Shown in pieces: positions 1-64,000 of a DNA stretch of 64,000 nt. Positions within the stretch are counted from its first letter, which is position 1, and the number at the start of each line of letters is the position of its first letter. Source of the stretch: Verrucomicrobiota bacterium (GTDB taxonomy: Bacteria > Verrucomicrobiota > Verrucomicrobiia > Limisphaerales > SIBE01); assembly GCA_016871535.1 (NCBI GenBank), contig VHCZ01000001.1, positions 22,733-86,732 on the forward strand. Reading direction: 5' to 3'. The position numbers and the translations under genes are program-made. Under the pieces are notes generated by a model. The model was not told where the DNA came from. It worked only from the letters and a program-made list of their open reading frames with translations, and made no database searches.

Positions 1-110
1 CGTTGGCTCGCTTCTCATGTTTCCAAGAAACCCCTCTCTCAGGCCGTAGGTGTGCCGCTTCAAACGGGGGGCCGAGTGAACCATCGCTTCGGACAGGCAG
101 GATGCACGCC

Positions 111-2785
111 CTACTTTGAGTGGCTCCTGGCTGCGTCGGGCGTGGCCGGCATTTTCGAAAGGTCCGCTCCCTTTACCGGCGGATTGAACGACGCCGAACT
201 GTTGGTCCTGCCGGGCGTTTGGCCGGCTGCCGCAAAATAGCGGACTAACCGCTGAAGATTGACGTCCATCGTCGGCGGCCCTTTGTCGCTTCTCGATGCG
301 TTGGCCGGTTGGGTGGGGAGCGTGAGGACTTCGACACCGCTGTCTGCTCGCCAGACCTTTGCTGTTTGATCATCGCTCCCTGTAACAATCCATTGGCCGT
401 CTGGTGAAAATGCCACGGCATAGATGCGGCCGTTGTGTCCTTTCAGCGTGGCTGTTTCTTTGCCGCTCTCTGTCTGCCAAACTCTTGCTGTGTGATCATC
501 GCTGCCTGTGACAATCCGCTGGCTATCTGGGGAAAATGACACCGCGTTAATGGCCCCGTTGTGTCCCGCGAAAACGATCAGCCTGTGTCCGCTCTTCGCA
601 TCCCACAACGTCGCCCTGCCGTCGAAACCGCCGCTCGCAATCCATTGATCGTTCGGCGAGTAAGCCACGCTCGAAATACGATCGCGGTCGCCTTGTCCTA
701 TGAGGCTATCCCCGCGAATTACGAGGGCAAAGAGCTGTTCGCCGGTCGATGCATCCCAAACCCGTGGTGTCGCTCCTAGTGGTCCACCGAACAGTCCAAA
801 CTGGCGAACGATCTGTTCGTATCGATCTACCTCAATTGATGGAACCGCAAAAAAAATTCACTCCAGCGCTGACGATGCGCCGAGAATCCGGAGAAAACGC
901 CACTGAGAAAGTCATGCCGCGGTCTGATGTGAAGCTGAGAAGTTCTCTAGCGCTGGCTACGTCCCAAATTCTTATTGTTCCAAGAGGCGGGCGAGGGGCG
1001 GAAGAATTGAAACCGGCAGTGGCGAGCGAGTGGCCGTCGGGCGACATCGCCGCCGAGATGATCGATCTCTGCTCCTTGAGCATCACAAGTTTCTTCCCCG
1101 ACGCGGCGTCCCAAATTATAGCAGTATCGCCTTTGGCAATTTCTTGAGCGGTATTACCAGTCCCAGCAGTGACAATTCGCTGGCCGTCGGGCGATATTGC
1201 CACGGCGTTAACCAAAAAATGCCCGCGGAGTGTCATTAGCTCCAGATGAGTCTGTTTCTGCCAGTAATACCACTCAAAGCCGCGGTCTGGATAATCCGTC
1301 GTTTCTTCCAGGATCTGGCGGACTAGCCCGACGTTGTTCTGCGCCCAGGCAAGCTGCGCCTGGTTCATGTTTGAAACATAGAGATTGTGCTGCGCTTGCT
1401 TACGGAGTTGCTCGGACCGAAAGTAAAGCGCAGTCATTCCGATGATTCCGAGAAACAAGGCCGCAGCGACCGCCGCTGCACCAGCGAAAGCCACCCTGTT
1501 TCGCCGCACCATTTTTCGGAATCGATAGCCCATGCTCGGCGCAACTGCCGTCACCGGTTCGTCGTTGAGAAAATGCTTGATGTCACTGGCAAAACCGTTG
1601 GCCGTCTCGTAGCGGTGGGCCCGATCCTTCTCCAGTGCTTTCATTACGATCCAGTCCAGATCCCCGCGAATTATCAGGCCCAGCTTCTTGGGATCGGCCC
1701 GGCGTTGACTGGCCACGCGCGTCTGTTCCTCGTCTTGCATCGTGCTCAGTCGCGTCGAGGGCTTCGGTGGTTCGACCTCTCGAATCACCCGCAAGATTTC
1801 GTTGTAACCGGCGCTGAGCAGAGCTTTCGTGTCGAACGGCGTCTGGCCGGTGAGCAGTTCGTAGAGCAACACGCCCAGGGCGTAGATGTCGCTGCGCGTG
1901 TCAATGTCCAGCCCGCTCAAGCTGGCTTGTTCCGGGCTCATGTAAGCAGGCGTGCCGATGAATTGCTGGAATTGCGTGAAGAGCGTTTTCTCGGTGAGCC
2001 GCTGCTGTGTCGATTTGGCGATGCCGAAGTCGATCACCTTCGGCACCGGGTCGTCGCAATCAGCGTCACCAGCACGTTCGAGGGCTTGAGGTCGCGGTGA
2101 ATCACGCCTTTCTGATGCGCATGTTGAACCGCGGAGCAAACCTGAATGAACAGCTCCAGCCGCTGCGTGGTGTCGAGCTTGGCTTCGTCGCAAAAGCGGG
2201 TGATGGAATGCCCTGGACTAATTCCATCACAAAATAGGGACGACCCGCGGAAAGATGCTGGGGACCCTCACCCCCAACCCCTCTCCCATCCGATGGGAGA
2301 GGGTGGTCGGAGACCGGGTGAGGGCTCTCCGTCGCGCCGGCGTCCAGCACTTTCGCGATGTTCGGATGGTCCATGAGCGTGAGCGCCTGGCGCTCGGCCT
2401 CGAACCGCGCCACCACCTGGCGGGTGTCCATGCCGAGCTTGATAATTTTGAGCGCGACCTTGCGGATGACCGGCTCCTGTTGCTCGGCCATATAGACCAC
2501 GCCCATGCCGCCTTCGCCGATTTGCTGGAGCAATTTGTACCGGCCAATGCGGTCGCCTGGTTTCTCGGTCAGTCCGCTTTCGGACTGGAGGGTCGGAACA
2601 AGCTCGGTCGCGTCACTGTTGAGGAAGCCCCCGGCGGCATCATGGGCACGGAGCAACTTCTCCACCCGCTGCTGCAATTCGGCATCCTCCCCGCAAGCGC
2701 GCCGGACGAATGCCGCGCGTTCGCCGGGAGCGGGAATCTCGATGGCTTGATTGAAGATCTGTTCGATGCGGTCGTTAGCACTCAT
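111..2785 (-). pseudogene. Ser/Thr protein kinase with C-terminal WD40 repeats, disrupted
   Basis: Kinase motifs GEGGMGVVY, VALKII, HPNIAKVLD and [10 protein letters not shown] lie in ORF 2102..2785. The catalytic loop [11 protein letters not shown] is readable only in another frame (about 2066-2200). DFGIAK, GTPAYMSPEQ and then WD40 blades (SPDGxxIVT, VWD) follow in ORFs 832..2193 and 111..668. The gene needs at least three frame changes: near 2200-2210, near 2060-2066 and at the A8 run 850-857. It also carries a 60-bp palindromic insert at 2265-2324. Confidence 0.8.
2265..2324. repeat. 60-bp palindromic element (short member of the CCCTCACCCC/GGGGTGAGGG family) inside the kinase CDS
   Basis: CCCTCACCC-ccaa-CCCTCTCCCATccgATGGGAGAGGG-...-GGGTGAGGG. 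60 bp equals 20 codons and is in frame. It adds roughly [21 protein letters not shown] between VLDAGAT and [10 protein letters not shown]. Confidence 0.8.
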
Positions 2786-3087
2786 TGGACAGTTCAGTTT
2801 GTTTCTTCTCTACAGTGCGCCGTCAGGCCGGAAAAAGGACCAGCCACAGATAAAACTTTTCGTTGCGGGCCGATGCCCTCAGAACGGCAATTCATTTAAC
2901 CACAGAGATCGCAGAGAAAAGAAGATGAGCAAGACCAGCGTTTCACCTGCCGGGTGATGGGGTCCGACGCCTGAACTGTTTGCCCTTCTTTGTGTTCTCT
3001 GCGCTCTCTGTGGTTGAACCGCTTTTTCCAGTTTAACAGGAGAAAACGGGGCGAGGATGGCTATTTCGATTAGCTCTGTTTTCTCAG

Positions 3088-3684
3088 TTACCTCCGGTTT
3101 GGAGATTCCAGGGTGGACGTGGTTTCGTCGTAAAGCCAGGCGCGGGCGTAGGTCCAGTGGCGTTTGACGGTTGTCACGGAGATGCCGAGCAATGCGGCGG
3201 CTTCTTCGTTGGTCAGTCCAGCGAAAAACCGGAGTTTAACCAGGCGCGCTTTCTCCGGGTCTTCCGCTTCGAGTTTTTCGAGAGCTTCGTTGACCAACAG
3301 TACCTCGTCGGGCGCGGTCTCTGCCGCCACCGTCACGCTTTCAAGATCCAGTGGCCTTTGACCGCCGCCGCGACGCAATCGAGCTTTCGCGCGAGCGCGT
3401 TCGATTAAGATTCGCCGCATGGCTTCCGCCGCTGCGCCAAAGAAATGTCCGCGGCTGTTCCACTGGTGCCCGGCTTCATTTCCGACCAGCCGCAGCCAGG
3501 CCTCATGGACAAGCGCGGTGGGCTGAAGGGTTTGGCCGGGCGGTTCGCTGGCCATCTTATGCGCCGCAAGTTTGCGGAGCTCTTCATAGACCAGGGGAAG
3601 GAGTTGATCGGCGGCTTGAGCATGGCCCTGCTGGATCGCGTCTAAAATCTGGGTGACTTCGCTCATCGCTGGTTTCGACCGCAC
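3088..3684 (-). CDS. ECF-type RNA polymerase sigma factor (PVC/Acidobacteria Sigma70_ECF type)
   Basis: Blocks ADQLLPLVYEELRKLA, TLQPTALVHEAWLRL and WNSRGHFFGAAAEAMRRILIERAR, plus the C-terminal HTH LTNEEAAALLGISVTTVKRHW. ATG at 3666 (MSEVTQIL) is the likelier start. It lies directly upstream of the kinase on the same strand. Confidence 0.9.
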   Translation of the reverse strand: MRSKPAMSEVTQILDAIQQGHAQAADQLLPLVYEELRKLAAHKMASEPPGQTLQPTALVHEAWLRLVGNEAGHQWNSRGHFFGAAAEAMRRILIERARAKARLRRGGGQRPLDLESVTVAAETAPDEVLLVNEALEKLEAEDPEKARLVKLRFFAGLTNEEAAALLGISVTTVKRHWTYARAWLYDETTSTLESPNRR

Positions 3685-3833
3685 CCCTTGTAGCCCAGTT
3701 CAGATCAAAACCCAATCCCAATTGTCAACGGTTCAAGCCACGCCTCACGATTAGTCAGAGACGTGGTGAAAGGCGTCCGGACCGATGACAACTCTCTGGC
3801 TCAGGTTCGTATAGGATCCGCTCCCGGTTGCGA

Positions 3834-4140
3834 TCAGTTTGGCGGTGCGCACTTGATACAGCGCGCGAACTGCCAGAGGGGAAGCATCCGTGAATGCGGT
3901 TTCGAGAATAGGTTCCCCTCCATCAGCCACACCAGGTTGCGGCCGTTCCTGTGCCGCCAGAGCAGATCGGTGTTGCCCAGCAGATTGAACACGCCGGTTC
4001 CCGTGAGTTGCCAGCCGAGATCCGGCTGAGGCTCGAACTCGAGGCTCCGCGCCAGTTCCATTCCATTCAGCAACCAGATCATGTTGCGTCCGGAACGCCG
4101 GTCGCGCCAGACCAGGTCGGTGTAATCAACCTGTAGAGCC
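3834..4140 (-). pseudogene. FG-GAP/VCBS-repeat protein fragment
   Basis: Two tandem units of the DLVWR-x4-G-x-N-x2-WL-x2-G type (DYTDLVWRDRRSGRNMIWLLNG and DLLWRHRNGRNLVWLMEG). Only about 100 codons remain, and the 5' side abuts the palindrome at 4141. Confidence 0.4.
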
Positions 4141-4225
4141 GGTAGGACGAGCCCGTCCCGGCGAGCCGGGGCCGACGTATTGGGAACACGTTGGAGGCGG
4201 CTCGCTGGGACAGGCTCGCCCTACC
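4141..4225. repeat. 85-bp long imperfect palindrome, GGTAGGGCGAGCC family (REPIN-like), copy 1 of 4
   Basis: GGTAGGaCGAGCCcGTCCCgGCGAGCCG...CGGCTCGCTGGGACaGGCTCGCCCTACC. Other copies are at 27358, 40327 and 56106. Confidence 0.85.
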
Positions 4226-4285
4226 GAAGTCAAACCGAGAAGTGCGGGAATCACGCGCTCAATTCTCCTTTTCAAAGTTACGCTG

Positions 4286-5830
4286 ATGAAGAAAGATTCT
4301 TGCGCACAGACCGCACAGACAAAATCGGAGTTCGAACCGAAATCGCTTATGGCAGACACCGCCGAAGGCAATCACCGCCTCTCAAAGAAGGAATACGAGA
4401 GGCTCTTGCCTGATCTCCGCGCCCGCCTGGTCCAGGCCCAATCGGCTCTGCGCCAGGCGAATTTTTCTGTCGTCATTATCATTTCCGGAGTGGACGGCGC
4501 GGGCAAAGGCGAAGTCGTGCAGCGGCTCAACGAATGGCTCGACCCGCGCGGCGTCGATACGCAGGCATTTTGGCAGGCCACGGATGAAGAGCGCGAACGG
4601 CCGCCTTATTGGCGCTTCTGGCGGACGCTGCCGGCGCGGGGGCGACTCGGGATTTTCGTGGGTTCGTGGTACAGCCAGCCGCTGGTGGATCGGGTTTATG
4701 GAAAAACCCGGAATTCCCATCTCGATCGCGCTTTGAAGCGGATTGCGGATTTCGAGCGCACCCTGGCCGAGGACGGAACGCTGATTCTCAAGTTCGCCTT
4801 GCATCTTTCCAAGAAGGACCAGCGCCGTCGGCTCCGCGACCTGGAGAGGAATCCCGAAACGCATTGGCGCGTCCTGCCGAGCGACTGGAAACACCACCAG
4901 CTCTACGACCGGTTCACGCAGACGGCTGAGAAAGTGATCCGGCAGACCCACGGCCCAAAGACACCGTGGTTCGTTGTGGAGGCCGCCAACCCGCGCGGGC
5001 GCGATATCACCGTCGGACGCCTTCTGCTTAAGTCGCTTCAGGCGCGACTGGCTCAGCGGCGCGACGAAAAGCCAAAGAAAACCTCCTCGCGGCGTCCTGT
5101 TGAAGCCAGGAAGCCCGGGACGAATCTCCTGCGAGAGGTCGATCTCACTCAATCGCTCTCAGACAAGAAATACCACAAACAACTCGGCAAATATCAGGGA
5201 CGGCTCGGACGATTGATCTGGGCGGCCAACGCGCGGAAGATTTCGACAGTAATCGTGTTCGAGGGTTGGGACGCCGCCGGCAAAGGCAGCGCCATTCGGA
5301 GGCTGACGGAAGCGATGGATCCGAGGCTTTACCGGATCATTCCCACCGCGGCGCCGAATGATGAGGAACGCGCCCACCATTATCTCTGGCGCTTCTGGCG
5401 ACACATCCCCAGAGCGGGGCTGTGCACGATTTTTGACCGGTCCTGGTACGGACGTTTGCTGGTGGAACGCGTAGAAGGCTTCGCTCGCCCGGAGGAATGG
5501 AAGCGCGCGTATCAAGAGATCAAGGAGTTCGAGGAGCAACTCGCCGAGAGCGGGATTGTCGTGGTCAAGTTTTGGATTCACATCAGCAAGGCCGAACAAT
5601 TGCGGCGGTTCAAGAAGCGCCAGGAGATTTCCTACAAACGTTACAAGATCACGGAAGAGGACTGGCGGAACCGGCGCCAATGGGGCGCGTACGAGCAGGC
5701 GGTGAATGAGATGGTCTTAAAGACCAGCACGGAATCCTGGAGTTGGACATTGGTCGCGGGCAATGACAAGAGATTTGCCCGAATCCAAATCTTGAAAACC
5801 CTTTGCCTCAGTCTGGGGAGAGCACTTTAG
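4286..5830 (+). CDS. ppk2: Two-domain polyphosphate kinase 2 (polyphosphate:AMP phosphotransferase-like)
   Basis: Two tandem PPK2 domains, each with a P-loop (GVDGAGKG; GWDAAGKG) and an RFW...SWY block (YWRFWRTLP...GSWYSQ; LWRFWRHIP...DRSWYGR). The start could be ATG 4286 or ATG 4349. Confidence 0.9.
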   Translation: MKKDSCAQTAQTKSEFEPKSLMADTAEGNHRLSKKEYERLLPDLRARLVQAQSALRQANFSVVIIISGVDGAGKGEVVQRLNEWLDPRGVDTQAFWQATDEERERPPYWRFWRTLPARGRLGIFVGSWYSQPLVDRVYGKTRNSHLDRALKRIADFERTLAEDGTLILKFALHLSKKDQRRRLRDLERNPETHWRVLPSDWKHHQLYDRFTQTAEKVIRQTHGPKTPWFVVEAANPRGRDITVGRLLLKSLQARLAQRRDEKPKKTSSRRPVEARKPGTNLLREVDLTQSLSDKKYHKQLGKYQGRLGRLIWAANARKISTVIVFEGWDAAGKGSAIRRLTEAMDPRLYRIIPTAAPNDEERAHHYLWRFWRHIPRAGLCTIFDRSWYGRLLVERVEGFARPEEWKRAYQEIKEFEEQLAESGIVVVKFWIHISKAEQLRRFKKRQEISYKRYKITEEDWRNRRQWGAYEQAVNEMVLKTSTESWSWTLVAGNDKRFARIQILKTLCLSLGRAL

Positions 5831-5935
5831 TCGATTACTTCGGTTCCCCACTAACAAATCTTGCCTTGGGGAGGGGTCCTCATAAGATGCGCGTCATCCT
5901 GACACAACTCCCGGCGAGTTTAACGGAAGCGAAGC

Positions 5936-6940
5936 ATGATTCGGTCGTTTGCATTTACGACGCAAGGCCGCCTGCACACGAAGGACATCGAGATGTTCTT
6001 GATGCCGACGCTGTTGGCGGACACGAATCTTTTCCTCTGGGTGGACCTGGAGAACCCGGCTTCGGAAGAGACAAAATCGCTCCTGGAAGATGTTTTCCAT
6101 TTCCATCCGCTCTCCATTGAGGACTGCGTCGCGGCCAGTCCGTCTCCGAAAATCGAGGAATATATCCCGAAGGAAGAAGACCGGTTTTCGCCGTATCTGT
6201 TCATGGTGATCCACGCGGTGGACTACAGCCGGAAGGACGGCGTGTTCGCGACCAGCGAGTTGAATTTCTTCCTGGGAAAGAACTTCTTGGTCACTTATCA
6301 CGACGTGCCGCTGCGGAGCATCGCGTCGGTGGAGGAACGCTGCATGCGGAGCACGGTTCACATCGCCCGCGCGCCCGACCGCGTGGCCCATACGATCCTG
6401 GATTCGATCGTCGATAACTACAAACCTGCGCTGGAGGAACTGTCCCTGGAGATTGGCGAATTGGAGACGATGGCTCTGCAAAGCCCGAGCGCGGCGACGC
6501 TGAACAAGATTCTGCAGATCAAGAAAGAGGTGCTGCACCTGCGCCAGATCATCGGGCCACAGCGGGAGGTTCTGGCGCGGTTTGCCCGGGGCGAATTCAA
6601 ACTCATCCGCGCCCATCTGGTCCCGTATTACCGGGACGTCTATGATGCGCTGTTCCACATTTCGGAGCTGGCGCAGAATTACACGGATTCCTTGACCGGG
6701 ATTCTCCAGGTTTATCTGAACATGTCGTCGAACCAGACCGGCGAGGTCGTCAAGCTCCTGACCATGATCACGGTGATCACAACCCCGTTCATGATGGTTG
6801 GTACCTGGTACGGGATGAATTTCAAGAACATGCCCGAACTGGATTGGCCGGCGGGTTATTCGTTGGCCGCCCTGGCCACGGGTTTGTCCACGGCAGGGAC
6901 GTACTGGTATTTTAAGAAACGGGGATGGTTTCGGAGGTGA
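5936..6940 (+). CDS. corA: CorA-family Mg2+/Co2+ transporter
   Basis: C-terminal YGMNF (GMN motif) flanked by two TM helices, with a CorA-like cytoplasmic N-domain. Confidence 0.9.
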   Translation: MIRSFAFTTQGRLHTKDIEMFLMPTLLADTNLFLWVDLENPASEETKSLLEDVFHFHPLSIEDCVAASPSPKIEEYIPKEEDRFSPYLFMVIHAVDYSRKDGVFATSELNFFLGKNFLVTYHDVPLRSIASVEERCMRSTVHIARAPDRVAHTILDSIVDNYKPALEELSLEIGELETMALQSPSAATLNKILQIKKEVLHLRQIIGPQREVLARFARGEFKLIRAHLVPYYRDVYDALFHISELAQNYTDSLTGILQVYLNMSSNQTGEVVKLLTMITVITTPFMMVGTWYGMNFKNMPELDWPAGYSLAALATGLSTAGTYWYFKKRGWFRR

Positions 6941-6943
6941 CCG

Positions 6944-8189
6944 ATGGCGTCCGCGAAATCCAGTTTTCTTGACAAAGTTCTGGGCCGGATTGGCCGCCTG
7001 GACACGCACGGCCTGCAAGCGGTCGTGCAACGCCTGGCGCGCGAGCGCAGTTTCCTCGAAACGTTGTTTAACACCATCGAGGACGGCGTTCTCGTCGTGG
7101 ATGAAGACGGAGAAATCATCTATCTGAATCAGGCGGTGGCCAATTTGCTCGGCGTGCAACCGGGAGCGGCCGAAGGCCAGCATATCTCCCGATATCTCCC
7201 GCAGTTGAACTGGCAGGAACTGACCCATTTGGATCGCGCCGGGGGAAGAAAAGTGATTCGGCATGAATTCGAGATCTCCTATCCGCGAGAGCGTTTTGTG
7301 CGGTTGTATGCCGCGCCGTTGGACGGAGAGACCATTGGCAGCGCCGGTCTGGCTTTGATCCTGCACGACGCCACGGAAGCGCGGCAAAAGACGTTTGAAG
7401 CCATCGAGAGCGAACGCATTCAGGCGCTCACCTTGTTGGCCGCGAGCGTGGCCCACGAAATCGGGAACCCTCTCAACGCGCTCAACCTCCATCTGCAACT
7501 CATGGAGCGCCAGCTCAAGAAGCTCAAACGCCGGTCGAGCCGTTTTCCGCGGAACGGGGCGGCTCAGGCCAGGGTTGAGGAACCTCTGGACCCGGCCGAA
7601 GTCGATGAAGTCGCCGGGAAGCTGGAAGAATTCCTGAGTGTCGCCAAGGGCGAAATCGAGCGGCTGGACTACATCATCACGCAATTCCTGCAGGCCATTC
7701 GCCCGACTCAACCCCAGGTCAAGATGGCTTGCCTGAACGACGTCGTGCACCAGACTCTGGATTTGCTCCGCCTGGAATTTGAAAACCGCGGGCAAACCGT
7801 CCAGGAAAAACTTGCGCCTGCGATCCCCCAGGCGCCCATCGATCCTCTCCAGATCAAGCAGGTGCTGGTGAATCTGGCCAAGAACGCAATGCAGGCCATG
7901 AGCAAGGGCGGCATCCTGACCGTCCAAACGGGCGCGACCCCGGATGAGGTCTGGGTCAGCCTCTCCGACACCGGCCGGGGCATTCCCGAAGAGCAACTCA
8001 ACCGCATCTTCGATCCGTTCTACACGACCAAAAAGAAAGGGTCGGGATTGGGTTTGATGATCGTGCAACGGATCGTCCGCGCCCACCGGGGCATCATTGA
8101 ACTGGATAGCCGCGTGGGCCGCGGCACGACCTTCCGAGTGCGGTTGCCGCTGCGGGAACGCCAGACGCGTCTGCTGGAGTCCGGCCGCC

Positions 8190-8197
<8 letters not shown>
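6944..8197 (+). CDS. Soluble PAS-domain sensor histidine kinase
   Basis: PAS-like N-domain (LFNTIEDGVLVVDEDGEIIYLNQA), H-box SVAHEIGNPLNAL, and ATPase boxes NLAKNAMQAM, DTGRGIP and GSGLGLMIV. No TM segment seen. It starts 4 nt after the corA stop. Confidence 0.9.
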
Positions 8198-9562
<1,365 letters not shown>

Positions 9563-9566
<4 letters not shown>

Positions 9567-11374
9567 TACCCGGCATTCAGGAATGGATTCATAGGTTCGA
9601 GGTCGGTGAAGGCACGCGCCACGTAAAGCTGGTGGCCGTCATTCTGGGCCTGCTCGCCTTGGCCGCCTTTTACGATGTCCGCAACTTTAAGAACTTTGCG
9701 ACCCAGGAGGCCATGGATACGGCGCAGCTTGGGCGGAACATTGCCGAAGGAAAGGGGTTCACGACGGATTTCATCCGGCCGTTGAGCATTCATTTGATCC
9801 AGAGTCACCGAGGCGATGACAGTTCGGTTCTCAAGGAGCGCTTGCCCGATTTGTCCAATCCGCCCGTTTACCCTCTGTTGCTAAGCGGACTGATGAAAGT
9901 CCTGCCCTTTCGGTATGAGATTCCGGCGAGCACTCGGTTCTGGCGACATCAACCGGAGATGCTCGTCGCGTTTTTCAACCAGGCGCTGTTTTTCCTGGCC
10001 GTCTTCCTGGTTTTTCGGCTGGCGCGACGGTTGTTTGATGAAGCCGTGGCCTGGGTCTCCGCGCTGATCTTCGCGGGCACTCATCTGTTTTGGCGACTCA
10101 GCGTCTCCGGGCTTTCCACCCTGCTGCTGGTGGTGCTGTTTCTGGGCTTGATCTGGTGTTTGATCGAGGCGGAAGAAAAAAACCGCGCGGAGGTCCGAAG
10201 TACCGGGTGGTTCATCGCCCTGGCCCTGGCTGCCGGCGCGCTTGTGGGGGTCGGTGGTCTCACTCGCTACTCGTTTGGCTGGCTGATTCTTCCGGTCGCG
10301 GGTTTCTTTGCGATCTACTTTGGGCCGAAACGGGGCGCGCTCGTCGCTGCCGCACTCGGCGCTTTTCTGGTTATCATGGCGCCGTGGCTCATCCGCAATT
10401 ATCAGATCAGCGGCACGCTATTTGGAACCGCGGGATTTGCGATCTACCAGGGAACCACGGAGCCATTGGAAGGGAACCGATTGGAGCGTTTCCTCACCCG
10501 AGAAGTGGACGCGGAATTAGGGCGAGTCGAAGCCGAATCCTTCATTCGCAAACTCTTCGTCAACTCCAGTGCCATCCTCGAAAAAGAACTGCCCACCCTG
10601 GGCGGAAGCTGGACCACGGTCTTTTTCCTGGCAGGGCTGCTCCTCCCCTTTCGGAACGCGGCGCTCAATCGGATCCGGCTGTTTGTGGTCATGTGTCTGG
10701 GCGTTCTCGTCATCGTCCAGGCCCTGGGGAAAACCCATCTCAGTACGGATGTTCCGGAAGTGAACTCGGAAAACCTCCTGGTGTTGCTCGCGCCGATGGT
10801 TTTTGTCTTCGGGGTCGGAATGTATTTCATCCTGCTGGATCAGGTGAACCTGCCCTTCCCTCAGTTGCGATCGGCGGTAACGACGGTTTTCGGCCTGGTG
10901 GCTTGTTCGCCGCTGATATTTGCGTTGCTCCCTCCCAAACCGCACCCGCTTGCTTACCCCCCGTACTGGCCTCCCGTGATTCGGGCGGACATCGCGGAGT
11001 GGATGCGGGAGGACGAGTTGATCATGAGCGACATGCCGTGGGCCGTCGCCTGGTACGGGCAGCGGCAGTCAGTTTGGGTGACTCTTGACGCGCCAGACGA
11101 TACGCGCCCTGCCATCACGAGTGATTTCTTCAGGATCAATGATGGTCAGAAGCCAATCTACGCGCTCTACCTGACGACGTTCACGAGCGACGCGCGGTTC
11201 TATTCGCAGATTTTGAAAGAGAAGCGGTACGACTGGGGCAAGTTCATGGTGGAAAGTCTGGCAAAGCACAACGTGCCGAAAATCTTTCCGTTGAAGAAGG
11301 CGCCTTCCGGTTTTATGCAGAACGGACAACTCTTTTTGGCGGATCGCGTGCGTTGGAAGGAGTCCACGCATTAA
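9563..11374 (+). CDS. Polytopic membrane protein, GT-C fold glycosyltransferase-like (ArnT/PMT_2-like)
   Basis: Many TM helices. The first-loop motif EAMDTAQLGRNIAEGKGF resembles the Asp-containing catalytic loop of GT39/GT83-type enzymes. ATG 9563 overlaps the regulator stop (ATGA). Confidence 0.6.
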
Positions 11375-11406
11375 CCGTCTGGAGAGAGATTTGCCAAGAT
11401 TTCTAA

Positions 11407-11435
11407 TTGACAACCCATTCCTCAAAACGTAAAAA
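11407..11435 (+). promoter_or_regulatory. Candidate sigma-70 promoter for the OMP/export genes
   Basis: TTGACA (11407-11412), 17-nt spacer, TAAAAA (11430-11435), about 60 nt upstream of the OMP start. Sequence-only prediction. Confidence 0.3.
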
Positions 11436-11493
11436 AGACGCACTTCAAGAGAACGGTTCTTGGGCCAATTTAGTTGAATTTAGGACTTACGAT

Positions 11494-12771
11494 ATGAAAA
11501 GACTACTCACATCGGCGGGGTTAGTTGCGTTTGGAGCGGCCAACTTGCAAGCACAGCATGCAGCCGCGCCTCAGTTGACCTCCCTCCAAACTACTAAGCC
11601 CTGGAGTGTTTCCGCGTCGTTGCGCGGATTCTACGATGACAACTACGTCACTCGGCCCTCGAGTTCTCCCACCGGCCTGAGCAAGACCGACAGCTTTGGA
11701 TTTGAGTTGAATCCTTCGGTCGGATTCAACTGGGTCCTCCCTCAAACTTACGTTGGACTGAGCTACTCCTACGGTTTGCGCTACTACGAAGACCGCGAGA
11801 GCAATAGCGCCGACCACACTCATCAGGCCGATCTCAAAATCAGCCACGCCTTCAGCGAACAATACAAACTGGACGTCAATGATTCGTTCGTGGCCGCACA
11901 GGAGCCCGAGTTGCTGGCCAAGCCAGGCGGTGGAATCCCGGTGCCCATCCGGGTTGAAGGCGACAATATCCGCAACACCGCGACGGCGAATCTGAACGCG
12001 GGGCTGACCGAAAAGCTGGGCGCGTTGATCGGTTACTCGAACACTTACTACGATTACGAGAAGACCGGCGTCGGCAGTCTTTCCGCCTTGCTCGACCGGA
12101 CCGAGCACCTCTTCACCATCAACGGACGCTGGCAGGCGTTGCCAAGCACCGTCGGGATTCTGGGATACCAATACGGCATGAACCATTACGACGAGGACCA
12201 GACCATTGGCTTCTTCCGCGATGTCCCGGTTCGTAGCGACGCTCGCGACAGCACATCCCATTACATCTACGCCGGAGCCGATCACAGCTTCAATCCTCAG
12301 TTGAATGGTTCGCTCCGCGCGGGCGCGCAGATCACCGATTACGACAATATTTCGAGTGATTCAAAGGTCATTCCTTACGCCGACGCGAGCGCGACCTGGA
12401 CTTACAACCCCGGCAGTTATGTGCGCCTCGGCGTCCGGCATACACGCATGGCCACCGACGTCGCCTTCATTACCGCGGCAACTCCAACGCTCGACCAGGT
12501 AGCAACTACGGCCTACGGCGAAGTCAATCACAAGATCACCGCCAAGTTGAACGGAAACCTCATCGCCCAGTACCAGCGCGGGACTTTCGAGTCGGGCGGC
12601 GCTGATGACAAGTCGGAAGACCTCTTCTTGATCGGCTTGAATGTTTCTTACGAAATCAACAAATTCCTCGCAGCCGAAGCGGGTTACAACTACGATCGTC
12701 TGAGTTCAGACCTGGATGATCGAAGCTTTACGCGCAACCGCGTTTACATTGGAATCCGCGCGACTTACTAG
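11494..12771 (+). CDS. Outer-membrane beta-barrel protein (polysaccharide-locus associated type)
   Basis: Signal peptide MKRLLTSAGLVAFGAANLQAQ, amphipathic beta-strand pattern rich in Y/G/N/D turns, and a C-terminus ...RVYIGIRATY ending in an aromatic residue. Confidence 0.7.
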   Translation: MKRLLTSAGLVAFGAANLQAQHAAAPQLTSLQTTKPWSVSASLRGFYDDNYVTRPSSSPTGLSKTDSFGFELNPSVGFNWVLPQTYVGLSYSYGLRYYEDRESNSADHTHQADLKISHAFSEQYKLDVNDSFVAAQEPELLAKPGGGIPVPIRVEGDNIRNTATANLNAGLTEKLGALIGYSNTYYDYEKTGVGSLSALLDRTEHLFTINGRWQALPSTVGILGYQYGMNHYDEDQTIGFFRDVPVRSDARDSTSHYIYAGADHSFNPQLNGSLRAGAQITDYDNISSDSKVIPYADASATWTYNPGSYVRLGVRHTRMATDVAFITAATPTLDQVATTAYGEVNHKITAKLNGNLIAQYQRGTFESGGADDKSEDLFLIGLNVSYEINKFLAAEAGYNYDRLSSDLDDRSFTRNRVYIGIRATY

Positions 12772-12791
12772 AAAAGATTGAACATTAGTCT

Positions 12792-12827
12792 GGGAGGCTG
12801 GATCGAAACTTCAGCCTCCTTTTTTTT
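12792..12827 (+). terminator. Rho-independent terminator after the OMP gene
   Basis: Stem GGAGGCTG (12793-12800) / CAGCCTCC (12812-12819), 11-nt loop, then T8 (12820-12827). The T-run ends 3 nt before the Wzc-like ATG. Confidence 0.75.
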
Positions 12828-12830
12828 CCT

Positions 12831-15002
12831 ATGGAAGCACCGAAAACACCGAATACATCGGAAGCAAAACTGCACTTTTTGGATTACTGGCGGATCATCC
12901 GCATCCGCAAGACCGTGATCCTCGCCGTGTTCCTTCTGGTCGTCCTGACCACCACGGCCGTCACCTTCATCCTGCCCGAGTCCTTCTCGAGCACGGTGCG
13001 AATCGAGGTTAACAAAGACACGACGGATATCGCCCCGCTCCTTCTGGGTGTCCCGACGCAGAACACCTTCGATCCCTACTTCATCCAGACAGAGTTCGAG
13101 AAGATCAAGTCCAAGACTGTGCTCTACCAGGTCATCACGAACTTGGCACTGACGAATGTCATTTCCAAAGCGCTCAATACAGAGGGTATCCTGAGGGTCT
13201 CAGAGGTGTACCCATTTTTGCTCCGGCAGATTGATGTCCGTCAGTCGCGCAATACGAGCCTCATTGAGATTCGGGTTTATGACGAGGACAAGAACTTGGC
13301 GGCGGCTATTGCGAACGAGATCGCGGCCGTGTATCGGAAGACACGCGAGGAAAGATCCGGGAGAGCGTCCGAGGAGAGCATCGCGGAACTGGCAAAGCAG
13401 CTCGCCCTTCAAGAAGTCGCCCTCACCAATGCCCAGAACACGATGGATGATCTTCGCAAACAGCTCGGAGTCGCTGACATCGACGCCGGAGGCGGACTCC
13501 TGACCGTGGAACCAGAAATCGTCCGCATGGTCTCGCGCGATCGCGTTGGAGCGCAGTCTCTGTATGCTCAATTCAAAACGCTCTTCGACGAACTCAGTTC
13601 GTTGCCTAAAGAAGAATTGCGCCGGGTCATCCCGACGGCTTCACCGGATCCACAGTTGTCTGATCTGCTGAGCAAACATGCGCAAGCCGAGGTCGAATAC
13701 GCGTCCATCTTCAAGGAGTTGGGAGACAAACACTCTCGGGTCGTTTCACTGAACGCCATCATAACCAACCTGAACGGGCAGATTGACGCTCGATGCCAGG
13801 GCATTCTCAAAGGCCTGGCAACTCAAGCGGCCGTGCATGCCGCCCGGATTGAGGCTTTGGATAAGGAAGAACTCCGTGCGAGGACAAAAGATGCGGATCA
13901 AATGGAGAAGTATCGGCCGTACTTCCAGGCCAAGCGCAACGTGGACACTCAGCAGCGCATCTACGAAACGATCAAACTCCGCATTCTGCAAGAGACGGTC
14001 GATAAGGCTCTGCCCAAGAAGTCGATCGTGCAAGTGATCGACAAGGCCGAGGCGAGCTTGCGTCCCGTCCGCCCCAACATACCGCTCAATATTGCTCTCG
14101 GCGTGATTGTCGGATTGCTCATGGGCTTTGGCCTCGCCTTCTTCATCGAATATCTGGACACGAGCGTGAAGACGATCGACGACGTGGAGCGCGCCGTCCA
14201 GGCGCCCGTGCTCGGCGTGATCCCGCAAAACGTCGGCGCCTTGATCGAAGAAGGGCCGGAAAGCCCGCACGCGGAGGCCTATCGTGTCCTTCGCACCAAT
14301 ATCATGTTCGCCCGCAAAGAGTCGAACTGGAACTGTTTGACCGTCGTCAGCGGCGGCGCTGGCGAAGGAAAGTCCACGACTATTTTCAACCTGGCGACCG
14401 TCTTCGCGCAGAACGGCCAGCGCGTGCTGATGGTCGATTCCGACTTGCGCCGTCCGAGCCTCCACAAGCTGTTGAACGTCTCCAATTCGGCCGGCCTGAC
14501 CAACTTCCTGCTCAACCAGGTCGGCCTGGAGCAAGTCATCCAGACGACCAGTTTGCCGACCTTGCACTTCCTGCCGAGCGGCAAACTGCCGAGCAGTTCG
14601 CTGGGCGTGCTCAACTCGCCGCAGATGAAGGAGTTCATCACGGCCGTCAAAGCGCGCTATGACTTTGTGTTCTTCGATTCGCCCCCGATCATGGGCGTAA
14701 GCGACGCTTCGATCCTGGCCAGCGTCGTCGATATGTCGCTGCTCGTGATCCAATACCGCAAATACCCGCAAGCCATGACCATCCGCGCCAAGCAAATGGT
14801 GGAAAAGGTTGGCGGAAACCTCCTCGGTGTCGTGCTGAACAACATCAACATCTCCCAGGATTCCTACTACTACTACTACAGCGGCTATTACTACGATTAT
14901 TACTCGAAGCACGACGACAGCGAGTCCTCGCCCAAGAAAAACGGCGAAGCCAAGACGCCGGCTTCAGATCGGGGTGGTCTCGAGATCAAACAAAAATATT
15001 AA
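12831..15002 (+). CDS. Polysaccharide co-polymerase / tyrosine autokinase (Wzc/GumC-like)
   Basis: Wzz-like N-domain with TM (ILAVFLLVVLTTTAVTFIL), long coiled-coil region and a second TM. Cytoplasmic P-loop ATPase (GGAGEGKSTT, DSDLRRPSLHK, FDSPPI) and a C-terminal Tyr cluster YYYYYSGYYYDYY. Confidence 0.9.
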   Translation: MEAPKTPNTSEAKLHFLDYWRIIRIRKTVILAVFLLVVLTTTAVTFILPESFSSTVRIEVNKDTTDIAPLLLGVPTQNTFDPYFIQTEFEKIKSKTVLYQVITNLALTNVISKALNTEGILRVSEVYPFLLRQIDVRQSRNTSLIEIRVYDEDKNLAAAIANEIAAVYRKTREERSGRASEESIAELAKQLALQEVALTNAQNTMDDLRKQLGVADIDAGGGLLTVEPEIVRMVSRDRVGAQSLYAQFKTLFDELSSLPKEELRRVIPTASPDPQLSDLLSKHAQAEVEYASIFKELGDKHSRVVSLNAIITNLNGQIDARCQGILKGLATQAAVHAARIEALDKEELRARTKDADQMEKYRPYFQAKRNVDTQQRIYETIKLRILQETVDKALPKKSIVQVIDKAEASLRPVRPNIPLNIALGVIVGLLMGFGLAFFIEYLDTSVKTIDDVERAVQAPVLGVIPQNVGALIEEGPESPHAEAYRVLRTNIMFARKESNWNCLTVVSGGAGEGKSTTIFNLATVFAQNGQRVLMVDSDLRRPSLHKLLNVSNSAGLTNFLLNQVGLEQVIQTTSLPTLHFLPSGKLPSSSLGVLNSPQMKEFITAVKARYDFVFFDSPPIMGVSDASILASVVDMSLLVIQYRKYPQAMTIRAKQMVEKVGGNLLGVVLNNINISQDSYYYYYSGYYYDYYSKHDDSESSPKKNGEAKTPASDRGGLEIKQKY

Positions 15003-15034
15003 TTGTCCTCCGCCGGTTCTATCGTTAAGTAGTC

Positions 15035-15646
15035 GTGGCCATGAATTCACTTTGCAGCGGCACCGCCGCACTAGCACGTTTATCTGTTCTTTTGCTGCTC
15101 GCCCTGGTTTTCGCGGGATGCGAGACGCCTGGCGGTCGGAACCCGAAACCCAACGACCAGGCCGGATCACCGGACTTGCTGCAGATCGGCGACGCCGTCT
15201 ATATCAGTTTCTCCGGCGTGCTTGATCCACCACCGAAAGTCGAGGACCGGATTCGGCAAGACGGGTGCATTACCTTGCCATTTGTGGGCGACCTCAAGGC
15301 CGCGGGTCTCACGCGGGAACGGCTTCAAAAAAGCATTACTGAGGCATATGTCCCCGGTTACTACAAGCGCCTGACCGTCAACGTGAACCTATCTGATCGT
15401 TTCATTTATGTGCATGGACAGGTGAGAAGAGAGGGAGCTATCGATTACAGACGAGAAATGACCGTGCTTCAGGCGATCTCTGCCGCCGGCGGATTCACCG
15501 ACTTCGCTAAAAAATGGGAGATCACCGTGACCCGCGCTGACGGACAAATCATCACCGTGGACTGTGATCGCGCACTCAAGCAACCCGACCTGGATGTGAC
15601 GGTCTTTCCAAACGACAAGATTTTCGTGCCTCGGCGGATCATCTAA
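15035..15646 (+). CDS. Polysaccharide export lipoprotein (Wza-like, Poly_export + SLBB)
   Basis: Lipobox LLLALVFAGC. Blocks LQIGDAVYISF, ITLPFVGDLKAAGLTRERLQKSI, VHGQVRREGAIDY and TVLQAISAAGGFTDFA. Confidence 0.85.
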   Translation: MAMNSLCSGTAALARLSVLLLLALVFAGCETPGGRNPKPNDQAGSPDLLQIGDAVYISFSGVLDPPPKVEDRIRQDGCITLPFVGDLKAAGLTRERLQKSITEAYVPGYYKRLTVNVNLSDRFIYVHGQVRREGAIDYRREMTVLQAISAAGGFTDFAKKWEITVTRADGQIITVDCDRALKQPDLDVTVFPNDKIFVPRRII

Positions 15647-16036
15647 GTGATTCAATTCCGATTCCTGACCGGAAGCCATTCCGGCACATTCCACCGCATC
15701 GCACAGTTTCCCTGTTCCATTGGAAGAAATGCCTCGGCGGATATTCGCCTGGAAGACTCCGGCGTCTGGGATCGCCATCTGGAAATCGACCTGAGCTCAG
15801 ACCGCAGTTTTGTCCTTCATGCACGCCCTGAGGCATCCGCATTCGTCAACGGTCAGCGGACCGAACAGTCGATCTTGAAGAACGGCGACCTCATAGAAAT
15901 CGGCGCCGCCAAAATTCAATTCTGGCTGGATCCCACGCGTCAGAAAGACTTCCGACTGCGCGAGTTCTTCACCTGGATGGCCCTCGCGATCCTGTCGGTG
16001 GGCCAGGTCGCTTTGATTTACTGGCTTCCCTGGTAG
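15647..16036 (+). CDS. Small FHA-domain protein with C-terminal TM anchor
   Basis: FHA signature (FPCSIGRNASADIRLEDSGVWDRHLEI...NGQRTEQSILKNGDLIEIG) and a C-terminal TM (FFTWMALAILSVGQVALIYWLPW). The GTG start immediately follows the Wza stop codon. Confidence 0.8.
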   Translation: MIQFRFLTGSHSGTFHRIAQFPCSIGRNASADIRLEDSGVWDRHLEIDLSSDRSFVLHARPEASAFVNGQRTEQSILKNGDLIEIGAAKIQFWLDPTRQKDFRLREFFTWMALAILSVGQVALIYWLPW

Positions 16037-16040
16037 GAGT

Positions 16041-16970
16041 TCACTTCGTTCCGCCGGCCAGAATGGTCTGGAAGTGCGGCGGCTGCTCTTCCCGGGCGAC
16101 GACGCTGATCTCGATTCTTTTGAATCCGGCGGCTTCCAGCCATCGCTGCAGGTCGCTTTCGCGAAATCCCAACCAGCGGTCCCCATACAGATCGCGGGCT
16201 TGCTCGAAAGTGTGTTGAAGAAGATCCAGGACCATGAGCTGTCCACCCGGAACGAGAAGCGTGTGCGCGCTTTGAATGGCGCGTTCCGGGTTCGCGGCGT
16301 GATGCAGCGCCTGGCTCAGAATCACGAGATCCACACTCTGAGGATCGATCGGCGGCGTTTCCAAATCTCCCAGGCGGAATTCGAGATTCTTGAGACCATT
16401 CTTCTTCGCCTTGCTCGCCCCAAAGGCGATGATCTTCTCCGAATTATCGACCGCGATCACTTTCTTGGCGCGACGCGCCAAAAGTTCACTCAACAAACCT
16501 TCACCGGCGCCCAGGTCCGCGATCACCAGCGGTGGAAGCACCCGCAAAAGCAGTTGGCCAAACGCCTGCCAGGATCGGCCCGGACCGTAACTTCGGTCGA
16601 AGCGCCCCGCCACCTGGTTGAAGAAGAGTTGCGCCTGCTCGGTGCGGCGGTTCAGAATGCGTTTGAGGTTGATCTGATCCGCCGCGTACTCGTCGATTTC
16701 TTTGGCGCCGCGAACCGCCAGTTGGATGAATTCGCGCGCCATCCCATTGGCCGCGGCGCTCAGTTTGTAAAAAGTCCGCTTCCCGTCGCGCCGTGATTGG
16801 AGCAGCCCCGCTTCTTGCAGCAAACCCAGGTGCGTGGAAATCCGCGATTGCCCCATGCGCGTGATCTCCTGGAGTTCGTTGACCGACAACTCGTCGCGCT
16901 CCAGCAGAGCCATGATGCGGAGCCGCGTCGGGTCCGCCAGCGCGCGCAGGGATTTAAGGACGCGCGACAT
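16041..16970 (-). CDS. ArsR-family wHTH fused to a SAM-methyltransferase-like domain (SahR-like regulator)
   Basis: ArsR HTH (LADPTRLRIMALLERDELSVNELQEITRMGQSRISTHLGLLQEAGLL) plus a class I MTase fold (VIADLGAGEGLLSELLA...VIAVDNS). It is adjacent to metK-ahcY. Confidence 0.8.
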   Translation of the reverse strand: MSRVLKSLRALADPTRLRIMALLERDELSVNELQEITRMGQSRISTHLGLLQEAGLLQSRRDGKRTFYKLSAAANGMAREFIQLAVRGAKEIDEYAADQINLKRILNRRTEQAQLFFNQVAGRFDRSYGPGRSWQAFGQLLLRVLPPLVIADLGAGEGLLSELLARRAKKVIAVDNSEKIIAFGASKAKKNGLKNLEFRLGDLETPPIDPQSVDLVILSQALHHAANPERAIQSAHTLLVPGGQLMVLDLLQHTFEQARDLYGDRWLGFRESDLQRWLEAAGFKRIEISVVAREEQPPHFQTILAGGTK

Positions 16971-17529
16971 GTTTTCGTCTCCGCTTCGAGATTGAGGTTC
17001 GCCCTTGGCGCACTTGCCTAACCATCTGCCGGAACAATGTCGTCAAAGCTTTTCGACGACCAGAAGAAACCGGCAGAGTGGCTATGCGGTCTGCCAAAAT
17101 CATCGGCTTGATCAGTCGGCTGCGAAGCAAGGCTTCTAGATAAGAGCGATCCTTTTCACGTCCCGCAGCCAGTTTGCTCGCTGCCAGATCGTGCAGTTCA
17201 AGACACCATCCCGTGACACCACCTGTGCGTTTCGTCCGGAAAGGAATTAGCCGTTCCGTCCATCCGTCCGGGAGCGAGGCCAGTTCAGGTGTGACACAAT
17301 CGACGAAGAAGCCATTCTGTCGTGAGAAATCGGACCGAGCGCCAAGTTGGGTCACAAGAAGCGGCAATGCTTGGGGATTGGCGCGCGGATATAAGTCAAC
17401 CTCTTGCGATCTCAGACAAACTCCAGGCGGGCGTGCCACCATGCCCAGAATGCACTGACTGCCAAAAACGATAGAATCCCACTGATGACCATGAGTCCAG
17501 GGTGGTTTGAGTCGCGCGGTCTTTTTCAT
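16954..17529 (-). CDS. Hypothetical protein, minimal nucleotidyltransferase-like
   Basis: GS...D.D motif (IVFGSQCILG...SQEVDLYP) and a C-terminal block HDLAASKLAAGREKDRSYLEALL. It overlaps the downstream ArsR/MTase start by 17 nt. Confidence 0.5.
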   Translation of the reverse strand: MKKTARLKPPWTHGHQWDSIVFGSQCILGMVARPPGVCLRSQEVDLYPRANPQALPLLVTQLGARSDFSRQNGFFVDCVTPELASLPDGWTERLIPFRTKRTGGVTGWCLELHDLAASKLAAGREKDRSYLEALLRSRLIKPMILADRIATLPVSSGRRKALTTLFRQMVRQVRQGRTSISKRRRKHVARP

Positions 17530-17573
17530 ACCGTGATCTTAGCGCAGCTTGATTGCTGGGTCTCAACCCCTCA

Positions 17574-17846
17574 GAGCGTGTCCGAAAATTGCGCGGGGTC
17601 CTGCGGCGAGGGATTTTGGCTGTGGCCAAGGCGGCGAGGTCCGAGCATCCCCAACGCGGGCTGTAAGGACCGAGCCAACGCAGGCCACGGACAAAAGACC
17701 CGCCGCCCGGAGGGTTTTCGCGCCAAAGGCCGCCTGGCTTCGTTGCTCCTCAGTCGAAGATCCAGGGAGGATATTCTCCTTCGTCGCGCCTCGCCATCCG
17801 GCCTTTGGCGCGAAAACAGGACCCCGCGGAATTTTCGGACACGCTC
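17574..17846. mobile_element. MITE-A copy 1 (273 bp, non-autonomous)
   Basis: 30-bp terminal inverted repeats GAGCGTGTCCGAAAATT(g/c)CGCGGGGTCCTG. Direct TCA flanks at 17571-17573 and 17847-17849. No transposase-like ORF. 272/273 identical to the inverted copy at 38739-39011. Confidence 0.9.
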
Positions 17847-17855
17847 TCAAAGATT

Positions 17856-17898
17856 TTGACACTTGAGGGTTGACGAAATACAAAATTAAAATATCTTC
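17856..17898 (+). promoter_or_regulatory. Candidate metK promoter region
   Basis: Either TTGACA (17856-17861), 17 nt, TACAAA, or TTGACG (17870-17875), 16 nt, TATCTT. An AT-rich leader precedes metK. The region starts 10 nt from the MITE-A end. Confidence 0.3.
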
Positions 17899-17946
17899 CT
17901 ATCCTGATACGTCAATATGTATCTCTTAAAATCACCTCGAATCTGA

Positions 17947-19125
17947 ATGAGCAAAAACTACATCTTCTCCTCCGAGTCCGTCGGCGAAGGCCATCCCGAC
18001 AAGGTCTGCGATACGATCTCTGATGCCGTCCTGGATGCTTGCCTCGCGCAGGACAAATTCAGCCGCGTCGCTTGCGAGTGCTACGCCAAGAGCAACCTCG
18101 TCATCGTCGGCGGCGAGATCACGACCAAAGCCAGGCTGGACTACAACGCCATCGCCCGCCAGGCCATTCGCGAAATCGGCTACACGCACGACGACGACGT
18201 GTTCCACGCGGATCGGGTGTTGATCATGAACGCGATCACGCAACAAAGTCCGGACATCGCGCAAGGAGTGGATGCTCGTTCGGCCGAAGGCAAGGAGACT
18301 GCCGAGCAAGGGGCTGGAGACCAGGGATTGATGTTCGGCTACGCCACCAATGAGACTCCGGAATTGATGCCCGCGCCCATCATGTACGCCCATCAACTTG
18401 GCCGCGAACTCAATCGCATCCGGAAGAACGGAAAGGTGAAATGGCTGCGCCCCGATTCCAAGACGCAAGTCTCCGTTCAGTACGTGGACGACCAGCCTGT
18501 CCAAATCACCAACGTGGTTGTCTCCACTCAGCACTCCGCCGATGTCAAGCACCGCACCATCAAAGAATTTGTCATTGAGGAGGTCATCAGAAAGGTTCTG
18601 CCAAAGCATCTGCTCCGCAAAACCACTAAGTTTCTCATCAATCCCACCGGCCGATTTGTCGTGGGCGGGCCGCAAGGCGACACCGGTTTGACCGGACGCA
18701 AGATCATCGTCGATTCCTACGGCGGGATGGGCCGTCACGGCGGCGGCGCCTTCTCGGGCAAGGATCCCTCCAAAGTGGACCGCAGCGCGGCTTACATGGG
18801 ACGCTACGTGGCAAAGAACATCGTGGCTTCCGGCCTCGCGACCAGCGCAGAAATCCAGTTTGCTTACGCCATCGGCCATCCCGATCCCGTCAGCGTTTGC
18901 GTGAACACGTTTGGCACGGGCCTGGTTCCGGATGATTTGATCGAGAAAGCCGTGTGCGAAGTGTTCAGTTTCAAACCGGCGCACATCATCCGGCAGTTGG
19001 ACTTGTTGCGCCCGATCTATTCGCGAACCACCAACTACGGCCACTTTGGCAAAGTCGATGACCTCGAAAGCATTTCCTGGGAACGCACAGACAAAGCCGC
19101 GGCCCTGAAACGCGCCGTGAAATGA
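17947..19125 (+). CDS. metK: S-adenosylmethionine synthetase
   Basis: [10 protein letters not shown] and [19 protein letters not shown]; full-length MetK. Confidence 0.97.
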
Positions 19126-19153
19126 GCCGCTATCGCCTGGAATACCCCAATGC

Positions 19154-19188
19154 AACGATTTAACGTTTTAACGATGTAACGATTTAAC
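19154..19188. repeat. Degenerate TAACGAT-type tandem tract
   Basis: AACGATT-TAACGTTT-TAACGATG-TAACGATT-TAAC. It ends 12 nt before the ahcY ATG. Related tracts lie at 28983-29037, 38321-38354 and 47657-47687. Confidence 0.7.
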
Positions 19189-19200
19189 ACCTAAGGAATC

Positions 19201-20697
19201 ATGCCCTCGATCAAACTCCCTCCCTCGCGCAAGTCTAAAACCGCCAAGGCCGCCGCGAAAGTCAGCGGCAACGGAAAAGGCAACGGCTCGCCCAAACAAG
19301 ATTTCTACGTCAAAGACCTTTCGCTCGCGGACCTGGGCCGCCGCGAAATCGAAGTCGCCGAGCAGGAAATGCCCGGCCTCATGGCCATCCGCCGCAAATA
19401 CGGCCCGCAGAAACCGCTTCTGGGCGTTCGCGTGTCCGGCTCGCTGCACATGACCATCGAGACCGCTGTTCTCATCGAAACCCTCGTCGAACTGGGCGCG
19501 TCCGTTCGTTGGGCAAGCTGCAACATTTTTTCGACCCAGGACCACGCCGCCGCGGCCATCGCTAAAGCCGGGATTCCAGTCTTTGCGTTCAAAGGCGAAT
19601 CGCTGGAGGAATACTGGCGGTTCACGCTCGACGCGCTCACGCATCCCGGCGGCAAAGGCCCGCAATTGATCGTCGATGACGGCGGCGACGCCACCCTGTT
19701 GCTCCACAAGGGCCACGAGATGGAGCAGGGCGACAACTGGGTCAACACGCCGAGCGACAGCCACGAAGTCGCTGTGGTCAAGGACCTCCTGAAAAAGTGC
19801 GCGAAAGAACGCCCGGGCTGGTTCACTCAGGCCGTCAACGAGTGGGAAGGCGTTTCCGAAGAAACGACCACCGGTGTGCATCGCCTCTACCAGATGCTCG
19901 AAGCGGGAAAACTTCTCGTGCCCGCCATCAACGTCAACGATTCCGTCACCAAGTCCAAGTTCGACAATCTTTACGGCTGTCGTGAATCTCTCGCTGACGG
20001 ACTCAAGCGCGCCCTCGGCGTGATGATTGCCGGCAAAACCGCGTGCGTTTGCGGTTACGGCGACGTCGGCAAAGGCTCGGCGCACAGTTTGCGCGGTTTC
20101 GGCGCGCGCGTCATCGTCACGGAGATCGACCCGATCAATGCTCTTCAAGCGGCGATGGAAGGCTTCAAAGTCACGACCATCGAAGACACCCTTGGCGAAG
20201 CCGACATCTACGTCACGACCACCGGCAACTGCGACGTCATCACGGTGGACCACATCCTCAAAATGAAGGACCAGGCGATCGTCTGTAACATCGGCCACTT
20301 CGACAACGAGATTCAGGTGGAACGCCTGAACAACGCCAAAGGCGTCACCAAGGTGAACATCAAGCCGCAGGTGGACCGCTACGACTTGCCCGGCGGCAAC
20401 AGCATTTACTTGCTGGCCGAAGGCCGCCTCGTGAACCTGGGTTGTGCCGAAGGCCATCCCAGCTTCGTCATGAGCAACAGCTTCACCAACCAATGCCTGG
20501 CGCAGCTCGATCTCTGGTCAAACAAGGACACCTACCAGATCGGCGTCTATCGGTTGCCCAAGAAGCTCGACGAAGAAGTCGCCCGGTTGCACCTGGAAAA
20601 AATTGGCGTCAAGCTCACGAAGCTCACGAAGAAACAAGCCGGCTACCTCGGCGTCCCGGTGGATGGGCCTTACAAACCAGACCATTACCGGTACTGA
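19201..20697 (+). CDS. ahcY: Adenosylhomocysteinase
   Basis: Full-length AhcY with the NAD-binding motif [15 protein letters not shown] and the C-terminal YKPDHYRY. Confidence 0.97.
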
Positions 20698-21417
20698 CTA
20701 CTTGATTCCGGCCAGCCGGTCCTTCCAAATCTGGTAAAGCGTCACGGTCGCTCGCACGTCGCGCAGGCAATATTCGGCGATCTCGCGGTAGCGGCCCTCC
20801 GCCAGCAGCGCGTTCACGTCCAGGCCCGTCACGCCGTGGCTTTTCGGTGAATCGATGCCGAAGGCTTTGCAGTAAAAATCCAGATTGAACCGCCGCGCCG
20901 CGCCGTCGCGTCCGCTCACGCCGTAAAAAGTCAATTGTTCCGCCAGATCGCAATGCGGATCAGTTTGATAGCGGTAGCCGAGCCAGTCCTTGCGCGAAAT
21001 CGGCACGTTCAAGATGGCGGAGCGGAGGTAGAGAAACGGCACGTCAAACGAGCGGCCATTGAACGTCGCAATCGATTCGTAATGTTTGGCCACGTCCCAG
21101 AACGCGGTTAAGATCTCGACCTCGTCCACGCAGGGCACGAATTCGACGGGGCCGCCTTCTTCGGCGTCGGCTTCAAAATCCTCCGCCGTGAACAGCACCT
21201 GGCCGCGCGACGTCTCCGCGTTCAACATCGCGATGCACACGATCTGGGCCGTGAAAGGATACAGGTTCAACTGATGCTGCAGCTCAGCCTGCCGGGCCTG
21301 ACGGGCGGCTTCGTCGGGAATCTTTTCGGCGTCACGAAACAAATACTCGATTTGGACTTCGTCGAACGATTCCAGGGGAAGCGCGGAGGTTTCGATGTCG
21401 AAGACGAGTATCGCCAT
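20698..21417 (-). CDS. Predicted 3'-5' exonuclease (RNase H-like, PolB-exonuclease-like family)
   Basis: N-terminal acidic motif ILVFDIETSALP, about 240 aa. Its stop abuts the ahcY stop (convergent, no spacer). Confidence 0.65.
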   Translation of the reverse strand: MAILVFDIETSALPLESFDEVQIEYLFRDAEKIPDEAARQARQAELQHQLNLYPFTAQIVCIAMLNAETSRGQVLFTAEDFEADAEEGGPVEFVPCVDEVEILTAFWDVAKHYESIATFNGRSFDVPFLYLRSAILNVPISRKDWLGYRYQTDPHCDLAEQLTFYGVSGRDGAARRFNLDFYCKAFGIDSPKSHGVTGLDVNALLAEGRYREIAEYCLRDVRATVTLYQIWKDRLAGIK

Positions 21418-21551
21418 GCAAGAAAGAGGGTGAAAGGCGGCTTCAATTCAGTCAAAGAGAATTGGAGTGAATTGGCGGGCGATAGCACGGCTGGTTCAAG
21501 AATGCCATCGGAGCGCGGCGTTCACGCCGCTTCCTCCCAGGAAAGTCCGGG

Positions 21552-21903
21552 GTGTTGCGATTTTCCAAAGCCCACAATAATTTCGGCGCCGAAGCGGCAT
21601 ACTGATCAGACCGTGGGAATAGAATACATTTTGCCAGGAGGGATTTTGGCCAGCCGCGAGGAGCGCGCGAAGCGGTGTATCCCTGCGATCCACAACGAGC
21701 GAGCGACGAAGCGGCGGGCCAAAAGACCCCTCGCCCTGCGGGTTGCGCCGCATTTGGGCTCTGGCTTCGTTGCTCCTCAGTCGAAGATCCACCAGGGATA
21801 TTCTCCTTCGTCGCGCCTGAGCCCAAATGCGACGCAACAAAGTGTATTCTATCCCACGGTCTGATCAGTAAATGCCGCGCTCCGACGTATTGCGAAGCAA
21901 CAC
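21552..21903. mobile_element. MITE-B (core-related element, termini unresolved)
   Basis: Inverted repeats ACTGATCAGACCGTGGGAATAGAATAC (from 21601) and GTATTCTATCCCACGGTCTGATCAGT (to 21869). Weaker pairing extends out to GTGTTGC (21552) / GCAACAC (21903). It contains the MITE-A 57-nt core at 21761-21817 (53/57 by eye). Confidence 0.6.
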
Positions 21904-21911
21904 GAATTGAA

Positions 21912-21994
21912 CCCACTCCTTCCTCTCCCGGGAGGGAATCTCGTCGAAAGCGATCTGAGCGAAGTTCCCCTCCTGAGAGGGGAGAAGGAGTGGG
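21912..21994. repeat. 83-bp composite palindrome, diverged relative of the 144-bp family
   Basis: CCCACTCCTTCcTCTCCCGGGAGgGA ... CCCCTCctgaGAGGGGAGAAGGAGTGGG, about 100 nt upstream of the mutS start. Confidence 0.7.
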
Positions 21995-22093
21995 TGCTTC
22001 CCTGGAAAAGAACCATTCGCCATTTTCCCTTCGACCAGCCGGATTTTGCTCACTAACTTTTCCCGCGTGCCGAGCGATTCACAACTCACTCCG

Positions 22094-24766
22094 ATGACGG
22101 CGCAATACCGGCGCATCAAGGCTGAATTGCCGCCCGATGCCTTGCTCCTCTTTCGCCTGGGCGATTTTTACGAGATGTTTTTCGAGGACGCTCAGATCGG
22201 CGCGCAGTTGCTCAACGTCGCGCTCACCAAACGCGGCGTCATTCCGATGTGCGGCATTCCTTACCACGCCGCGAACGCTTACATCGGGCGCTTGCTTAAG
22301 GCCGGCAAGAAGGTCGCCATCTGCGATCAAATGGAAGACGCGCGCCCCGGGCAGTTGGTCAAACGCGAGGTCACTCAAATCCTCAGCCCCGGCACCCACC
22401 TGGACGACCGCATGCTCACCGCCGAGCGGAACAATTATCTCGCGGCCGTGTATTCTTTGAGCACCAGCTACGGACTCGCCTTTGTCGATTTGACCACGGG
22501 CGATTTCAAGACGACGCAACTCGACTCCGAGGCGGGCCTGTTGAGCGAACTCGAACGGGTGCGTCCGGCAGAAATCATCTTTCCGAACGAAGCCGCCGCC
22601 GTGCGCGCGCTGCTCCAAGGCCGTTGTGCGGTGATCAACGGCTACGACGATTGGGTCTTCGCGCCGGAAACCTCCCAGTTCACACTTCGCGATCATTTCA
22701 AGGTCAGTTCGCTCGATGGATTCGGCTTGAAGGACCGGACCGCGGCTGTCGGCGCCGCCGGGGCCGCGCTGCACTATCTGGCGCAGCATCTCCGGCGGGA
22801 TGTCGCGCACCTGACGCGCCTGTCGTGCTACGAGTGCAAGGATTATCTCGTGCTGGACGCCACCTCGCTGAGGAATCTGGAAATTCTTGAGCCGCTCCAT
22901 CGCGACGCACCCCGCAACGCCTGCCTTTACGGCGTCGTGAACCGCACAGTCACGCCGATGGGCGCGCGGCGGCTTCGGGAGTGGCTCACGCAACCGCTCG
23001 CCGCGGCTGCTCCAATCTGCGCCCGCCAGGAAGCCGTGCAATCCTGGATCGAGAATCCCGCCGGTCTGGAGCGTTTTCGCCAGCATTTGAGCGAAGTGCG
23101 GGACATGGAACGCACCCTGAGCCGGTTGAGCGTGGGCACGGGCAACGGACGCGATCTGGCGGCGCTGCGCCTGGCATTGGAACAGGTGCCAAAACTGCGC
23201 GACGCGCTTGGCGAGGTCATGAAATGCAATTCCACTGATCCCTCGGGAGGGGCCTTGCAAGAACTCGCCTTCGAAGCGCGCAACTCGTCCAACGTAGGGC
23301 AGGCTTCCAGCGTGCCAGTTCCGGAAACATCCAACTGCATGAACGACGGGGCAAACATGCCCCGCCAACCGGCAGACAAGATGTCTGCCCTACATGAAGG
23401 CCCGTTGCCGTTGCTCGCCGAACTCACCGGCCAGTTATGTGATTGTCCTGACCTCGCCGACTTGATCGCGCGCGCGATCGTCGATGAGCCGCCGCTGGCG
23501 GTGAAGGAAGGCGGCATTATCCGGGACGGCTTCGATCCGGGCCTCGATGAGCTTCGGCGAGCCATGCGGGAAGGAAAAGATTGGATCGCCAAGTTGCAGC
23601 AGCAGGAGATCGAACGCACCGGGATTCCTTCCCTCAAAGTGCGCTTCAATTCCGTGTTCGGCTACTACATCGAAGTGACCAAAACGCATCTCGAAAAAGT
23701 GCCCGCCGACTACGTGCGAAAGCAAACTATCGCCGGAGGGGAACGCTTCATCACGCCCGCGCTCAAGGAAATGGAAAGCAAGATTCTCGGCGCTGAGGAG
23801 CGCAGCGTGAAACTGGAATACGAACTTTTCCTCCGCGTCCGGGAAGCGGTGATCGCGCGCTTGCCGGAAATCCAACAAACGGCGCAAGCGCTGGCCCAGC
23901 TTGACGTGCTGGCCGGCTTCGCGGAAACGGCGCGGTTCTTCAACTACTGCCGCCCCGAAGTTGCTCAAGAAGGCGCGCTGCAAATTCGCGACGGGCGTCA
24001 TCCCGTGCTGGACCAGGTCCTCGTGGAAGAACGCTTCGTGCCCAACGACACCGAGCTTGATCTCGCGAGTCAGCAAGTGGGGTTGATCACGGGACCGAAC
24101 ATGGCGGGGAAGAGCACTTACATTCGGCAGGTCGCTCTGCTCACGCTGCTGGCACACACGGGCTCGTTCGTCCCTGCGAAACAAGCCCGCATCGATCTGG
24201 TGGATCGCATTTTCACGCGCATCGGCGCGAGCGACGATCTGGCGCGCGGGCAATCCACGTTCATGGTCGAGATGAGCGAGACAGCGAACATCCTGAACAA
24301 TGCCACGCGAAACAGCCTGATCATTCTTGACGAAATCGGGCGCGGCACCAGCACGTTTGACGGCTTGAGCCTGGCCTGGGGCATCGTCGAGCACCTGCAC
24401 AATCAAGTCGGCGCCAAGACGCTGTTCGCGACCCATTATCACGAACTGACGGAACTGGCGAGGCGCCTGGCTCGGCTGCGCAACTTCAACGTTGCCGTGC
24501 GCGAGTGGAACGATCAGATCATTTTCCTGCGCAAAATCGTCGCCGGCGGAACGGACAAAAGCTACGGCATTCAGGTAGCGCGGCTCGCGGGCGTGCCCAA
24601 GAGCGTGCTGACGCGGGCCAAGGAAATTCTATCCAATCTGGAAGAATCGGAACTGACGCCGGAAGGGAAAGTGCGCTCCACGGCGCGACATCGCGCCGAA
24701 CGCGAAAGACTGCAAAAGCTTGCGCCCCCGCCGCAACTGGATTTGTTTGGCAACGCGCCCGTCTGA
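22094..24766 (+). CDS. mutS: DNA mismatch repair protein MutS
   Basis: N-terminal MTAQYRRIKAE...FYEMFFEDA, Walker A GPNMAGKST, and DEIGRGTSTFDG. ATG 22094 is preferred over 22046. Confidence 0.95.
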   Translation: MTAQYRRIKAELPPDALLLFRLGDFYEMFFEDAQIGAQLLNVALTKRGVIPMCGIPYHAANAYIGRLLKAGKKVAICDQMEDARPGQLVKREVTQILSPGTHLDDRMLTAERNNYLAAVYSLSTSYGLAFVDLTTGDFKTTQLDSEAGLLSELERVRPAEIIFPNEAAAVRALLQGRCAVINGYDDWVFAPETSQFTLRDHFKVSSLDGFGLKDRTAAVGAAGAALHYLAQHLRRDVAHLTRLSCYECKDYLVLDATSLRNLEILEPLHRDAPRNACLYGVVNRTVTPMGARRLREWLTQPLAAAAPICARQEAVQSWIENPAGLERFRQHLSEVRDMERTLSRLSVGTGNGRDLAALRLALEQVPKLRDALGEVMKCNSTDPSGGALQELAFEARNSSNVGQASSVPVPETSNCMNDGANMPRQPADKMSALHEGPLPLLAELTGQLCDCPDLADLIARAIVDEPPLAVKEGGIIRDGFDPGLDELRRAMREGKDWIAKLQQQEIERTGIPSLKVRFNSVFGYYIEVTKTHLEKVPADYVRKQTIAGGERFITPALKEMESKILGAEERSVKLEYELFLRVREAVIARLPEIQQTAQALAQLDVLAGFAETARFFNYCRPEVAQEGALQIRDGRHPVLDQVLVEERFVPNDTELDLASQQVGLITGPNMAGKSTYIRQVALLTLLAHTGSFVPAKQARIDLVDRIFTRIGASDDLARGQSTFMVEMSETANILNNATRNSLIILDEIGRGTSTFDGLSLAWGIVEHLHNQVGAKTLFATHYHELTELARRLARLRNFNVAVREWNDQIIFLRKIVAGGTDKSYGIQVARLAGVPKSVLTRAKEILSNLEESELTPEGKVRSTARHRAERERLQKLAPPPQLDLFGNAPV
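23294..23393. repeat. GTAG...CTAC-bracketed triple-hairpin element inside the mutS CDS
   Basis: GTAGGGCAGGCttccaGCgTGCC ... GGGGCAaacaTGCCCC ... GGCAGACaagatGTCTGCCCTAC. Read through in frame as ...NVGQASSVPVPETSNCMNDGANMPRQPADKMSALH... Confidence 0.75.
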
Positions 24767-24828
24767 GCCGCCAGCTTTGAATTGGAACAGGAGTTCAGGA
24801 TCACGTCTGAGTTGCCGGGACCGAGGGT

Positions 24829-25643
24829 TTGGAGCAGTATTCAGCCGCAGTGTTCAGCCTGTGCCGCTCGATTCGAATTCAGTTCTTTGCGTCCCTGCTT
24901 TTTGTCTTGAGCCTGCCCTCCGGCCGGGCCGCCCCTCTGCAAACGCCGGACGACTCCGAATTCACGGTCCGCACCTGGCGGTGGAGGACGGGCTGCCTTC
25001 CAATTCGGTGCTGGCGATCACGCAGACACCCGGCGGTTACCTGATCGGAGAGTTCGCCGGGCGGGTCCGAAAAGTGTCGCCCTCCGTTATCACGGCCGCA
25101 ATCGACATCAAGCCCGGCACGTATCCCAATGCGATCAACCTCGGCTCGAACGGCGCGATCCCTGTGGCGATCCTCAGCAGCGCTGACTTCGACGCGGCAA
25201 CCGTCAATGTTGCGACCGTCACGCTCGCGAGCGCGCCGGTCAAGATACTGTGCAGACCGTGGGATTGACGACAGATCGACCGGAGAACCGTAGCGCAGAT
25301 TTTCAATCTGCGGTATCGCCGATTTCCAATCGGCGGGGCGCCGGCAAGTCCCAGCGGGCTCGGACTGGGAGACGCCCCGCAGAATACAATTCTGCGATAC
25401 GGCAGAGTGCAACTCCGCGCTACGAGCTTTGTCGTCCATCCCGCGGACCAAGCAGTAACAGGCAAAGGCAAATACCTCGCTTCCATCCAGGACGTAAATG
25501 GCGATGGGAGACTCGACCTGGTCCCGCACGTGGACACGACGGCGCTCGCGTTAACCGGAGACGCAGCCGTGGCCGTGCTCGAGGGCCGCACATTGACCGG
25601 GCAAGCGATCCGCGGCACCGACTCGGTGCGCCTCGTGCCGTAG
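24829..25643 (+). pseudogene. Mosaic remnant of secreted protein gene(s)
   Basis: Signal peptide plus FTVRTWR in one frame, then VEDGLPSNSVLAITQTPGGYL (regulator-propeller-type N-terminus) in another. This is fused abruptly to IDIKPGTYPNAINLGSNGAIPVAILSSADFDAATV... The repeat at 25290-25423 interrupts it, and it resumes as ...IQDVNGDGRLDLVPHVDT...DSVRLVP* (ORF 25407..25643). Confidence 0.55.
25290..25423. repeat. 134-bp palindromic array of GTAG-headed hairpin modules (REP-like)
   Basis: GTAGCGCAGattttcaatCTGCGgtATCGCCGATTtccAATCGGCG...CCCAGcgggctcggaCTGGG...CTGCGATACGGCAGagtgcaaCTcCGCGCTAC. Confidence 0.8.
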
Positions 25644-25757
25644 TTCCGTGGAACCACCGAACCATTTATCCACCCATCCGAAATCCCCAAAAATCCGACC
25701 GACCGAAGAAATGATGGCCCCATGAAAACCAACCGGACCATGAAGACGGCCAACCCC

Positions 25758-25812
25758 GTAGCGCAGAGTTGCACTCTGCCGTATCGCCGATTTGCAATCG
25801 GCAGGGCGCCGA
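25758..25812. repeat. Half-array of the same GTAG-headed modules
   Basis: GTAGCGCAGagttgcactCTGCcgtATCGCCGATTtgcAATCGGCag... Confidence 0.7.
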
Positions 25813-25898
25813 CAAATTCCAGAACCCTCGACTGCGCCAGCGTCTGGCAGAGGTTCTTCGCTTGTTTCGAGGAACGCTGTGATCAGTAATGAACGCTC

Positions 25899-26006
25899 CG
25901 TTCCCCCTCACCCCGGCCCTCTCCCTTGGGGAGAGGGTGAGCCAATCGCCACACGTCTCCCGACCCGACGTTCCGGACTTGCTCCAGCGCGGCACACGAA
26001 GTTCCG
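25899..26006. repeat. Truncated copy of the 144-bp composite palindrome
   Basis: The left module CGTTCCCCCTCACCCCGGCCCTCTCCCttggGGAGAGGG plus a central segment match the 58580-58723 copy (CCGGACTTGCyCCAGCGCGGC). The right module is missing. Confidence 0.7.
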
Positions 26007-26024
26007 TCCTCACGAACCTGATTC

Positions 26025-26103
26025 AACCACGGATTAAACGGATCACACGGATAAAGCGGATAAAGCCGCTTCTCCATCCGCGAAATCCGTGAAATCCGTG
26101 GTT
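26025..26103. repeat. CACGGAT-type palindrome, copy 1 of 6
   Basis: AACCACGGATtaAACGGATcaCACGGATaaaGCGGAT...ATCCGCGaaATCCGTGaaATCCGTGGTT. The arms are built of tandem ACGGAT-containing units. Confidence 0.85.
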
Positions 26104-26391
26104 AAAGAATCTGTTCAGGGCGCGACGCTGGCCTTCGCGCTCACATGTGTGGTCAGCACCCTACCGCCCCTCCGTGCCGAGGTGCCGGGCGTGATCCGAG
26201 TTCAGGGCACGCTGGAGGTCAAAGGCAACCCGCACAACGCAAGCGCCTATTTGAAATTCGCCATCGACCACAGGAACCTTCACGGAACCGGTCGAGTCAC
26301 AGGAAAGAGAGCGAAAAGGGGACGTAACTCCCCGGCCAATGACCACCAGGACAAATCCAATCCAAAGCGAAGTCTTGGCGCGGCGCTTCAT

Positions 26392-26542
26392 TCGCCCCAG
26401 CCCACCGGGGCGGGGCGGCGCCTGGCAGGCTGCGGCGTTGCTCGTCGGTCACAGCCTCACCGGGGGGCTGCTCCCTCCTCGCGCCTTGCATCCGGCCAGG
26501 CGGCGCTCCCGCCAAAACCCCAAGTTATTTTTGAGCAGACCC
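26392..26542. mobile_element. Truncated MITE-C (right half only)
   Basis: CGCCCCAGCCC...CCGCCAAAACCccAAGTTATTTTTGaGCAGACCC matches the right half of 58278-58547. It is followed by TTA, and the left half is absent. Confidence 0.75.
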
Positions 26543-26641
26543 TTAACAAGTGATGGCCCGGTTAGCAAGACTTCAACCTGTTCCGTTTCAAACCGGTAAC
26601 CCGCAGCAAGCATCAGCTTTTGCACTCTGTTTTCGAGCGAT

Positions 26642-26751
26642 GTAGCGCAGGCTTTCGAGCCTGCGGGTTCACGGAGCTTTCCAGCTCCGTTTCGCGAACT
26701 GCGCCGCTAGGGACTGGAAAGTCCCCTAACCGGCAGGCCGGAAAGCCTGCC
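26642..26751. repeat. Array of four GC-rich hairpin modules, GTAG-headed
   Basis: GTAGCGCAGGCtttcgaGCCTGCG, GGAGCTttccAGCTCC, GGGACTggaaAGTCCC, GGCAGGCcggaaaGCCTGCC. Confidence 0.75.
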
Positions 26752-26963
26752 CACAACGCCACCACAACGCCACTGTTCCGACATGCAATAAGGTGAAATA
26801 CGCCCTACCCAAACCGTTCTTTCCGTCTCTTCCATCTCAATTTGATTGATTGTTCCGCGAGGACTGGCCAGGATTCCACTGTTCGGCTCCAGTTCGAAAA
26901 GCGTCGAAGGAAATGGTCTGCCGGTTTTCGGCGCCTGTTCAACTGAGCCTGGCGATAGCAATT

Positions 26964-27347
26964 ATGACGAAGACGCTGGTGTTCTCTGCTCTGGGCCTGC
27001 TGATCCTGGCGTTCGGCTTCACCTGGCTCGTGACGTTCGTTCGGTATCGGATCACACCTCGGCATTTCAAGGTCACTTTGTTGGGAATCACCCTGCGCCG
27101 AGTCCGCCTGGAGGATATTGAATCGATCACCAAACGGCGTCCGGTGGGTCTGGCGGAAAACTGGTGGAGCACCCTCAAGCCAAGCCACCGCACACTGGTG
27201 ATTCGCCGCCACCGCGGCTTGATCAAGAACATCGTGATCACCCCGCGAAACCGTTACGTTTTCAAGACCAGCCTCGAAAAGGCGATCCAACAGAAGGACG
27301 CTCCCGCCGAGGAAGTGGCGGAACGGGTCTTCGTTGTGACGGATTGA
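26964..27347 (+). CDS. Small membrane-anchored hypothetical protein (PH-like domain?)
   Basis: N-terminal hydrophobic segment LVFSALGLLILAFGFTWLVTFV, then RHFKVTLLGITLRRVRLEDIESI...VIRRHRGLIKNIVITP. No confident family assignment. Confidence 0.45.
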   Translation: MTKTLVFSALGLLILAFGFTWLVTFVRYRITPRHFKVTLLGITLRRVRLEDIESITKRRPVGLAENWWSTLKPSHRTLVIRRHRGLIKNIVITPRNRYVFKTSLEKAIQQKDAPAEEVAERVFVVTD

Positions 27348-27357
27348 TTGCCCTTAA

Positions 27358-27440
27358 GGTAGGGCGAGCCGGTCCCCAGCGAGCCGGATCGGACGTGTTC
27401 CAAGCTCGTCGAGCGGCTCGCCGGGGCGGACTCGCCCACC
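27358..27440. repeat. 83-bp GGTAGGGCGAGCC palindrome, copy 2
   Basis: GGTAGGGCGAGCCgGTCCCCAGCGAGCCG...GAGCGGCTCGCCGGGGCGGACTCGCCCACC. It starts 11 nt after the preceding stop codon. Confidence 0.85.
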
Positions 27441-27478
27441 TTGCTCAGGGTGCGTGTGCAAGCTCTCCGTGAAAAACC

Positions 27479-28912
27479 ATGCTCATTAGCGCAACAGCCT
27501 TCTGTTTGTTGAGCGGCCCGGCGGTAGCCGCTGAACCTCTGGAGTTGCGGTCTCACGCCGCTTTGGAAAAGGCAACCGCGTTCATGCGCTCCATCTCCAC
27601 CGAAGGCGGCTTTCTCTGGAGGTATTCGGAGGACTTGCAGGAGCGCTGGGGCGAAAACAAAGCCACGCCTTCGCAAATCTGGATCCAGCCGCCCGGCACC
27701 CCCAGCATGGGCCAGGCTTTCCTTCGCATCTACGAAGTGACCAAAGACCAGCGGTACCTCGAGGCCGCGCAGGCCGCCGCAAGCGCGTTGGCTCGCGGAC
27801 AACTTGAATCCGGCGGCTGGGATTACCTGATCGATTTCGATCCGGCGAAAAGCTCGCAGTGGTATCGGCGCACCGACAAAGGCCAAATCGACGAGGATCA
27901 AGCGGCCGGCAAGAGAAACATTACCACCTTCGACGATGACAACACTCAAAGCGCGCTCCAGTTCCTGATGGCCTTTGTGGAGGCCGCGCCGAGCAAGGAT
28001 GCGGCAGAGGTCCGGACAATCCGTGAGGCGCTGGAATACGGCCTCGCGAAAATGCTCGAAGCGCAGTATCCGAACGGCGCGTGGCCGCAACGCTATAACG
28101 GCAGGCCGCGCGACCTCGGCAAATATCCTGCGCGGCGCGCGACGATTCCCGAGTCGTTTCCTCGCGAGCATCCCAGATCCGATTACGCCGGCTTTTACAC
28201 GCTGAACGACCACACGCAGCGGGATTGCATCCGGACCATGCTCGAAGCGTTCAAGCAGTTCGGGGACCGCAAATATCTGGAGGCGGCGCTGCGCGGCGGC
28301 GACTTTCTCGTCGCAGCGCAATTGCCGAATCCGCAGCCGGCCTGGGCGCAACAGTATAACTTCGCCATGAAACCGGCCTGGGCCAGGGCGTTCGAACCTC
28401 CCTCGGTCTGCACGGGCGAAAGCGCCGGGGCGATTCGCACTCTGATCGAGCTCTACCTCGAAACCGGCGAGGAGAAACTCTTGAAGCCCATTCCGGCGGC
28501 GATCGATTGGTTTCAACGTTCGCGGCTCGGCCCGAACACCTGGGCGCGGTTCTACGAACTGGGCACCAACAAGCCCATCTACGGCGATCGCGACGGCAAG
28601 ATTCACTATCGCCTCGATGAAATCAGCGAAGAACGCCGCCGCGGTTATGCCTGGCAAGGCAACTTCAACATCCCGGCGACCATCGCTTACTTCGGGGAAG
28701 TCCAAAAGGCGGGCCGTCAGGCTTACATTGCCCGACGCGAGATCAAGTCTCCCCAAACCGAGGCTCAGCGCGCTGCGCTGGAGAAACAAGCCGAGCAAGT
28801 GATCGCCGCTCTGGATGAACGCGGCCGCTGGATCGCCAATGGCCGAATCGAAACGCGCGTCTTCATCCGCAGCGTGCAAACGCTGTGCGATTATCTGGAA
28901 TCGTTGCCGTAA
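27479..28912 (+). CDS. Secreted PelA/Pel-15E (PL10)-like polysaccharide lyase family protein
   Basis: Signal peptide. Blocks TFDDDNTQSALQFLMAF, AQYPNGAWPQRYNG and GGWDYLIDF resemble PL10 family motifs as I remember them. Needs HMM confirmation. Confidence 0.5.
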   Translation: MLISATAFCLLSGPAVAAEPLELRSHAALEKATAFMRSISTEGGFLWRYSEDLQERWGENKATPSQIWIQPPGTPSMGQAFLRIYEVTKDQRYLEAAQAAASALARGQLESGGWDYLIDFDPAKSSQWYRRTDKGQIDEDQAAGKRNITTFDDDNTQSALQFLMAFVEAAPSKDAAEVRTIREALEYGLAKMLEAQYPNGAWPQRYNGRPRDLGKYPARRATIPESFPREHPRSDYAGFYTLNDHTQRDCIRTMLEAFKQFGDRKYLEAALRGGDFLVAAQLPNPQPAWAQQYNFAMKPAWARAFEPPSVCTGESAGAIRTLIELYLETGEEKLLKPIPAAIDWFQRSRLGPNTWARFYELGTNKPIYGDRDGKIHYRLDEISEERRRGYAWQGNFNIPATIAYFGEVQKAGRQAYIARREIKSPQTEAQRAALEKQAEQVIAALDERGRWIANGRIETRVFIRSVQTLCDYLESLP

Positions 28913-28982
28913 CCAGAGTCGTGAGTGATCAGTTGTCAGTTGTCAGTCAATTGACACTCGGCCCGTCGGCACTCAAGGCGCT

Positions 28983-29037
28983 GTTTCACGCATCACGTTT
29001 CACGTTTTAACCCATTCAAGCTTTTAACGATTTAACG
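28983..29037. repeat. TTTCACG / TAACGAT-type tandem tract
   Basis: GTTTCACGcatCACGTTTCACGTTTTAACccattcaagcTTTTAACGATTTAACG. It ends about 20 nt before the MFS ATG. Confidence 0.6.
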
Positions 29038-29058
29038 CCAACGAAATCCTTCACGCCT

Positions 29059-30312
29059 ATGTCTGCGCCGAACACAGAAACAAACGCCCCCCTGCTCGTG
29101 CTCGCCGCCAGTTTCTTGGGCTGGCTGTTTTCGGGGGTGCAGCTTGGCCTCATGCCGCTGGCGTCGTTGTCTGTTTCGAAGAGCCTCATGGGCTCGGCGT
29201 TCAACCATGCCATCGCCGGCGATTGGTTCGCGCGCTACACGGCGGCGATCATGTTCGGCGCGGCGATTGGGGGGATTCTGTTCGGTCAACTCGGGGATCG
29301 TTTCGGACGCGCGAAGGGTTTGGCGTGGAGCGTGATTTGTTACTCGGTGTTCGGAGGGCTTGGCTACTTCGTAAACAGCCAGGAGCAACTGCTCCTGCTG
29401 CGGTTCCTGGTCGGATTGGGGATTGGCGGCGTGTGGCCGAACGGCGTCGCGCTCATCGCGGAGTTCTGGCCGGATGTCTCGCGGCCCACCCTCGCCGGCA
29501 TTTTCGGAATGTCCGCCAACCTCGGCGTGTTCGTCATGTCCCAACTCGGTTCTTTCAAGCAAGTCACCCCCGAATCGTGGCGCTGGCTCATGCTGGCCGG
29601 AGCAACACCCGTTATGCTGGGCCTGCTAACGCTGCTCATCGTGCCCGAATCACCCAAATGGCTTGCGGCACGTGAAGCCGGCCAGGGAGCGAAAGCCGCG
29701 GCGCCGATGCGGGAATGTTTTCGTCCGCCGTTGCTCCGGCTCACGCTCATCGGGATTTGTCTCGGCGCGATTCCGCTCATCGGCGCGTGGGGCGCGAGCA
29801 AATGGATGATTCCGTGGGCGGACAAACTCGGCGGCGAAGCGGGATTGCCGGGATACAAAGCCACGGCCCAGGCTTACTGGGCCGTCGGCGCGGTGCTGGG
29901 CAGTTTGCTGGGCGCGCACATCGCCAATAGGCTGGGCCGCCGGTTGACCTACTTCCTGATCAGCCTCGCCGCCACGCTCATGACGTGCGGAATTTTTATG
30001 TTCATGAAACCGCTGCAAGGCGGGTTCCTGCCGGCGATCTTCGTGCAAGGCTTCATCGCCACCGTTTTCTTCGGCTGGCTGCCGCTTTACTTGCCGGAGC
30101 TGTTTCCGACTCGCGTGCGGGCGACTGGCACAGGCGTGAGCTACAATTTCGGGCGATTCGCCTCGGCGGCGGGCGTGCTGGGCGCGGGCGCGCTCATGCA
30201 ATTGTTCGGCGGCGACTACGCCAAGGTCGGCACGATCACGAGCTTGATTTACGCCTTCGGGATGTTGGTGATTCTCTTCGCACCGGATACGACCGGGAAG
30301 AAACTGGAATGA
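29059..30312 (+). CDS. MFS transporter
   Basis: 12-TM pattern and a motif-A-like GQLGDRFGRAKG. Substrate unknown. Confidence 0.85.
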   Translation: MSAPNTETNAPLLVLAASFLGWLFSGVQLGLMPLASLSVSKSLMGSAFNHAIAGDWFARYTAAIMFGAAIGGILFGQLGDRFGRAKGLAWSVICYSVFGGLGYFVNSQEQLLLLRFLVGLGIGGVWPNGVALIAEFWPDVSRPTLAGIFGMSANLGVFVMSQLGSFKQVTPESWRWLMLAGATPVMLGLLTLLIVPESPKWLAAREAGQGAKAAAPMRECFRPPLLRLTLIGICLGAIPLIGAWGASKWMIPWADKLGGEAGLPGYKATAQAYWAVGAVLGSLLGAHIANRLGRRLTYFLISLAATLMTCGIFMFMKPLQGGFLPAIFVQGFIATVFFGWLPLYLPELFPTRVRATGTGVSYNFGRFASAAGVLGAGALMQLFGGDYAKVGTITSLIYAFGMLVILFAPDTTGKKLE

Positions 30313-30370
30313 ACCGGCGAGCACACGCGCCCTCGCGAGTTCCGACCGGCGCCTCGCCGTGGGTGTTTGC

Positions 30371-30400
30371 GTAGCGCAGATTTGAAATCTGCCGTATCGC
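30371..30400. repeat. Single GTAG-headed hairpin module
   Basis: GTAGCGCAGatttgaaatCTGCcgtatcgc. Confidence 0.7.
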
Positions 30401-30697
30401 TCTCACCGGCTTGGAGCGCGCGGATTCCTTCACCACCGGCTCAAACGCATCTTCGTGCCGTTCGTTGCCGGGATGGTTTTGATCGTGCCCGTGGTCCTTG
30501 AGCTTCTGGAAGCGCGGCTGGACCACCTTGCGCCAGTGCACCTGTGGTTTCTGGAGTATCTCCTGATCTATTACACGACCGCTCTCGTGGGCGTGGGCCT
30601 CAGGAATTGGACGCTCCGCAACCGCGATCTGGAATGGTTGGACAGGTTGATGGCAAGCTTGCTGGGAGTGGCATGGAAGCCGGTGGCCCGTTGGTAG
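30401..30697 (+). pseudogene. Acyltransferase-3 family fragment
   Basis: ...FLHHRLKRIFVPFVAGMVLIVP...HLWFLEYLLIYY... is typical of the middle of acyltransferase 3/OpgC-like membrane proteins. Only about 100 codons remain, and the 5' side abuts the repeat at 30371. Confidence 0.4.
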
Positions 30698-30774
30698 CGC
30701 GAAGCGCTGCCGAACGCGGAGAAAATGCATCGATAGCCCGCGCGTCGCATACGGTCCCACTTACGCCATCCCTT

Positions 30775-30896
30775 CCCATGGACCGTTCGTCCGGACCGCG
30801 GCCTTTAGGCGCCTTTAGGCCGCTTCAACGCCAAACTCCAGAGTGGGGCCGAAAGCAGCCTAAAGGCTGCGGTGCGCACGGTCTTCGGTTTATGGG
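30775..30896. repeat. about 120-bp palindrome, CCCATGrACCG...CCTTTAGGC / GCCTwAAGGC family, copy 1 of 2
   Basis: CCCATGGACCGTTCGTCCGGACCGCGGCCTTTAGGC...GCAGCCTAAAGGCTGCGGTGCGCACGGTCTTCGGTTTATGGG. The second copy is at 40217-40326. Confidence 0.8.
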
Positions 30897-31128
30897 CCGA
30901 GTGCTTGGTTCTGAAGCCAAGCAGTACCGCTTCCGGGAGGGAACTGCCCGCGCCCAGGTTCAACAACCGCCCTTATCGTCCTCTCGCCCACGGCGAGGCT
31001 TGAACCTTTAGTGGCAATCAATTGAGCGCAACATGCCGGCGAAACTTTCTTCTTTGTTTTCAAGGCGCTCTCCGTAAAACTTCATGGCATACGAATCAGT
31101 TGAACAGCTCACACAAACCCGTTTTTTT

Positions 31129-31506
31129 ATGAGAAGAATTCTCTGCTCTCTTCTGGCGGTCGTGGCCCTGGCCGGATTCCTGATCGGTTGCGGAACCCGC
31201 GGCTCGGTGGACACAAGCAAAATGGAAAAAAGTTTCCAGGGCGCCGCGTCTCAAGCGGATGTTTCAACGGCCGTCGCCGCGATCAAAGCTGCCGACTTCG
31301 CGAAAGCCGTCCCCGTGCTTCAGAAAGTGATCAAGGTTGGCGGATTGACGGACGAACAAAAGGACGCCATCTCCACCGCGATCATGGGCATGCAGATTGT
31401 CGCCTCGCAGAATCCCAACAAATACTCTGTGGAAGTCTATCAATCCTTGAGCGACCTGGTGGCCTACCTTGATGGACGCGAACCCGTCCGGCGCCCGCTC
31501 CCCTGA
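31129..31506 (+). CDS. Small lipoprotein, function unknown
   Basis: MRRILCSLLAVVALAGFLIGC lipobox. ATG 31129 is preferred over 31084. Confidence 0.6.
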   Translation: MRRILCSLLAVVALAGFLIGCGTRGSVDTSKMEKSFQGAASQADVSTAVAAIKAADFAKAVPVLQKVIKVGGLTDEQKDAISTAIMGMQIVASQNPNKYSVEVYQSLSDLVAYLDGREPVRRPLP

Positions 31507-31523
31507 CCGCGCCTCCCGGCGTT

Positions 31524-31656
31524 GGATGAGTGGATTAATGGATTGATGGATTAATGGATCGGTGGACTTGAGAGCTGTTGAGAGCTGGCTGTTCGTCGCT
31601 ACTTTGAGTGGCTACAGTAGGATTAGGAGTAAGATTAGGATTACGATTAAGAATCC
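31524..31656. repeat. Short tandem tracts (ATGGATTR units; GATTAGGA/GATTACGA units)
   Basis: GGATGAGTGGATTAATGGATTGATGGATTAATGGATCGGTGGAC (31524-31568) and GATTAGGAGTAAGATTAGGATTACGATTAAGAATCC (31621-31656) in a convergent intergenic gap. Similar GATTAGGA-type tracts lie near 53490 and at 62285-62312. Confidence 0.65.
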
Positions 31657-31712
31657 ACCTATCCAGTTATCCAACGATCCTGCTCAGTTCGCCTCCGCTC
31701 GTGAGTTGCGGG

Positions 31713-33527
31713 TCAGTTCGCCGTCTTCAGCTTCGGTTCAGGATTCAGTTCCAATTGGAAATCTTTGAACCGCACTTCCAGCGGCCCGCCCGCATGAAGT
31801 TGCAGGGCCACGATCCCGCGCGCAGCGCCGCTTGAATCGCGGAGGCTCACGCAAGGCTGTCCATTGAGCGCGGTCAATATTTGATCGCCCACGGCGACAA
31901 TCTCGTAGAGGTTCCAGTCTTCGAGCTTCGCAAACTTATCGCCGGGCTTGTCCCAGAGAAGGGCGCGCCCGTGCTCTTCGTAGAGCTTTCCCCACCACGC
32001 GGCGCCGATGTCCGCCTGATACCCCTTCACTTCGCCGTTGGGCAGCGCCTCGCTCCGAAACTGAATGCCGCTGTTCTCCTTGTTCGGCGTCAACCGGACT
32101 TTGCACACCAATCTGAAATCGCCCAGGACCATCTGGCTTTTCAGGAATTCACTCTGTTTCAGCCCGGTGGCGCTGCGGCCCACGATCTCTCCATTCTCCA
32201 CGCGCCACAGGTCCGGGTCGCCATCCCAGTTGGTGAGATCTTTGCCGTTGAAAAACAGATCCAGCGTTTCCGCGGTCGCCAAAAGCGGAACCTGGCCGGG
32301 CCGGTTGAGGTAATAAATCAAATCTCGAACTTCCTGGTCGGAAAGATTCGCGAGCAATTCTTCCGGCATCATCGAGATTTCGCCAGGCCTCAGGGATTGA
32401 ACCTCGGCGCGCGGGATGACGAGCGTTTCGTTCGCCGTCACGACCGTGATGGAACGCTCGTCCTGCCTGCTCGCGAGGCCTGTGATGATCCGCTCGTCTT
32501 TGGTCTCGACGGTTGTGGTGCGATAATCATTGGGGATCACCGCATTCGGATCGACAATGTTTTGCAGGATGTATTCGAGGTCGGCGCGGTTGGACCCGGT
32601 GAGGTCCGGGCCGATTTTTCCGCCGCTCTCGAACAACGTGTGGCATTGCGCGCAGGTTCTCGCATAGACGATTCGCCCGCGCGCCGCGTCGCCTGGCTGC
32701 GACCCGCCCGACCGATAGATCGCCTTGTACCGGTCGATCTCCTTGCGTTTGTCGCCCGTGCTTTCGCGGGCCACTCCCCACACTTTCTGCAATTCCTGAT
32801 CGATCGCCTCGTTTTTCAAGCTGCGCACCTGGCGGACAATCTCGGCGCTCAAATCCTTCGCCGGCACCGCGCCTTGGGCGACCGCAGCCAGCAAAGGTTT
32901 TGCGTAAGTCGATCGCGAAGCGAGCGTGTTAAGCGCGTCTCGTTTTTCGCCGGCGGTCAGGGAGGAATAGACGTCCAGAATTGCGGCGGCGGTGGCGGAG
33001 AGGTCGTAAGCCGCCAGCGCGCGCAACGCCGAGCTGCGCAGGCTCGCGTCTTTCAGCAGAGCCAGAAGGATCGTGGGGATCTCGGCATCGCGCGCGCCTT
33101 GCAGCATGTCCAGCGCAGCACGGCGCGTGGCCAGATCCGCGCCAGGATTTTTCAGCGCTTGGCGGAGCGACTCGATGGCTTGAGGGCTGCCGAATTGAAC
33201 CGAAAGGATCTGGGTGTGCGAGCGGACTTCCGGATTCGCGCTTTCGCGAAGCCTGGGTTCAACGGCTTCCCAGCCTTTGGGCATCGTCACATTGCGACGG
33301 CCTTTCAAGCCCTCGACCAGGCCTTTCAAGATATCGAGTTGGAATTGCGGGTCCTCGGTCTGGCTCAACACCTCGACCAGTGCGGGCAAGGGATCGGCGT
33401 CCGCGGCATTCCCGACGGACGTTTGCGCGCGAGCACAAAGGTTCCACAAGAGCAGCAGCCCCGTCGCGGCCAGCGTCAGGGAGATCCGCCTTTTCAGTGA
33501 CTGGTTGACCGATTGGTTCGCTTTCAT
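31713..33527 (-). CDS. Secreted HEAT-repeat / cytochrome c (CxxCH) / DUF1080 protein
   Basis: Signal peptide, HEAT-like repeats, the CAQCH heme site and a C-terminal DUF1080-type domain (LFNGKDLTNWDG, GNSGIQFRS, VALQLHAGGPLEVRFKDFQL). Confidence 0.85.
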   Translation of the reverse strand: MKANQSVNQSLKRRISLTLAATGLLLLWNLCARAQTSVGNAADADPLPALVEVLSQTEDPQFQLDILKGLVEGLKGRRNVTMPKGWEAVEPRLRESANPEVRSHTQILSVQFGSPQAIESLRQALKNPGADLATRRAALDMLQGARDAEIPTILLALLKDASLRSSALRALAAYDLSATAAAILDVYSSLTAGEKRDALNTLASRSTYAKPLLAAVAQGAVPAKDLSAEIVRQVRSLKNEAIDQELQKVWGVARESTGDKRKEIDRYKAIYRSGGSQPGDAARGRIVYARTCAQCHTLFESGGKIGPDLTGSNRADLEYILQNIVDPNAVIPNDYRTTTVETKDERIITGLASRQDERSITVVTANETLVIPRAEVQSLRPGEISMMPEELLANLSDQEVRDLIYYLNRPGQVPLLATAETLDLFFNGKDLTNWDGDPDLWRVENGEIVGRSATGLKQSEFLKSQMVLGDFRLVCKVRLTPNKENSGIQFRSEALPNGEVKGYQADIGAAWWGKLYEEHGRALLWDKPGDKFAKLEDWNLYEIVAVGDQILTALNGQPCVSLRDSSGAARGIVALQLHAGGPLEVRFKDFQLELNPEPKLKTAN

Positions 33528-33649
33528 AGTTCGCCCGTGAAATCAGGCGTGAAGTTTCGCGGTCCAGCCTCCGCGGAAGCAAGAAAACTTTTTCGGATCT
33601 CCTGTTCAATCCACGCAGGGCGTTCTTCATGAATCCAGGTCGTTGGCCG

Positions 33650-34050
33650 CGAATATACTTGAGCCGCCGGATACACAGAAGTGGGGTGTCACACTGACTC
33701 TTGGGGAAGTCAAACCCCATAGGCTCAAGTCCAGACTGTTGCACCTCCAGGAGCGCTCCATGCTCGATGCGCAAGGCGCTGACGGCGGTATCCACCGCGT
33801 CCTCCATCAGCAGCAAGGGATCGATTCCCGCCAGGGCGATCTTGCTGAACTCGGCGATAGCCGCCTGCAACCGGGCCAGGACGAGAAGCTCTTCCTCCGT
33901 CTGTTTGCGTTCCGTGATGTCGCGGTAATTGGCGACGAACTGAGGTGGTTGTTCGACCGAGTCTTCCCCAACTTCAGATGCCGCTGCTTTTACATCCAAG
34001 GCAATCGCGACAGGTTGGTGAAGGAACAAAGTCTGGGAGTCATTCGGCAA
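33650..34050 (-). pseudogene. PAS-end / GAF-start fragment of a sensor protein
   Basis: ...FVANYRDITERKQTEEELLVLARLQAAIAEFSKIALAGIDPLLLMEDAVDTAVSALRIEHGALLEV... There is no credible start and no output domain. The ORF runs on into the neighbouring gene. Confidence 0.4.
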
Positions 34051-34149
34051 TCGGCGCAGGCATCGAAGTCACTGTGCTTGACGCTCCGCATTTGGTTATG
34101 CAACGTCAGCCTGTGCGGGCCATGGAAGCCATTTTGAGATTTCTCGATC

Positions 34150-34238
34150 ACCACGGATTAAATGGATCACGCGGATAGGTCCCGGTCGGGCACAAACTTC
34201 GCCCATCTTATCCGCGCCCATCCGTGATATCCGCGGTT
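34150..34238. repeat. CACGGAT-type palindrome, copy 2
   Basis: ACCACGGATtaaATGGATcaCGCGGAT...ATCCGCGcccATCCGTGatATCCGCGGTT. Confidence 0.8.
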
Positions 34239-34263
34239 AACTCATCTCTGAGTTTCTGAGCGC

Positions 34264-35055
34264 GTGCGTGTTCAAACAAGTGTGCCGCAAATGAACCCAA
34301 AAAGGAATGTGCCAGACCGGCGTCAGGTAATGATTCTGACCGCCCTGATTGCTATGAGTGTTTACTCCAGCTCCGCTGCCGAGCCGTTTCGCCAAGTCCT
34401 TACCAGCTCCAGCCAGAACATCCACGTGGATTCGTGGGAGGCCTCCAGCGAGAAGGTCACGCCCAAAAGCGCGGCCCCGTGGTCTGTGCGCAAGCTCACC
34501 TTGCGCGGCGGCAAGCAGGAAGGTGTGGACCTCATCGTGATCAACAATGGCAAATTGGAAATTACGATCATCCCGACGCGCGGCATGGGCGTGCTCAAAG
34601 CGCAGATGGGCGACGTGCGGCTGGGGTGGGATTCGCCGGTCAAGGACGTCGTGCATCCGCAATGGATCAATTTGCAGAGCCGCGGCGGCCTGGGCTGGCT
34701 GGATGGATTCAACGAATGGCTCTGCCGGTGCGGCCTGGAAAACAACGGCGGCCCCGGTCCGGACACATTCATCAACAACATCGGCGACGAAGCCGCGATG
34801 GAACTGACGTTGCACGGCAAGATCGCCAATCTCCCGGCGCAGGAGGTCGAAGTCATCGTCGATCGCCAGCCGCCGTATCGAATCCGCGCGCGCGGCCGCG
34901 TGGACGAAAAAATGTTTTACGGCCCCAAGCTGGAGTTGGAGACGGAGATTTCGACTGAACCGGGCGCAAGTTCATTCCGGATCGCCGATCAAATCAGCGC
35001 GATTCAGGGCGCTCGCAAACCCGTCATCGATTCAGAGCCCGAACGGAAGGAGTAA
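34264..35055 (+). pseudogene. DUF4432-like (aldose-epimerase-fold) protein, probably 3'-truncated
   Basis: Blocks [44 protein letters not shown] and [13 protein letters not shown] fit the family. The ORF ends after about 215 homologous residues in a non-homologous tail, and a palindromic repeat follows at 35075. Confidence 0.4.
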
Positions 35056-35074
35056 CCTTGCCTCTCTTGAGAAA

Positions 35075-35152
35075 CCGTAGCAGCCGAGGTAACGAGGCTC
35101 TGATTTAGGCAGCGACTGGAAAAAGTGAGCCTCGTTCCCTCGGCTGCTACGG
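35075..35152. repeat. 78-bp palindrome CCGTAGCAGCCGAGG...CCTCGGCTGCTACGG
   Basis: CCGTAGCAGCCGAGGtAACGAGGCTC...GAGCCTCGTTcCCTCGGCTGCTACGG. GTAG/CTAC-bracketed. Confidence 0.8.
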
Positions 35153-35168
35153 CTTCTCAGATACGCGC

Positions 35169-36899
<1,731 letters not shown>

Positions 36900-36950
36900 A
36901 ATGATTTCGAGGCGCGGAGTCTCACTAAAAACCCGCGCGCTGGCAAGTAA

Positions 36951-37091
36951 GAGCCTGTCTGAAAAATGGGTGGAACGGGCTACCAGCCCGTGTTTGGCGG
37001 CAACCTGCCGCCAAAAGGCCCGGCGGGCTGGTAGCCCGCCGCAACAGGCCGGTGGCCTGTTCCACCCAGAAGACAATTTTCAGACAGGCTC
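36951..37091. mobile_element. MITE-D (141 bp)
   Basis: Terminal inverted repeats GAGCCTGTCTGAAAA (perfect 15 bp, weaker pairing further in). Direct TAA flanks at 36948-36950 and 37092-37094. Internal hairpins GGCTACCAGCCCG/CGGGCTGGTAGCC. It lies 52 nt upstream of the ilvD ATG. Confidence 0.8.
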
Positions 37092-37170
37092 TAAGAGCAA
37101 ATGAACGAGTGGCGGACGAGGTTCGCCATCCTCAAATTGTGCTTCTCATTCTTGCGGATTTGATGCTCCC

Positions 37171-38148
37171 TTGCCGCTGTGGCTTCGAGGCTCGAATTCG
37201 TCACAGCTTTCGAAGCAACGCCTGGCTGAAGCGCGGAAACAAGGCAAAGAAGCAGTTCGCCAGACCGGAAGGGCCGTCAGGACGCGTGGTGTTGAGGACG
37301 TGGGGGTGATCATTGACCTCCTTCTCTCTTACCGCGCCGTAGAGTGTTGGCCGGAGATGATCGATCTTGCCAAAGGCCTGGCCGGTCCGCTGGCCTCAAC
37401 CGCCATGGTTCAGGAACAACTGGCTCTGGCCCTAAATCGGGAGGGTAAGACGGAGGAGGCGGTCAAAGTCTTGGACAACCTTGTTAGACGGCACGGGATC
37501 ACAAGTGAAACGAGCGGGATTCTGGGGCGCGTGTACAAGGACGCGGCGGAAAGATACCGCCCGATCGATGAGAAGAAAGCGAGCGTGTACTTGGAGAAGG
37601 CCATTGAGTCGTATCTAAGGGGTTTTGAGTTTGACGCGAAGGATGCTTACCCAGGTATCAACGCGGTCACGCTTATGGAATTGAGAGATCAACCGAATCG
37701 TCCAAAGGATCTTATTCCAAGAATCTCGGAAGCTCTGGAGCGCCAGATTGCCTCCGGCAAGGCCGACTATTGGGATTATGCGACTCAACTCGAGATTGCG
37801 GTTCTGCTCGGAGAGGAGAAGACCGCAAAAAGCGCTCTCCAAATGGCGGTCGCCACCGATCGAGAAACCTGGGAACCCAAAAGCACGGCAAATAACCTGA
37901 ACTTGATCCGAAATGCACGACTCAGGCGAGAATTGAGATCGGCTCAAGAGGCGGCGAATGCCGCCGGTGCCGCCGCCGGCAGACAGCAAGTCCAGACAGG
38001 AGCCGGCCAAAGGGCTGCCGCGAGGAGTGCGCAAAGGGCGGAGCAGACGGCGCGTCGTGACGCTGAGCAAGCGGCGAAACAAAAGGCAGATTGGGTCGAG
38101 AAAATCGAAAAGGATCTCCTGGCTCACGCGGAATTCCTGTCCTCCTGA
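37171..38148 (+). CDS. DUF4071 (TRAFs-binding-like TPR) domain protein with Ala/Gln-rich coiled-coil tail, possibly 5'-truncated
   Basis: LLLSYRAVECWPEMIDL and SGILGRVYKDAAE...YLEKAIESYLRGFEFDAKDAYPGINAVTLMEL match the DUF4071 signature as I remember it. There is no upstream effector domain, and MITE-D lies about 80 nt upstream. Confidence 0.5.
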   Translation: MPLWLRGSNSSQLSKQRLAEARKQGKEAVRQTGRAVRTRGVEDVGVIIDLLLSYRAVECWPEMIDLAKGLAGPLASTAMVQEQLALALNREGKTEEAVKVLDNLVRRHGITSETSGILGRVYKDAAERYRPIDEKKASVYLEKAIESYLRGFEFDAKDAYPGINAVTLMELRDQPNRPKDLIPRISEALERQIASGKADYWDYATQLEIAVLLGEEKTAKSALQMAVATDRETWEPKSTANNLNLIRNARLRRELRSAQEAANAAGAAAGRQQVQTGAGQRAAARSAQRAEQTARRDAEQAAKQKADWVEKIEKDLLAHAEFLSS

Positions 38149-38222
38149 TGGGGATAATTTGCGGAGTGTCGTTGAGCGCCCGAATTGCCTTGTTCCAATT
38201 CTGATTCGCGTTCATTCCACAC

Positions 38223-38287
38223 AACCACGGATAACGCGGATAAAATAAGGAACAGAATCATCCGCGCCATCCGCGAAATCCGCGGTT
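38223..38287. repeat. CACGGAT-type palindrome, copy 3
   Basis: AACCACGGATaaCGCGGATaaa...ATCCGCGccATCCGCGaaATCCGCGGTT. Confidence 0.8.
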
Positions 38288-38320
38288 AATCCCCTCTCGA
38301 AGAAAAGTATCGCTGTAGTG

Positions 38321-38354
38321 TTAACCCATTTAACGATTTAACGTTGTAACGATT
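38321..38354. repeat. TAACGAT-type tandem tract
   Basis: TTAACCCATTTAACGATTTAACGTTGTAACGATT. Confidence 0.6.
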
Positions 38355-38380
38355 TGGCTGCGGCGTCAGCCGCGCTGGGT

Positions 38381-39646
38381 CTATTCGCGCTTTCCATGTT
38401 CGCCTGCTACATGGGCAAAAGCGTAGAAGTGGTTCTCCGTCCGCACGTAGAGAGTGTCCTCCACGATGGCGGGCGTGGCCAGGATCGGCTCGCCGAAGTT
38501 GTTTCGGGCCAGCACCTCCAGCGATTCGCCGGCGCGGTAAATCACCACCACGCCCGGCTGCGACGCCACACAGATTTTTCCATTCGCGGCCACGGGCGAG
38601 GCATAGTAATCCCCAAGGGCGCCGAGGCTTTCCTCCTGATAGGCGGCCTGACCGGTCTTCGCGTCAAAGCAAGAAACCAGCCCGCCGTTTTTCACCAGGT
38701 AAACCCGGCCTTCGTAGAACAGCGGCGTGGGGACGTAAGAGCGTGTCCGAAAATTCCGCGGGGTCCTGTTTTCGCGCCAAAGGCCGGATGGCGAGGCGCA
38801 ACGAAGGAGAATATCCTCCCTGGATCTTCGACTGAGGAGCAACGAAGCCAGGCGGCCTTTGGCGCGAAAACCCTCCGGGCGGCGGGTCTTTTGTCCGTGG
38901 CCTGCGTTGGCTCGGTCCTTACAGCCCGCGTTGGGGATGCTCGGACCTCGCCGCCTTGGCCACAGCCAAAATCCCTCGCCGCAGGACCCCGCGCAATTTT
39001 CGGACACGCTCTAAGGCAGCCCGCGCTTTTGTTTCCAGACCACGTGTGAGGCCGTGACTTCGCCGCAGCCATCCGGTCGCACGGCCAGAAGCGCATTCTC
39101 GGACCGGTCAAAAATGTTCGCGATGGATTCCCATTCCGCCTGCGTGATCCATCCATCTTTGTTGGCATCGACATAAAGGAAATGCTGTTTGGCCGGACCG
39201 GACGGCGCTTCGTCGCGGGTGAGTTGGCCGTCGTGGTTTTGATCGCCTCGCTCCAGCAACGCGGAAAATGGCGGCAGCTTGCTCACGCCCGAACCGTGCG
39301 TCCAGCCGCCCGCGAAGATCAAACCGTCTCCTGCCACGGGCGTCGCCACGATTTCATTCGGCAGGCCTCGAACGCGCCATTGTTCGGCGCCATCGCAGAG
39401 CCGATGCGCCGCGAGCCGGAGAGTGCTGGCCAGGATGATGAATTCCGGTCTCTCTCGCGGCCACAGCAACGGCGTGGCGAACCCGCGTCGGTACTCGGGA
39501 CGATCCAGCTTCCAGATCGTCTCGCCCGTTTGAGCATCCACTGCCAGCAGATAGGAGCCGACATCCTGATCGCAGGCGAGACGCCGCCAGACTGCACGGT
39601 TTGGAAATCGCGTCGCTCGCGATTGCGGAGATGAACAACATCCCAT
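38381..39646 (-). pseudogene. PQQ-like beta-propeller protein with EF-hand pair, split by MITE-A and 5'-truncated
   Basis: Upstream half: SYLLAVDAQTGETIWK, EF-hand loops GDQNHDGQLTRDE and DANKDGWITQAEW, ending ...VVWKQKRGLP. Downstream half starts YVPTPLFYEGRVYLVKNGGLVSCFDAKTGQ... The 273-bp MITE sits exactly between them. The N-terminus and signal peptide are missing. Confidence 0.8.
38739..39011. mobile_element. MITE-A copy 2 (273 bp, inverted relative to copy 1)
   Basis: Same 30-bp terminal inverted repeats. Direct TAA flanks at 38736-38738 and 39012-39014. One mismatch to copy 1 (38800 vs 17785). Confidence 0.92.
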
Positions 39647-40173
39647 TGAAGAGCGACCCGCGCGCCGCCATCTGGCTGCTCGACGCGCTCGACGTCATGC
39701 AGAAGCTTGGCGTGAAGGTGTTGCTCGTGGCCCAGTTCTACAAAGGCGACCTCAAGGGCGACGCGGCGGGCATCGACCGCACCGTGGACATTCTGAAGGA
39801 AGCCGCCCCGCGCGCCGAGAAAGCCGGAGTGATTTTGGGTCTGGAGAATTACCTGAGCGCGGAGGAAAACCTGAACATCATTCAGCGGGTCGGATCGAGA
39901 GCCGTTCAAGTTTACTACGACGTCGGCAATTCTACGGACAAAGGCTACGACATCTACAAAGAGATCCGGCTGCTCAAAGGACAGATTTGCGAGTTCCATT
40001 TCAAGGACGCCGGGTTCCTGCTCGGCCAGGGCCGAATTGATTTCGCGAAGGTTCGGGAGGCGATCGACGAGATTGGATTCTCCGGTTGGGCGCAAATCGA
40101 AGCCGCCGCGCCGAAGGACCTGGTCTCGGATTACCAGGCCGACCTCAAGTATCTGCGCAACTGCTTTTCTTGA
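39601..40173 (+). pseudogene. Xylose-isomerase-like TIM-barrel (sugar phosphate isomerase/epimerase) C-terminal fragment
   Basis: ...GVILGLENYLSAEENLNII..., VQVYYDVGNS, CEFHFKDAGFLLGQGRIDFAKVREAIDEIGFSGWAQIE. About 90 N-terminal residues are missing. The 5' end abuts the truncated beta-propeller gene. Confidence 0.6.
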
Positions 40174-40216
40174 GGTCCAACGGAGGGCAGGCTTCCAGCC
40201 TGTCGCTGAAGATCTT

Positions 40217-40326
40217 CCCATGAACCGTTCCTCCGGACCGTGGCCTTTAGGCCGCTTTAGCGCTGGCCTCCAGAGAGTGCGCGGAAGCAGCCTGAAGGCT
40301 GCGGTCCGCACGGTTTCCGGTTCATC
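40217..40326. repeat. about 110-bp palindrome, CCTTTAGGC/GCCTGAAGGC family, copy 2
   Basis: CCCATGAACCGTTCCTCCGGACCGTGGCCTTTAGGC...GCAGCCTGAAGGCTGCGGTCCGCACGGTTTCCGGTTCATCGG. It is preceded by the hairpin GGGCAGGCttccAGCCTGtC (40185-40204). Confidence 0.8.
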
Positions 40327-40409
40327 GGTAGGGCGAGCCTGTCCCAGCGAGCCGAGTCGGACGTGTTCCACGCGCGTCGAGCGGCTCGCTGGGACGGACT
40401 CGTCCTACC
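40327..40409. repeat. 83-bp GGTAGGGCGAGCC palindrome, copy 3
   Basis: GGTAGGGCGAGCCTGTCCCAGCGAGCCG...CGGCTCGCTGGGACGGACTCGTCCTACC. It directly abuts the previous repeat. Confidence 0.85.
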
Positions 40410-40483
40410 GCGTTCACGACGAGAGCAAATCAAGCGTAAGCCGGTCTGAACCGGCGAGACCCGGACAAATCGTCGCTGCTGGT

Positions 40484-43255
40484 TCAGACGCGATCGAGCG
40501 CGTCGGCCACAGGCTGCCAGGGCGCGGCGGCGTCTCCCGCGCAGCGGCGCAAGGGCGCGAGCGCTTCGCGCCAGCAATGAGACAGAGGCGGTAGCAACGC
40601 GTCTTTGAATTCGGCGGGTTCAGGCATTCGCTGTTCGACAGCCAGGGCTCGGCTTAAGGCCCACGCGGATTCCAGGAGTGCGGTCCGCGCTTCGTCGTCG
40701 AGTCCCCCGGCACCGAGCAGCCGGGCCATTTTCATTTTGCGCGCCGCCTGCGTGCGATGAGCCTGAGCTTTCGCCTGCTCTTCCGGTGTGAGCAGGGTTG
40801 AGGCGGAGGCCGAGTCCGTCGCCGGGAATAACGGCCGGCTTCCGCGTGCAGTGGGGGTGATGAGGCCCGCAGCCGCCAGCCTTTCGAGCGCTTCGTGCGT
40901 TGCGCGGTCGATGACTTCAAGTTGAACCGGAGCCAAAGGATCGCTCTGGCCGGCGCCGAAGAACTGTTCATGCAATGCGCCGAGCTTCTCCCGCCACTGG
41001 GCAGCCTCGCGATCGACGACAACGTAGAGCACCGAATGCGCGCCCTGCGCCGGGTACCGTTCTTCGCATCGGACCAGCGCGCCGTTGAGTTGGTCCAGTG
41101 CCCTCTGGGCGAAGCCCAAGGGGCGGTCGGCCGGCAACGGAGAGCTAAGATTCCGATCCTTGGAGAGCGATGCATCCGGTTTGCCCCGGGCGGTTCCATT
41201 GGACGACATGAGCTGTTCCAGTTTCGAGAGGAAAGCCTGGCGGCCGGTGCGCAGTTTGATCTCCTTCAAGTCGCCCTTCAGATCGAGCACGCCATCGGAG
41301 AGCGCCTGCTTGTTGGCCAGCGTTTCCAGCATGCGATGTTCGATCGTCTTTTCCGAGACGAGATTGATGACCGTCACGGAGCGCGTCTGATGCTTGCGCC
41401 AGGCGCGAGCGATGCGTTGCTCCAACTTGGCCGGGTTCCAGGGCAAGTCGCAATTAATGACGACGCTGGCCACCTGGAGGTTGAGGCCGGCCGCGCCAGA
41501 GTCCGTGCTGAGGAACGCGCGGCAATGTGGGTCGCTCTTGAAGGCGTTGATCTCCCCGCGGCGGCGGCGCTGCGGCACCGTTCCGGTATGCCAGGCGAAA
41601 CCCAGGTCCATCCGTTCGCAAAGCCCGCGCACGAGTTCGAGCATCCGTTCCCACTCCGAAAAGATGATGACCTTGGCATCGTTCTCGCGGCACTCTTCGA
41701 GCAGCTTCTCGATCTCGGCAAGCTTCGGGCAGACCTTGTCGTCCTGATCCAGGATGTAATTGGTGTCGCAGGTCATGCGCATCATGGCGAGGTGGCGCAT
41801 GAGTTTGTCCTGCTCTTGCTGGCTCAACGGGCGGCGCCTGGCGATGTTGGCCAAACGCGCGACGACGCCCTCGTGGTTTTCGTACGCGGCCTGCTGCTGC
41901 GGGCTCATGGGGACGAAATGATTGCGGTCGGTGCGGTCGGGCAATTCGGTTTCCACGTCGGCCTTGCGGCGGCGCAGCATGTGCGGGCGGATGCGCTCGT
42001 GAAGTTTGTCCAGGTTGCGGTATCCGGCGGGCCGCCCGCGGTCGTCGAGTTCATAGAACTCGCGGTTGAACCGGAAGAGCGGTCCGAGCACGGAGGGTTC
42101 GAGGAAATCCATGAGCGAATGCATTTCGTCGATGCGGTTCTCGATGGGCGTCCCGGTGAGCACGAACGCGTAGCGGCTGCGGAGCCGCTTGATCGCCTGG
42201 GTGGTCTTCGTGCTCCAATTCTTGATGCGCTGCGCTTCGTCGAGCACGACGATGTCCGGACGCAGCCGGGCATTCACCTCCAGCGAGTCCGCCAGCATCT
42301 GCTCGTAATTCACCAGCGTGAAGAACGGCGCGCCTGCATAGTTCCGCAACCGCTCGTGCCGAGGGCCGAAGACGATCTGGTAAGGCAAATCCGTGAACCG
42401 CTGGATTTGCTCCTCCCACTCGGTTTTCAATGACGCGGGCGTGACCACGAGCGCGCGTTGCGCCCGGCTCAACCGATGCAGCAGCGCGCAAGCGGCGATG
42501 GCCTGGATCGTTTTGCCCAGGCCCATTTCATCCGCCAGCAGCGCGCGTTCCGTGAACGCGAGGTGCAGCATGCCTTCCCGCTGGTAGGGGAACAGCGGGA
42601 CTTTCGTTTCTTGCGCAGGCCATTCGCTGTTGTGGACCTTGAATTCGTACTCGCGTCTGAGTTGAAGCCGTTCCTCGGCTCGGCGGCGGGATTCAAGCCA
42701 GGGCGCGACTTCTTGGGAGATGCGCAATGCGGGACAATCGGCCTGGCCCAGGTGTTCCAAAGCGGCGATCGCATCCTCGGGAGAACCGTTCTTGAGCTGG
42801 CCTTCCGCATTGAACCAATCGCGCACGGGACGGGGCGGCGGCCCGTGGGGGATCACGCAACGCAGCGCTCCCGTTCCGCCATCGGGGACGACATCGATCC
42901 GGGGGGAGCCATTCTGCTGGGCGGCCTTGAAAAGGCGTTTGAACCGGCCTTCCAGGTGCAGCAGCACCGCTTCGGCGTGCTTGCACGTGCCGAGCCCGTT
43001 GATTCGGAAATCCACGCAATCGCAAGCGAACTGGCGCTCGCGCAAATCGCGAATCTCGACCGAGTAGGCCAGGCCGCTGGGCGATTGGACGCGGAAGTTC
43101 GAGAAGATGGGATGACGCGGATCGAGGTTGGCGATGGCGAACGTTTCGGTCTGCGCCCGGGACCGGCGCCGGTTGATTTCGTCCTGATCCGTCGTGCGCC
43201 AGTTGTGTGGCGAAGGCACGGCGGCTTCCGTTTGCTTCTTCTGAGTTGCAGCCAT
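40484..43255 (-). CDS. SNF2-family helicase with N-terminal SWIM zinc finger
   Basis: SWIM (CDCVDFRINGLGTCKHAEAVLL) and helicase motifs (ADEMGLGKT, VLDEAQRIKN, LTGTPIENR, QRIARAWRKHQ). About 250-aa C-terminal region of unknown function. Confidence 0.9.
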   Translation of the reverse strand: MAATQKKQTEAAVPSPHNWRTTDQDEINRRRSRAQTETFAIANLDPRHPIFSNFRVQSPSGLAYSVEIRDLRERQFACDCVDFRINGLGTCKHAEAVLLHLEGRFKRLFKAAQQNGSPRIDVVPDGGTGALRCVIPHGPPPRPVRDWFNAEGQLKNGSPEDAIAALEHLGQADCPALRISQEVAPWLESRRRAEERLQLRREYEFKVHNSEWPAQETKVPLFPYQREGMLHLAFTERALLADEMGLGKTIQAIAACALLHRLSRAQRALVVTPASLKTEWEEQIQRFTDLPYQIVFGPRHERLRNYAGAPFFTLVNYEQMLADSLEVNARLRPDIVVLDEAQRIKNWSTKTTQAIKRLRSRYAFVLTGTPIENRIDEMHSLMDFLEPSVLGPLFRFNREFYELDDRGRPAGYRNLDKLHERIRPHMLRRRKADVETELPDRTDRNHFVPMSPQQQAAYENHEGVVARLANIARRRPLSQQEQDKLMRHLAMMRMTCDTNYILDQDDKVCPKLAEIEKLLEECRENDAKVIIFSEWERMLELVRGLCERMDLGFAWHTGTVPQRRRRGEINAFKSDPHCRAFLSTDSGAAGLNLQVASVVINCDLPWNPAKLEQRIARAWRKHQTRSVTVINLVSEKTIEHRMLETLANKQALSDGVLDLKGDLKEIKLRTGRQAFLSKLEQLMSSNGTARGKPDASLSKDRNLSSPLPADRPLGFAQRALDQLNGALVRCEERYPAQGAHSVLYVVVDREAAQWREKLGALHEQFFGAGQSDPLAPVQLEVIDRATHEALERLAAAGLITPTARGSRPLFPATDSASASTLLTPEEQAKAQAHRTQAARKMKMARLLGAGGLDDEARTALLESAWALSRALAVEQRMPEPAEFKDALLPPLSHCWREALAPLRRCAGDAAAPWQPVADALDRV

Positions 43256-43341
43256 GCCGGGATCATTCGCGGCCCCTCCGGCAAGTCAACGTGAAGTTAT
43301 TCACCGAAAGGCTAAGGCGTATCTATTCAGTCCGACGGCTC

Positions 43342-43485
43342 CGTTCCCCTCACCCCGGCCTTCTCCCCAGGGGAGAGGGAGAACATTTCCTGGCCGGTGG
43401 TTCAGTTCACCATTCGGGGACCATTCCTGCGTTGGAAAAAACAACTCCCTCTCCCTGAGGGAGAGGGCTGGGGTGAGGGGGAACG
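43342..43485. repeat. 144-bp composite palindrome (CCCTCACCCC.../...GGGGTGAGGG), full copy
   Basis: The left module CGTTCCCCTCACCCCGGCCtTCTCCCcaggGGAGAGGGAGAAC and the right module CTCCCTCTCCCtgagGGAGAGGGCTGGGGTGAGGGGGAACG are mutually inverted. The centre is unique. Confidence 0.85.
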
Positions 43486-43506
43486 CGGCGTCGAATTGCA
43501 CAGACC

Positions 43507-46101
43507 CTAAGGCGAAATCACTCGAAACATCGCGTGCTGCGCTTCGCCGCGCGAGAGGAGAAACGCGATCAAATCCTGAATCTCGTCTTCCTTGAGCGTG
43601 TTGAGCAGGCCCTCGGGCATCATGGAGACTTGGGAGGGTTCGATCGACTCGATGTCCGCCCGGCGCACACCGGTCATGCGGCCCGGATCGAACATGTCCT
43701 CAACGACACTGACGTTGGCGCCGCTGAGATTCGCGATGCGCCCGCTGACCATTTCGCCGTTCTTCTTGCGGATATTGATCGCCTGATATTGGTCGCTGAT
43801 GACTTTGCTCGGCTCGACGATGGACTCGAGCAAGTCGCGCACGCTGAAACGTCCGGCCACGCCCGTGAGTTCGGGTCCGACCGACCCGCCTTCATTGACG
43901 AACCGATGGCAGGCCGAGCACGCGACCGCGCTGTAAAGCTGCCGGCCGCGCTCGAAATTGCGTCCGGCCTTCGATCCGCGTTCGACGAGCAGCACGAGTT
44001 CGTCGAGCTTCCATTCTTTGACGAACTGACGAGCGGCGAGCGTATCGCGCGGTGATTTGCGGACCACTCGCGCTTCCAGGATGGGTTTGAGCGCGGCTTG
44101 ATCCGCCTCGCTCAGCGTTTGGACGGCGTCGTTTTTGGCGCGGCGCAGCGAGCTGGCGAAGGTGTTTCCGCCGCGATAATTCTCCGCCGTGATGAACCAG
44201 CGGAAATACTCCTCGCGCAACGGCAGCGTCCAGCCGGTTTTCAACGAACGCAGGGCGACGGCCAGGTCGATCTGCTCCTCTTGCGTCGGAGCGGCGCGCA
44301 ACGCGGCAACCACTTTCGACGCGGCGCTTGGGGCTTCGAGATAGATGAGCAACCGCGCCAGCAGCGCGTCCAGTTCGGGTTTCCTGGCCGGGAAGAGCGC
44401 GTCGAACTTCGAGATCAACTGCTGGCGCGCGGTGTCGTCCGGTTTGCCCATGCGGATGAAGACGAGCGAATAGCCGCGGAGCAGATCGATGCGATCCTCA
44501 AAACCCAGGCTCGGCCAGGAGATTGTATCGAGCGCGGCCAGCATGCGTGAGCGCAAGGCCAGGTCCGGCGCAGGATCCGATTCCTTCCGGTGAATCCCGT
44601 CTTTGCCGCTGAGCCGGGCGAGCGCGACGAGGGCGACGATGGCCTTGCGCGGATCGCGTTCCGTCAGCGCCTTTTCACGCCATTGCGAAGTGTCTTGCCA
44701 TTCGAGCGCGATGCGCGCGGCGTAGCGGAGGGCGCGGTCCGAGTCGGAGAGATACGGCCAGACGGTTTCGACGGCGGCCGGATCTTTTTTGCCGTGGAAG
44801 GCTTCCAGTTTGCGGCGCAAGTCGCGTTGAGCTTGGAAACGCGTGTCCGGCTGGCTCGGCGCCGTCGATTCCTGGCCGACGTAGGTCACACGATAGAGCG
44901 CGGATTGCGCGCCGCGGCCGCCGACCGCCAGCAGCATCGATCCATCGTGCGGGTTGATGATGAAATCCGTGATCGGGAATGGCTGGCCGCTGATGAAGTC
45001 CTCGACTTCACCCGTGTAACTCGCGCCGCTTGGCGTGAGGTGCACGGCGCGCACTTTGCCGAAGCTCCAGTCCGCGAGGTAAAGCGCATCCTGATATTTG
45101 GCAGGGAACTTCGCGCCGTAACCGAACGTAATGCCCGTTGGCGAACCGGGGCCGATGTTCGCCGACGCGCCAAAGCTATCGAGGTAATAGTCCGGCCATT
45201 TGCCGTTGCCATTGCGGAAGCCGAACTCCGCTCCGCTGATGACGTGGTTGACGCGCGTCGGTCGATACCACGGAACGCCGATGTCCCATTCCATGTCCGC
45301 GTCGTAGGTGAACAGTTCGCCCACCTTGTTGAACGCGATGTCGAAGGGGTTGCGCAGTCCCATCACGATCAGCTCCCACGTTTTGCCGTCGGGTTCCATG
45401 CGCGAGATGTAGCCCTGGGGCGCATAGGAGTTATCCATGAAACCGGTTGGAAGGCGCGGGAGCAAATCGTCTTCGCTCCAATTGAACGGCACGCGCGAGG
45501 AAGCCATTTCGGTCAGGGAACTCTGGTTGCCGATCACGACGTAAATCGACTGGCCGTCGGGCGAGGGCACGAGTGAGTGAAGGCCATGCTCGCCGTTGGC
45601 CTGGACCTGCCGGAGCAACTCCACTTTGTCGAGTTGATCGTCGCCATCCGTGTCACGGACGCGATAGACGCCGTGGGGCCGGTTGCCTTCATTCACCGCC
45701 ACGTACAGGCTGTCGAACGCCCAGAGCAATCCGTGCGCAAAGCCGATCTCCAGATCGATCTTCTGCGTTTTCACTGCCTCGCCGCCGGCTTGCGGCAAGG
45801 TCACGCGGTGGAGCGAGCCGTTTTGATCGCACACGATCAAGCGGCCTTTGGGATCGAGGCACATCGCGACCCATGAGCCTTCGGTTTCTCGCGGCACCGT
45901 GTAGAGCAATTCGATCTTGAAATCTTTCGCGACGTTGATGTTCGCGCCGCCGACCACGTCCGCCGTGCCCAGTGATTTGATCCGGATGTTTTTGCACTGA
46001 ACGGTCATGGGTTCGCCGGCGTGGATTTGCAGCGCGAGAATGCCGGACGTGAGCCGTTTGCCTTCGGTCTCGTCAATCACGCCTACAGTCTGGACGCCGT
46101 T
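43507..46101 (-). CDS. PVC-type membrane-bound-dehydrogenase-like / HEAT / CxxCH heme-binding protein, 5'-truncated
   Basis: It begins mid-way through a DUF1080 domain (NGVQTVGVIDETEGKRLTSGILALQIHAGEPMTVQCKNIRIK). A beta-propeller-like domain follows (FKIELLYTVPRETEGSWVAMCLDPKGRL), then HEAT repeats and a C-terminal CSACH site. No signal peptide or credible start, so it may be non-functional. Confidence 0.6.
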   Translation of the reverse strand, partial: NGVQTVGVIDETEGKRLTSGILALQIHAGEPMTVQCKNIRIKSLGTADVVGGANINVAKDFKIELLYTVPRETEGSWVAMCLDPKGRLIVCDQNGSLHRVTLPQAGGEAVKTQKIDLEIGFAHGLLWAFDSLYVAVNEGNRPHGVYRVRDTDGDDQLDKVELLRQVQANGEHGLHSLVPSPDGQSIYVVIGNQSSLTEMASSRVPFNWSEDDLLPRLPTGFMDNSYAPQGYISRMEPDGKTWELIVMGLRNPFDIAFNKVGELFTYDADMEWDIGVPWYRPTRVNHVISGAEFGFRNGNGKWPDYYLDSFGASANIGPGSPTGITFGYGAKFPAKYQDALYLADWSFGKVRAVHLTPSGASYTGEVEDFISGQPFPITDFIINPHDGSMLLAVGGRGAQSALYRVTYVGQESTAPSQPDTRFQAQRDLRRKLEAFHGKKDPAAVETVWPYLSDSDRALRYAARIALEWQDTSQWREKALTERDPRKAIVALVALARLSGKDGIHRKESDPAPDLALRSRMLAALDTISWPSLGFEDRIDLLRGYSLVFIRMGKPDDTARQQLISKFDALFPARKPELDALLARLLIYLEAPSAASKVVAALRAAPTQEEQIDLAVALRSLKTGWTLPLREEYFRWFITAENYRGGNTFASSLRRAKNDAVQTLSEADQAALKPILEARVVRKSPRDTLAARQFVKEWKLDELVLLVERGSKAGRNFERGRQLYSAVACSACHRFVNEGGSVGPELTGVAGRFSVRDLLESIVEPSKVISDQYQAINIRKKNGEMVSGRIANLSGANVSVVEDMFDPGRMTGVRRADIESIEPSQVSMMPEGLLNTLKEDEIQDLIAFLLSRGEAQHAMFRVISP

Positions 46102-46124
46102 TCCGACTGGTCGAACTGGATCCC

Positions 46125-46640
46125 AGGACCGGCCGGCGCGTTAATCCGAATGACAAACCGGCGGACATCGCGATCAACTGTGAGGCGGCGATCCTGATCC
46201 ATCGCGATGGTTGGTACTATCTCCTGACTGCGGAAGGGGGCACGAGTTGGGGGCACGATTGGCTCCCCTTTTCGCCAATCACTCGTCGCGCGCCGCCAAC
46301 AGGCGCATTGCCTCAGCGCCGCAACGGTTGTGGAATTCGAGCCGGAACATTTTCAACAAATCGCCGGCCTCGTTTGCTACTACAACAGCGCGAAATTTCA
46401 CTACCTCTGTATTTCTCACGACGAAAGCACCGGCAAACATCTCCGCGTGATGTCCTGCATCCCCGATTCATTGCAGGCCGATGCCTTTACCCCGCTCATC
46501 GCTATTCCCAGTGGCAAGCCAGTCCACTTGCGCGTCGAAATTGATTACGAACGGCTCCACTTCGCTTATCGAGTCGAAGGCGCGGACAACGACTGGCGCT
46601 GGCTGCCCCAACAGTTCGACGCCAGTATTCAGGGTGAAGG
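46125..46640 (+). pseudogene. GH43 beta-xylosidase-like remnant
   Basis: ...ILIHRDGWYYLLTAEGGTSWGH (end of the GH43 catalytic domain) is followed after a frame change and a gap far too short by the C-terminal ConA-like domain (FEPEHFQQIAGLVCYYNSAKFHYLCISHDE...). The N-terminal ~200 residues are missing. Confidence 0.55.
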
Positions 46641-46830
46641 CGTGCTCCGATGGGGAGCGCACGCGCCCCCGCGTGCCGTGGTCGGCGCCTCCGCCGACCA
46701 CGTTGTTTCGCTCGAGGAAACCATCAACATGGCACAATCGACGCGTTCATTTCGACCGGCGAGGCGCCGGCCGAAACACGCGAGGGCGCGTGTGCTCCCC
46801 AAGGCTGATGGCAACAGGTCCGATGCGTTG

Positions 46831-46916
46831 GACCGCGGATGGCGCGGATGGGCGCGGATAAGTCGAACGCTCAGATGGCTGTGTGTTCATCCGCGTAATC
46901 CGCGCGATCCGCGGTT
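46831..46916. repeat. CACGGAT-type palindrome, copy 4 (CGCGGAT variant)
   Basis: ACCGCGGATggCGCGGATggGCGCGGAT...ATCCGCGtaATCCGCGcgATCCGCGGTT. Confidence 0.75.
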
Positions 46917-46940
46917 CAAGATGGCGAGTTCCGTGTACGG

Positions 46941-47656
46941 TTACCTTCCTCCTCGCAGAACTTCCCGATGCGGCTCGTGATCGTTGTTCCACCGGCGCAA
47001 CGCTTCGTCACTCTCGTCAAAAAACAGCGGCTGAAACTTCATTCCTTCGACGTGTCCGTCACAAAAGGCCCCATTGGCGATGCCGCCATGACGCCGGCTT
47101 TGGACGCGGATGCTGTCGGCGATTTCGGATTCCTGATTTGGAATTCCGCGTGGCCCCGAATAGTTTCGCGCAAGCAACCCGAGAACGCTGTCCGTCATCC
47201 AACGGTTGGTAAAGCTAACCATGCCGTCGCCAACGGCTATCATGTCGGCGGGTGCTTTGATCGCGACCCCACGAATAGGGATGATGCGGCTGGAAAGCAG
47301 CGTGGTGGCGACGCCTGGTCCGGGCGGAATCTCCTGCACGTCTCTTATTTGTGTGCCGCCTAGCCCTTGCCCGCTTGACAACAAATCGAGCCTCCCCCCA
47401 ATCCGGCCAGATTAGCTCCTTACAGCGCGAAAATCCCTGAGGCGGGTGAAGGGCATTTGAAAACTCCCGCCAAAGCGGCCCAGCCATCACGAGCCGCTTC
47501 GATTCCTTGCTGGACATAACCGTCGAGGGGTCCCAGGTCCGTAGGACAAACGCCGTGATCGTGAACGTACATGACCAGGGCAATCCCGATCTGGCGCAAG
47601 TTGCTCGCACAGTGCGTGCGCCTGGCAACGGGCTTGTCGCCTGACAACACCGGCAA
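46941..47656 (-). pseudogene. Prepilin-like H-X9-DG protein, frameshifted and lacking the N-terminal prepilin helix
   Basis: The N-part ...RRTHCASNLRQIGIALVMYVHDHG is in ORF 47420..47656. The C-part ...RRHGGIANGAFCDGHVEGMK (H-x9-DG) is in ORF 46941..47384, in a different frame. No FTLIELLVV-type leader. Confidence 0.6.
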
Positions 47657-47687
47657 CTGTAACGTTGTAACGCTTTTGACGATGACG
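47657..47687. repeat. TAACG-type tandem tract
   Basis: CTGTAACGTTGTAACGCTTTTGACGATGACG. Confidence 0.5.
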
Positions 47688-47786
47688 CCTCTGGCTGTCG
47701 CGCCAGCGGTTTCTATTGCGCGCAGACCCGGAGCCAGACTACCCTGGCCTCATCACCGAGCAACCGATCCGAACCGCATTCTTGTC

Positions 47787-49508
47787 ATGAAAGGCACTGG
47801 ATTCACTCTCGCCGGTTTGTTTCTCTGCGTCAGGCTTTTCGCGCAGCACGATCCTCCCGCCGCCGCAACTCCCGACGCGCTGACGGCCGTGCTGGCGGAA
47901 GAACTCGAACACTCGATGAAACATCTGGCCGCCGATGACGGACTCAAGCCGTACTACCTTTGCTACGCGGTCACGGACGTCGCTGCCGTCACCATCCGGG
48001 GCAGTCTTGGAGCGCTCCGCCGCAAGGACGCCAGCCGCGCGCGCGTGCTGGACGTGGACCTGCGCGTCGGGGATTACGAACTCGACAACACGCACCAGAT
48101 TCGCGGCGGGACGGATGCCGGACGTTTCGGGCGATTTCTCGGCGGGTCCGCTTCGCTACCGATTGAGAACAGTCCGATGGCGGTCAAACACGCGCTCTGG
48201 CAATCGACAGATCGCATCTTCAAGGCCGCGGTCGAGCGTTTTCAACGCGTCAAGACCGATCTCAAAACCACCGTCGCCGAGGAAAGCAAAGCGCACGATT
48301 TCTCACGCGAAACGCCGAGCCGTTACTCTGAGCCGGACGCCGAACTCAGTCTGGATCGCAAGGCCTGGGTTGAGCGCGTGCGAAGTGTCTCGCGGCTCGC
48401 CCTGGATTATCCGTTGATTTACGACTCGATGGTCGCGGTGGTGGGCGCCGCCGAGAACCGCCACGTGGTCACGAGCGAAGGCACGCGTTTGAAAACGGCG
48501 GCGGAGCGCTTTCGCGTCGTGCTTTCAGCGAGCACCAAAGCGGAGGATGGCATGGATCTGAGCCAGAGTTACATCTTCAATTGCGCAAGCGAAGCCGGGC
48601 TGCCTTCCGAGGAGATAGTCCGCGAAGCCTTCCAAAAGGTGATCGAGATGGTCCTGGCGCTGCGGGCCGCGCCGCTGGTCGAACCCTACACCGGACCGGC
48701 GATCCTCTTGAATCGCGCCAGCGGCGTGTTCTTCCACGAGATTTTTGGGCATCGCATTGAGGGGCATCGCCAGAAGGACGTCGAGGAAGGGCAGACGTTC
48801 ACCAAGATGGTGGGGAAGCCGATTCTGCCGGAGTTTCTGAGCGTCACGGACGATCCGACTCAGCCCCGCTTCGGGGCCGAAGACTTGCGCGGCTTCTACC
48901 GCTTTGATGACGAAGGCGTGCCTGCTTCCCGCGTGGATCTGGTCGAGAACGGAGTTTTGAAAACTTTCCTTTTGTCGCGCTCCCCCGTGTTGGACTTCAC
49001 GAAGTCCAACGGTCATGGCCGGCGCGAACCTGGACGCCAGGCCGTGTCCCGCCAGGGCAATCTCATGGTCCACTCGACCCGGACGGTGCCCTTCGAGAAG
49101 CTCCAGCAAATGCTCGTGGACGAGTGCAAGAAACAGAACAAGTCTTACGGCTACCTCTTCGAAGACATTACAGGGGGATTTACGATGACCACGCGCGGAG
49201 GACCGCAAGCCTTCAAAGTGCTGCCCGTGGTCGTGTATCGCCTCTACGCGGATGGCCGGCCCAAGGAACTCGTGCGCGGGGTCGATATCGTCGGCACGCC
49301 GCTCTCGTGTTTCTCGAAGATCCTCGCGACGGGCGACGATCCTGCCGTGTTCAACGGCACGTGCGGCGCGGAATCGGGCTGGGTGCCGGTTTCGGCGGTG
49401 TCGCCGAGCATCCTGGTCGAGCAGATTGAAATCGAAAAGCGCGAGCGTTCGCAGGAGCGCCTGCCGATCCTGCCCGCGCCCAATTCGGAGAAGGAGCGAG
49501 CGTTATGA
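47787..49508 (+). CDS. Secreted TldD/PmbA-family metalloprotease (TldD-like, catalytic)
   Basis: Signal peptide MKGTGFTLAGLFLCVRLFAQ and the HExxxGH-type site FHEIFGHRIEGH. Confidence 0.85.
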   Translation: MKGTGFTLAGLFLCVRLFAQHDPPAAATPDALTAVLAEELEHSMKHLAADDGLKPYYLCYAVTDVAAVTIRGSLGALRRKDASRARVLDVDLRVGDYELDNTHQIRGGTDAGRFGRFLGGSASLPIENSPMAVKHALWQSTDRIFKAAVERFQRVKTDLKTTVAEESKAHDFSRETPSRYSEPDAELSLDRKAWVERVRSVSRLALDYPLIYDSMVAVVGAAENRHVVTSEGTRLKTAAERFRVVLSASTKAEDGMDLSQSYIFNCASEAGLPSEEIVREAFQKVIEMVLALRAAPLVEPYTGPAILLNRASGVFFHEIFGHRIEGHRQKDVEEGQTFTKMVGKPILPEFLSVTDDPTQPRFGAEDLRGFYRFDDEGVPASRVDLVENGVLKTFLLSRSPVLDFTKSNGHGRREPGRQAVSRQGNLMVHSTRTVPFEKLQQMLVDECKKQNKSYGYLFEDITGGFTMTTRGGPQAFKVLPVVVYRLYADGRPKELVRGVDIVGTPLSCFSKILATGDDPAVFNGTCGAESGWVPVSAVSPSILVEQIEIEKRERSQERLPILPAPNSEKERAL

Positions 49509-51475
49509 GTTCTTTTCAGCCCTTTTGGGGAATCCCCCGGCCACCGAGCTTCGAGGGCGCCGTTCCTCCTCACCCCGGCCCTCTCCCTCAGAGAGAGGGA
49601 GACATGGATTGCAGCCTCCACCATTCCGACCTCCATGAATCGACCCATCACTCCCTTCGATTTCACCCTCTCCCCAAGGGAGAGGGCCGGGGTGAGGGGG
49701 AAGAGCATGCGAGCGTATCCACGGCGTTTTTGTTTCACCGCGCGCTCGGATTGGCTTTTCTTCATTTGATCCTTCTATTCAGCGGCCTGGCTTTCGCGGA
49801 CGAAGTTCCGGAGAGCGACGTCGTTTTCCGAGCCCTCAGCGATGAGCTGAAGCGGACGATGACGTTGCGCCTGGCGGATCTCGATAAACCGTACTTCGTC
49901 CAGTATTCCGTCGATGACACGGCCACCTATCGCATCACCGCTTCGTATGGCTCGATTGTAAACTCGGATCAAAACCGTTCCCGCATTTTTCAGAGTCAGG
50001 TCCGAGTCGGCGCCTACGACCTCGACAATTCAAATTTTGTCGGACGCGGCGGCGGCCAGCGCGGTCTCAGCGGCAGCGCGGAGCTTCCCGTGGATGACGA
50101 TTATGCGGGCTTGCGGCACGCGATCTGGCTCGCCACGGACGCCCAGTACAAGGACGCCGTGGAAACGCTGACGCAAAAGCGCGCTTACATGAAAGACCGC
50201 AACGTCCAGGAGCGCGCGGCGGATTTCGCCCAAGCCGGCGCCGTCACCGTAATCCAGCCCCGGCTCAACCTCTCCATCGATTCCAAGGCGTGGGAGGATT
50301 ATGCGCGCCGCATTTCCGCACGTTTTGCGAGTTATCGCCACATTCAGAGCGCAGACTTGAGCCTCGTCGCGGGCGTGGAAAACCGTTACCTCGTGAATTC
50401 GGAGGGCTCCCGTCTTCGCTACACCGACACGGGCGCTCTCCTGCGAATCAGCGCGGGATCCCAGGCGCCGGATGGCCAGCGGGTTGCGGATTCGCTGGCC
50501 TATTACGCGTCCTCGCTGGAGGGGCTTCCCGCATTGGAAAAAGTCCTGGCCGACGTCGAGGAACTGGCGCAGAGGCTGGCCTCGATGCTGAAGGCCCCGG
50601 TGTTGGAAGATTACACGGGGCCGGTGTTGTTCGACGGTGTTGCGACTGCGCAGTTGTTCCGCCAACTCCTTGCCGCCGGCCTCGCAGGCCAGCCTGAGCC
50701 CGTGGGCTCACAACGGCGCGCTTTGCAGAGCGGCGACGACCTTGAAACGCGATTGGGCAAGCGCATTCTGCCCACGACATTTCACATCTACGATGATCCG
50801 CGCAACCGGAAATTCCAGGACACATTCCTCGCCGGCCATTATCAGTTCGACGACGAAGGGGTTCCGGCGGAGCGCGTGGAACTCGTGGTCGAGGGCAAAC
50901 TCGACGGCATGATCATGTCGCGGACGCCGACGAAACAATTCGCGAAATCCAACGGGCACGGCCGCCGTGTCGGCGGGGAAACGCCGCGTTCGGCAATCGG
51001 CTGCCTTTACATCGAAGCTGCCAAGGGCTTGAGTCCGGACGAGCTGAAGAAAGAACTGATCGACGCCGCCGAGGCGGAAGGACTCAAATTCGGGTTGCGA
51101 ATCACCGCGCTTTCGGGCCGCGTTGGTGGGACGGCTGGCTTTGGCGGGCCAGGCGGGCGATTCGGCCGCGGCGGCGGGCGCGGTGGCGCGGGACGTTTGG
51201 TTGGCGATCCGATCTCGATTTACAAGGTGTATGTCGCGGATGGCCGGGAAGAGCCGGTGAGGGGCTGCGAGTTCAGCGCGATCGATTTACGGAGCTTGCG
51301 CCGGATCATCGCGGCCGGGAGCGCGCAGAGCGTGCACAACAGCGCCGGGGGCACCGCGCCGGCGTCTTCCGTGATCGCTCCGGCGGTGTTGATCGAAGAA
51401 CTGGAGCTGTCGCGCATCCGGCAAGAAGCGGAGAAGAAACCCATCCTGGAAGCGCCGCATGCGAGGTCGAGGTGA
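49505..51475 (+). CDS. TldD/PmbA-family protein (PmbA-like partner)
   Basis: Family blocks throughout (e.g. FDDEGVPAERVELV, FAKSNGHGRR). No HExxxGH seen. Gly/Arg-rich insert GGTAGFGGPGGRFGRGGGRGGAGR. ATG 49505 overlaps the upstream stop, but codons about 19-67 are the 144-bp repeat. TTG 49730 would give a clean signal peptide (FHRALGLAFLHLILLFSGLAFA). Confidence 0.8.
   Translation: MSSFQPFWGIPRPPSFEGAVPPHPGPLPQREGDMDCSLHHSDLHESTHHSLRFHPLPKGEGRGEGEEHASVSTAFLFHRALGLAFLHLILLFSGLAFADEVPESDVVFRALSDELKRTMTLRLADLDKPYFVQYSVDDTATYRITASYGSIVNSDQNRSRIFQSQVRVGAYDLDNSNFVGRGGGQRGLSGSAELPVDDDYAGLRHAIWLATDAQYKDAVETLTQKRAYMKDRNVQERAADFAQAGAVTVIQPRLNLSIDSKAWEDYARRISARFASYRHIQSADLSLVAGVENRYLVNSEGSRLRYTDTGALLRISAGSQAPDGQRVADSLAYYASSLEGLPALEKVLADVEELAQRLASMLKAPVLEDYTGPVLFDGVATAQLFRQLLAAGLAGQPEPVGSQRRALQSGDDLETRLGKRILPTTFHIYDDPRNRKFQDTFLAGHYQFDDEGVPAERVELVVEGKLDGMIMSRTPTKQFAKSNGHGRRVGGETPRSAIGCLYIEAAKGLSPDELKKELIDAAEAEGLKFGLRITALSGRVGGTAGFGGPGGRFGRGGGRGGAGRLVGDPISIYKVYVADGREEPVRGCEFSAIDLRSLRRIIAAGSAQSVHNSAGGTAPASSVIAPAVLIEELELSRIRQEAEKKPILEAPHARSR
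49561..49704. repeat. 144-bp composite palindrome, full copy
   Basis: CGTTCCTCCTCACCCCGGCCCTCTCCCtcagaGAGAGGGAGAC ... CACCCTCTCCCcaagGGAGAGGGCCGGGGTGAGGGGGAAG. Confidence 0.85.
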
Positions 51476-51538
51476 TCAGTATTCAGTGATCAGTTTGGTC
51501 CGTGGCGGTGTTACAATTGCAGCGTTGGCTTCGGGACG

Positions 51539-52102
51539 TCACTCGGCGGTGAAGACCTTTGGCTTAAAGCCGCCGGGAGGCTTTACCAGTTTGAAATTCT
51601 CGTCGCTGGCCGTGGCGAGGTAGAGCCCTTCGTGGAGCACACGGTCAGCCAGCGCGCCGCGCACATCGACGGCGGAGATGATGCCGTAAAGCTTCATGCC
51701 CTTGAGATGCGGCATGAACCGGAAGAATTCCCGGAGTTTCTTGAGAGTCTTCTTCAGTTCATCGGCGTTCAATTCGCTTTTGACTTCGACGAGATAAACC
51801 TCCTTGTGCCGTCCATTGCGGACGCCCACCATGTCAAATTCCTGCGTTCGGGCGCCGCGAAAGGCTTTGGTCGGGGACGAAACGACTTCCGCGCCGAAAT
51901 GTTGCTTGAGAATGCGGCGCATGGAATCGAACGCCAGGCCTTCAGTGAAGGAGCCGAACTTGTTCCCCAGCCCACCGAGTTGTTTGGTGACCTGGCGCAA
52001 AGTCTCCTCCGTCCGCTGCTGGGCCGATTCTGTCTTGGCGTGCTCGTCGGCTTGTTTCCTCGCCAGGTCCGCCAGGAGCGCCCTCAGTTCCTGTTCGCTC
52101 AT
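51539..52102 (-). CDS. Coiled-coil + PD-(D/E)XK-like nuclease-fold protein (DUF3782-like)
   Basis: The N-terminal coiled coil (ELRALLADLARKQADEHAKTESAQQRTEE) is followed by QEFDMVGV...EVYLVEVK, compatible with a D...E.K restriction-endonuclease-like core. Confidence 0.5.
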   Translation of the reverse strand: MSEQELRALLADLARKQADEHAKTESAQQRTEETLRQVTKQLGGLGNKFGSFTEGLAFDSMRRILKQHFGAEVVSSPTKAFRGARTQEFDMVGVRNGRHKEVYLVEVKSELNADELKKTLKKLREFFRFMPHLKGMKLYGIISAVDVRGALADRVLHEGLYLATASDENFKLVKPPGGFKPKVFTAE

Positions 52103-52263
52103 GAGAGGAAGCTATTTATGGGTGCTGAAACGGTCAAGCGTGCGGCTTCTCTGTGACACCAAAGCTGAACTCACACGTTTTGGTTTGGAAATAAGGGTGA
52201 ATGGGCTGAGGTTGCGCCGTTTTTCGACGGGCGACAACTGCCTGAACCGATAGAATTCTCCCA

Positions 52264-52468
52264 GTGAAAGGGACAGAGATTAAGAGTTTCGCAGAGCGGC
52301 AACCGTTCCGGCCGTTTATCGTGCGCCTGTCCAATGGCGCACAATACACTTTCAATGAGGCCTGGGAATTGGGTGCGCCAAAGGATTTACCACATGATCT
52401 TCTGCTTTGAAGAATCGGAGGCTGTGCGGATTGAAACGGAAAGTGTCGTCGAGATTATCGAGCGGTAA
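52264..52468 (+). pseudogene. Small ORF, apparently frameshifted
   Basis: Frame 1 gives (V)KGTEIKSFAERQPFRPFIVRLSNGAQYTFNEAWELGAPKDL... with a stop at 52408. Frame 2 gives MIFCFEESEAVRIETESVVEIIER* (52394-52468). Together they resemble a small conserved hypothetical family. Low confidence. Confidence 0.25.
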
Positions 52469-52472
52469 CCGC

Positions 52473-53429
52473 CTATTGCGTCTCGCCTTTTGTCACGCGC
52501 AGGAAGACTTCTTCGAGACCCAGTTCATCTTCCCATAATCCCGTCAGTCTCAATCCGCCTTGCACCAGCGTTTCCGCGATGAAGCCAGGGTCGGTGTCGT
52601 GATCTTTGAATGTCACTTTCACCTGGCCATCGACCGGGACGGCTTCGGCCACTTCGGACCGGGCCTTGAGAAGCTCCAGGGCCTTCGCTGAATTGTCCCG
52701 CACGGTGACCCAATAAATCTGGCCTGTGGCCATTTGATCGCGCACGCCTTGGACCGGGCCGGTGTAGATCAATTTCCCCTTCTCGATAATGGCGACGCGG
52801 TTGCAGAGGGTTTGCAGTTCGCTCAGGATGTGCGAGGAAATCATGATCGTTTTGCCGAGCCGCTGAAGTTCCTGGAGAATCGCCATCACCTCGATGCGCG
52901 CCCGGGGGTCCAGGCCGCTGGCCGGTTCGTCGAGCAAAAGCAGGCGCGGATCGTGGATCAATACGCGCGCCAGGCCCAGGCGCTGTTGCATGCCCCGGCT
53001 GAGCGCTCCGATCAGCGCGCCACGTTTTTCGCTGAGCCCGACCAATTCGAGCACGTCGTTGACGGTTTTCTCGCGCTTGGAGGAAGGAATCTTGTAACAC
53101 GCCCCGAAGAAATCGAGATACTCCGTCACCTCCATGTCCTTATAGACCCCGAAGAAGTCGGGCATGTACCCGATCACGTGGCGGACGGCATCGGCGTCTT
53201 TCACGACGTCGTGGCCGAGCACTTCGGCGCGGCCAGCGGAAGGAGCCAGGAAGGTCGCGAGGATGCGAAGCGTGGTGGTCTTGCCCGCGCCGTTGGAGCC
53301 GATGAACCCGAAAAGATCGCCTTTGTTGACGATGAGATCGATCGAGTTCAACGCAATCGTCCCGCCATAGACCCGGGTGAGGCCGTAGGTCTGCACGGCA
53401 GGCGTTCCATTCGTCGTTTCGTTTGGCAT
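52473..53429 (-). CDS. ABC transporter ATP-binding protein (ABC-2 type)
   Basis: Walker A GSNGAGKTT, signature LSRGMQQRL, Walker B LLLLDEP. No permease gene is adjacent. Confidence 0.92.
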   Translation of the reverse strand: MPNETTNGTPAVQTYGLTRVYGGTIALNSIDLIVNKGDLFGFIGSNGAGKTTTLRILATFLAPSAGRAEVLGHDVVKDADAVRHVIGYMPDFFGVYKDMEVTEYLDFFGACYKIPSSKREKTVNDVLELVGLSEKRGALIGALSRGMQQRLGLARVLIHDPRLLLLDEPASGLDPRARIEVMAILQELQRLGKTIMISSHILSELQTLCNRVAIIEKGKLIYTGPVQGVRDQMATGQIYWVTVRDNSAKALELLKARSEVAEAVPVDGQVKVTFKDHDTDPGFIAETLVQGGLRLTGLWEDELGLEEVFLRVTKGETQ

Positions 53430-53527
53430 ACTGAGGTCAAGGTGAAGGGTAAAATGTTGTCCACGTAATCGAACCTGATCCGAGTCCCACTCCTAATCCT
53501 GATCCTGGCCAAAGATATTTGAAATTA

Positions 53528-53590
53528 AACCACGGATTCACACGGATTGGAAAGAATTCAAATCCGTGTTTATCCGTGTCATCCGTGGTT
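53528..53590. repeat. CACGGAT-type palindrome, copy 5
   Basis: AACCACGGATtCACACGGAT...ATCCGTGtttATCCGTGtcATCCGTGGTT. Confidence 0.85.
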
Positions 53591-53620
53591 AAAAAACTGA
53601 GCTTCATTCGATTTGCCCGT

Positions 53621-55852
53621 TCAACCCCGAGGCGCGGTGTCGGGCGTGATGGCCAGTCGCAGCAGCGTACTCCGCTGGCTTCTCGGCGGTTTGAAACCGT
53701 TGATGGGGTTGGTGAACGTGTGGTTCGGGTCGAAGGCCAGCAGAACGGCGTCGCCCCGCTGGATCAATGGAGTCAGGTCCAGGCCTGGCGGCGCCACAAA
53801 GTTGCGCTGCTGCGGATGGGGTTGAAGGTAGGAATAGAACGAGGCCACCGACGCATTGAGGGCCGGATTTTCAAGCTGGCCTCGCTGGTTGTCGCCAAAC
53901 GAACTGCGCCGCGCATTGATCGCCTCCTGAAATCTCCCGCCATGTTGAAGGACGAAGTTTTGGAGCGCCATTCCTTTGCTCGGTTCCAGCTTGAACTCCT
54001 TCTTCTCGCCCGGCGGCAGCGTGCTCAACTCAAACACCAGCGAGCGCACGACGATTCGCGCGTCGGTCAGCGGATGGTCCAGCATGTTTTGGACGCTGAC
54101 GTCCCAGGTCGCGCCTTGAGTGGAAATCGAGGCCAGGAGCGGAGGCGTTCCCGGTTGGAGCCAATCGTTCACGTAAAGGAGACTGGTCCACACCGGAACG
54201 AAGACCTCGGCGCGGAAAGTGTTGCCATGCTGTTCAATCGTCGCGCGGCTGCTCTCGCGTCCGCTGCCGTAAAGGTCGAGCACCTCGCCGCGCAACGTCG
54301 CGTGCGTCTGATCGGCCACATCCGGTGCCGCCGGGGTGAAGGCGACTGGATATCGCGCGTTCGACGAGGAATAGACCGAGGCATAAGTGCGTCCGCGAAG
54401 GTCGGCGCGATTGGCGCCGCGCGGGAGAATATCCACCACGTGCAGTTCGTTCCATTCCGTTTCCCCTGCCCTCAGTTTGTAGCCAATGAAATAAATCAGG
54501 AGCGAAAACAACACGACGTAGGTGGGAAAGGTGACCCAGGTGAGCATCTGGCGTCCGATCTTTTTCAGCCAGTATTGGTCGAACGGGCCGATGACGATGA
54601 GATAAACGACCAGCAGCAGGAGCAGCCATTGCACGGGCAATTTGCGCACTTGCCGGCTGTCGATCAGCGCGCCAAAAACGCCGTCCAAGCTGAACCCGCC
54701 ATAGGCTGAGATATCAGGCGCGGTGTACCAATCCGACGGCACGCCGATGAGTTTGGACCAGAACCAGGGGCGATTTTTCCACGACCGGAACGGTTCGCGT
54801 TCCGGACTGAACGTCAGCACCGTGACCTGGCCCCGGCCGCGTTTGGCATCGATGATCAAAGGCCGGCCTTGAGCTTCAAGGACCATGCGTCCATCCCGCA
54901 GGGAACCTATCGCCACCGCGGCTTGAGCTTGAGCGAATGCGGGATCCGCGGCGAGAGTGGCGTAGGAGTTTTGCCCGCCGAAATTTCCCCGCCGCCGGGA
55001 AGAAATGACGGAGGCCCGCAACACCGCCTCTCCGCTGTCGCCGCTCTGGAGCCACTGTTGAAGCGAGGCATCCACGGTGACGTTGACCAGGTCTTTGAGG
55101 TCGCAGGGAAGAAGCTGTTGCAGCCAGGGCGTGGAGTTCACGTCGGCCAACTGTTCGACCCCCACGATGAGATGCCCGCCGCCCCGGACCCACGCGAGCA
55201 ACGCCGACACCTGGTTCACTTTCAATTCCAGAGCTTTCTCCGAGTTCAGGTAGAAAACGTCCAGCCCCTCCAGCGCAATGGGGCTATCCGGGAATTGTTC
55301 GACCAGCATCCGCGCGACTTGCGGTTTGAGTTCGGGCCGGTTTTGCCGCGACTCCGGAAGGGCGGGCATCCCCGCAAAGGATCGCGACAACGAACCCATG
55401 AGGATGCCTTCCCAGGCCAGGATCCGGGGCTGCAAGTTCGGCCGCTCCGCCTGGACCCGGCCGCGGTCGTCCACCAGGCGCGCGCTCCATTGAGAAAACC
55501 GGCCTCCGGACGCGAACATGGGAATGACGAACCGCTTGCGGGTGTTGGTAGGCAACTCCATCGCAACCCGGCGCACCTGGTCGGCGCGAAGGTTGGCCGC
55601 GGACAGTTCGAGATAGGCGTTGAAAGTCGGGCCGTCGTTGAACACTTCGCACGCGATCGGAAACCAGCTTGCCTCGCGCACGACGCTGTCGTAGCCGACG
55701 AAGATGTCGAACTGCAACTCCGCGCGGAGCGAGGCGGCCAGGGAATGGAGCAAGACGCATAAGCCCAGGGCAAAGCGAAGCGGCCGCCGCCCGATTCGAG
55801 AGAAGATTCGCCGTTCGCCGAATTGCGCGGATTCTGAATTGTTTGGTCTCAT
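53621..55852 (-). CDS. Large membrane protein of unknown function
   Basis: Signal/anchor RRPLRFALGLCVLLHSLAASLRA, a large extracytoplasmic N-domain, central TM pair (VQWLLLLLVVYLIVIGPF; LTWVTFPTYVVLFSLLIYFIGY) and a large C-domain. ATG 55852 is preferred. Confidence 0.6.
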   Translation of the reverse strand: MRPNNSESAQFGERRIFSRIGRRPLRFALGLCVLLHSLAASLRAELQFDIFVGYDSVVREASWFPIACEVFNDGPTFNAYLELSAANLRADQVRRVAMELPTNTRKRFVIPMFASGGRFSQWSARLVDDRGRVQAERPNLQPRILAWEGILMGSLSRSFAGMPALPESRQNRPELKPQVARMLVEQFPDSPIALEGLDVFYLNSEKALELKVNQVSALLAWVRGGGHLIVGVEQLADVNSTPWLQQLLPCDLKDLVNVTVDASLQQWLQSGDSGEAVLRASVISSRRRGNFGGQNSYATLAADPAFAQAQAAVAIGSLRDGRMVLEAQGRPLIIDAKRGRGQVTVLTFSPEREPFRSWKNRPWFWSKLIGVPSDWYTAPDISAYGGFSLDGVFGALIDSRQVRKLPVQWLLLLLVVYLIVIGPFDQYWLKKIGRQMLTWVTFPTYVVLFSLLIYFIGYKLRAGETEWNELHVVDILPRGANRADLRGRTYASVYSSSNARYPVAFTPAAPDVADQTHATLRGEVLDLYGSGRESSRATIEQHGNTFRAEVFVPVWTSLLYVNDWLQPGTPPLLASISTQGATWDVSVQNMLDHPLTDARIVVRSLVFELSTLPPGEKKEFKLEPSKGMALQNFVLQHGGRFQEAINARRSSFGDNQRGQLENPALNASVASFYSYLQPHPQQRNFVAPPGLDLTPLIQRGDAVLLAFDPNHTFTNPINGFKPPRSQRSTLLRLAITPDTAPRG

Positions 55853-56105
55853 GGTCTGCCAGCTCCGGCCCTTACTATGCCTTTCCTTCTGGAAATATCC
55901 AGCTTGCGTTTGGACCTGCGCCGCGCTCTGCATGCTCAATCTTGGCGAAAGCACGGCATTGTTTCGATCAGACAGCGTGGACTCCTTTTGGCTCACGCGG
56001 AACTCGACCGGTTCTCGCAGGCGCGCGACCGATGGACAAATTCATGTTGCATATGCAACACAAACTTGTCCGTGTCGTGCATGGATGATTGAAAGCGGGA
56101 AATCC

Positions 56106-56189
56106 CTCTGGGCGAGCCTGTCCTAGCGAGCCGATTTCGGACGTGTTCCAAGCGCGTGAAGCGGCTCGCCGGGACGGACTCGCCCTACC
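56106..56189. repeat. GGTAGGGCGAGCC palindrome, copy 4
   Basis: GGGCGAGCCTGTCCTAGCGAGCCG...CGGCTCGCCGGGACGGACTCGCCCTACC. Confidence 0.8.
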
Positions 56190-56308
56190 GGTTTCCTGGA
56201 CCGTTTGCTTGGAACCGTGACTATGGCAGCTTATCACGGATCGCCCGCGCGACCTGCGCGACCTCGACGTTCTTGCGCCCCGCACTGAAAACTCATACAA
56301 CCCTTCGC

Positions 56309-58192
56309 GTGTCAACGAATCCGCTGATCGACATTCGCAATACCCGCCTGCAAAAGGCGGCTTCCCTCCGTTCTTTGGGCTTGAACCCTTACGTCTCCCG
56401 CAGCCGCCGCTCTCATTACGCCAAAGCCATTCTCGACGGTTTCGATGCCTTGCAAGCCCAGGAAGTCACGGTGGCCGGGCGCTTGCTGTCATGGCGGAAA
56501 CAAGGCGCGCTGGCCTTTGGCCACGTCCAGGATCAGACCGGGCGGATTCAGTTGTTCCTCCGCCGCCAGGTTGTGCAACCCACCGACGCGGCCGCGGGCC
56601 GCCTGGGCTACGCGGAAACGAACCTCCTGGACCTGGGCGATGTCGTCGAAGCCACCGGCAAAGTCGTGAAGACCGAACGCGGGGAAATCTCCGTGCTGGT
56701 CGAAAGTTTGCGTTTGCTCACCAAAGCCATCCGGCCCTTGCCGGACCAATGGTCGGGCTTGAAGGACCGCGAGCAGATTCTTCGCAAGCGTTACCTGGAC
56801 GCCATCCTGGATGCGTCGTCGTTCGACCGGTTTTCAGCCACGTGCAGGATGGTCGCTGCCCTCCGGGCCTTCCTGAACGAGCGCGGGTTTCTCGAATTTC
56901 AGACGCCCGCCATTCAACCGCAATACGGCGGCGGCACGGCGAAGCCGTTCAAAACGCACGTCAACGCGCTGGGCTGCGAAATGTACCTGGCCATCTCCCA
57001 CGAGCTTTATCTCAAGCGCCTGATCGTCGCGGGCTATGACAAAGTCTATACCATCGGACGCTATTTCCGGAACGAAGGCATCGACCGCAGCCATCACCCG
57101 GAGTTCGCGATGGTCGAGACCATGACGGCGTACGAGAACTACGAATACAACATGAACCTGATCGAGGACATGTTCCGCCACGTCGCGATCAGCGCTTTTG
57201 GCCGGACCACCTTCAACGTCCGCGGCCACGTCATCGATTTCAGCCAGCCGTGGCGGCGCGTGAGCATGGCGGACGCCGTGAAGGAAAAGACCGGCGTTGA
57301 CTTCCCGGTTTTGCAGGCGGTTGAAGAAGCCAACGCGCGGCTGGCCTCGCTCGGAATCAACGAGCCGCAACCCGGCATTGGGGAGGCGCTCGTCAAGGCG
57401 TTTGAGGTCAAAGTCGAACCGGAACTGATTCAGCCGACGCTCGTGTTCGGGCATCCGGTTGAAATCTCGCCGCTGGCCAAACCGATGGCGGCGGATCCGC
57501 GTTTTGCCGAGCGTTTCGAGATTTTCATCGCGGGCATGGAATGCGGCGACAACTGGTCCGAGCAGAACGACCCGGTGCATTTGCTCGAAACCTGGCGGAA
57601 AGCGTATCGGGCGGAGGAACGCGACGCCGGCAAGTTCCACACGCTGGATTTCGATTTTGTGGAGGCGCTGGAATACGGCATGCCGCCCACGACGGGGATT
57701 GGTCCGGGCATCGAGCGCATGGCGATGATTTTCACGGAGCAGGAAAACATCGACGACGTGATTTTCTTTCCGCTGATGCGGCCCGCGGTCTCGCCGATCA
57801 ACGCCACGATTTACGGCATCCACGAGCCGACGCTGGCGCCGGTGGAGGACCTGGCGTTGTCCCTGGAGGATTTTGAGGCGCTCTGCGACGCAGGCGTTTT
57901 GAAACCGCACGCGCACAACCTGACGGTGAAGCCGCACGTGCGACTGTGGCCTCCGGCGCCGGCGGGGGGAAGGGCGCGCGTCTCGGCGCACGCGGAGATC
58001 GAAGGGTTCCTCCCTCACAGCGTCCTCCGTCTGGCGGGCCTAAAGGTGGGCGGCGACCAGGCGATCGCCGGGGAAGACGAAAAGCGCAAAATCGCGGAGT
58101 CGTTCGAGTTGATTTTGGGGCAACTGATGCGAAAGCGTTTCCCCGATTGCCATGTCACCGTCTCGCCGCCGACGGTGCTGCGGCACGTTTGA
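56309..58192 (+). CDS. lysS: Lysyl-tRNA synthetase (class II) with about 135-aa C-terminal extension
   Basis: Anticodon-binding OB domain (VTVAGRLLSWRKQGALAFGHVQDQTGRIQLF) and class II motifs (FRNEGIDRSHHPEF, GIGPGIERMAM). GTG 56309 is suggested as the start because upstream ORF sequence is repeat-derived. The canonical end ...FFPLMRP is at about 57784. Confidence 0.9.
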   Translation: MSTNPLIDIRNTRLQKAASLRSLGLNPYVSRSRRSHYAKAILDGFDALQAQEVTVAGRLLSWRKQGALAFGHVQDQTGRIQLFLRRQVVQPTDAAAGRLGYAETNLLDLGDVVEATGKVVKTERGEISVLVESLRLLTKAIRPLPDQWSGLKDREQILRKRYLDAILDASSFDRFSATCRMVAALRAFLNERGFLEFQTPAIQPQYGGGTAKPFKTHVNALGCEMYLAISHELYLKRLIVAGYDKVYTIGRYFRNEGIDRSHHPEFAMVETMTAYENYEYNMNLIEDMFRHVAISAFGRTTFNVRGHVIDFSQPWRRVSMADAVKEKTGVDFPVLQAVEEANARLASLGINEPQPGIGEALVKAFEVKVEPELIQPTLVFGHPVEISPLAKPMAADPRFAERFEIFIAGMECGDNWSEQNDPVHLLETWRKAYRAEERDAGKFHTLDFDFVEALEYGMPPTTGIGPGIERMAMIFTEQENIDDVIFFPLMRPAVSPINATIYGIHEPTLAPVEDLALSLEDFEALCDAGVLKPHAHNLTVKPHVRLWPPAPAGGRARVSAHAEIEGFLPHSVLRLAGLKVGGDQAIAGEDEKRKIAESFELILGQLMRKRFPDCHVTVSPPTVLRHV

Positions 58193-58277
58193 TCTGGCAG
58201 TTTATCTTTGGCTCACATAGGCGCCGTGAAGCTCGACATTCAAGCAGACCATCGTTTCCGGTTTTACGCTGCCTTAA

Positions 58278-58547
58278 GGGTCTGTGCAAAAATAAATTCC
58301 GGTTTTGCCGGAGGTGATTTCGCTTTCTGGCGAGGCACGACGAAGGAGCATAGCCAGGGCTCCGCGACTGAGGAGAAACGAAGCCAGAAAGCGAAATCGC
58401 CCCAGCCCTCCGGGGCGGGGCGGCGCCTGGCCGGCTGCGGCGTTGCTCGTCGGTCACAGCCCCAAAACGGGGATGCTCCCTCCTCGCGCCTTGCATCCGG
58501 CCAGGCGGCGCTCCCGCCAAAACCGGAAGTTATTTTTGCACAGACCC
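58278..58547. mobile_element. MITE-C (270 bp)
   Basis: About 33-bp terminal inverted repeats GGGTCTGTGCAAAAATAA(a/c)TTCCGGTTTTG(c/g)CGG. Direct TAA flanks at 58275-58277 and 58548-58550. It contains the shared core in reverse orientation (58329-58385). Confidence 0.85.
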
Positions 58548-58579
58548 TAAGTGGCGGCTGTCGTCGGCGGTTGAGCGGC

Positions 58580-58723
58580 TCGTTCCCCCTCACCCCGGCC
58601 CTCTCCCTCGGGGAGAGGGAGAACCCTGCGCTGTGCTTCCGTGAACCCGACGGATCCGGACTTGCCCCAGCGCGGCCGACGATGTTCCCTCTCCCTGAGG
58701 GAGAGGGTCAGGGTGAAGGGGAA
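58580..58723. repeat. 144-bp composite palindrome, full copy
   Basis: CGTTCCCCCTCACCCCGGCCCTCTCCCtcggGGAGAGGGAGAAC ... CCCTCTCCCtgagGGAGAGGGTCAGGGTGAAGGGGAAG. Confidence 0.85.
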
Positions 58724-58825
58724 GACACTGGAAGACGATCCATCGTATCAGCCACCGAAAACAGAGAGGAGCACCGTTTCTTTGCGCGGAGCCAGACGCA
58801 CCCTGGCTTTTGCTTCGGCTTCAAG

Positions 58826-61800
58826 TTGCGCCCGCTTGGTCGATGCCTGGCGCTAGTTCTAGCGTGGCTTTTCGCATGGTGCGGCGCGGCGCAGACGACG
58901 CAAACGCCAGGCCAGGGCACAACTCCCACTCCTCCGGGCCGGGCGGGCGGCCGCGGCGCTTTCGGATTCAGCCTGTCGCCGACACTGGCGACGCAAATGC
59001 TGTCGCAGGGCGACAAAAATCAGGACCAGAAACTGGCGAAGGACGAGTTCAACGCTCTGCCGGATGCGTGGTTCGACGCGCTCGACACGGATGGCATCGG
59101 CCGGGTGACTCAGGACGAATTCAACGAACGCTTTGGAAGCCTGTTGCCGCCGCCGCCGGGTTTTGGCCAGCGCGGCAGCGGGCTGCCGACCGCCGGACGC
59201 GGCGGTTTTGCCTCCAGCCGTTACGTCGGCTTTTTCTCGGTGCTCGACGCAGACCAGGATGGCTTTCTCACGCGCGACGAATTGAAAGCCATGTTCGAAA
59301 GATGGTTCAACGAATGGGCCAGGGCGAGCGGCGGGTCTCTGGATCGCGAGCAACTGGTCGCGGGTTTTAATTCCGTCTTGCCGCGCACGAACATGGGAGG
59401 CGCGACCGGAGGCGAAGCGCAAGTTCCGATTCCGGGGCTTCCCAAACCACCGCCGTCGCCGGTTCTTTCTCCCGCAGAAGCCCTCCGCACGCTTCATTTG
59501 CCCGAAGGATTCAGAGCGGAATTAGCCGCGAGCGAACCGATGATCGAGGACCCCATCACGATGGCCTTCGATGAGGACGGACGGCTGTTCGTGGTCGAGA
59601 TGCGGGGTTTCATGCTCGACATCGATCGCACCGGCGAACGCGAACCGAGCGGGCGAATCGTGCGGCTCGAAGATGCCGACGGAGATGGACGCTTCGACAA
59701 GGCCAGCGTGTTCGTCGATCAACTCGTGCTGCCGCGAGCGATCGCAGCAGTCCACGGCGGCCTTCTCTACGTTTCGGATTACAAACTTTGGTTCGCCCAG
59801 GATACGGATGGAGACGGCAAGGCCGATCGCACTGAGTTGGTGGACGATGCTTACGGCAACGGGAATGTCGAGCACGGGCCGAACGGCCTGATGCGCGCGA
59901 TGGACAACTGGATTTACAACGCTGAGTCGCAGTATCGCTACCGATTCGTCCGCGGCGTGCTGATCAAGCAGCGCACGGAATTCCGCGGCCAATGGGGCCT
60001 GACGCACGACAATTACGGCCGGCTGTTCTACAACGTGAACAACAGCCAGCTTCTGGGTGATTTCGCGCCGCCCAATTACATGGGACGCAACCCACACCAC
60101 CGCACCGCCGCCGGATTGAATCTGGCCGTGGCGACGGACCAGCGGGTTTTCACGATCCGCATGAACACCGCGGTCAACCGCGGTTATCTGACGAATGTCC
60201 TCGACGCGACCGGCAAACTCTACGTGTTCGCTTCCTCGTGCAGTCCGCTCATCTATCGAGGCGACAATTTTCCGGATGAATTCCAGGGGAACGCCTTCGT
60301 TTGCGATCCCAGCGCAAACTTGATCAAACGCAATCTCGTCTTCGACCAAAACCTGACGCTCACCTCGCGGTTTGCCTACACGAATTCCGAATTTCTCGCT
60401 TCGACGGACGAGCGGTTTCGACCGTGCAATATCTTCAACGGACCGGACGGGACTCTCTGGGTCGTCGATATGTATCGCGGCGTGATCCAATATGGGATGT
60501 TCATGACCGCTTATTTGCGGCGTGACACGCTGGAGCGCGGTTTGGACAAAGGCATCCACTACGGCCGCATTTACCGGATCGTCTCCACGGGCAAGCCGCC
60601 GGGGAAGTTTCCTCAACTGTCGAAGCTTGGCTCGCAGGCGTTGACCGAACGCCTGTCAGATCCAAACGGCTGGATTCGCGACACGGCGCAACGACTGTTG
60701 GTCGAGCGCGGGGATCGTTCGGTTGTTGCGGAACTGGCGCGGCTCGCTGTTTCTGGAGCAAACCCGCTCGGTCGCATCCACGCCTTATGGACCTTGGAAG
60801 GTCTTCTCCTCGTGTTGCCGAATGACCAATCCGCAATCCGCAATCCGCAATCCGCAATTCCTCAGCCGCACGCGCTCCGCCTCGCCCATGTCGAACCCAC
60901 CCTCCTGTTGGAAGCTCCGGATCTGACACCCGAAGTTCTGGGTGCCTGTGTGAAGGCCGCCGGCGATGAGCATCCCAAAGTCCAGGCCGCCGCGATTCGC
61001 GTCGCCGAAGCGCTCACGGCGTCGAATCGCGCCCACCAAAAGGCGGTTCTGCAAAAACTCACGTCCCTCGGCCGGGGCGCGGCGTCGGAAGTGGTTTTCC
61101 AGGCCGCGCTCGCGGCGGGGAATCTCGCGAAGCCCGAAAGCCTGCCGTTGCTGGCATCGATTGCCGAATCCGACGCCGAACACTCGCTGATTCGCCACGC
61201 CGTCCTGAGCGGGCTTCGGGATTGGGAACTTCAATTTCTGCAAATCCTGCTGGCGGATCCTCGCTGGCAAAACTTACAACCGGGACGCGGCGCGTTTCTT
61301 CAAGCATTGGCCGGCGCCATTGTGAATGAGCGGGACGCCCGCAAGACGGAGACGCTTCTCGCCCTCGCCGCGGGGCAAAAGCCGGGACAATTCTGGCGGC
61401 GCAAGAGCTTGCTGGATGGAATGGCCGCAAACGCGCAAAACCGGTTTTTCCAGCCTATCGCCCTGGGCGCGGTTCCGGCGGCGCTGGAAACGTTGGGCCA
61501 ATCGGACGACACTGCCGTTCGCGAACAGAGCGAGCGGATCAGGAAATTGTTTTCCTGGCCTGGGCATCAGACGGCTTCGGCGGCTGCCTCTGAAGGCGCG
61601 GTTCGCGCTGAGCTTTCCGGAAACGGGAGCGTGATTGAGGCGGGCAAACTTCTTTATCAACAAATCTGCGCCGGCTGTCATGGATTGGAGGGCGAAGGGC
61701 TCACGCCGCTTGCGCCGCCGCTCGTCAATTCCGACTGGGTGCTCGGCTCGGAAGCGCGCCTCATTCGGATTGCTCTTCACGGCGTCGCGGGGCCTATCCA

Positions 61801-62026
61801 CGTGAATGCCACTCGCTACGAACCGCCGATGACGTTGCCGGACATGCCTTCGCTGAGGGACGCATTGGACAACACCCAGATTGCCGCCGTGCTCAGTTTC
61901 ATCCGCCAGAGTTTCGGGAACGGCGCCGCGCCTGTCACCAGCGTCCGTGTTGCAAGAATCCGTCGTGAAACGGAAAAGCGCGAGACGCCGTGGTCGGAGG
62001 AGGAGCTTTTGCAGATCGAACCTTAA
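58826..62026 (+). CDS. PVC-type EF-hand / membrane-bound-dehydrogenase-like / HEAT / CxxCH heme-binding protein
   Basis: Signal peptide (LRPLGRCLALVLAWLFAWCGAAQ) and EF-hand loops (DKNQDQKLAKDEF, DTDGIGRVTQDEF, DADQDGFLTRDEL). Domain start LHLPEGFRAELAASEPMIEDPITMAFDEDGRLFVVEM, HEAT repeats and the C-terminal CAGCH site. The start is uncertain (TTG 58826 proposed) because the ORF upstream is repeat sequence. Confidence 0.8.
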   Translation: MRPLGRCLALVLAWLFAWCGAAQTTQTPGQGTTPTPPGRAGGRGAFGFSLSPTLATQMLSQGDKNQDQKLAKDEFNALPDAWFDALDTDGIGRVTQDEFNERFGSLLPPPPGFGQRGSGLPTAGRGGFASSRYVGFFSVLDADQDGFLTRDELKAMFERWFNEWARASGGSLDREQLVAGFNSVLPRTNMGGATGGEAQVPIPGLPKPPPSPVLSPAEALRTLHLPEGFRAELAASEPMIEDPITMAFDEDGRLFVVEMRGFMLDIDRTGEREPSGRIVRLEDADGDGRFDKASVFVDQLVLPRAIAAVHGGLLYVSDYKLWFAQDTDGDGKADRTELVDDAYGNGNVEHGPNGLMRAMDNWIYNAESQYRYRFVRGVLIKQRTEFRGQWGLTHDNYGRLFYNVNNSQLLGDFAPPNYMGRNPHHRTAAGLNLAVATDQRVFTIRMNTAVNRGYLTNVLDATGKLYVFASSCSPLIYRGDNFPDEFQGNAFVCDPSANLIKRNLVFDQNLTLTSRFAYTNSEFLASTDERFRPCNIFNGPDGTLWVVDMYRGVIQYGMFMTAYLRRDTLERGLDKGIHYGRIYRIVSTGKPPGKFPQLSKLGSQALTERLSDPNGWIRDTAQRLLVERGDRSVVAELARLAVSGANPLGRIHALWTLEGLLLVLPNDQSAIRNPQSAIPQPHALRLAHVEPTLLLEAPDLTPEVLGACVKAAGDEHPKVQAAAIRVAEALTASNRAHQKAVLQKLTSLGRGAASEVVFQAALAAGNLAKPESLPLLASIAESDAEHSLIRHAVLSGLRDWELQFLQILLADPRWQNLQPGRGAFLQALAGAIVNERDARKTETLLALAAGQKPGQFWRRKSLLDGMAANAQNRFFQPIALGAVPAALETLGQSDDTAVREQSERIRKLFSWPGHQTASAAASEGAVRAELSGNGSVIEAGKLLYQQICAGCHGLEGEGLTPLAPPLVNSDWVLGSEARLIRIALHGVAGPIHVNATRYEPPMTLPDMPSLRDALDNTQIAAVLSFIRQSFGNGAAPVTSVRVARIRRETEKRETPWSEEELLQIEP
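60827..60861 (+). repeat. Heptanucleotide tandem repeat (CAATCCG x4 + CAATTCC) inside a CDS
   Basis: CAATCCGCAATCCGCAATCCGCAATCCGCAATTCC, translated QSAIRNPQSAIP. Confidence 0.9.
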
Positions 62027-62112
62027 AAGAGCAATTGGCGGCAAGTTGCCGCCGAAGGCCAGGCCCCAGAGACGGCCTTCCGGATCGCGGTTCACGCCGT
62101 GGAGTTTTATCC

Positions 62113-62188
62113 AACCACGGATGAACAGGGATGAACACGGATAGGAGCGCAACTTTGAATCCGTGTTTATCCGTGTCCATCCGTGGTT
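62113..62188. repeat. CACGGAT-type palindrome, copy 6
   Basis: AACCACGGATgaACAGGGATgaACACGGAT...ATCCGTGtttATCCGTGtccATCCGTGGTT, in the convergent gap between two stop codons. Confidence 0.85.
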
Positions 62189-62356
62189 AAAAAATCTGGG
62201 AGAGGATTTCACGAGAACTTCAGAAGTCGCGGCTACGAGGGGGAATCGCCGTCTGCTGGGCATCAAAACTCAAAATTGGTCCAAGGATCAGGATTACGAG
62301 TATGATTAGGAGCAGGCGTCAATTCGCGCTAATTCGTGGAATTCGTGTCAGCCAGG

Positions 62357-63271
62357 TCACTCCATCGTCGCCGTTCTGGGTTCAAACGCGCCGGATTGCC
62401 ATTCGCCTTCGCGCTTTGTCGCGACCAACCTCAAGCCGGCTCGCTCATACGCATCGCGGACGTTATGAAACTCGCGGGCGAGAATCCCGGCCAGCACCAA
62501 TCGTCCTCCTGGCTTCAGCCGATTCAAAATTCGCCCGGCTTCCTTGAGCAGCACGGTGGCGATCAGGTTCGCGCAGATGAGGTCGTAATGGTGTGAATCG
62601 CGTGCGGGCAATCGGCTCAGGTCCTGGCGCGCAATTGCGACTCGCTCCGTCACCCGATTTCTCTTGCTGTTCGCTTTGGCAACTCGAACTGCGACGGGAT
62701 CGAGGTCGAATGCCCGGACAGGTTGGTATCCCAGTTTGGCCGCCGCGATGGCGAGAATTCCAGAACCGGTGCCGATGTCCAAAAAAGACTGCGGGACCCC
62801 GGCCTGGCGAAAGCCCGCCAGTTGCTCCAGGCAAAATGCGGTCGTGGGATGCTGGCCGGTTCCGAAACTCAAGCCGGGGTCGAGGATGACCACCGCCTGG
62901 TTCTTTCGAGGCCGGCGTTTGCTCCAACTGGGCCGGATGAGCAACGCGCTGCCGATCTCGATGGTCTTGAAATGTTTTTTCCACGACTCCGCCCAATCCT
63001 GGCGCGGCACTCGGGAGACGGTGGTGGTCGCGGGGCGAATGTCCAATCCGAAACTCGCGATCTGTCTGACGCCTTGCCGCAAGGCCTCCCGCCACGCGCG
63101 TGCACCGCCGGGAGCCTTCGAGAAATGGACGGTGACGACCGGTTTCCCAGATTCCTCCGAGGTGTAAACCGACGGCACGTTCCCGAACAATCTCTCCAGC
63201 AGCGCCGCGACGGCTTCCTCGGCCTGCGACGATGTGACCACAGAAACTTGCCAGAGCACGGCGGCTTTCAT
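62357..63271 (-). CDS. prmA: Ribosomal protein L11 methyltransferase
   Basis: PrmA blocks IEIGSALLIRPSW, VILDPGLSFGTGQHPTT and FLDIGTGSGILAIAAAKLG. Confidence 0.9.
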   Translation of the reverse strand: MKAAVLWQVSVVTSSQAEEAVAALLERLFGNVPSVYTSEESGKPVVTVHFSKAPGGARAWREALRQGVRQIASFGLDIRPATTTVSRVPRQDWAESWKKHFKTIEIGSALLIRPSWSKRRPRKNQAVVILDPGLSFGTGQHPTTAFCLEQLAGFRQAGVPQSFLDIGTGSGILAIAAAKLGYQPVRAFDLDPVAVRVAKANSKRNRVTERVAIARQDLSRLPARDSHHYDLICANLIATVLLKEAGRILNRLKPGGRLVLAGILAREFHNVRDAYERAGLRLVATKREGEWQSGAFEPRTATME

Positions 63272-63482
63272 TCAAGGGCTTGCGGATGACGGAATCGACG
63301 ACTGAAGCTGGAAATGGGAATTAGCCCTTTAATTAATTAACAGGAGGTGGGTAACAGAGATTCGTGAACGCTGGCCGGCGCGCCTGGTCCAGTAGTTGCG
63401 GGTGGATGAGATCGGCGTCGATTCTTTCGTTCCGAAGCGATCTCGCTCCGTTGCCTCTGTTGACTCCTGTTGAAAGCGGCAG

Positions 63483-64000
63483 TCACGGGATATCCCGCCA
63501 GGGCGCGAAATTCAGAATCTGCACTTCCGTCTTGTGCGGGAAGCAATCCACCACGGTCAGGCTGGCGTAATCGATGTCGAAGCCCGACATCTTGACGAGC
63601 GGGATATCCAGAAGAATCGCCAGCATCATGCGAATGACTCCGCCGTGGCAAACCACTCCGATCGACCGGCCTGGCGCGGCCCGGAGAATTTCCCGCAACG
63701 CCTGCTCGATTCGCTCGCGAAACCCTCCGGCGGACTCCGCGCCGGCCATGAGACCGCGATCCAATTGATCGAGCCATTGGAAAGCGCTGATGCCGAACCG
63801 GACTTTGACATCTTCCCAGGTCAACCCAGTCCAGGATCCGAAATCCACTTCGCGAAGTTCCTCCAGGAAACGCGGGCGCGCATGCTGGGCCGCAAAGAGC
63901 TTTTCGACGGTTTGTTGGACGCGCTTCATCGGGCTGGCGTAGATCGCGTCGAAGGGAGTGCGCCGAAGATAGGCCGCCAGTTTCCCGGCTTGTTCGTGTC
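63483..64000 (-). CDS. Histidine phosphatase (phosphoglycerate mutase-like) family protein, 5' end outside the window
   Basis: ...FDAIYASPMKRVQQT... and VVCHGGVIRMMLAILL. The reading frame stays open to the window edge. Confidence 0.8.
   Translation of the reverse strand, partial: HEQAGKLAAYLRRTPFDAIYASPMKRVQQTVEKLFAAQHARPRFLEELREVDFGSWTGLTWEDVKVRFGISAFQWLDQLDRGLMAGAESAGGFRERIEQALREILRAAPGRSIGVVCHGGVIRMMLAILLDIPLVKMSGFDIDYASLTVVDCFPHKTEVQILNFAPWRDIP

What the first reader, a model, noticed from the sequence alone, without database searches (positions are those of the whole stretch)
17571..17849. Second, inverted MITE-A copy differing at one base, with a TCA duplication, between the SahR-like operon and the metK promoter
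Base-by-base comparison of 17574-17846 with the reverse complement of 38739-39011 shows 272/273 identity. The only difference is C at 17785 versus T (A at 38800 on the plus strand). The flanks are TCA/TCA here and TAA/TAA at the other site, so the duplications fit TNA. Near-identity argues for very recent mobilisation. A 3-bp TNA duplication is, as I recall, the hallmark of the IS1031 group of IS5-family elements and of their PIF/Harbinger relatives. This copy ends 10 nt from a TTGACA box upstream of metK, so it could alter methyl-cycle gene regulation.
Basis: partly seen in the sequence, partly recalled or inferred. Interest (0 to 1): 0.65.

Follow-up and report, generated by a model that had tools for sequence, protein, structure and literature searches.

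The report
Abundant MITE copy upstream of metK
A 273-base non-coding "jumping" DNA element, one of about 150 near-identical copies in an uncultured lake Verrucomicrobium, sits between the divergent promoters of the metK and sahR operons without touching either; it is an ordinary kind of element from an undescribed family.

Summary
17574-17846 equals the reverse complement of 38739-39011 at 272/273 bases. It has 30-nt terminal inverted repeats (29/30) and TCA/TCA flanks; the other copy has TTA/TTA.

- A capped metagenome scan gave at least 60 distinct insertion sites, 120 of 122 flanked by T-N-A.
- Flanks agree at 34 of 41 complete copies. Uninterrupted paralogous repeats show the single-TGA empty site.
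- The target is C|TNA|G, with about 13-fold preference for a central A/T.
- Contig depth ratios in six samples suggest about 150 copies per genome. Median pairwise identity is 99.3%.
- The metK copy equals the family consensus. The one difference in the other copy is a sub-lineage marker, not a private mutation.

The 3-bp TNA duplication and GAGC.TGTC termini fit the IS1031 group of the IS5 family.

The conserved metK promoter is TTGACG-16-TATCTT (17870-17897), overlapped by a likely SahR operator. The element lies between two intact divergent promoters, so it is probably neutral. No RNA data exist.

Verdict: real, a new member of a known kind, modest interest.

The parts
17571..17573 (+). Left copy of the 3-bp target-site duplication (TCA)
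   Evidence: Family-wide T-N-A flanks.
17574..17603 (+). Left terminal inverted repeat, GAGCGTGTCCGAAAATTGCGCGGGGTCCTG
   Evidence: 29/30 match to the right TIR. The outer ~16 nt alone also bound a mini-variant (table 5c).
17604..17707 (+). Internal module 1: a long hairpin with a conserved base (GAGGGATTTTGGC ... CAAAAGACCC). It is the only internal module in the 156-bp relative L008.
   Evidence: Fold. Alignment with MITE-B. L008 sequence.
17715..17816 (+). Internal module 2: inner inverted repeat (GGGTTTTCGCGCCAAAGGCCG / CGGCCTTTGGCGCGAAAAC) around the 57-nt core (17734-17790) that other MITE families also carry
   Evidence: (family D2).
17785..17785 (+). C/T sub-lineage marker. This copy has C, the consensus and majority state; the copy at 38739-39011 has T.
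   Evidence: T in 11 of 39 copies; the C type is about 80% of depth in run X3.
17817..17846 (+). Right terminal inverted repeat
17847..17849 (+). Right copy of the target-site duplication (TCA)
38736..39014 (-). Second, inverted copy with TTA/TTA duplication. It splits a beta-propeller ORF, and the junction creates a TAG stop.
17870..17897 (+). Conserved metK promoter candidate, TTGACG-16 nt-TATCTT. Its -35 lies 23 nt from the element's end.
   Evidence: The same architecture, TTGACT-16-TATCTT, occurs in relative L110.
17891..17920 (+). 30-nt block conserved with L110, containing TATCT-N8-TGATA (17892-17909). It is the likely SahR operator and overlaps the -10.
   Evidence: SahR binds a 20-bp palindrome and regulates metK, ahcY and sahR itself (PMC4239095). 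Assigning this block as the operator is inference.
17536..17566 (-). Candidate leaderless promoter of the DUF6036-sahR operon, TTGAGA-19 nt-TAAGAT. Its -35 lies 7 nt from the element (TSD included).
   Evidence: Read by eye; the 19-nt spacer is outside the scanner's range. The L110 counterpart, TTGAGC-18-TAAAAT, was found by the tool and aligns to it.
17856..17861 (+). It is present but has no -10 partner and is not conserved in L110.

Best explanation
17574-17846 is one copy of a young, high-copy, non-autonomous DNA transposon (a MITE). Shown: it is 273 bp long, with 30-nt terminal inverted repeats around two long hairpin modules. It inserts at C|TNA|G targets and duplicates the central three bases. 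Inferred: a DDE transposase supplied in trans recognises the terminal ~16-30 nt, cuts the element out or copies it, and makes a 3-nt staggered cut at the target. The most likely enzyme is an IS5-family member of the IS1031 type. This copy landed in the short gap between two back-to-back divergent promoters, those of metK-ahcY and of DUF6036-sahR, and left both core promoters and the likely SahR operator intact. It is fixed in every assembly of this population. The most likely consequence is none or slight: the two promoters are simply 276 bp further apart.
For: Structure: TIR 29/30 and TSD TCA/TCA. As a single strand it folds at -102 kcal/mol, z = -11.3.

Mobility: at least 60 distinct left flanks and at least 60 distinct right flanks among the first 100 metagenome stretches, with 120 of 122 flanks T-N-A. 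The two flanks agree at 34 of 41 complete sites, and the exceptions share a flank with another site, as chimeric assemblies would.

Empty sites: L104 reads gcgac TGA [element] TGA ggagaaacg, whereas at least 7 uninterrupted copies of the host repeat, and the window at about 58370, carry a single TGA.

Target: C at position -1 in 88/114 sites. The central base is A/T in 78% of sites although TAA/TTA are 3.7-fold rarer than TCA/TGA in this DNA.

Copy number: exact interior unitig depth over unique-flank depth is 160, 150, 152 and 157 in four samples that differ 7-fold in abundance, and about 140-180 in two more.

Youth: median pairwise identity is 99.3%, and 10 of 39 copies, this one included, equal the consensus.

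Selection pattern: 16 of 34 sites lie in an ORF of at least 200 aa, against 85% of random TNA positions. Five sites sit exactly on a stop codon.

IS1031 link: that group prefers TNA and makes an exclusive 3-bp repeat, and the ISLrh IR is GAACCTGTCT... compared with GAGCGTGTCC (MITE-A) and GAGCCTGTCT (MITE-D).

Insertion in this lineage: the syntenic relative L110 has a 165-nt intergenic region with no element. The window has 141 nt without the element and 417 nt with it.

Promoters spared.
Against: No transposase or IS-sized element with matching ends was found. There were no TIR pairs, no TNA-bounded inverted repeats 600-3000 bp apart and no bounded repeat of 500 bp or more in 0.88 Mb of fetched DNA. 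Nothing turned up in the viral contigs or plasmids, and no contig leads from the TIR into a different interior.

No exact empty site exists for this particular copy. All 11 contigs with the identical MetK carry the element. No contig skips it. The two relatives are either too diverged at the junction (L110) or lack the DUF6036 side altogether (X19).

The copy number rests on assembler word depths and assumes that all copies belong to one organism.

Neutrality is inferred, since no RNA data exist.
Confidence: 0.8

Rival explanations
1. The element is a MITE, but a transposase outside the IS5 family moves it. Candidates are an IS630/Tc1-mariner-type enzyme, whose CTAG target resembles CTNAG, or an enzyme not yet recognised as a transposase.
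For: No IS5-type partner was found. Earlier notes of this scan report many TNA-duplicating MITE families in several phyla whose transposase was never found, one of them with IS630-like ends (unchecked leads). The target C|TNA|G is CTAG with one base inserted.
Against: IS630-type elements duplicate TA (from general knowledge), not three bases with a free middle base. An exclusive 3-bp TNA repeat is the stated hallmark of the IS1031 group (PMC12016507). The first 10 nt of the TIRs resemble an IS1031-group IR (GA.C.TGTC).
Confidence: 0.15
2. The insertion has been co-opted as a regulatory element. By separating the divergent metK and DUF6036-sahR promoters by 276 bp of hairpin-forming DNA, it changes SahR autoregulation or metK expression, and it is fixed for that reason.
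For: It is present in every assembly carrying this MetK and no empty allele appears in the contigs. It lies 7 nt and 23 nt from the two -35 hexamers. In relatives, sahR and metK share one short control region of about 117-143 nt, and sahR is normally autoregulated (PMC4239095).
Against: No outward promoter is predicted in the element. Both core promoters and the operator block are untouched. The DUF6036 cassette had already separated sahR from the operator in L110, which has no MITE. Fixation in a single lake population is expected by drift. About half of all copies sit in similar intergenic positions. There are no expression data.
Confidence: 0.12
3. The conserved internal modules are the functional unit, and the TIRs are only a vehicle. 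The modules in question are the 57-nt core and the GGGATTTTGGC...CAAAAGACCC hairpin base. They could encode a structured RNA or a protein-binding site.
For: The core is 93% identical between MITE-A and MITE-B, which have unrelated termini, and recognisable in MITE-C. The fold is very stable. Other windows' notes report compensatory changes in the stems (unchecked).
Against: No Rfam family matches; the best hit has E = 0.08 and is far below its gathering score. Copies occur in both orientations, inside genes and inside other repeats. Derivatives lacking the core exist: the 167-bp variant, the 156-bp L008 relative and the mini-variant. No transcripts are available.
Confidence: 0.1

Closest known systems
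MITEs derived from or mobilised by IS5-family insertion sequences of the IS1031 group
   Same: Exclusive 3-bp direct repeat at 5'-TNA-3' targets. Termini start GAG/GAA-C-TGTC, like the ISLrh IR GAACCTGTCTAGTATCT (PMC12016507). Small, non-coding, with TIRs, multi-copy.
   Different: No cognate IS or transposase was found. The 30-nt TIRs are longer than the 17-bp IR of ISLrh. The interior is not a deleted transposase gene; it is two hairpin modules that are also found in MITE families with other termini.
Tourist MITEs / PIF-Harbinger transposons of eukaryotes (relatives of the IS5 family)
   Same: 3-bp TWA-type duplication within a palindromic C-TWA-G target (the PIF/Tourist target details are from my own knowledge). 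High copy number and near-identical copies from a recent burst. Insertion near genes.
   Different: Those are eukaryotic. This is a bacterial element, N can also be C or G here (22% of sites), and no Myb-like accessory protein or transposase is in evidence.
Correia/NEMIS, ERIC and RUP: classic high-copy bacterial MITEs
   Same: 100-300 bp, TIRs, strongly folded, roughly 100 or more copies per genome, mostly intergenic and often next to promoters (review PMC10969869).
   Different: They have other targets and duplications (from my own knowledge: TA for Correia and RUP). Correia carries its own promoters and an IHF site; no promoter is predicted in this element.

Membership tests
Prokaryotic MITE | Short (under ~500 bp) with no room for a transposase gene | tested here: met
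   273 bp. ORFs crossing it are overlapping read-throughs in several frames of GC-rich DNA.
Prokaryotic MITE | Terminal inverted repeats | tested here: met
   30 nt, 29/30 match. 0 matches in 100 shuffles.
Prokaryotic MITE | Target-site duplication, shown by comparison with empty sites | tested here: met
   34 of 41 complete sites have concordant 3-bp flanks. Paralogous empty sites carry a single TGA. For this copy only a diverged orthologous region without the element is available.
Prokaryotic MITE | Many copies in unrelated genomic contexts | tested here: met
   At least 60 distinct sites in a capped scan. Depth ratio of about 150.
Prokaryotic MITE | An autonomous IS with the same termini in the same or a related genome | tested here: inconclusive
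   None in 0.88 Mb of fetched contigs, the viral contigs or the plasmids.
IS5 family, IS1031 group (as source or mobiliser) | Exclusive 3-bp direct repeat at TNA | tested here: met
   120 of 122 flanks are T-N-A. Definition from PMC12016507.
IS5 family, IS1031 group (as source or mobiliser) | Terminal IRs like those of group members | tested here: inconclusive
   Compared with one published IR only: ISLrh GAACCTGTCT versus GAGCGTGTCC (7/10) and MITE-D GAGCCTGTCT (9/10). ISfinder was not available.
IS5 family, IS1031 group (as source or mobiliser) | DDE transposase of the IS5 type that acts on these ends | not testable with these tools
   The host genome was inaccessible and no candidate was found in the fetched DNA. 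Proof needs a transposition assay.
IS630/Tc1-mariner-derived MITE | TA dinucleotide duplication | tested here: not met
   The duplication is 3 bp with a variable middle base: A 46, T 43, C 12, G 13.
REP/REPIN (RAYT-mobilised) | Short REP hairpins, no TIR-bounded unit and no target duplication | tested here: not met
   30-nt TIRs and regular 3-bp duplications.
Known structured RNA family (Rfam 15) | Match at or above a family's gathering score | tested here: not met
   Only a MIR5534 hit at 23 bits against a gathering score of 79, E = 0.08.

The most novel reading that the evidence does not exclude
MITE-A, MITE-B and MITE-C carry the same internal hairpin modules: the 57-nt core and the GGGATTTTGGC/CAAAAGACCC stem base. 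These sit between unrelated termini, and MITE-B may even have a different duplication (TA-flanked). If so, the modules are a selected cargo that has been captured repeatedly by the ends of different transposons. The cargo could be a host-factor or transposase-loading site, or a small structured RNA. That would make this a modular, end-swapping MITE system in freshwater Verrucomicrobia, moved by an enzyme not yet identified.
Probability: 0.15. Interest if true: 0.6.

Novelty: new member of a known kind. Interest (0 to 1): 0.3.

Why it matters
It documents an undescribed, recently amplified MITE family of about 150 copies (roughly 40 kb) in an uncultured lake Verrucomicrobium. The target (C|TNA|G), the anatomy and the selection footprint are all well defined. 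The family explains why assemblies of this organism break; four of the six MetK contig places shown end inside the element. It also bears on annotation of the methyl-cycle control region. The real metK promoter and SahR operator lie downstream of the element and are intact, so the insertion should not be read as a regulatory change without expression data. The wider point is that TNA-duplicating MITEs with no identifiable transposase keep turning up across phyla. That open question is more interesting than this copy.

Tried and rejected
- **Genome-contig scan with the 20-nt terminus:** the host genome is not in the collection. The three hits were one chance match (L007), a 156-bp relative (L008) and one extra site (L009).
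- **Autonomous partner:** degenerate TIR pairs, any TNA-bounded 16-nt inverted repeats 600-3000 bp apart, contigs leaving the TIR into another interior, viral contigs (chance hits only), plasmids (no match) and bounded repeats of 500 bp or more all found nothing.
- **Exact empty site at metK:** the identical-MetK contigs are all occupied. No contig skips the element.
- **Relative in run X19:** homology stops at the element's right edge, but its upstream sequence is the sahR start, not the window's left flank. It is a different gene arrangement and not an empty site.
- **DUF6036 homologues as synteny anchors:** the nearest is only 67% identical.
- **Insertion polymorphism at two gene-internal copies:** none seen in contigs. 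Contigs drop rare variants, so this is weak evidence.
- **RNA data:** no runs.
- **Rfam:** nothing significant.
- **The X19 loose end as the terminus of another MITE family:** rejected.
- **The 276-bp (3 x 92) length as evidence of ORF restoration at copy 2:** rejected as uninformative, because removing 276 bp keeps the reading frame automatically.

Full report
**Observation.** 17574-17846 and the reverse complement of 38739-39011 are both 273 nt and differ at one position, C17785 versus T. The repeat finder recovered the pair independently (I1). The element has 30-nt terminal inverted repeats that match at 29 of 30 positions. It is flanked by TCA/TCA here and TTA/TTA at the other site. The 25-nt terminus occurs four times in the window, the four ends of the two copies, and never in 100 shuffles. 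The gene context is as stated. To the left, on the minus strand, lie a DUF6036 gene (16954-17529) and, overlapping it by 17 nt, a 309-aa ArsR-HTH plus methyltransferase-fold protein of SahR architecture (16041-16970). To the right lie metK (17947-19125) and ahcY (19201-20697).

**Tools.** The census was therefore made on public collections. The species-representative genome collection does not contain the host genome.

**Census.**
All came from one freshwater-lake series, Ga01941xx.
- After removing duplicates by flanking sequence there are at least 60 different left-end flanks and at least 60 different right-end flanks.
- The three bases next to the element are TAA (47), TTA (45), TCA (14) and TGA (14). 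Only two ends are exceptions: a chance coding match and a degraded copy.
- Among 41 non-redundant complete copies, 34 have the same triplet on both sides. One of the rest is cut off by the locus. The others share one flank with a different site, as expected when an assembler crosses a repeat into the wrong locus.

**Empty sites.** Real empty sites come from nesting. MITE-A has inserted into a copy of another repeat (MITE-C), giving gcgac-TGA-[MITE-A]-TGA-ggagaaacg in L104. At least seven uninterrupted MITE-C copies, and the window's own copy near 58370, read gcgac-TGA-ggagaaacg. The 3-bp duplication is therefore demonstrated for the family.

**Target.** The base just outside the duplication is C at 88 of 114 sites, so the target is C|TNA|G. 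The central base is A or T at 78% of sites, although TAA and TTA are 3.7-fold rarer than TCA and TGA in this DNA. That is roughly a 13-fold preference per available site. The metK copy used the less-favoured TCA.

**Copy number and age.**
- In four samples where the organism's unique flanks have word depths of 13.2, 85.7, 65.8 and 11.7, the exact-match interior unitig of the element has depths of 2114, 12887, 10022 and 1833. The ratios are 160, 150, 152 and 157. Two more samples give about 140-180.
- A constant ratio over a 7-fold abundance range argues that the copies belong to this organism, at about 150 per genome. This rests on assembler depths and is an estimate.
- The 39 complete 273-274-nt copies have a median pairwise identity of 99.3%. 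Ten equal the consensus, and the metK copy is one of them.
- The T at the position of 17785 is shared by 11 of 39 copies and by about 20% of depth in one run. The one difference between the two window copies is therefore a sub-lineage marker and not a private mutation.
- The review PMC10969869 gives 1-44 copies for typical prokaryotic MITEs and 30-711 for ERIC. About 150 is high but within the known range.

**Where copies sit.** Only 16 of 34 reconstructable sites fall in any stop-to-stop ORF of at least 200 aa, against 85% of random TNA positions in the same contigs. Most of those 16 are within about 100 nt of an ORF end. At five sites the duplicated triplet is the ORF's own stop codon, which the duplication preserves. 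Only four or five copies are deep inside a gene, and the window's second copy is one of them. The metK copy is thus a typical, tolerated, intergenic insertion.

**Anatomy.** As a single strand the element folds into a TIR stem plus two long hairpins (-102 kcal/mol, z = -11.3).
- Module 1 (17604-17707) has a conserved base, GAGGGATTTTGGC...CAAAAGACCC.
- Module 2 (17715-17816) is an inner inverted repeat around a 57-nt core.
- Both the module-1 stem base and the core recur in MITE-B at 21600-21870, which has unrelated termini. The core is 93% identical there. It also recurs in diverged form in MITE-C.
- Derivatives exist: a 167-bp deletion form, 274-bp forms, and a 156-bp relative in another Verrucomicrobiota MAG with only module 1. 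There is also a mini-form in which about 16 nt of each TIR flank a 27-nt palindrome. The outer ~16 nt are probably the essential part.

**Which transposase.** PMC12016507 states that IS1031-group members of the IS5 family prefer 5'-TNA-3' and make an exclusive 3-bp repeat. It gives the IR of ISLrh as GAACCTGTCTAGTATCT. MITE-A starts GAGCGTGTCC and the window's MITE-D starts GAGCCTGTCT. Duplication, target and termini therefore fit an IS1031-type enzyme. The C|TWA|G preference recalls the related eukaryotic PIF/Tourist system; that comparison is from my own knowledge. No transposase was found. The following gave nothing:
- degenerate TIR pairs;
- any TNA-bounded inverted repeats 600-3000 bp apart;
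- bounded repeats of 500 bp or more;
- contigs running from the TIR into another interior;
- viral contigs and plasmids.

The searched DNA is only 0.88 Mb and is biased towards MITE neighbourhoods, and ISs tend to sit at contig ends. The absence is therefore weak evidence. Membership in "IS1031-derived" remains an inference.

**The metK site.**
- All 11 contigs that encode the identical MetK carry the element at the same place. Four of the six places shown end inside it. No contig skips it. It is fixed in this population.
- A syntenic relative, L110 (a Verrucomicrobia MAG; MetK 91% identical), has ahcY-metK facing a 125-aa ORF, DUF6036 and sahR. Its intergenic region is 165 nt with no element. 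The window has 141 nt without the element and 417 nt with it. The two align at both ends, but the junction itself is too diverged to show the TCA.
- A closer relative in a subsurface run (X19) matches 17849-17946 with only three differences. Its upstream sequence is the sahR ribosome-binding site and start codon. There, sahR abuts the metK control region with neither DUF6036 nor the MITE. Another contig has sahR, 143 nt, then metK.
- An exact empty site for this copy was therefore not obtained. What supports insertion in this lineage is the absence of the element from every relative examined, together with the matching intergenic length in L110.

**Regulation.**
- The promoter conserved between window and L110 is TTGAC[G/T]-16-TATCTT (window 17870-17897). 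A 30-nt conserved block containing TATCT-N8-TGATA overlaps it (17891-17920).
- SahR is known to bind a 20-bp palindrome and to control metK, ahcY and itself (PMC4239095). This block is the likely operator, by inference.
- On the other side, L110 has TTGAGC-18-TAAAAT ending 5 nt before the start codon. The window has the aligned TTGAGA-19-TAAGAT (17566-17536, minus strand; read by eye).
- The element thus lies between two divergent -35 hexamers, 7 nt from one and 23 nt from the other, and disrupts neither. No promoter-like site is predicted inside it.
- No RNA runs hold this locus.
- The best reading is a neutral or nearly neutral spacer insertion. A regulatory role is possible but has no support.

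**Verdict.** The finding is real and correctly classified as a MITE with TNA duplications. The family appears undescribed: no Rfam or plasmid match, and no mention of Verrucomicrobia in the MITE review or in the MITE papers that the searches listed. The kind of element is ordinary. The most interesting loose ends are the missing transposase and the hairpin modules shared by MITE families with different ends.

Noticed in passing
window 16954-17573; L110 3667-4567: The window's 191-aa DUF6036 ORF matches DUF6036 only from residue 16 onward (66% identity to P0003). Its first ~17 residues (MKKTARLKPPWTHGHQW) resemble the start of a separate 125-aa ORF that precedes DUF6036 in L110 (MRKASRAKRPRIYSHQW; pairwise E = 6e-5). 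The partner gene seems to have been mostly deleted here, fusing its start to DUF6036.
   Followed up: partly
window 16941-17529 versus run X19 and the P0126 contig: Close relatives have sahR directly facing metK across about 117-143 nt. The DUF6036 cassette is therefore an insertion between a regulator and its target. It is present in the window and in L110 but absent from X19 and from the P0126 contig.
   Followed up: partly
L104 3339-3611; L063 234; L074 2342; L015, L053, L102; L037 1671; L062 4801: MITE-A is often nested in other repeat families or abuts them. It lies inside MITE-C; exactly on the TNA next to the ends of MITE-C and of a family ending GTGGTCCGTTTCGTAAATACGC; inside a CAGCC-TGA-AGGCTG palindrome; and next to a MITE-D-like end. 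This fits several families sharing one target type.
   Followed up: partly
runs X2, X3, X5, X6 (table 5c): A mini-element has only about 16 nt of each MITE-A terminus around the 27-nt palindrome GTGGGGCAGACAAGATGTCTGCCCCAC. Its depth is about half to one times single-copy depth.
   Followed up: no
runs X1, X3, X4 (table 5c): There is a junction ...CGCTC-TAA-GAGCG... in which a MITE end is followed by another MITE start sharing one TAA, at single-copy depth. Two abutting family members are the likely explanation, not an excised circle.
   Followed up: no
window 21590-21885; L010 about 13290-13340: MITE-B and a mini-palindrome with the same ends (TACTGATCAGACCGTGGGA...) are flanked by TA on both sides. 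If TA is the duplication, MITE-B is moved by a different transposase type yet carries the same internal modules as MITE-A.
   Followed up: no
L009 (VFZW01000650.1), bases 1-123: A 2.2-kb contig binned into an 'Acidobacteria' MAG from the same lake series begins inside an exact MITE-A copy. It is probably a mis-binned Verrucomicrobia contig.
   Followed up: no
L008 (CAYZKY010000094.1), 1904-2059: A 156-bp relative in another Verrucomicrobiota MAG has identical outer 20-nt termini but only hairpin module 1. Its flanks, TAA and TTG, do not match, so it is likely an older, decayed insertion.
   Followed up: no
L002 about 3200-3300; L003 1-150: Two metagenome contigs at the metK site differ inside the element. 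L002 lacks about 32 nt between the modules, and L003 switches to unrelated sequence at GGATATTCTCC inside the core. These are probably assembly artefacts at a repeat, but they could be real variants.
   Followed up: no
L022, L036, L062, L074, L079 insertion sites: At five of 34 sites the duplicated triplet is the stop codon (TAA) of a long ORF. The gene keeps its stop and the element starts immediately after it.
   Followed up: partly

Follow-up and report, generated by a model that had tools for sequence, protein, structure and literature searches.

Why would small transposons with different ends carry the same interior? The interiors of MITEs are usually seen as neutral filler from a parent insertion sequence, whereas in the 64-kb stretch of DNA analysed here (the window) the interior is conserved and the ends are interchangeable. 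An initial annotation of this DNA had described a 57-nt core, composed of two blocks, that three MITE families (A, B and C) with different termini have in common.

MITEs and hairpin modules in the window

Both blocks of the core were located where they had been placed in A, B and C, the identity of 53/57 between the A and B cores was reproduced, and the inner inverted repeats quoted for the three families are correct. The count of three core copies fell one short, as a fourth copy at 38829-38849(-), within a second copy of MITE-A, had been overlooked. Block 1 (GGCTTCGTTNCTCCTCAGTCG) has exact matches at 17736(+), 21763(+), 38829-38849(-) and 58365-58385(-), that is, four in the window and 0 in 100 shuffles, and block 2 (CTCCTTCGTCGYGCC) lies ~20 nt downstream of block 1 in each window copy. 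Core lengths differ among families, and the differences are not divisible by three (57 vs 52 nt, for example).

Elements A, B and C have the characteristics by which MITEs are recognized: they are smaller than ~500 bp, are bounded by terminal inverted repeats (TIRs; 31 nt in A and 35 nt in C by self-BLAST, and an inverted CTGATCAGACCGTGGGA motif in B) and a target duplication, occur as dispersed copies and have no coding capacity. Using nhmmer and R1, a covariance model built from type-I arms only, we identified a total of nine modules in the window, two in each of MITE-A copy 1 (A1), MITE-A copy 2 (A2), MITE-B and MITE-C and one in a truncated C-type copy. The paired modules of each two-arm MITE sit on opposite strands; in A1, the purine-rich strand of arm 2 is opposite to that of arm 1. 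The elements, their target duplications and their modules, with scores from R1 given in bits, are as follows.

17571-17573 and 17847-17849: target-site duplication of A1, TCA
17574-17846, + strand: A1, 273 nt, two arms, class-G termini (GAGCGTGTCCGAAAA...)
17613-17697, + strand: A1 arm 2, diverged paralogous module (32.9 bits, E 4.5e-6; rod 11/17, P=0.0016)
17724-17807, - strand (purine-rich strand): A1 arm 1, hairpin module (100.5 bits, E 1.6e-23), holding the core 17734-17790
21600-21601 and 21869-21870: target duplication of MITE-B, TA
21602-21868, + strand: MITE-B, 267 nt, class-T termini (CTGATCAGACCGTGGGA...), two-arm cargo as in A
21643-21725, + strand: B arm 2, paralogous module (41.4 bits, E 3e-8; alignment to the core z=6.4)
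21745-21835, - strand: B arm 1, hairpin module (78.8 bits), holding the core 21761-21817
26392-26542, + strand: truncated C-type copy, consisting of arm 2 and the right terminus, 92% identical to 58397-58548
26419-26502, - strand: module in the truncated C-type copy (63.2 bits)
38736-38738 and 39012-39014: target duplication of A2, TAA
38739-39011, - strand: A2, 273 nt, 99.3% identical to A1 (self-BLAST, over 38738-39016) and in inverse orientation
38778-38861, + strand: A2 arm 1, hairpin module (97.5 bits), holding the fourth core copy 38795-38849
38888-38972, - strand: A2 arm 2, paralogous module (32.9 bits)
58275-58277 and 58548-58550: target duplication of MITE-C, TAA
58278-58547, - strand: MITE-C, 270 nt, class-G termini (GGGTCTGTGCAAAAATAA...)
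58317-58397, + strand: C arm 1, hairpin module (81.1 bits), holding the core 58329-58385
58424-58507, - strand: C arm 2, paralogous module of type II (75.1 bits; nhmmer E 2e-5)

Fold and conservation of the module

While the 57-nt core is real, the conserved unit is larger, namely a hairpin module of ~85 nt, and in two-arm elements it is the entire ~200-nt interior. The core is well supported as the conserved non-Watson-Crick centre of a hairpin module of ~85-105 nt. The parts of this module are equally well supported: a family-specific Watson-Crick basal stem, a GGC/GCC clamp, two conserved strands that face each other (blocks 1 and 2) and a variable apical hairpin. The purine strand, which is the complement of block 1, reads GGCGAGGCGCGACGAAGGAG - hairpin - CGACUGAGGAGCAACGAAGCC. 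Among the aligned copies, a hairpin is always found between the blocks, with sequences that are unrelated among families (such as aagatcc/ggatatt, tggag/ctcca, tgggg/cccca, aaggt/acctt, cgtgc/gcacg and cagagcc/ggctatg), and the blocks are always flanked by a stem of family-specific sequence. Modules are found alone or in inverted pairs.

A folded structure had been among the initial suggestions, with compensatory changes under a covariance model as a check, and the stems of the module do covary strongly. In a register-controlled alignment of 83 distinct arms (alignment A3), 87.0% of cells were standard-paired, compared to 70.0% after shuffling (reached in 0/500 shuffles) and 39-48% with the partners slid; double changes were present at 12/15 basal pairs and 6/8 apical pairs. 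Alignment A5, which contains 59 distinct modules of all paralogue types and, having been fitted to the structure of the model, leans toward that structure, had 89.3% of cells paired (62.4% when shuffled and 28-43% in slid controls). Double changes in this alignment affected 26/29 pairs, including pairs internal to the rod described below (CG36/GC21, AU28/GC8/CG3 and GC44/CG12). Alignment A3 is independent of A5 and agrees with its pairing, as do the slid controls of A5. Paired changes in DNA palindromes can also arise without selection, via template-switch correction of quasi-palindromes. The spacing between the blocks ranges from 14 to 21 nt among copies, which favours recognition of the fold over a fixed geometry on double-stranded DNA.

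Blocks 1 and 2 face each other across the hairpin. The strand carrying block 1 is pyrimidine-rich and offers no pairing between them; on the complementary strand, 5'-GAGGCGCGACGAAGGA-3' lies opposite 5'-GACUGAGGAGCAACGAA-3' in a non-canonical rod. Here, 14/16 rod positions are Watson-Crick pairs or belong to tandem 5'-GA-3'/3'-AG-5' mismatches, compared to 5.1 ± 1.7 in composition-preserving shuffles (0/5000 reached 14). Tandem GA mismatches are interspersed with one or two Watson-Crick pairs at a time, and an invariant C·A/G·A step completes the layout. Diverged paralogue types fill 12/16, 13/16 and 11/17 rod positions (shuffles ~5; P no greater than 0.0016), swapping the Watson-Crick pairs of the rod and keeping the alternation of Watson-Crick and G·A. 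There is good support for the facing strands forming a continuous rod and not an open loop. The direct repeat CTCCTnnGTCG, which had been noticed in the core from the outset, is the imprint of this non-canonical helix and its two-fold symmetry.

The purine strand of each module is probably the functional strand. It was the more stable strand in 91/100 arms (mean -54.6 vs -46.7 kcal/mol) and in 50/53 second arms, and RNAalifold returned -19.8 for the purine strand and -8.4 for the other. Wobble pairs were counted both from folds and from alignment columns; as the copies are related, the counts do not represent independent events, and they stood at 71 unique G·U events in basal stems on the purine strand vs 34 on the other (59 vs 17 as cell counts). 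Second arms had their wobble excess on their own purine strand, i.e. the opposite DNA strand (35 vs 22 unique events). On the purine strand, 30 modules close the apical hairpin with G-C and 27 with G·U, and for these 27 the other strand would have A·C. A contrary signal comes from the apical stem, where it is the pyrimidine strand that has a conserved G·A and a few G·T pairs. DNA hairpins, too, accommodate G·T and tandem G·A pairs, which are stable in them.

Selection on the core had been proposed from the three window copies, to be judged against the rest of the element once more copies were aligned. We aligned 51 distinct family-1 elements that were anchored on block 2 only. Block 1, which was not the anchor, was at least 80-90% identical in every column, and the rod of the second arm together with the junction (...CCCGCCGCCCGGAGGG...) was at least 90% conserved. 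Change was concentrated in Watson-Crick stems, loops and termini, TIRs included. Across families, the invariant columns fall in the core; the search pattern had preset those of block 1 but left those of block 2 free. As read from these alignments, the pattern fits a folded functional element rather than uniform decay.

Terminal classes, mobility and distribution

The initial annotation had given each family its own termini, which holds for B, with 2/16 terminal nt in common and a TA duplication. The termini of A and C, however, have 11/16 terminal nt in common, and both elements have a TNA duplication. A1, A2 and C begin GAG/GGG..TGT...AAAA, and over the first 16 terminal nt A, C and three further families agree at 8-15/16, whereas the B terminus has 1-3/16 nt in common with any of these; the termini of A and C are thus related (class G), and B belongs to a truly different class (class T). 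The arrangement of B, including its TA duplication, recurs at another site in locus L113. For class-G elements, the 3-bp flanks were identical in 35/70 distinct elements, all with TNA, compared to 4/70 for the next 3 bp outward, which served as the control.

The proposal that the core is a modular cargo was borne out. Judged by the sequences of the ends, the same cargo lies within at least three or four unrelated terminal classes (GAG…/TNA, CTGATCAG…/TA, TGTGG…/CTAG and CTGTGACAA…/TA). Outside classes G and T, the two-arm interior lies within TGTGGTGTCTCGCAAATAGC ends with CTAG flanks (loci L072, L084 and L052) and within CTGTGACAATGAGTTTTCG ends with TA flanks (locus L092). Among 120 distinct modules with enough flanking sequence, 75 had class-G termini on both sides, 19 had them on one side, two had class-T termini and 24 had neither class; five of these 24 loci were inspected and mostly had the other two terminal classes. 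The ends, in turn, also hold other interiors. Class-G ends enclose a core-less interior at 36951-37091, and near-identical class-T ends enclose another repeat cargo, both from 25247 onward in the window and in several loci.

These MITEs are active and still moving. A1 and A2 lie at different sites with 99.3% identity, and A2 sits inside a minus-strand gene encoding a β-propeller protein (PQQ_2/BamB-like). When A2 was removed in silico (282 nt), the flanks joined into a 343-aa minus-strand open stretch. An exact excision of the 276 nt, made by hand, is also in frame and reads ...KQKRGLPYVPTPLF..., and models for the PQQ_2/BamB-like β-propeller and for the EF-hand match the restored protein across the junction. 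A search for an autonomous insertion sequence in 1.07 Mb of loci and in the window retrieved no pair of TIRs 0.6-3 kb apart with matching ends.

The spread of the module through the phylum Verrucomicrobiota in small non-autonomous transposons is well supported. In scans that demanded an exact 20-mer match in one block, block 1 was found in 46 stretches of a species-representative genome collection, nearly all of them from Verrucomicrobiota MAGs of several orders (with hosts in Verrucomicrobiales, Akkermansiaceae, Limisphaerales, Chthoniobacteraceae and related groups), and block 2 in at least 118 metagenome stretches. Identical copies of MITE-A are carried by contigs Ga0194112 to Ga0194132. 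Neither block matched any of 2.9 million viral contigs, a BLAST search with MITE-A had no match among 72,556 plasmids, and no synteny with the window was seen among the fetched loci. A few of the MAGs containing block 1 carry labels of other phyla (Bifidobacterium, Saccharimonadales, Kofleriaceae and Deltaproteobacteria) and may be mis-binned.

Two further checks that had been suggested at the start, an Rfam scan and a comparison of orientation with neighbouring genes, gave negative results. Rfam 15 had no match to the module, nor to anything in the whole window at the gathering threshold; around A and C, with E up to 10, matches were limited to chance-level hairpins, and ribozyme models were unmatched. 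Orientation relative to flanking genes was unbiased in 42 contexts (8 tandem-same, 12 tandem-opposite, 12 divergent and 10 convergent). A scan for sigma-70 promoters found none inside A or C, and a scan of the elements for intrinsic terminators found just two weak terminator-like matches, both in C. Promoter-like sites near 17863-17932 are outside MITE-A and adjoin metK.

Possible roles and relation to known elements

The data speak for a folded nucleic-acid element that is under selection. The module is probably a folded single-strand (RNA or ssDNA) element that binds a protein and favours the persistence of MITEs. Beyond the observed anatomy, covariation, strand asymmetry, modularity and mobility, we infer a protein ligand, a role as RNA rather than ssDNA and a benefit to the element. 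A rod that is conserved in sequence and framed by stems needing only to pair is most simply explained as a protein docking surface on a folded single strand; the module would fold as a single strand, and its non-canonical rod would provide a docking site specific in both sequence and shape. The ligand would most likely be a host factor conserved in Verrucomicrobiota, and because the cargo is common to unrelated termini, the benefit is unlikely to be tied to one transposase. The medium would most likely be RNA from read-through transcription. With two modules on opposite strands, one purine-form rod would be available regardless of the strand that is transcribed or exposed. The module would lessen the harm of new insertions or raise their durability, for example as the determinant of a stable or processed RNA end. 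MITE lineages with the module would then leave more surviving copies, a case of element-level selection through host fitness, and this would explain why unrelated transposon ends surround one cargo.

We favour such a role at the RNA level, with a hairpin acting at the DNA level next and with duplex binding sites, neutral ancestry and a Shine-Dalgarno function less likely. Our preference for an RNA-level element in read-through transcripts, which makes insertions more tolerable or durable, is a tentative one.

A DNA-level role is doubtful, although it is the strongest of the alternatives. In this case a ssDNA or cruciform fold, formed on the lagging-strand template or by extrusion, would draw the two transposon ends together or recruit a structure-specific factor for excision, integration or palindrome maintenance, whatever the transposase. 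A role in transposition is the simplest account of element-level selection and of one cargo with at least three or four end classes. The stability of tandem G·A and G·T pairs in DNA hairpins, the one purine-form hairpin that an inverted pair offers per strand, and the lack of an internal promoter and of a bias in transcription direction would all suit it. However, DDE cut-and-paste transposases that duplicate TA, TNA or CTAG act on double-stranded ends, and we know of none that needs an internal hairpin. A plain spacer or fold-back would also not need a rod conserved throughout the phylum, and no autonomous partner was found in the 1.07 Mb of loci and the window.

It is improbable that the core has no function and reflects the recent spread, possibly horizontal, of one ancestral element, with conservation and covariation produced by exact-match sampling and neutral homogenization of palindromes. 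The scans did select for an exact 20-mer of one block, many copies are recent and hardly differ from each other, and quasi-palindrome correction makes paired changes without selection. However, conservation of the non-anchor block remained at 80-90% or more while the adjacent stems were saturated with change. Neutral correction should erase mismatches, yet the mismatched rod is the most conserved part, also in diverged paralogues, and the cargo accompanies unrelated termini and extends over several orders of the phylum.

Slightly less probable again is that the blocks are binding sites on duplex DNA, with subterminal direct repeats (CTCCTNNGTCG) for a transposase or accessory protein, inverted at both ends as in Harbinger elements, where a Myb-like partner binds subterminal motifs. 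Each arm does contain direct repeats, and the arms are mutually inverted. The 3-bp duplication of class-G elements is typical of IS5 and PIF/Harbinger, for which duplications of 0, 2 or 3 bp are reported (PMC12730594). Against this reading, the spacing of the repeats (14-21 nt) varies by about half a helical turn, the stems that enclose and separate the blocks covary in a manner explained only by pairing, paralogues alter the repeat sequence and keep the GA/Watson-Crick pattern of the rod, and a cargo with unrelated termini would hardly serve a single transposase as its site. Finally, the suggestion that the core complement CGACNNAGGAG is a Shine-Dalgarno or anti-Shine-Dalgarno element, or that the core encodes a peptide, is very unlikely: AGGAG and CTCCT motifs occur twice per core, but on the purine strand they take part in the rod, AGGAG is not followed by a start codon, at a fixed distance or otherwise, orientation to downstream genes is unbiased, and we found no coding potential in a core whose lengths differ by non-multiples of three (57 vs 52 nt).

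Several known repeats and folded motifs resemble the module in part. Correia/NEMIS elements of Neisseria, enterobacterial ERIC/IRU and pneumococcal BOX and RUP are short, non-coding, multi-copy elements with TIRs and target duplications; they insert in or between genes and fold as long hairpins, and their interiors can matter as RNA. BOX elements are also modular, and MITEs with structured interiors are already known. In comparison to these systems, we observed a single ~85-nt tandem-G·A module within unrelated termini and with varied target duplications, which is conserved phylum-wide, often forms an inverted pair, has no sequence similarity to them and lacks an IHF-like A/T-rich site.

REPs are 20-40-nt imperfect palindromes with an unpaired GTAG or CGTC tag, and REP dimers are sometimes nested in longer palindromes (PMC3733652). 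Like REP/REPIN, the modules are hairpin repeats that form inverted doublets with one unit correctly oriented on either strand, and the nested REP dimers resemble the module pair nested in terminal repeats. Unlike REPs, which have no target duplication, the modules are tagless and move inside elements with TIRs and target-site duplications. We rejected an assignment to REP/REPIN with RAYT, as the modules are 85-105 nt and have no GTAG/CGTC tag at the hairpin foot. A tblastn search with an approximate E. coli RayT query identified RAYT-like ORFs in loci L108 (2940-3635) and L023 (1746-2315); in this small sample no RAYT gene was flanked by the module, the L108 flank being a GTAG REP and that of L023 unrelated 90-nt direct repeats.

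Integron attC sites and the CTX phage attP are likewise recognized strand-selectively in a folded single-stranded form, with conserved positions that are unpaired or mismatched and a variable terminal hairpin. For the module, however, no integrase or cassette array was seen, and the TIRs and target duplications are typical of DDE transposition. On inspection, the R''/R' sequences of attC (RYYYAAC...GTTRRRY) are missing, and the inner repeats have the reverse layout, with GTT... at the start and ...AAC at the end. The rod also resembles the tandem sheared G·A motifs of rRNA, the hammerhead core, the NC stem of the k-turn and d(GCGAAGC) mini-hairpins in having 5'-GA-3'/3'-AG-5' steps closed by G-C, and CGAAG occurs twice on the purine strand of the module. 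Unlike in those motifs, four steps recur every 3-4 positions along one helix; the module has neither the 3-nt bulge of a k-turn nor the helix II/III arrangement of a hammerhead. We rejected a hammerhead, since the purine strand contains CUGAGGAG...CGAAG but no helix II or III is possible by inspection, and hairpin-ribozyme, k-turn and CsrA-site readings, each of which lacked a defining feature on inspection.

With respect to the ends, elements of the IS5 / PIF-Harbinger superfamily have target-site duplications of 0, 2 or 3 bp (PMC12730594). Class-G elements are similar to these in their GAG... termini and 3-bp TNA duplication; the cargo is not limited to class G. We take the class-G ends to be closest to the IS1031 group of ISfinder (3 bp, GAG ends).

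The initial annotation was aware of no described equivalent, and a full-text literature search for the block sequences in either orientation found no paper. As far as these searches show, a phylum-wide serial tandem-G·A module that occurs in inverted pairs and with several unrelated terminal classes is new. A broader reading, which we consider possible but unlikely, is that the module represents an undescribed class of mobile structured nucleic acid: a hairpin of ~85 nt, alternating Watson-Crick and tandem sheared G·A, that would be the ligand of a Verrucomicrobiota-specific protein and would have been joined repeatedly, whether recruiting or being recruited, to the ends of several unrelated transposase superfamilies, with the cargo and not the termini as the unit of selection.

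Should a host factor bind to it, the rod would provide a handle on an RNA- or DNA-binding activity in a little-studied, environmentally abundant phylum. It would also provide a natural helix stabilized by serial tandem G·A pairs, and a model of how non-autonomous elements gain features for their own spread or tolerance. The covariance model allows annotation of these elements, which interrupt genes (e.g. at 38739-39011) and likely fragment assemblies of Verrucomicrobiota MAGs.

Insertion sites of the MITE-A copies

The region between MITE-A1 (17574-17846) and a metK-like ORF (17947-19125) contains four matches to sigma-70-like promoters at 17863-17946, where 0.2 were expected. MITE-A1 therefore lies in a divergent intergenic region, just upstream of the likely promoter of the metK-like ORF. 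The second copy, MITE-A2 (38739-39011), splits a minus-strand gene in the region 38300-39700, whose product is a β-propeller protein of the PQQ_2/BamB-like type that also has EF-hand-like motifs. Excision of MITE-A2 in silico restored an open stretch of 343 aa on the minus strand of this region, and the element looks like a recent insertion that disrupts the β-propeller gene.

Insertions into the module and termini with other interiors

Other small palindromic elements were found inserted at recurrent positions within the module, the hairpin that carries the conserved core, in the following loci:
L003 193-254, L023 2848-2909, L026 601-667 and L120
L009 and L028
L013 and L027
L031 and L039

For example, an element of ~60 nt starting with GGGCTTCCCAAGCCC sits in the apical stem of the module, after ...GGGGTAT, in different hosts. 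Because these positions recur, the module itself may be a preferred insertion target.

Related termini also enclose other interiors. A 141-nt MITE at 36951-37091 has class-G termini (GAGCCTGTCTGAAAA), as at the ends of MITE-A and MITE-C, and TAA duplications, but its interior is different and the core is absent from it. Elements ending in CTGTGCAGACCGTGGGATTGACGACAG, which is preceded by TA and matches the MITE-B ends at 14 of 16 nt, occur at 25247-25830 and in L055, L080, L091, L094 and L117. Their cargo includes repeated units of the GCGCAGATTTTCAATCTGCGGTATCGCCGATTTCCAATCGGCGGGGCGCC type:
25288-25354 and 25756-25822, unit copies
25373-25436, inverted copy

Palindromic repeats and RAYT-like genes

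Two further palindromic repeat families are present in the window:
4140-4227, 27358-27437, 40326-40410 and 56110-56190, ~85-nt family
25899-26008, 43336-43483, 49561-49704 and 58581-58725, ~145-nt family

The four ~85-nt copies are self-complementary, share 75-90% mutual identity and are unrelated to the core. Arms of the ~145-nt repeats read ...CCCTCACCCCGGCCCTCTCCC..GGGGAGAGGG..., and one copy directly adjoins MITE-C.

RAYT-like (IS200-type Y1) transposase ORFs were found in two loci:
L108, 2940-3635 and 3759-4058
L023, 1746-2315

The L108 region forms a tandem duplication with a period of 819 nt, and a REP doublet with GTAG tags (4104-4269) comes after it. In L023, 90-nt direct repeats (1627-1730 and 2332-2436) lie on both sides of the gene.

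Module contigs binned outside Verrucomicrobiota

Six module-bearing contigs (L015, L045, L018, L043, L042 and L034) come from bins assigned to Bifidobacterium/Bifidobacteriaceae, Saccharimonadales, Kofleriaceae and Deltaproteobacteria MAGs. Together with the near identity of L034 to MITE-C of the window, these assignments suggest either mis-binned Verrucomicrobiota contigs or inter-phylum transfer.

What the first reader, a model, noticed from the sequence alone, without database searches (positions are those of the whole stretch)
38736..39014. 273-bp MITE inserted exactly between two codons of a PQQ-like beta-propeller/EF-hand gene, with a clean TAA target duplication
Deleting 38739-39011 plus one of the two flanking TAA triplets restores the minus-strand sequence GGG CTG CCT TAC GTC CCC. 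The translation then reads ...VVWKQKRGLP|YVPTPLFYEGRVYLVKNGG... So ORF 39011..39646 and the C-terminal ~118 residues of ORF 38381..39007 are two halves of one gene. The element has 30-bp terminal inverted repeats with one mismatch and direct TAA/TAA flanks. It has no transposase-like ORF, so it is a non-autonomous element caught in a gene-disrupting insertion.
Basis: seen in the sequence. Interest (0 to 1): 0.8.

Follow-up and report, generated by a model that had tools for sequence, protein, structure and literature searches.

The report
Small mobile element inside a decayed gene
A 273-base non-coding "jumping" DNA element with no transposase of its own sits inside the remnant of a beta-propeller gene in a Verrucomicrobia genome; this is an ordinary kind of event, but the element belongs to an abundant, previously undescribed family built from a conserved hairpin module.

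Summary
Window 38739..39011 is a 273-bp element with 30-bp terminal inverted repeats (one mismatch), flanked by TAA/TAA. Removing it plus one TAA restores a minus-strand frame that aligns without gaps to PQQ_2/EF-hand propellers (RGLP|YVP is invariant in homologues).

It is a real, multi-copy MITE:
- A second copy (272/273 identical, TCA/TCA flanks) lies at 17574..17846.
- 96 of 97 ends abut T-N-A, usually within C|TNA|G.
- Independent assemblies reproduce the junctions.

A 3-bp TNA duplication and GAG termini fit an IS5-family (IS1031-like) or PIF/Harbinger-type transposase acting in trans. No autonomous partner was found.

It also lacks its first ~170 codons. At 39580/39581 it is fused head-to-head to a 5'-truncated sugar-phosphate isomerase gene. 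The MITE therefore lies in a pseudogene with two lesions, and their order is unknown.

The element is TIR + hairpin module + mini-hairpin + inverted module + TIR. The same ~100-nt module, with covarying stems and a conserved core, occurs in MITE families with four different termini.

Verdict: a new member of a known kind, of modest interest.

The parts
38736..38738 (.). Left copy of the 3-bp target-site duplication (TAA on the + strand, TTA on the coding strand)
   Evidence: The same T-N-A rule holds at 96 of 97 element ends in other loci.
38739..38768 (+). Left terminal inverted repeat, GAGCGTGTCCGAAAATTCCGCGGGGTCCTG
   Evidence: I8, 97% complementary.
38769..38870 (+). Hairpin module A. It has a 25-bp stem (38768-38792 with 38847-38871) enclosing the conserved core GGCGAGGCGCAACGAAGGAG...CGACTGAGGAGCAACGAAGCC. 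The sense strand is +.
   Evidence: I16. Covariance model R1 scores it 106.7 bits.
38872..38878 (.). Mini-hairpin linker (CC-TCC-GG) between the two modules
   Evidence: The equivalent CCC-NNNN-GGG linker is seen in the other families.
38879..38982 (-). Hairpin module B, a diverged inverted copy of module A. The sense strand is -.
   Evidence: R1 scores it 65.2 bits on the minus strand. See also alignment A2.
38982..39011 (-). Right terminal inverted repeat (one mismatch to the left repeat, G instead of C at position 18)
39012..39014 (.). Right copy of the target-site duplication (TAA). With the first G of the element it forms the in-frame TAG stop at 39013..39011 on the minus strand.
39015..39580 (-). 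Middle part of the PQQ_2 propeller/EF-hand gene remnant. It corresponds to homologue residues from about 166-177 to about 354-365 and includes two EF-hand loops (DQNHDGQLTRDE, DANKDGWITQAE).
   Evidence: tblastn places it at 39580..39014. See also alignment A1 and Pfam.
38381..38735 (-). C-terminal ~118 codons plus the stop codon of the same propeller gene remnant
39580..39581 (.). Deletion or rearrangement junction where the 5'-truncated propeller gene (minus strand) meets a 5'-truncated AP_endonuc_2 / sugar-phosphate isomerase gene (plus strand) head to head
   Evidence: Propeller homology starts at 39580. DNA homology to the intact isomerase orthologue L116 starts at window 39580, which is L116 nt 415 or codon 81. 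The junction is identical in L112 and L113, which come from two different samples.
39581..40173 (+). Remnant of the sugar-phosphate isomerase (xylose isomerase-like TIM barrel) gene, lacking its first 80 codons
   Evidence: Pfam matches profile positions 69-249 of 249. Homologues are 277-300 aa.
17574..17846 (-). Second copy of the same 273-bp MITE in opposite orientation (272/273 identical). It has TCA/TCA flanks at 17571-17573 and 17847-17849. It is intergenic, about 100 bp upstream of the metK ORF.

Best explanation
Window 38739..39011 is one copy of a recently active, multi-copy, non-autonomous DNA transposon (a MITE) in a Verrucomicrobiota genome.

Mechanism, and what is shown versus inferred:
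- Inferred: a DDE transposase encoded elsewhere recognises the ~30-bp terminal inverted repeats, which begin with GAG.
- Inferred: it makes a 3-nt staggered cut at a T-N-A target, preferentially within C|TNA|G, and joins the element in. Gap repair then duplicates the triplet.
- Shown: the termini, the duplication, the target rule, the copy number and the near-identity of copies.
- Inferred from the 3-bp TNA duplication and GAG ends: the enzyme is of the IS5 family (IS1031-like group) or PIF/Harbinger type. No such enzyme was seen.

At this site the element landed in codons 'P-Y' of a PQQ_2 propeller/EF-hand gene and created an in-frame TAG. The gene has also lost its first ~170 codons and its promoter region through a separate deletion. 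That deletion fused it to a truncated neighbouring gene. The locus is therefore a pseudogene with two lesions.

Internally the element is not a deleted IS. It is two inverted copies of a ~100-nt hairpin module. The same module is shared by other MITE families in the same genomes that carry different termini.
For: Anatomy:
- The TIRs match at 29 of 30 positions, with TAA/TAA flanks.
- Excision restores a frame that is gap-free against eight homologues, with RGLPYVP invariant.
- The Pfam PQQ_2 match (1.8e-13) spans the junction.

Mobility:
- A second window copy is 272/273 identical and has a different duplication, TCA.
- 29 distinct full-length sites are 98.5-100% identical to the window copy. 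25 of these have matching TNA duplications (TTA 11, TAA 9, TGA 3, TCA 2).
- There are 45 and 52 distinct flanks at the two ends. 96 of 97 end in TNA, and C precedes it in 71 of 97.

No coding capacity: no Pfam hit in any frame.

Not an artefact:
- L112 (a 52-kb contig, 99.99% identical over 22.8 kb) carries the element and both junctions.
- L113, from another sample, is 100% identical and breaks off inside the element.

Family depth:
- An 81%-identical 273-bp relative with TTA/TTA flanks occurs in an unrelated sample (L127).
- 205 protein clusters are pseudo-ORFs read across relatives. The named ones come from Verrucomicrobia and Limisphaerales.

Literature:
- IS1031-group elements have a single ORF and a three-nucleotide target (PMC2516522).
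Against: - No autonomous element with these ends was found:
  - There is no IS-sized pair of termini in the window or in about 0.9 Mb of fetched loci.
  - The species-representative genome scan gave only two true MITE loci.
  - The plasmid search found nothing.
  - The viral scans gave only chance hits.
- The transposase family is therefore inferred from end and target features alone.
- 4 of 29 sites have non-matching flanks. Two of those sites, L012 and L062, share one flank with each other, which suggests recombination between copies or assembly chimeras.
- The interior shows no remnant of a transposase gene, so descent from a particular IS cannot be traced.
Confidence: 0.9

Rival explanations
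1. The element is a MITE but is mobilised by a transposase that is not of the IS5 / PIF-Harbinger type. Candidates would be another DDE family that can give short AT-centred duplications, or an as yet undescribed family.
For: No partner was found in any scan. A sister family with the same internal module has termini CTGATCAGACCGTGGGA and what looks like a 2-bp TA duplication. So more than one kind of enzyme may act on these modules. IS427-group IS5 elements in Paracoccus give mostly 2-bp duplications (PMC3281130), which shows that duplication length alone is not diagnostic.
Against: A strict 3-bp T-N-A duplication in a C|TNA|G context and termini starting with GAG are the combination described for IS1031-like IS5 elements and for PIF/Harbinger (and my own recollection of the ISfinder family table).
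Confidence: 0.2
2. The 273 bp are an assembly artefact: a repeat collapsed or mis-joined into the gene.
For: Assemblies of this population often break inside the element. Many contigs end near its centre. Some sites have mismatched flanks, and two of them share a flank with each other.
Against: The same insertion with both junctions is in an independently assembled 52-kb contig. The right junction is also in a contig from a third sample. The flanks carry a perfect 3-bp duplication, and precise excision restores a conserved frame.
Confidence: 0.02
3. The insertion is a tolerated or functional in-frame peptide insertion, as with Rickettsia palindromic elements, rather than a disruption.
For: Element plus duplication is 276 nt, or 92 codons. 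Four of the six frames of the element are completely open and the other two have one stop each. The downstream frame is continuous with the C-terminal gene part.
Against: In this frame the junction itself creates a TAG stop (CCT TAG AGC). The gene lacks its N-terminal third and its start. Most of the stop depletion is explained by dinucleotide composition (TNA 2 observed vs 6.3 expected, P about 0.02, and not significant in sister families).
Confidence: 0.03
4. The element is a REP/REPIN-type hairpin repeat spread by a RAYT (IS200/IS605-like) enzyme, not a TIR/TSD transposon.
For: The interior consists of long hairpins. The window also holds other palindromic repeat families.
Against: The element has 30-bp terminal inverted repeats and a consistent 3-bp target duplication at dozens of sites. 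REPINs lack both features (my own knowledge of that family).
Confidence: 0.01

Closest known systems
MITEs derived from or mobilised by IS5-family insertion sequences (IS1031-like group)
   Same: It is small and non-coding, with terminal inverted repeats beginning with GAG. It makes a 3-bp duplication of a T-N-A target. It is multi-copy with near-identical copies.
   Different: No cognate IS was identified. The interior is not a remnant of an IS but two inverted copies of a conserved hairpin module. The host phylum is Verrucomicrobiota; I found no published description of this family, though I did not search the literature for it specifically.
Tourist-like MITEs / PIF-Harbinger superfamily (eukaryotes; distant relatives of IS5)
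   Same: It makes 3-bp TTA/TAA-type duplications. The target is palindromic with C and G flanking the triplet. From memory, PIF's target is CWCTTAGWG. It has short TIRs, high copy number and a size of about 270 bp.
   Different: The host is bacterial. The middle base of the target is free (TTA, TAA, TGA and TCA are all used). Membership is not applicable; the resemblance is mechanistic.
Rickettsia palindromic elements (RPEs) and other intragenic prokaryotic MITEs (review PMC10969869)
   Same: It is a palindromic element whose length is a multiple of three and which is poor in stop codons. It is found inside a protein-coding frame.
   Different: Here the junction creates a stop codon and the gene is a remnant. 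Among the 28 distinct sites examined, few restored long, protein-like ORFs.
Correia elements (Neisseria) and other structured bacterial MITEs
   Same: It is abundant, and the whole element can fold into a very stable hairpin-rich structure on either strand (z = -10 and -11).
   Different: Correia elements duplicate TA and have different ends. No promoter-like or terminator-like site was detected here.

Membership tests
MITE (miniature inverted-repeat transposable element) | Short length (well under ~600 bp) with no transposase coding capacity | tested here: met
   It is 273 bp. None of the six frame translations hits Pfam at E<=1.
MITE (miniature inverted-repeat transposable element) | Terminal inverted repeats | tested here: met
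   The repeats are 30 bp and match at 29 of 30 positions.
MITE (miniature inverted-repeat transposable element) | Target-site duplication of fixed length that differs in sequence between copies | tested here: met
   The window copies have TAA/TAA and TCA/TCA. 25 of 29 distinct sites have matching TNA triplets. 96 of 97 ends abut TNA.
MITE (miniature inverted-repeat transposable element) | Multiple dispersed, closely similar copies | tested here: met
   There are two copies in the window.
MITE (miniature inverted-repeat transposable element) | An empty (pre-insertion) site can be reconstructed or observed | tested here: inconclusive
   The empty site was reconstructed in silico and is colinear with homologues. 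No natural empty allele of this locus was found.
IS5 family, IS1031-like group (as the source of the transposase) | 3-bp target duplication, T-N-A | tested here: met
   The literature basis is PMC2516522 and PMC4122938.
IS5 family, IS1031-like group (as the source of the transposase) | Termini beginning with GAG | tested here: met
   The terminus is GAGCGTGTCC.... That this is typical of the group rests on my recollection of the ISfinder table and was not checked here.
IS5 family, IS1031-like group (as the source of the transposase) | A full-length element (~0.85-1 kb) with the same ends encoding a DDE (DDE_Tnp_1-type) transposase | tested here: not met
   No IS-sized pair of termini was found in the window or in about 0.9 Mb of loci. 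Nothing turned up in the genome, plasmid or viral scans. The rest of the host genome could not be searched.
Rickettsia-palindromic-element-like in-frame insert | The insertion is read through as part of the host protein | tested here: not met
   An in-frame TAG forms at the junction, and the gene is truncated at its 5' end.
Known structured RNA families (Rfam 15) | Match to a curated covariance model | tested here: not met
   There were no matches in the window at gathering thresholds, and none at E<=10 for 38700-39050.

The most novel reading that the evidence does not exclude
The ~100-nt hairpin module is itself a functional unit, either a structured RNA or a protein-bound DNA hairpin. On this reading, several MITE families with different termini carry and spread it through Verrucomicrobiota genomes as vehicles.

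Features consistent with this reading:
- There are two modules per element, in opposite orientation, so any transcript through the element contains one 'sense' copy.
- The module occurs with at least four different kinds of termini.
- The stems differ between families but stay paired. 96% of cells are paired, 27 of 31 pairs show changes on both sides, and slid controls give 32-44% paired.
- The enclosed core is more conserved than the outer stem (mean majority frequency 0.77 vs 0.64).
- On the sense strand, G-U pairs outnumber A-C mismatches 60 to 10.

Caveats:
- Many of these counts are shared by descent.
- The alignment was fitted to the model.
- Hairpin-templated repair of palindromic DNA could maintain pairing without any function.
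Probability: 0.15. Interest if true: 0.6.

Novelty: new member of a known kind. Interest (0 to 1): 0.3.

Why it matters
As a single event it matters little. A MITE inside an already decayed gene is routine genome erosion, and it should lower rather than raise expectations about this locus.

It has practical value for annotation:
- The ORFs at 38381..39007 and 39011..39646, and the 243-aa isomerase ORF listed in the protein collection (source hidden), are pseudogene fragments.
- Hundreds of database 'hypothetical proteins' are translations of this element family.
- The family fragments metagenome assemblies of these Verrucomicrobia, because many contigs end inside it.

It has modest biological value:
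- It documents a recently active TNA-targeting MITE with a clear C|TNA|G preference in an uncultured freshwater Verrucomicrobiota population.
- Several MITE families there are assembled from one conserved hairpin module with exchangeable ends. This is a tractable system for asking how MITEs acquire new termini, and whether the module does anything.

Tried and rejected
1. Search for the autonomous partner. All of the following failed:
- A 20-mer terminus scan of 185,579 species genomes gave two true MITE loci and one chance hit inside a TonB-type gene.
- A 17-mer scan of metagenomes gave only MITEs of 141-274 bp.
- A generic search for TNA-flanked, G-initial inverted ends 500-2500 bp apart in all fetched loci found only the coincidental 36951..39011 pair.
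- blastn against plasmids found nothing.
- Viral-contig scans gave five chance hits. One, with a weak partner at +875, lies inside a phage terminase gene.
- Single mid-contig terminus hits (L007, L048, L058) turned out to be other short MITEs, not ISs.

2. Known RNA families: Rfam returned nothing. A hammerhead reading of CUGAGGAG...GAAG was considered by eye and rejected, because helix II would be one base pair, GAAG replaces GAAA, and there is no Rfam hit.

3. Synteny of propeller homologues (L001, L002) did not show a neighbouring isomerase gene. The size of the deletion could therefore not be estimated.

4. Self-target avoidance or selection for open frames: stop and TNA depletion is striking against mononucleotide shuffles. 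It mostly disappears with dinucleotide-preserving shuffles.

5. A literature search for the terminal sequences as text strings gave nothing relevant.

6. Promoter and terminator scans of the element found no sites.

7. Two of the three contigs chosen for diverged relatives had no retrievable DNA.

Full report
**1. The observation**

- The element is 38739..39011, 273 bp and 64% G+C.
- It begins GAGCGTGTCCGAAAATTCCGCGGGGTCCTG. Its other end, reverse-complemented, is GAGCGTGTCCGAAAATTGCGCGGGGTCCTG. The repeats match at 29 of 30 positions, and complementarity stops at position 31.
- TAA lies immediately outside both ends, at 38736-38738 and 39012-39014.
- Deleting the element and one TAA gives the minus-strand frame ...ASHVVWKQKRGLP|YVPTPLFYEGRVYLVKNGGL...
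- The 17-nt terminus occurs 7 times in the window at up to 3 mismatches, against 0.34 expected.

**2. The interrupted gene**

Pfam places PQQ_2 (E = 1.8e-13) across the healed junction, with weak EF-hand hits. A database search found 1,245 homologues at E<=1e-10. The best is 79% identical, from Verrucomicrobia, and most carry PQQ_2 plus EF-hand_5.

In an alignment with eight homologues the healed protein is gap-free across the junction, and R-G-L-P-Y-V-P is invariant.

One refinement concerns the junction.
- On the coding strand the duplicated triplet is TTA, which straddles the Pro/Tyr codon boundary.
- The premature TAG is built from 'TA' of the duplication plus the first G of the element.
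- Element plus duplication is 276 nt, so the downstream gene part stays in frame. TAG is the only stop in that frame.

**3. The element is a mobile, multi-copy MITE**

Copies and variants:
- A second copy at 17574..17846 is 272/273 identical, inverted, intergenic and flanked by TCA/TCA.
- A 20-mer scan of one genome per species found two true loci. L004 is a 156-bp one-module variant in a Verrucomicrobiota MAG. L005 is a contig-end copy in a lake MAG.
Nearly all come from one series of freshwater-lake metagenomes (Ga01941xx). From memory of the 'K_DeepCast' sample name in L005, I believe this is Lake Tanganyika.
- Size variants of 141, 156, 167, 198 and 268 bp share the termini.

Target sites:
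- There are 29 distinct full-length sites, 98.5-100% identical to the window copy.
- Their flanks are TTA/TTA (11), TAA/TAA (9), TGA/TGA (3) and TCA/TCA (2).
- Four sites have mismatched flanks. Two of them, L012 and L062, share a flank with each other, so they look like inter-copy recombinants or assembly chimeras.
- Counting ends separately gives 45 and 52 distinct flanks. 96 of 97 end in T-N-A, and C precedes the triplet in 71 of 97. The preferred target is therefore C|TNA|G.

Other properties:
- No frame of the element hits Pfam.
- Excising each of 28 distinct sites restored few long, protein-like ORFs. The window copy is one of the few clearly within a gene.

**4. Not an artefact, but not polymorphic either**

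The neighbouring SNF2 helicase protein led to four other contigs.
- L112 (52 kb) is 99.99% identical to window 30484-53255 and includes the element.
- L113, from a different sample, is 100% identical over 38920-43425 and ends inside the element.
- Cluster look-up shows the truncated N-terminal fragment on 11 JGI contigs.
- No uninterrupted allele exists in the protein database.

**5.

- Homologues are 460-490 aa. tblastn finds only their residues from about 166-177 onward in the window, starting at 39580. The N-terminal third is nowhere in the 64 kb.
- On the other strand, the ORF 39601..40173 is a sugar-phosphate isomerase (AP_endonuc_2) that matches only profile positions 69-249. Its homologues are 277-300 aa.
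- DNA alignment to an intact orthologue (L116, 85% identity) starts exactly at window 39580, which is codon 81 of that gene.
- Two divergent genes are therefore fused head to head at 39580/39581, both lacking their 5' parts and any promoter region. The same junction is present in L112 and L113.

The simplest reading is one deletion spanning both gene starts. The propeller gene is thus a pseudogene with two lesions, and nothing in hand orders them.

**6. Which transposase?**

The following steps are inferred, not shown.
- A fixed 3-bp T-N-A duplication, a C|TNA|G context and termini starting with GAG match IS1031-like IS5-family elements. These have a single ORF and a three-nucleotide target (PMC2516522).
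- IS427-group relatives often give 2 bp (PMC3281130).
- No full-length partner was found anywhere I could look.
- With copies at about 99-100% identity, an active source must exist, or have existed very recently, in these genomes.

**7. Internal architecture**

The element is not a gutted IS. Its layout is TIR (30) + module A (38769-38870, sense on +) + a CC-NNN-GG mini-hairpin + module B (38879-38982, sense on -) + TIR. Either strand folds into a three-way structure with z = -10 or -11.

The same module occurs in other MITE families in the window and in the fetched contigs, with different ends.

| Termini | Duplication | Window example |
|---|---|---|
| GGGTCTGTGCAAAAATAA | TNA | 58278..58547 |
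| GTGGTCCATTTCATAAATACG | TNA | none in the window |
| CTGATCAGACCGTGGGA | apparently TA | 21602..21868 |
| GAGCCTGTCTGAAAA | not settled (TAA/CAA in the one copy, L080) | none in the window; the 141-bp element with these ends (36951..37091) lacks the module |

A covariance model built from ten modules gave these results.
- It finds nine strong hits in the window.
- It finds 141 non-overlapping hits in 100 loci. These are 64 distinct sequences in about 23 clusters at 85% identity.
- Across them, 96% of cells are paired and 27 of 31 pairs change on both sides. Slid controls give 32-44% paired.
- The enclosed core, A-GGCG-CG-A...GAGCAU...CUG...GAG-CAACGAAG, is more conserved than the outer stem (0.77 vs 0.64).
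- G-U pairs exceed A-C mismatches 60 to 10 on the sense strand.

Cautions apply to these counts.
- Few events are independent.
- The alignment is fitted to the model.
- Palindromic DNA can keep its arms complementary through templated repair.

Rfam has no match.

**8. Distribution**

The last protein search used one open frame of the element as a proxy for DNA. It returned 205 clusters at 52-98% identity, listed as unnamed or 'hypothetical protein'. Most come from a source labelled 'src', which I take from memory to be a soil metagenome catalogue. The named ones come from Verrucomicrobia and Limisphaerales MAGs. One retrievable relative (L127) is 81% identical, again exactly 273 bp, with GAGCCTGTCTTAAAATT ends and TTA/TTA flanks. 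The family is therefore old and widespread in this phylum, with a very recent burst in the lake population.

**9. Verdict**

This is a new family of a well-known kind of element, lying in a gene remnant. Interest is modest. The one thread that could raise it is the conserved hairpin module shared by MITEs with different ends.

Noticed in passing
window 39580-39581 (context 39015-40173): There is an exact head-to-head fusion of two 5'-truncated genes. The propeller gene (minus strand) lacks about 170 codons, and a sugar-phosphate isomerase gene (plus strand) lacks 80 codons. No spare bases lie between the two homology blocks. The junction is reproduced in contigs from two other samples.
   Followed up: yes
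window 17574-17846: A second copy of the 273-bp MITE (272/273 identical, opposite orientation, TCA/TCA flanks) lies about 100 bp upstream of the metK ORF (17947..19125).
   Followed up: partly
window 36951-37091: A 141-bp MITE has related termini (GAGCCTGTCTGAAAA) and TAA/TAA flanks, but a different palindromic interior (R1 score only 14.9 bits). It lies about 55 bp upstream of the likely ilvD start. Its outer end and the far end of the 273-bp element form an inverted pair 2,061 bp apart, both flanked by TAA. This pair encloses a MAP3K_TRAF_bd/TPR-S gene and the propeller C-terminus. It is probably coincidental, since each MITE has its own duplication.
   Followed up: partly
window 58278-58547: A 270-bp MITE of a sister family has termini GGGTCTGTGCAAAAATAA, TAA/TAA flanks and the same two-module interior.
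   Followed up: partly
window 21602-21868: A 267-bp MITE has the same two-module interior but unrelated termini (CTGATCAGACCGTGGGA). Its duplication looks like 2-bp TA in all three copies seen. This suggests a different transposase acts on the same module.
   Followed up: partly
window ~26377-26542: This is a truncated remnant (right half, one module, end ...GAGCAGACCC|TTA) of the GGGTCTGTGC-type family.
   Followed up: no
window 38769-38982, with the equivalent modules at 17603-17816, 21633-21838 and 58307-58511: A ~100-nt hairpin module has a conserved purine-rich core (GGCGAGGCGCGACGAAGGAG ... GACTGAGGAGCAACGAAGCC). Its stems covary, and G-U pairs are in excess on one strand. There are two inverted copies per element. 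Rfam has no match, and the function is unknown.
   Followed up: partly
window 38739-39011 and sister elements: The elements are strongly depleted in stop codons in all six frames (2 in total vs about 14 expected from mononucleotide shuffles). They are also depleted in TNA triplets, their own target. The only two TNAs sit at equivalent core positions of the two modules. Most of the effect vanishes with dinucleotide-preserving shuffles (P about 0.02 for this family).
   Followed up: yes
loci L076 (~234-506), L094 (~2342-2614), L075/L083: MITE copies are inserted directly against the end of another MITE (flanks ...CACAGACCC|TAA|GAGCG... and ...GACAGGCTC|TAA|GAGCG...). This gives back-to-back elements that share a TNA triplet.
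   Followed up: no
window 43322-43504, 49563-49702, 58583-58723; also 2895-3018, 26022-26106, 62113-62188: Other short palindromic repeat families are unrelated to the MITE. One is built on TCACCCCGGCCCTCTCCC...GGGAGAGGG. Another is built on reiterated CACGGAT/ATCCGTG units.
   Followed up: no
window 39601-40173 and protein P0145: The protein collection lists a 243-aa product (P0145, source hidden) on the 108-kb contig for the truncated isomerase. Its upstream extension would run into the propeller remnant in another frame, so it is a likely annotation artefact. I did not read the P0145 sequence or map its start. Hundreds of database 'hypothetical proteins' are likewise translations of this MITE family.
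   Followed up: partly
locus L005 (record title 'Acidobacteria bacterium ... K_DeepCast_65m'): A 2.2-kb contig that begins inside this MITE is binned as Acidobacteria. Every other taxonomic label attached to the element or its neighbours is Verrucomicrobia or Limisphaerales. The contig is probably mis-binned.
   Followed up: no
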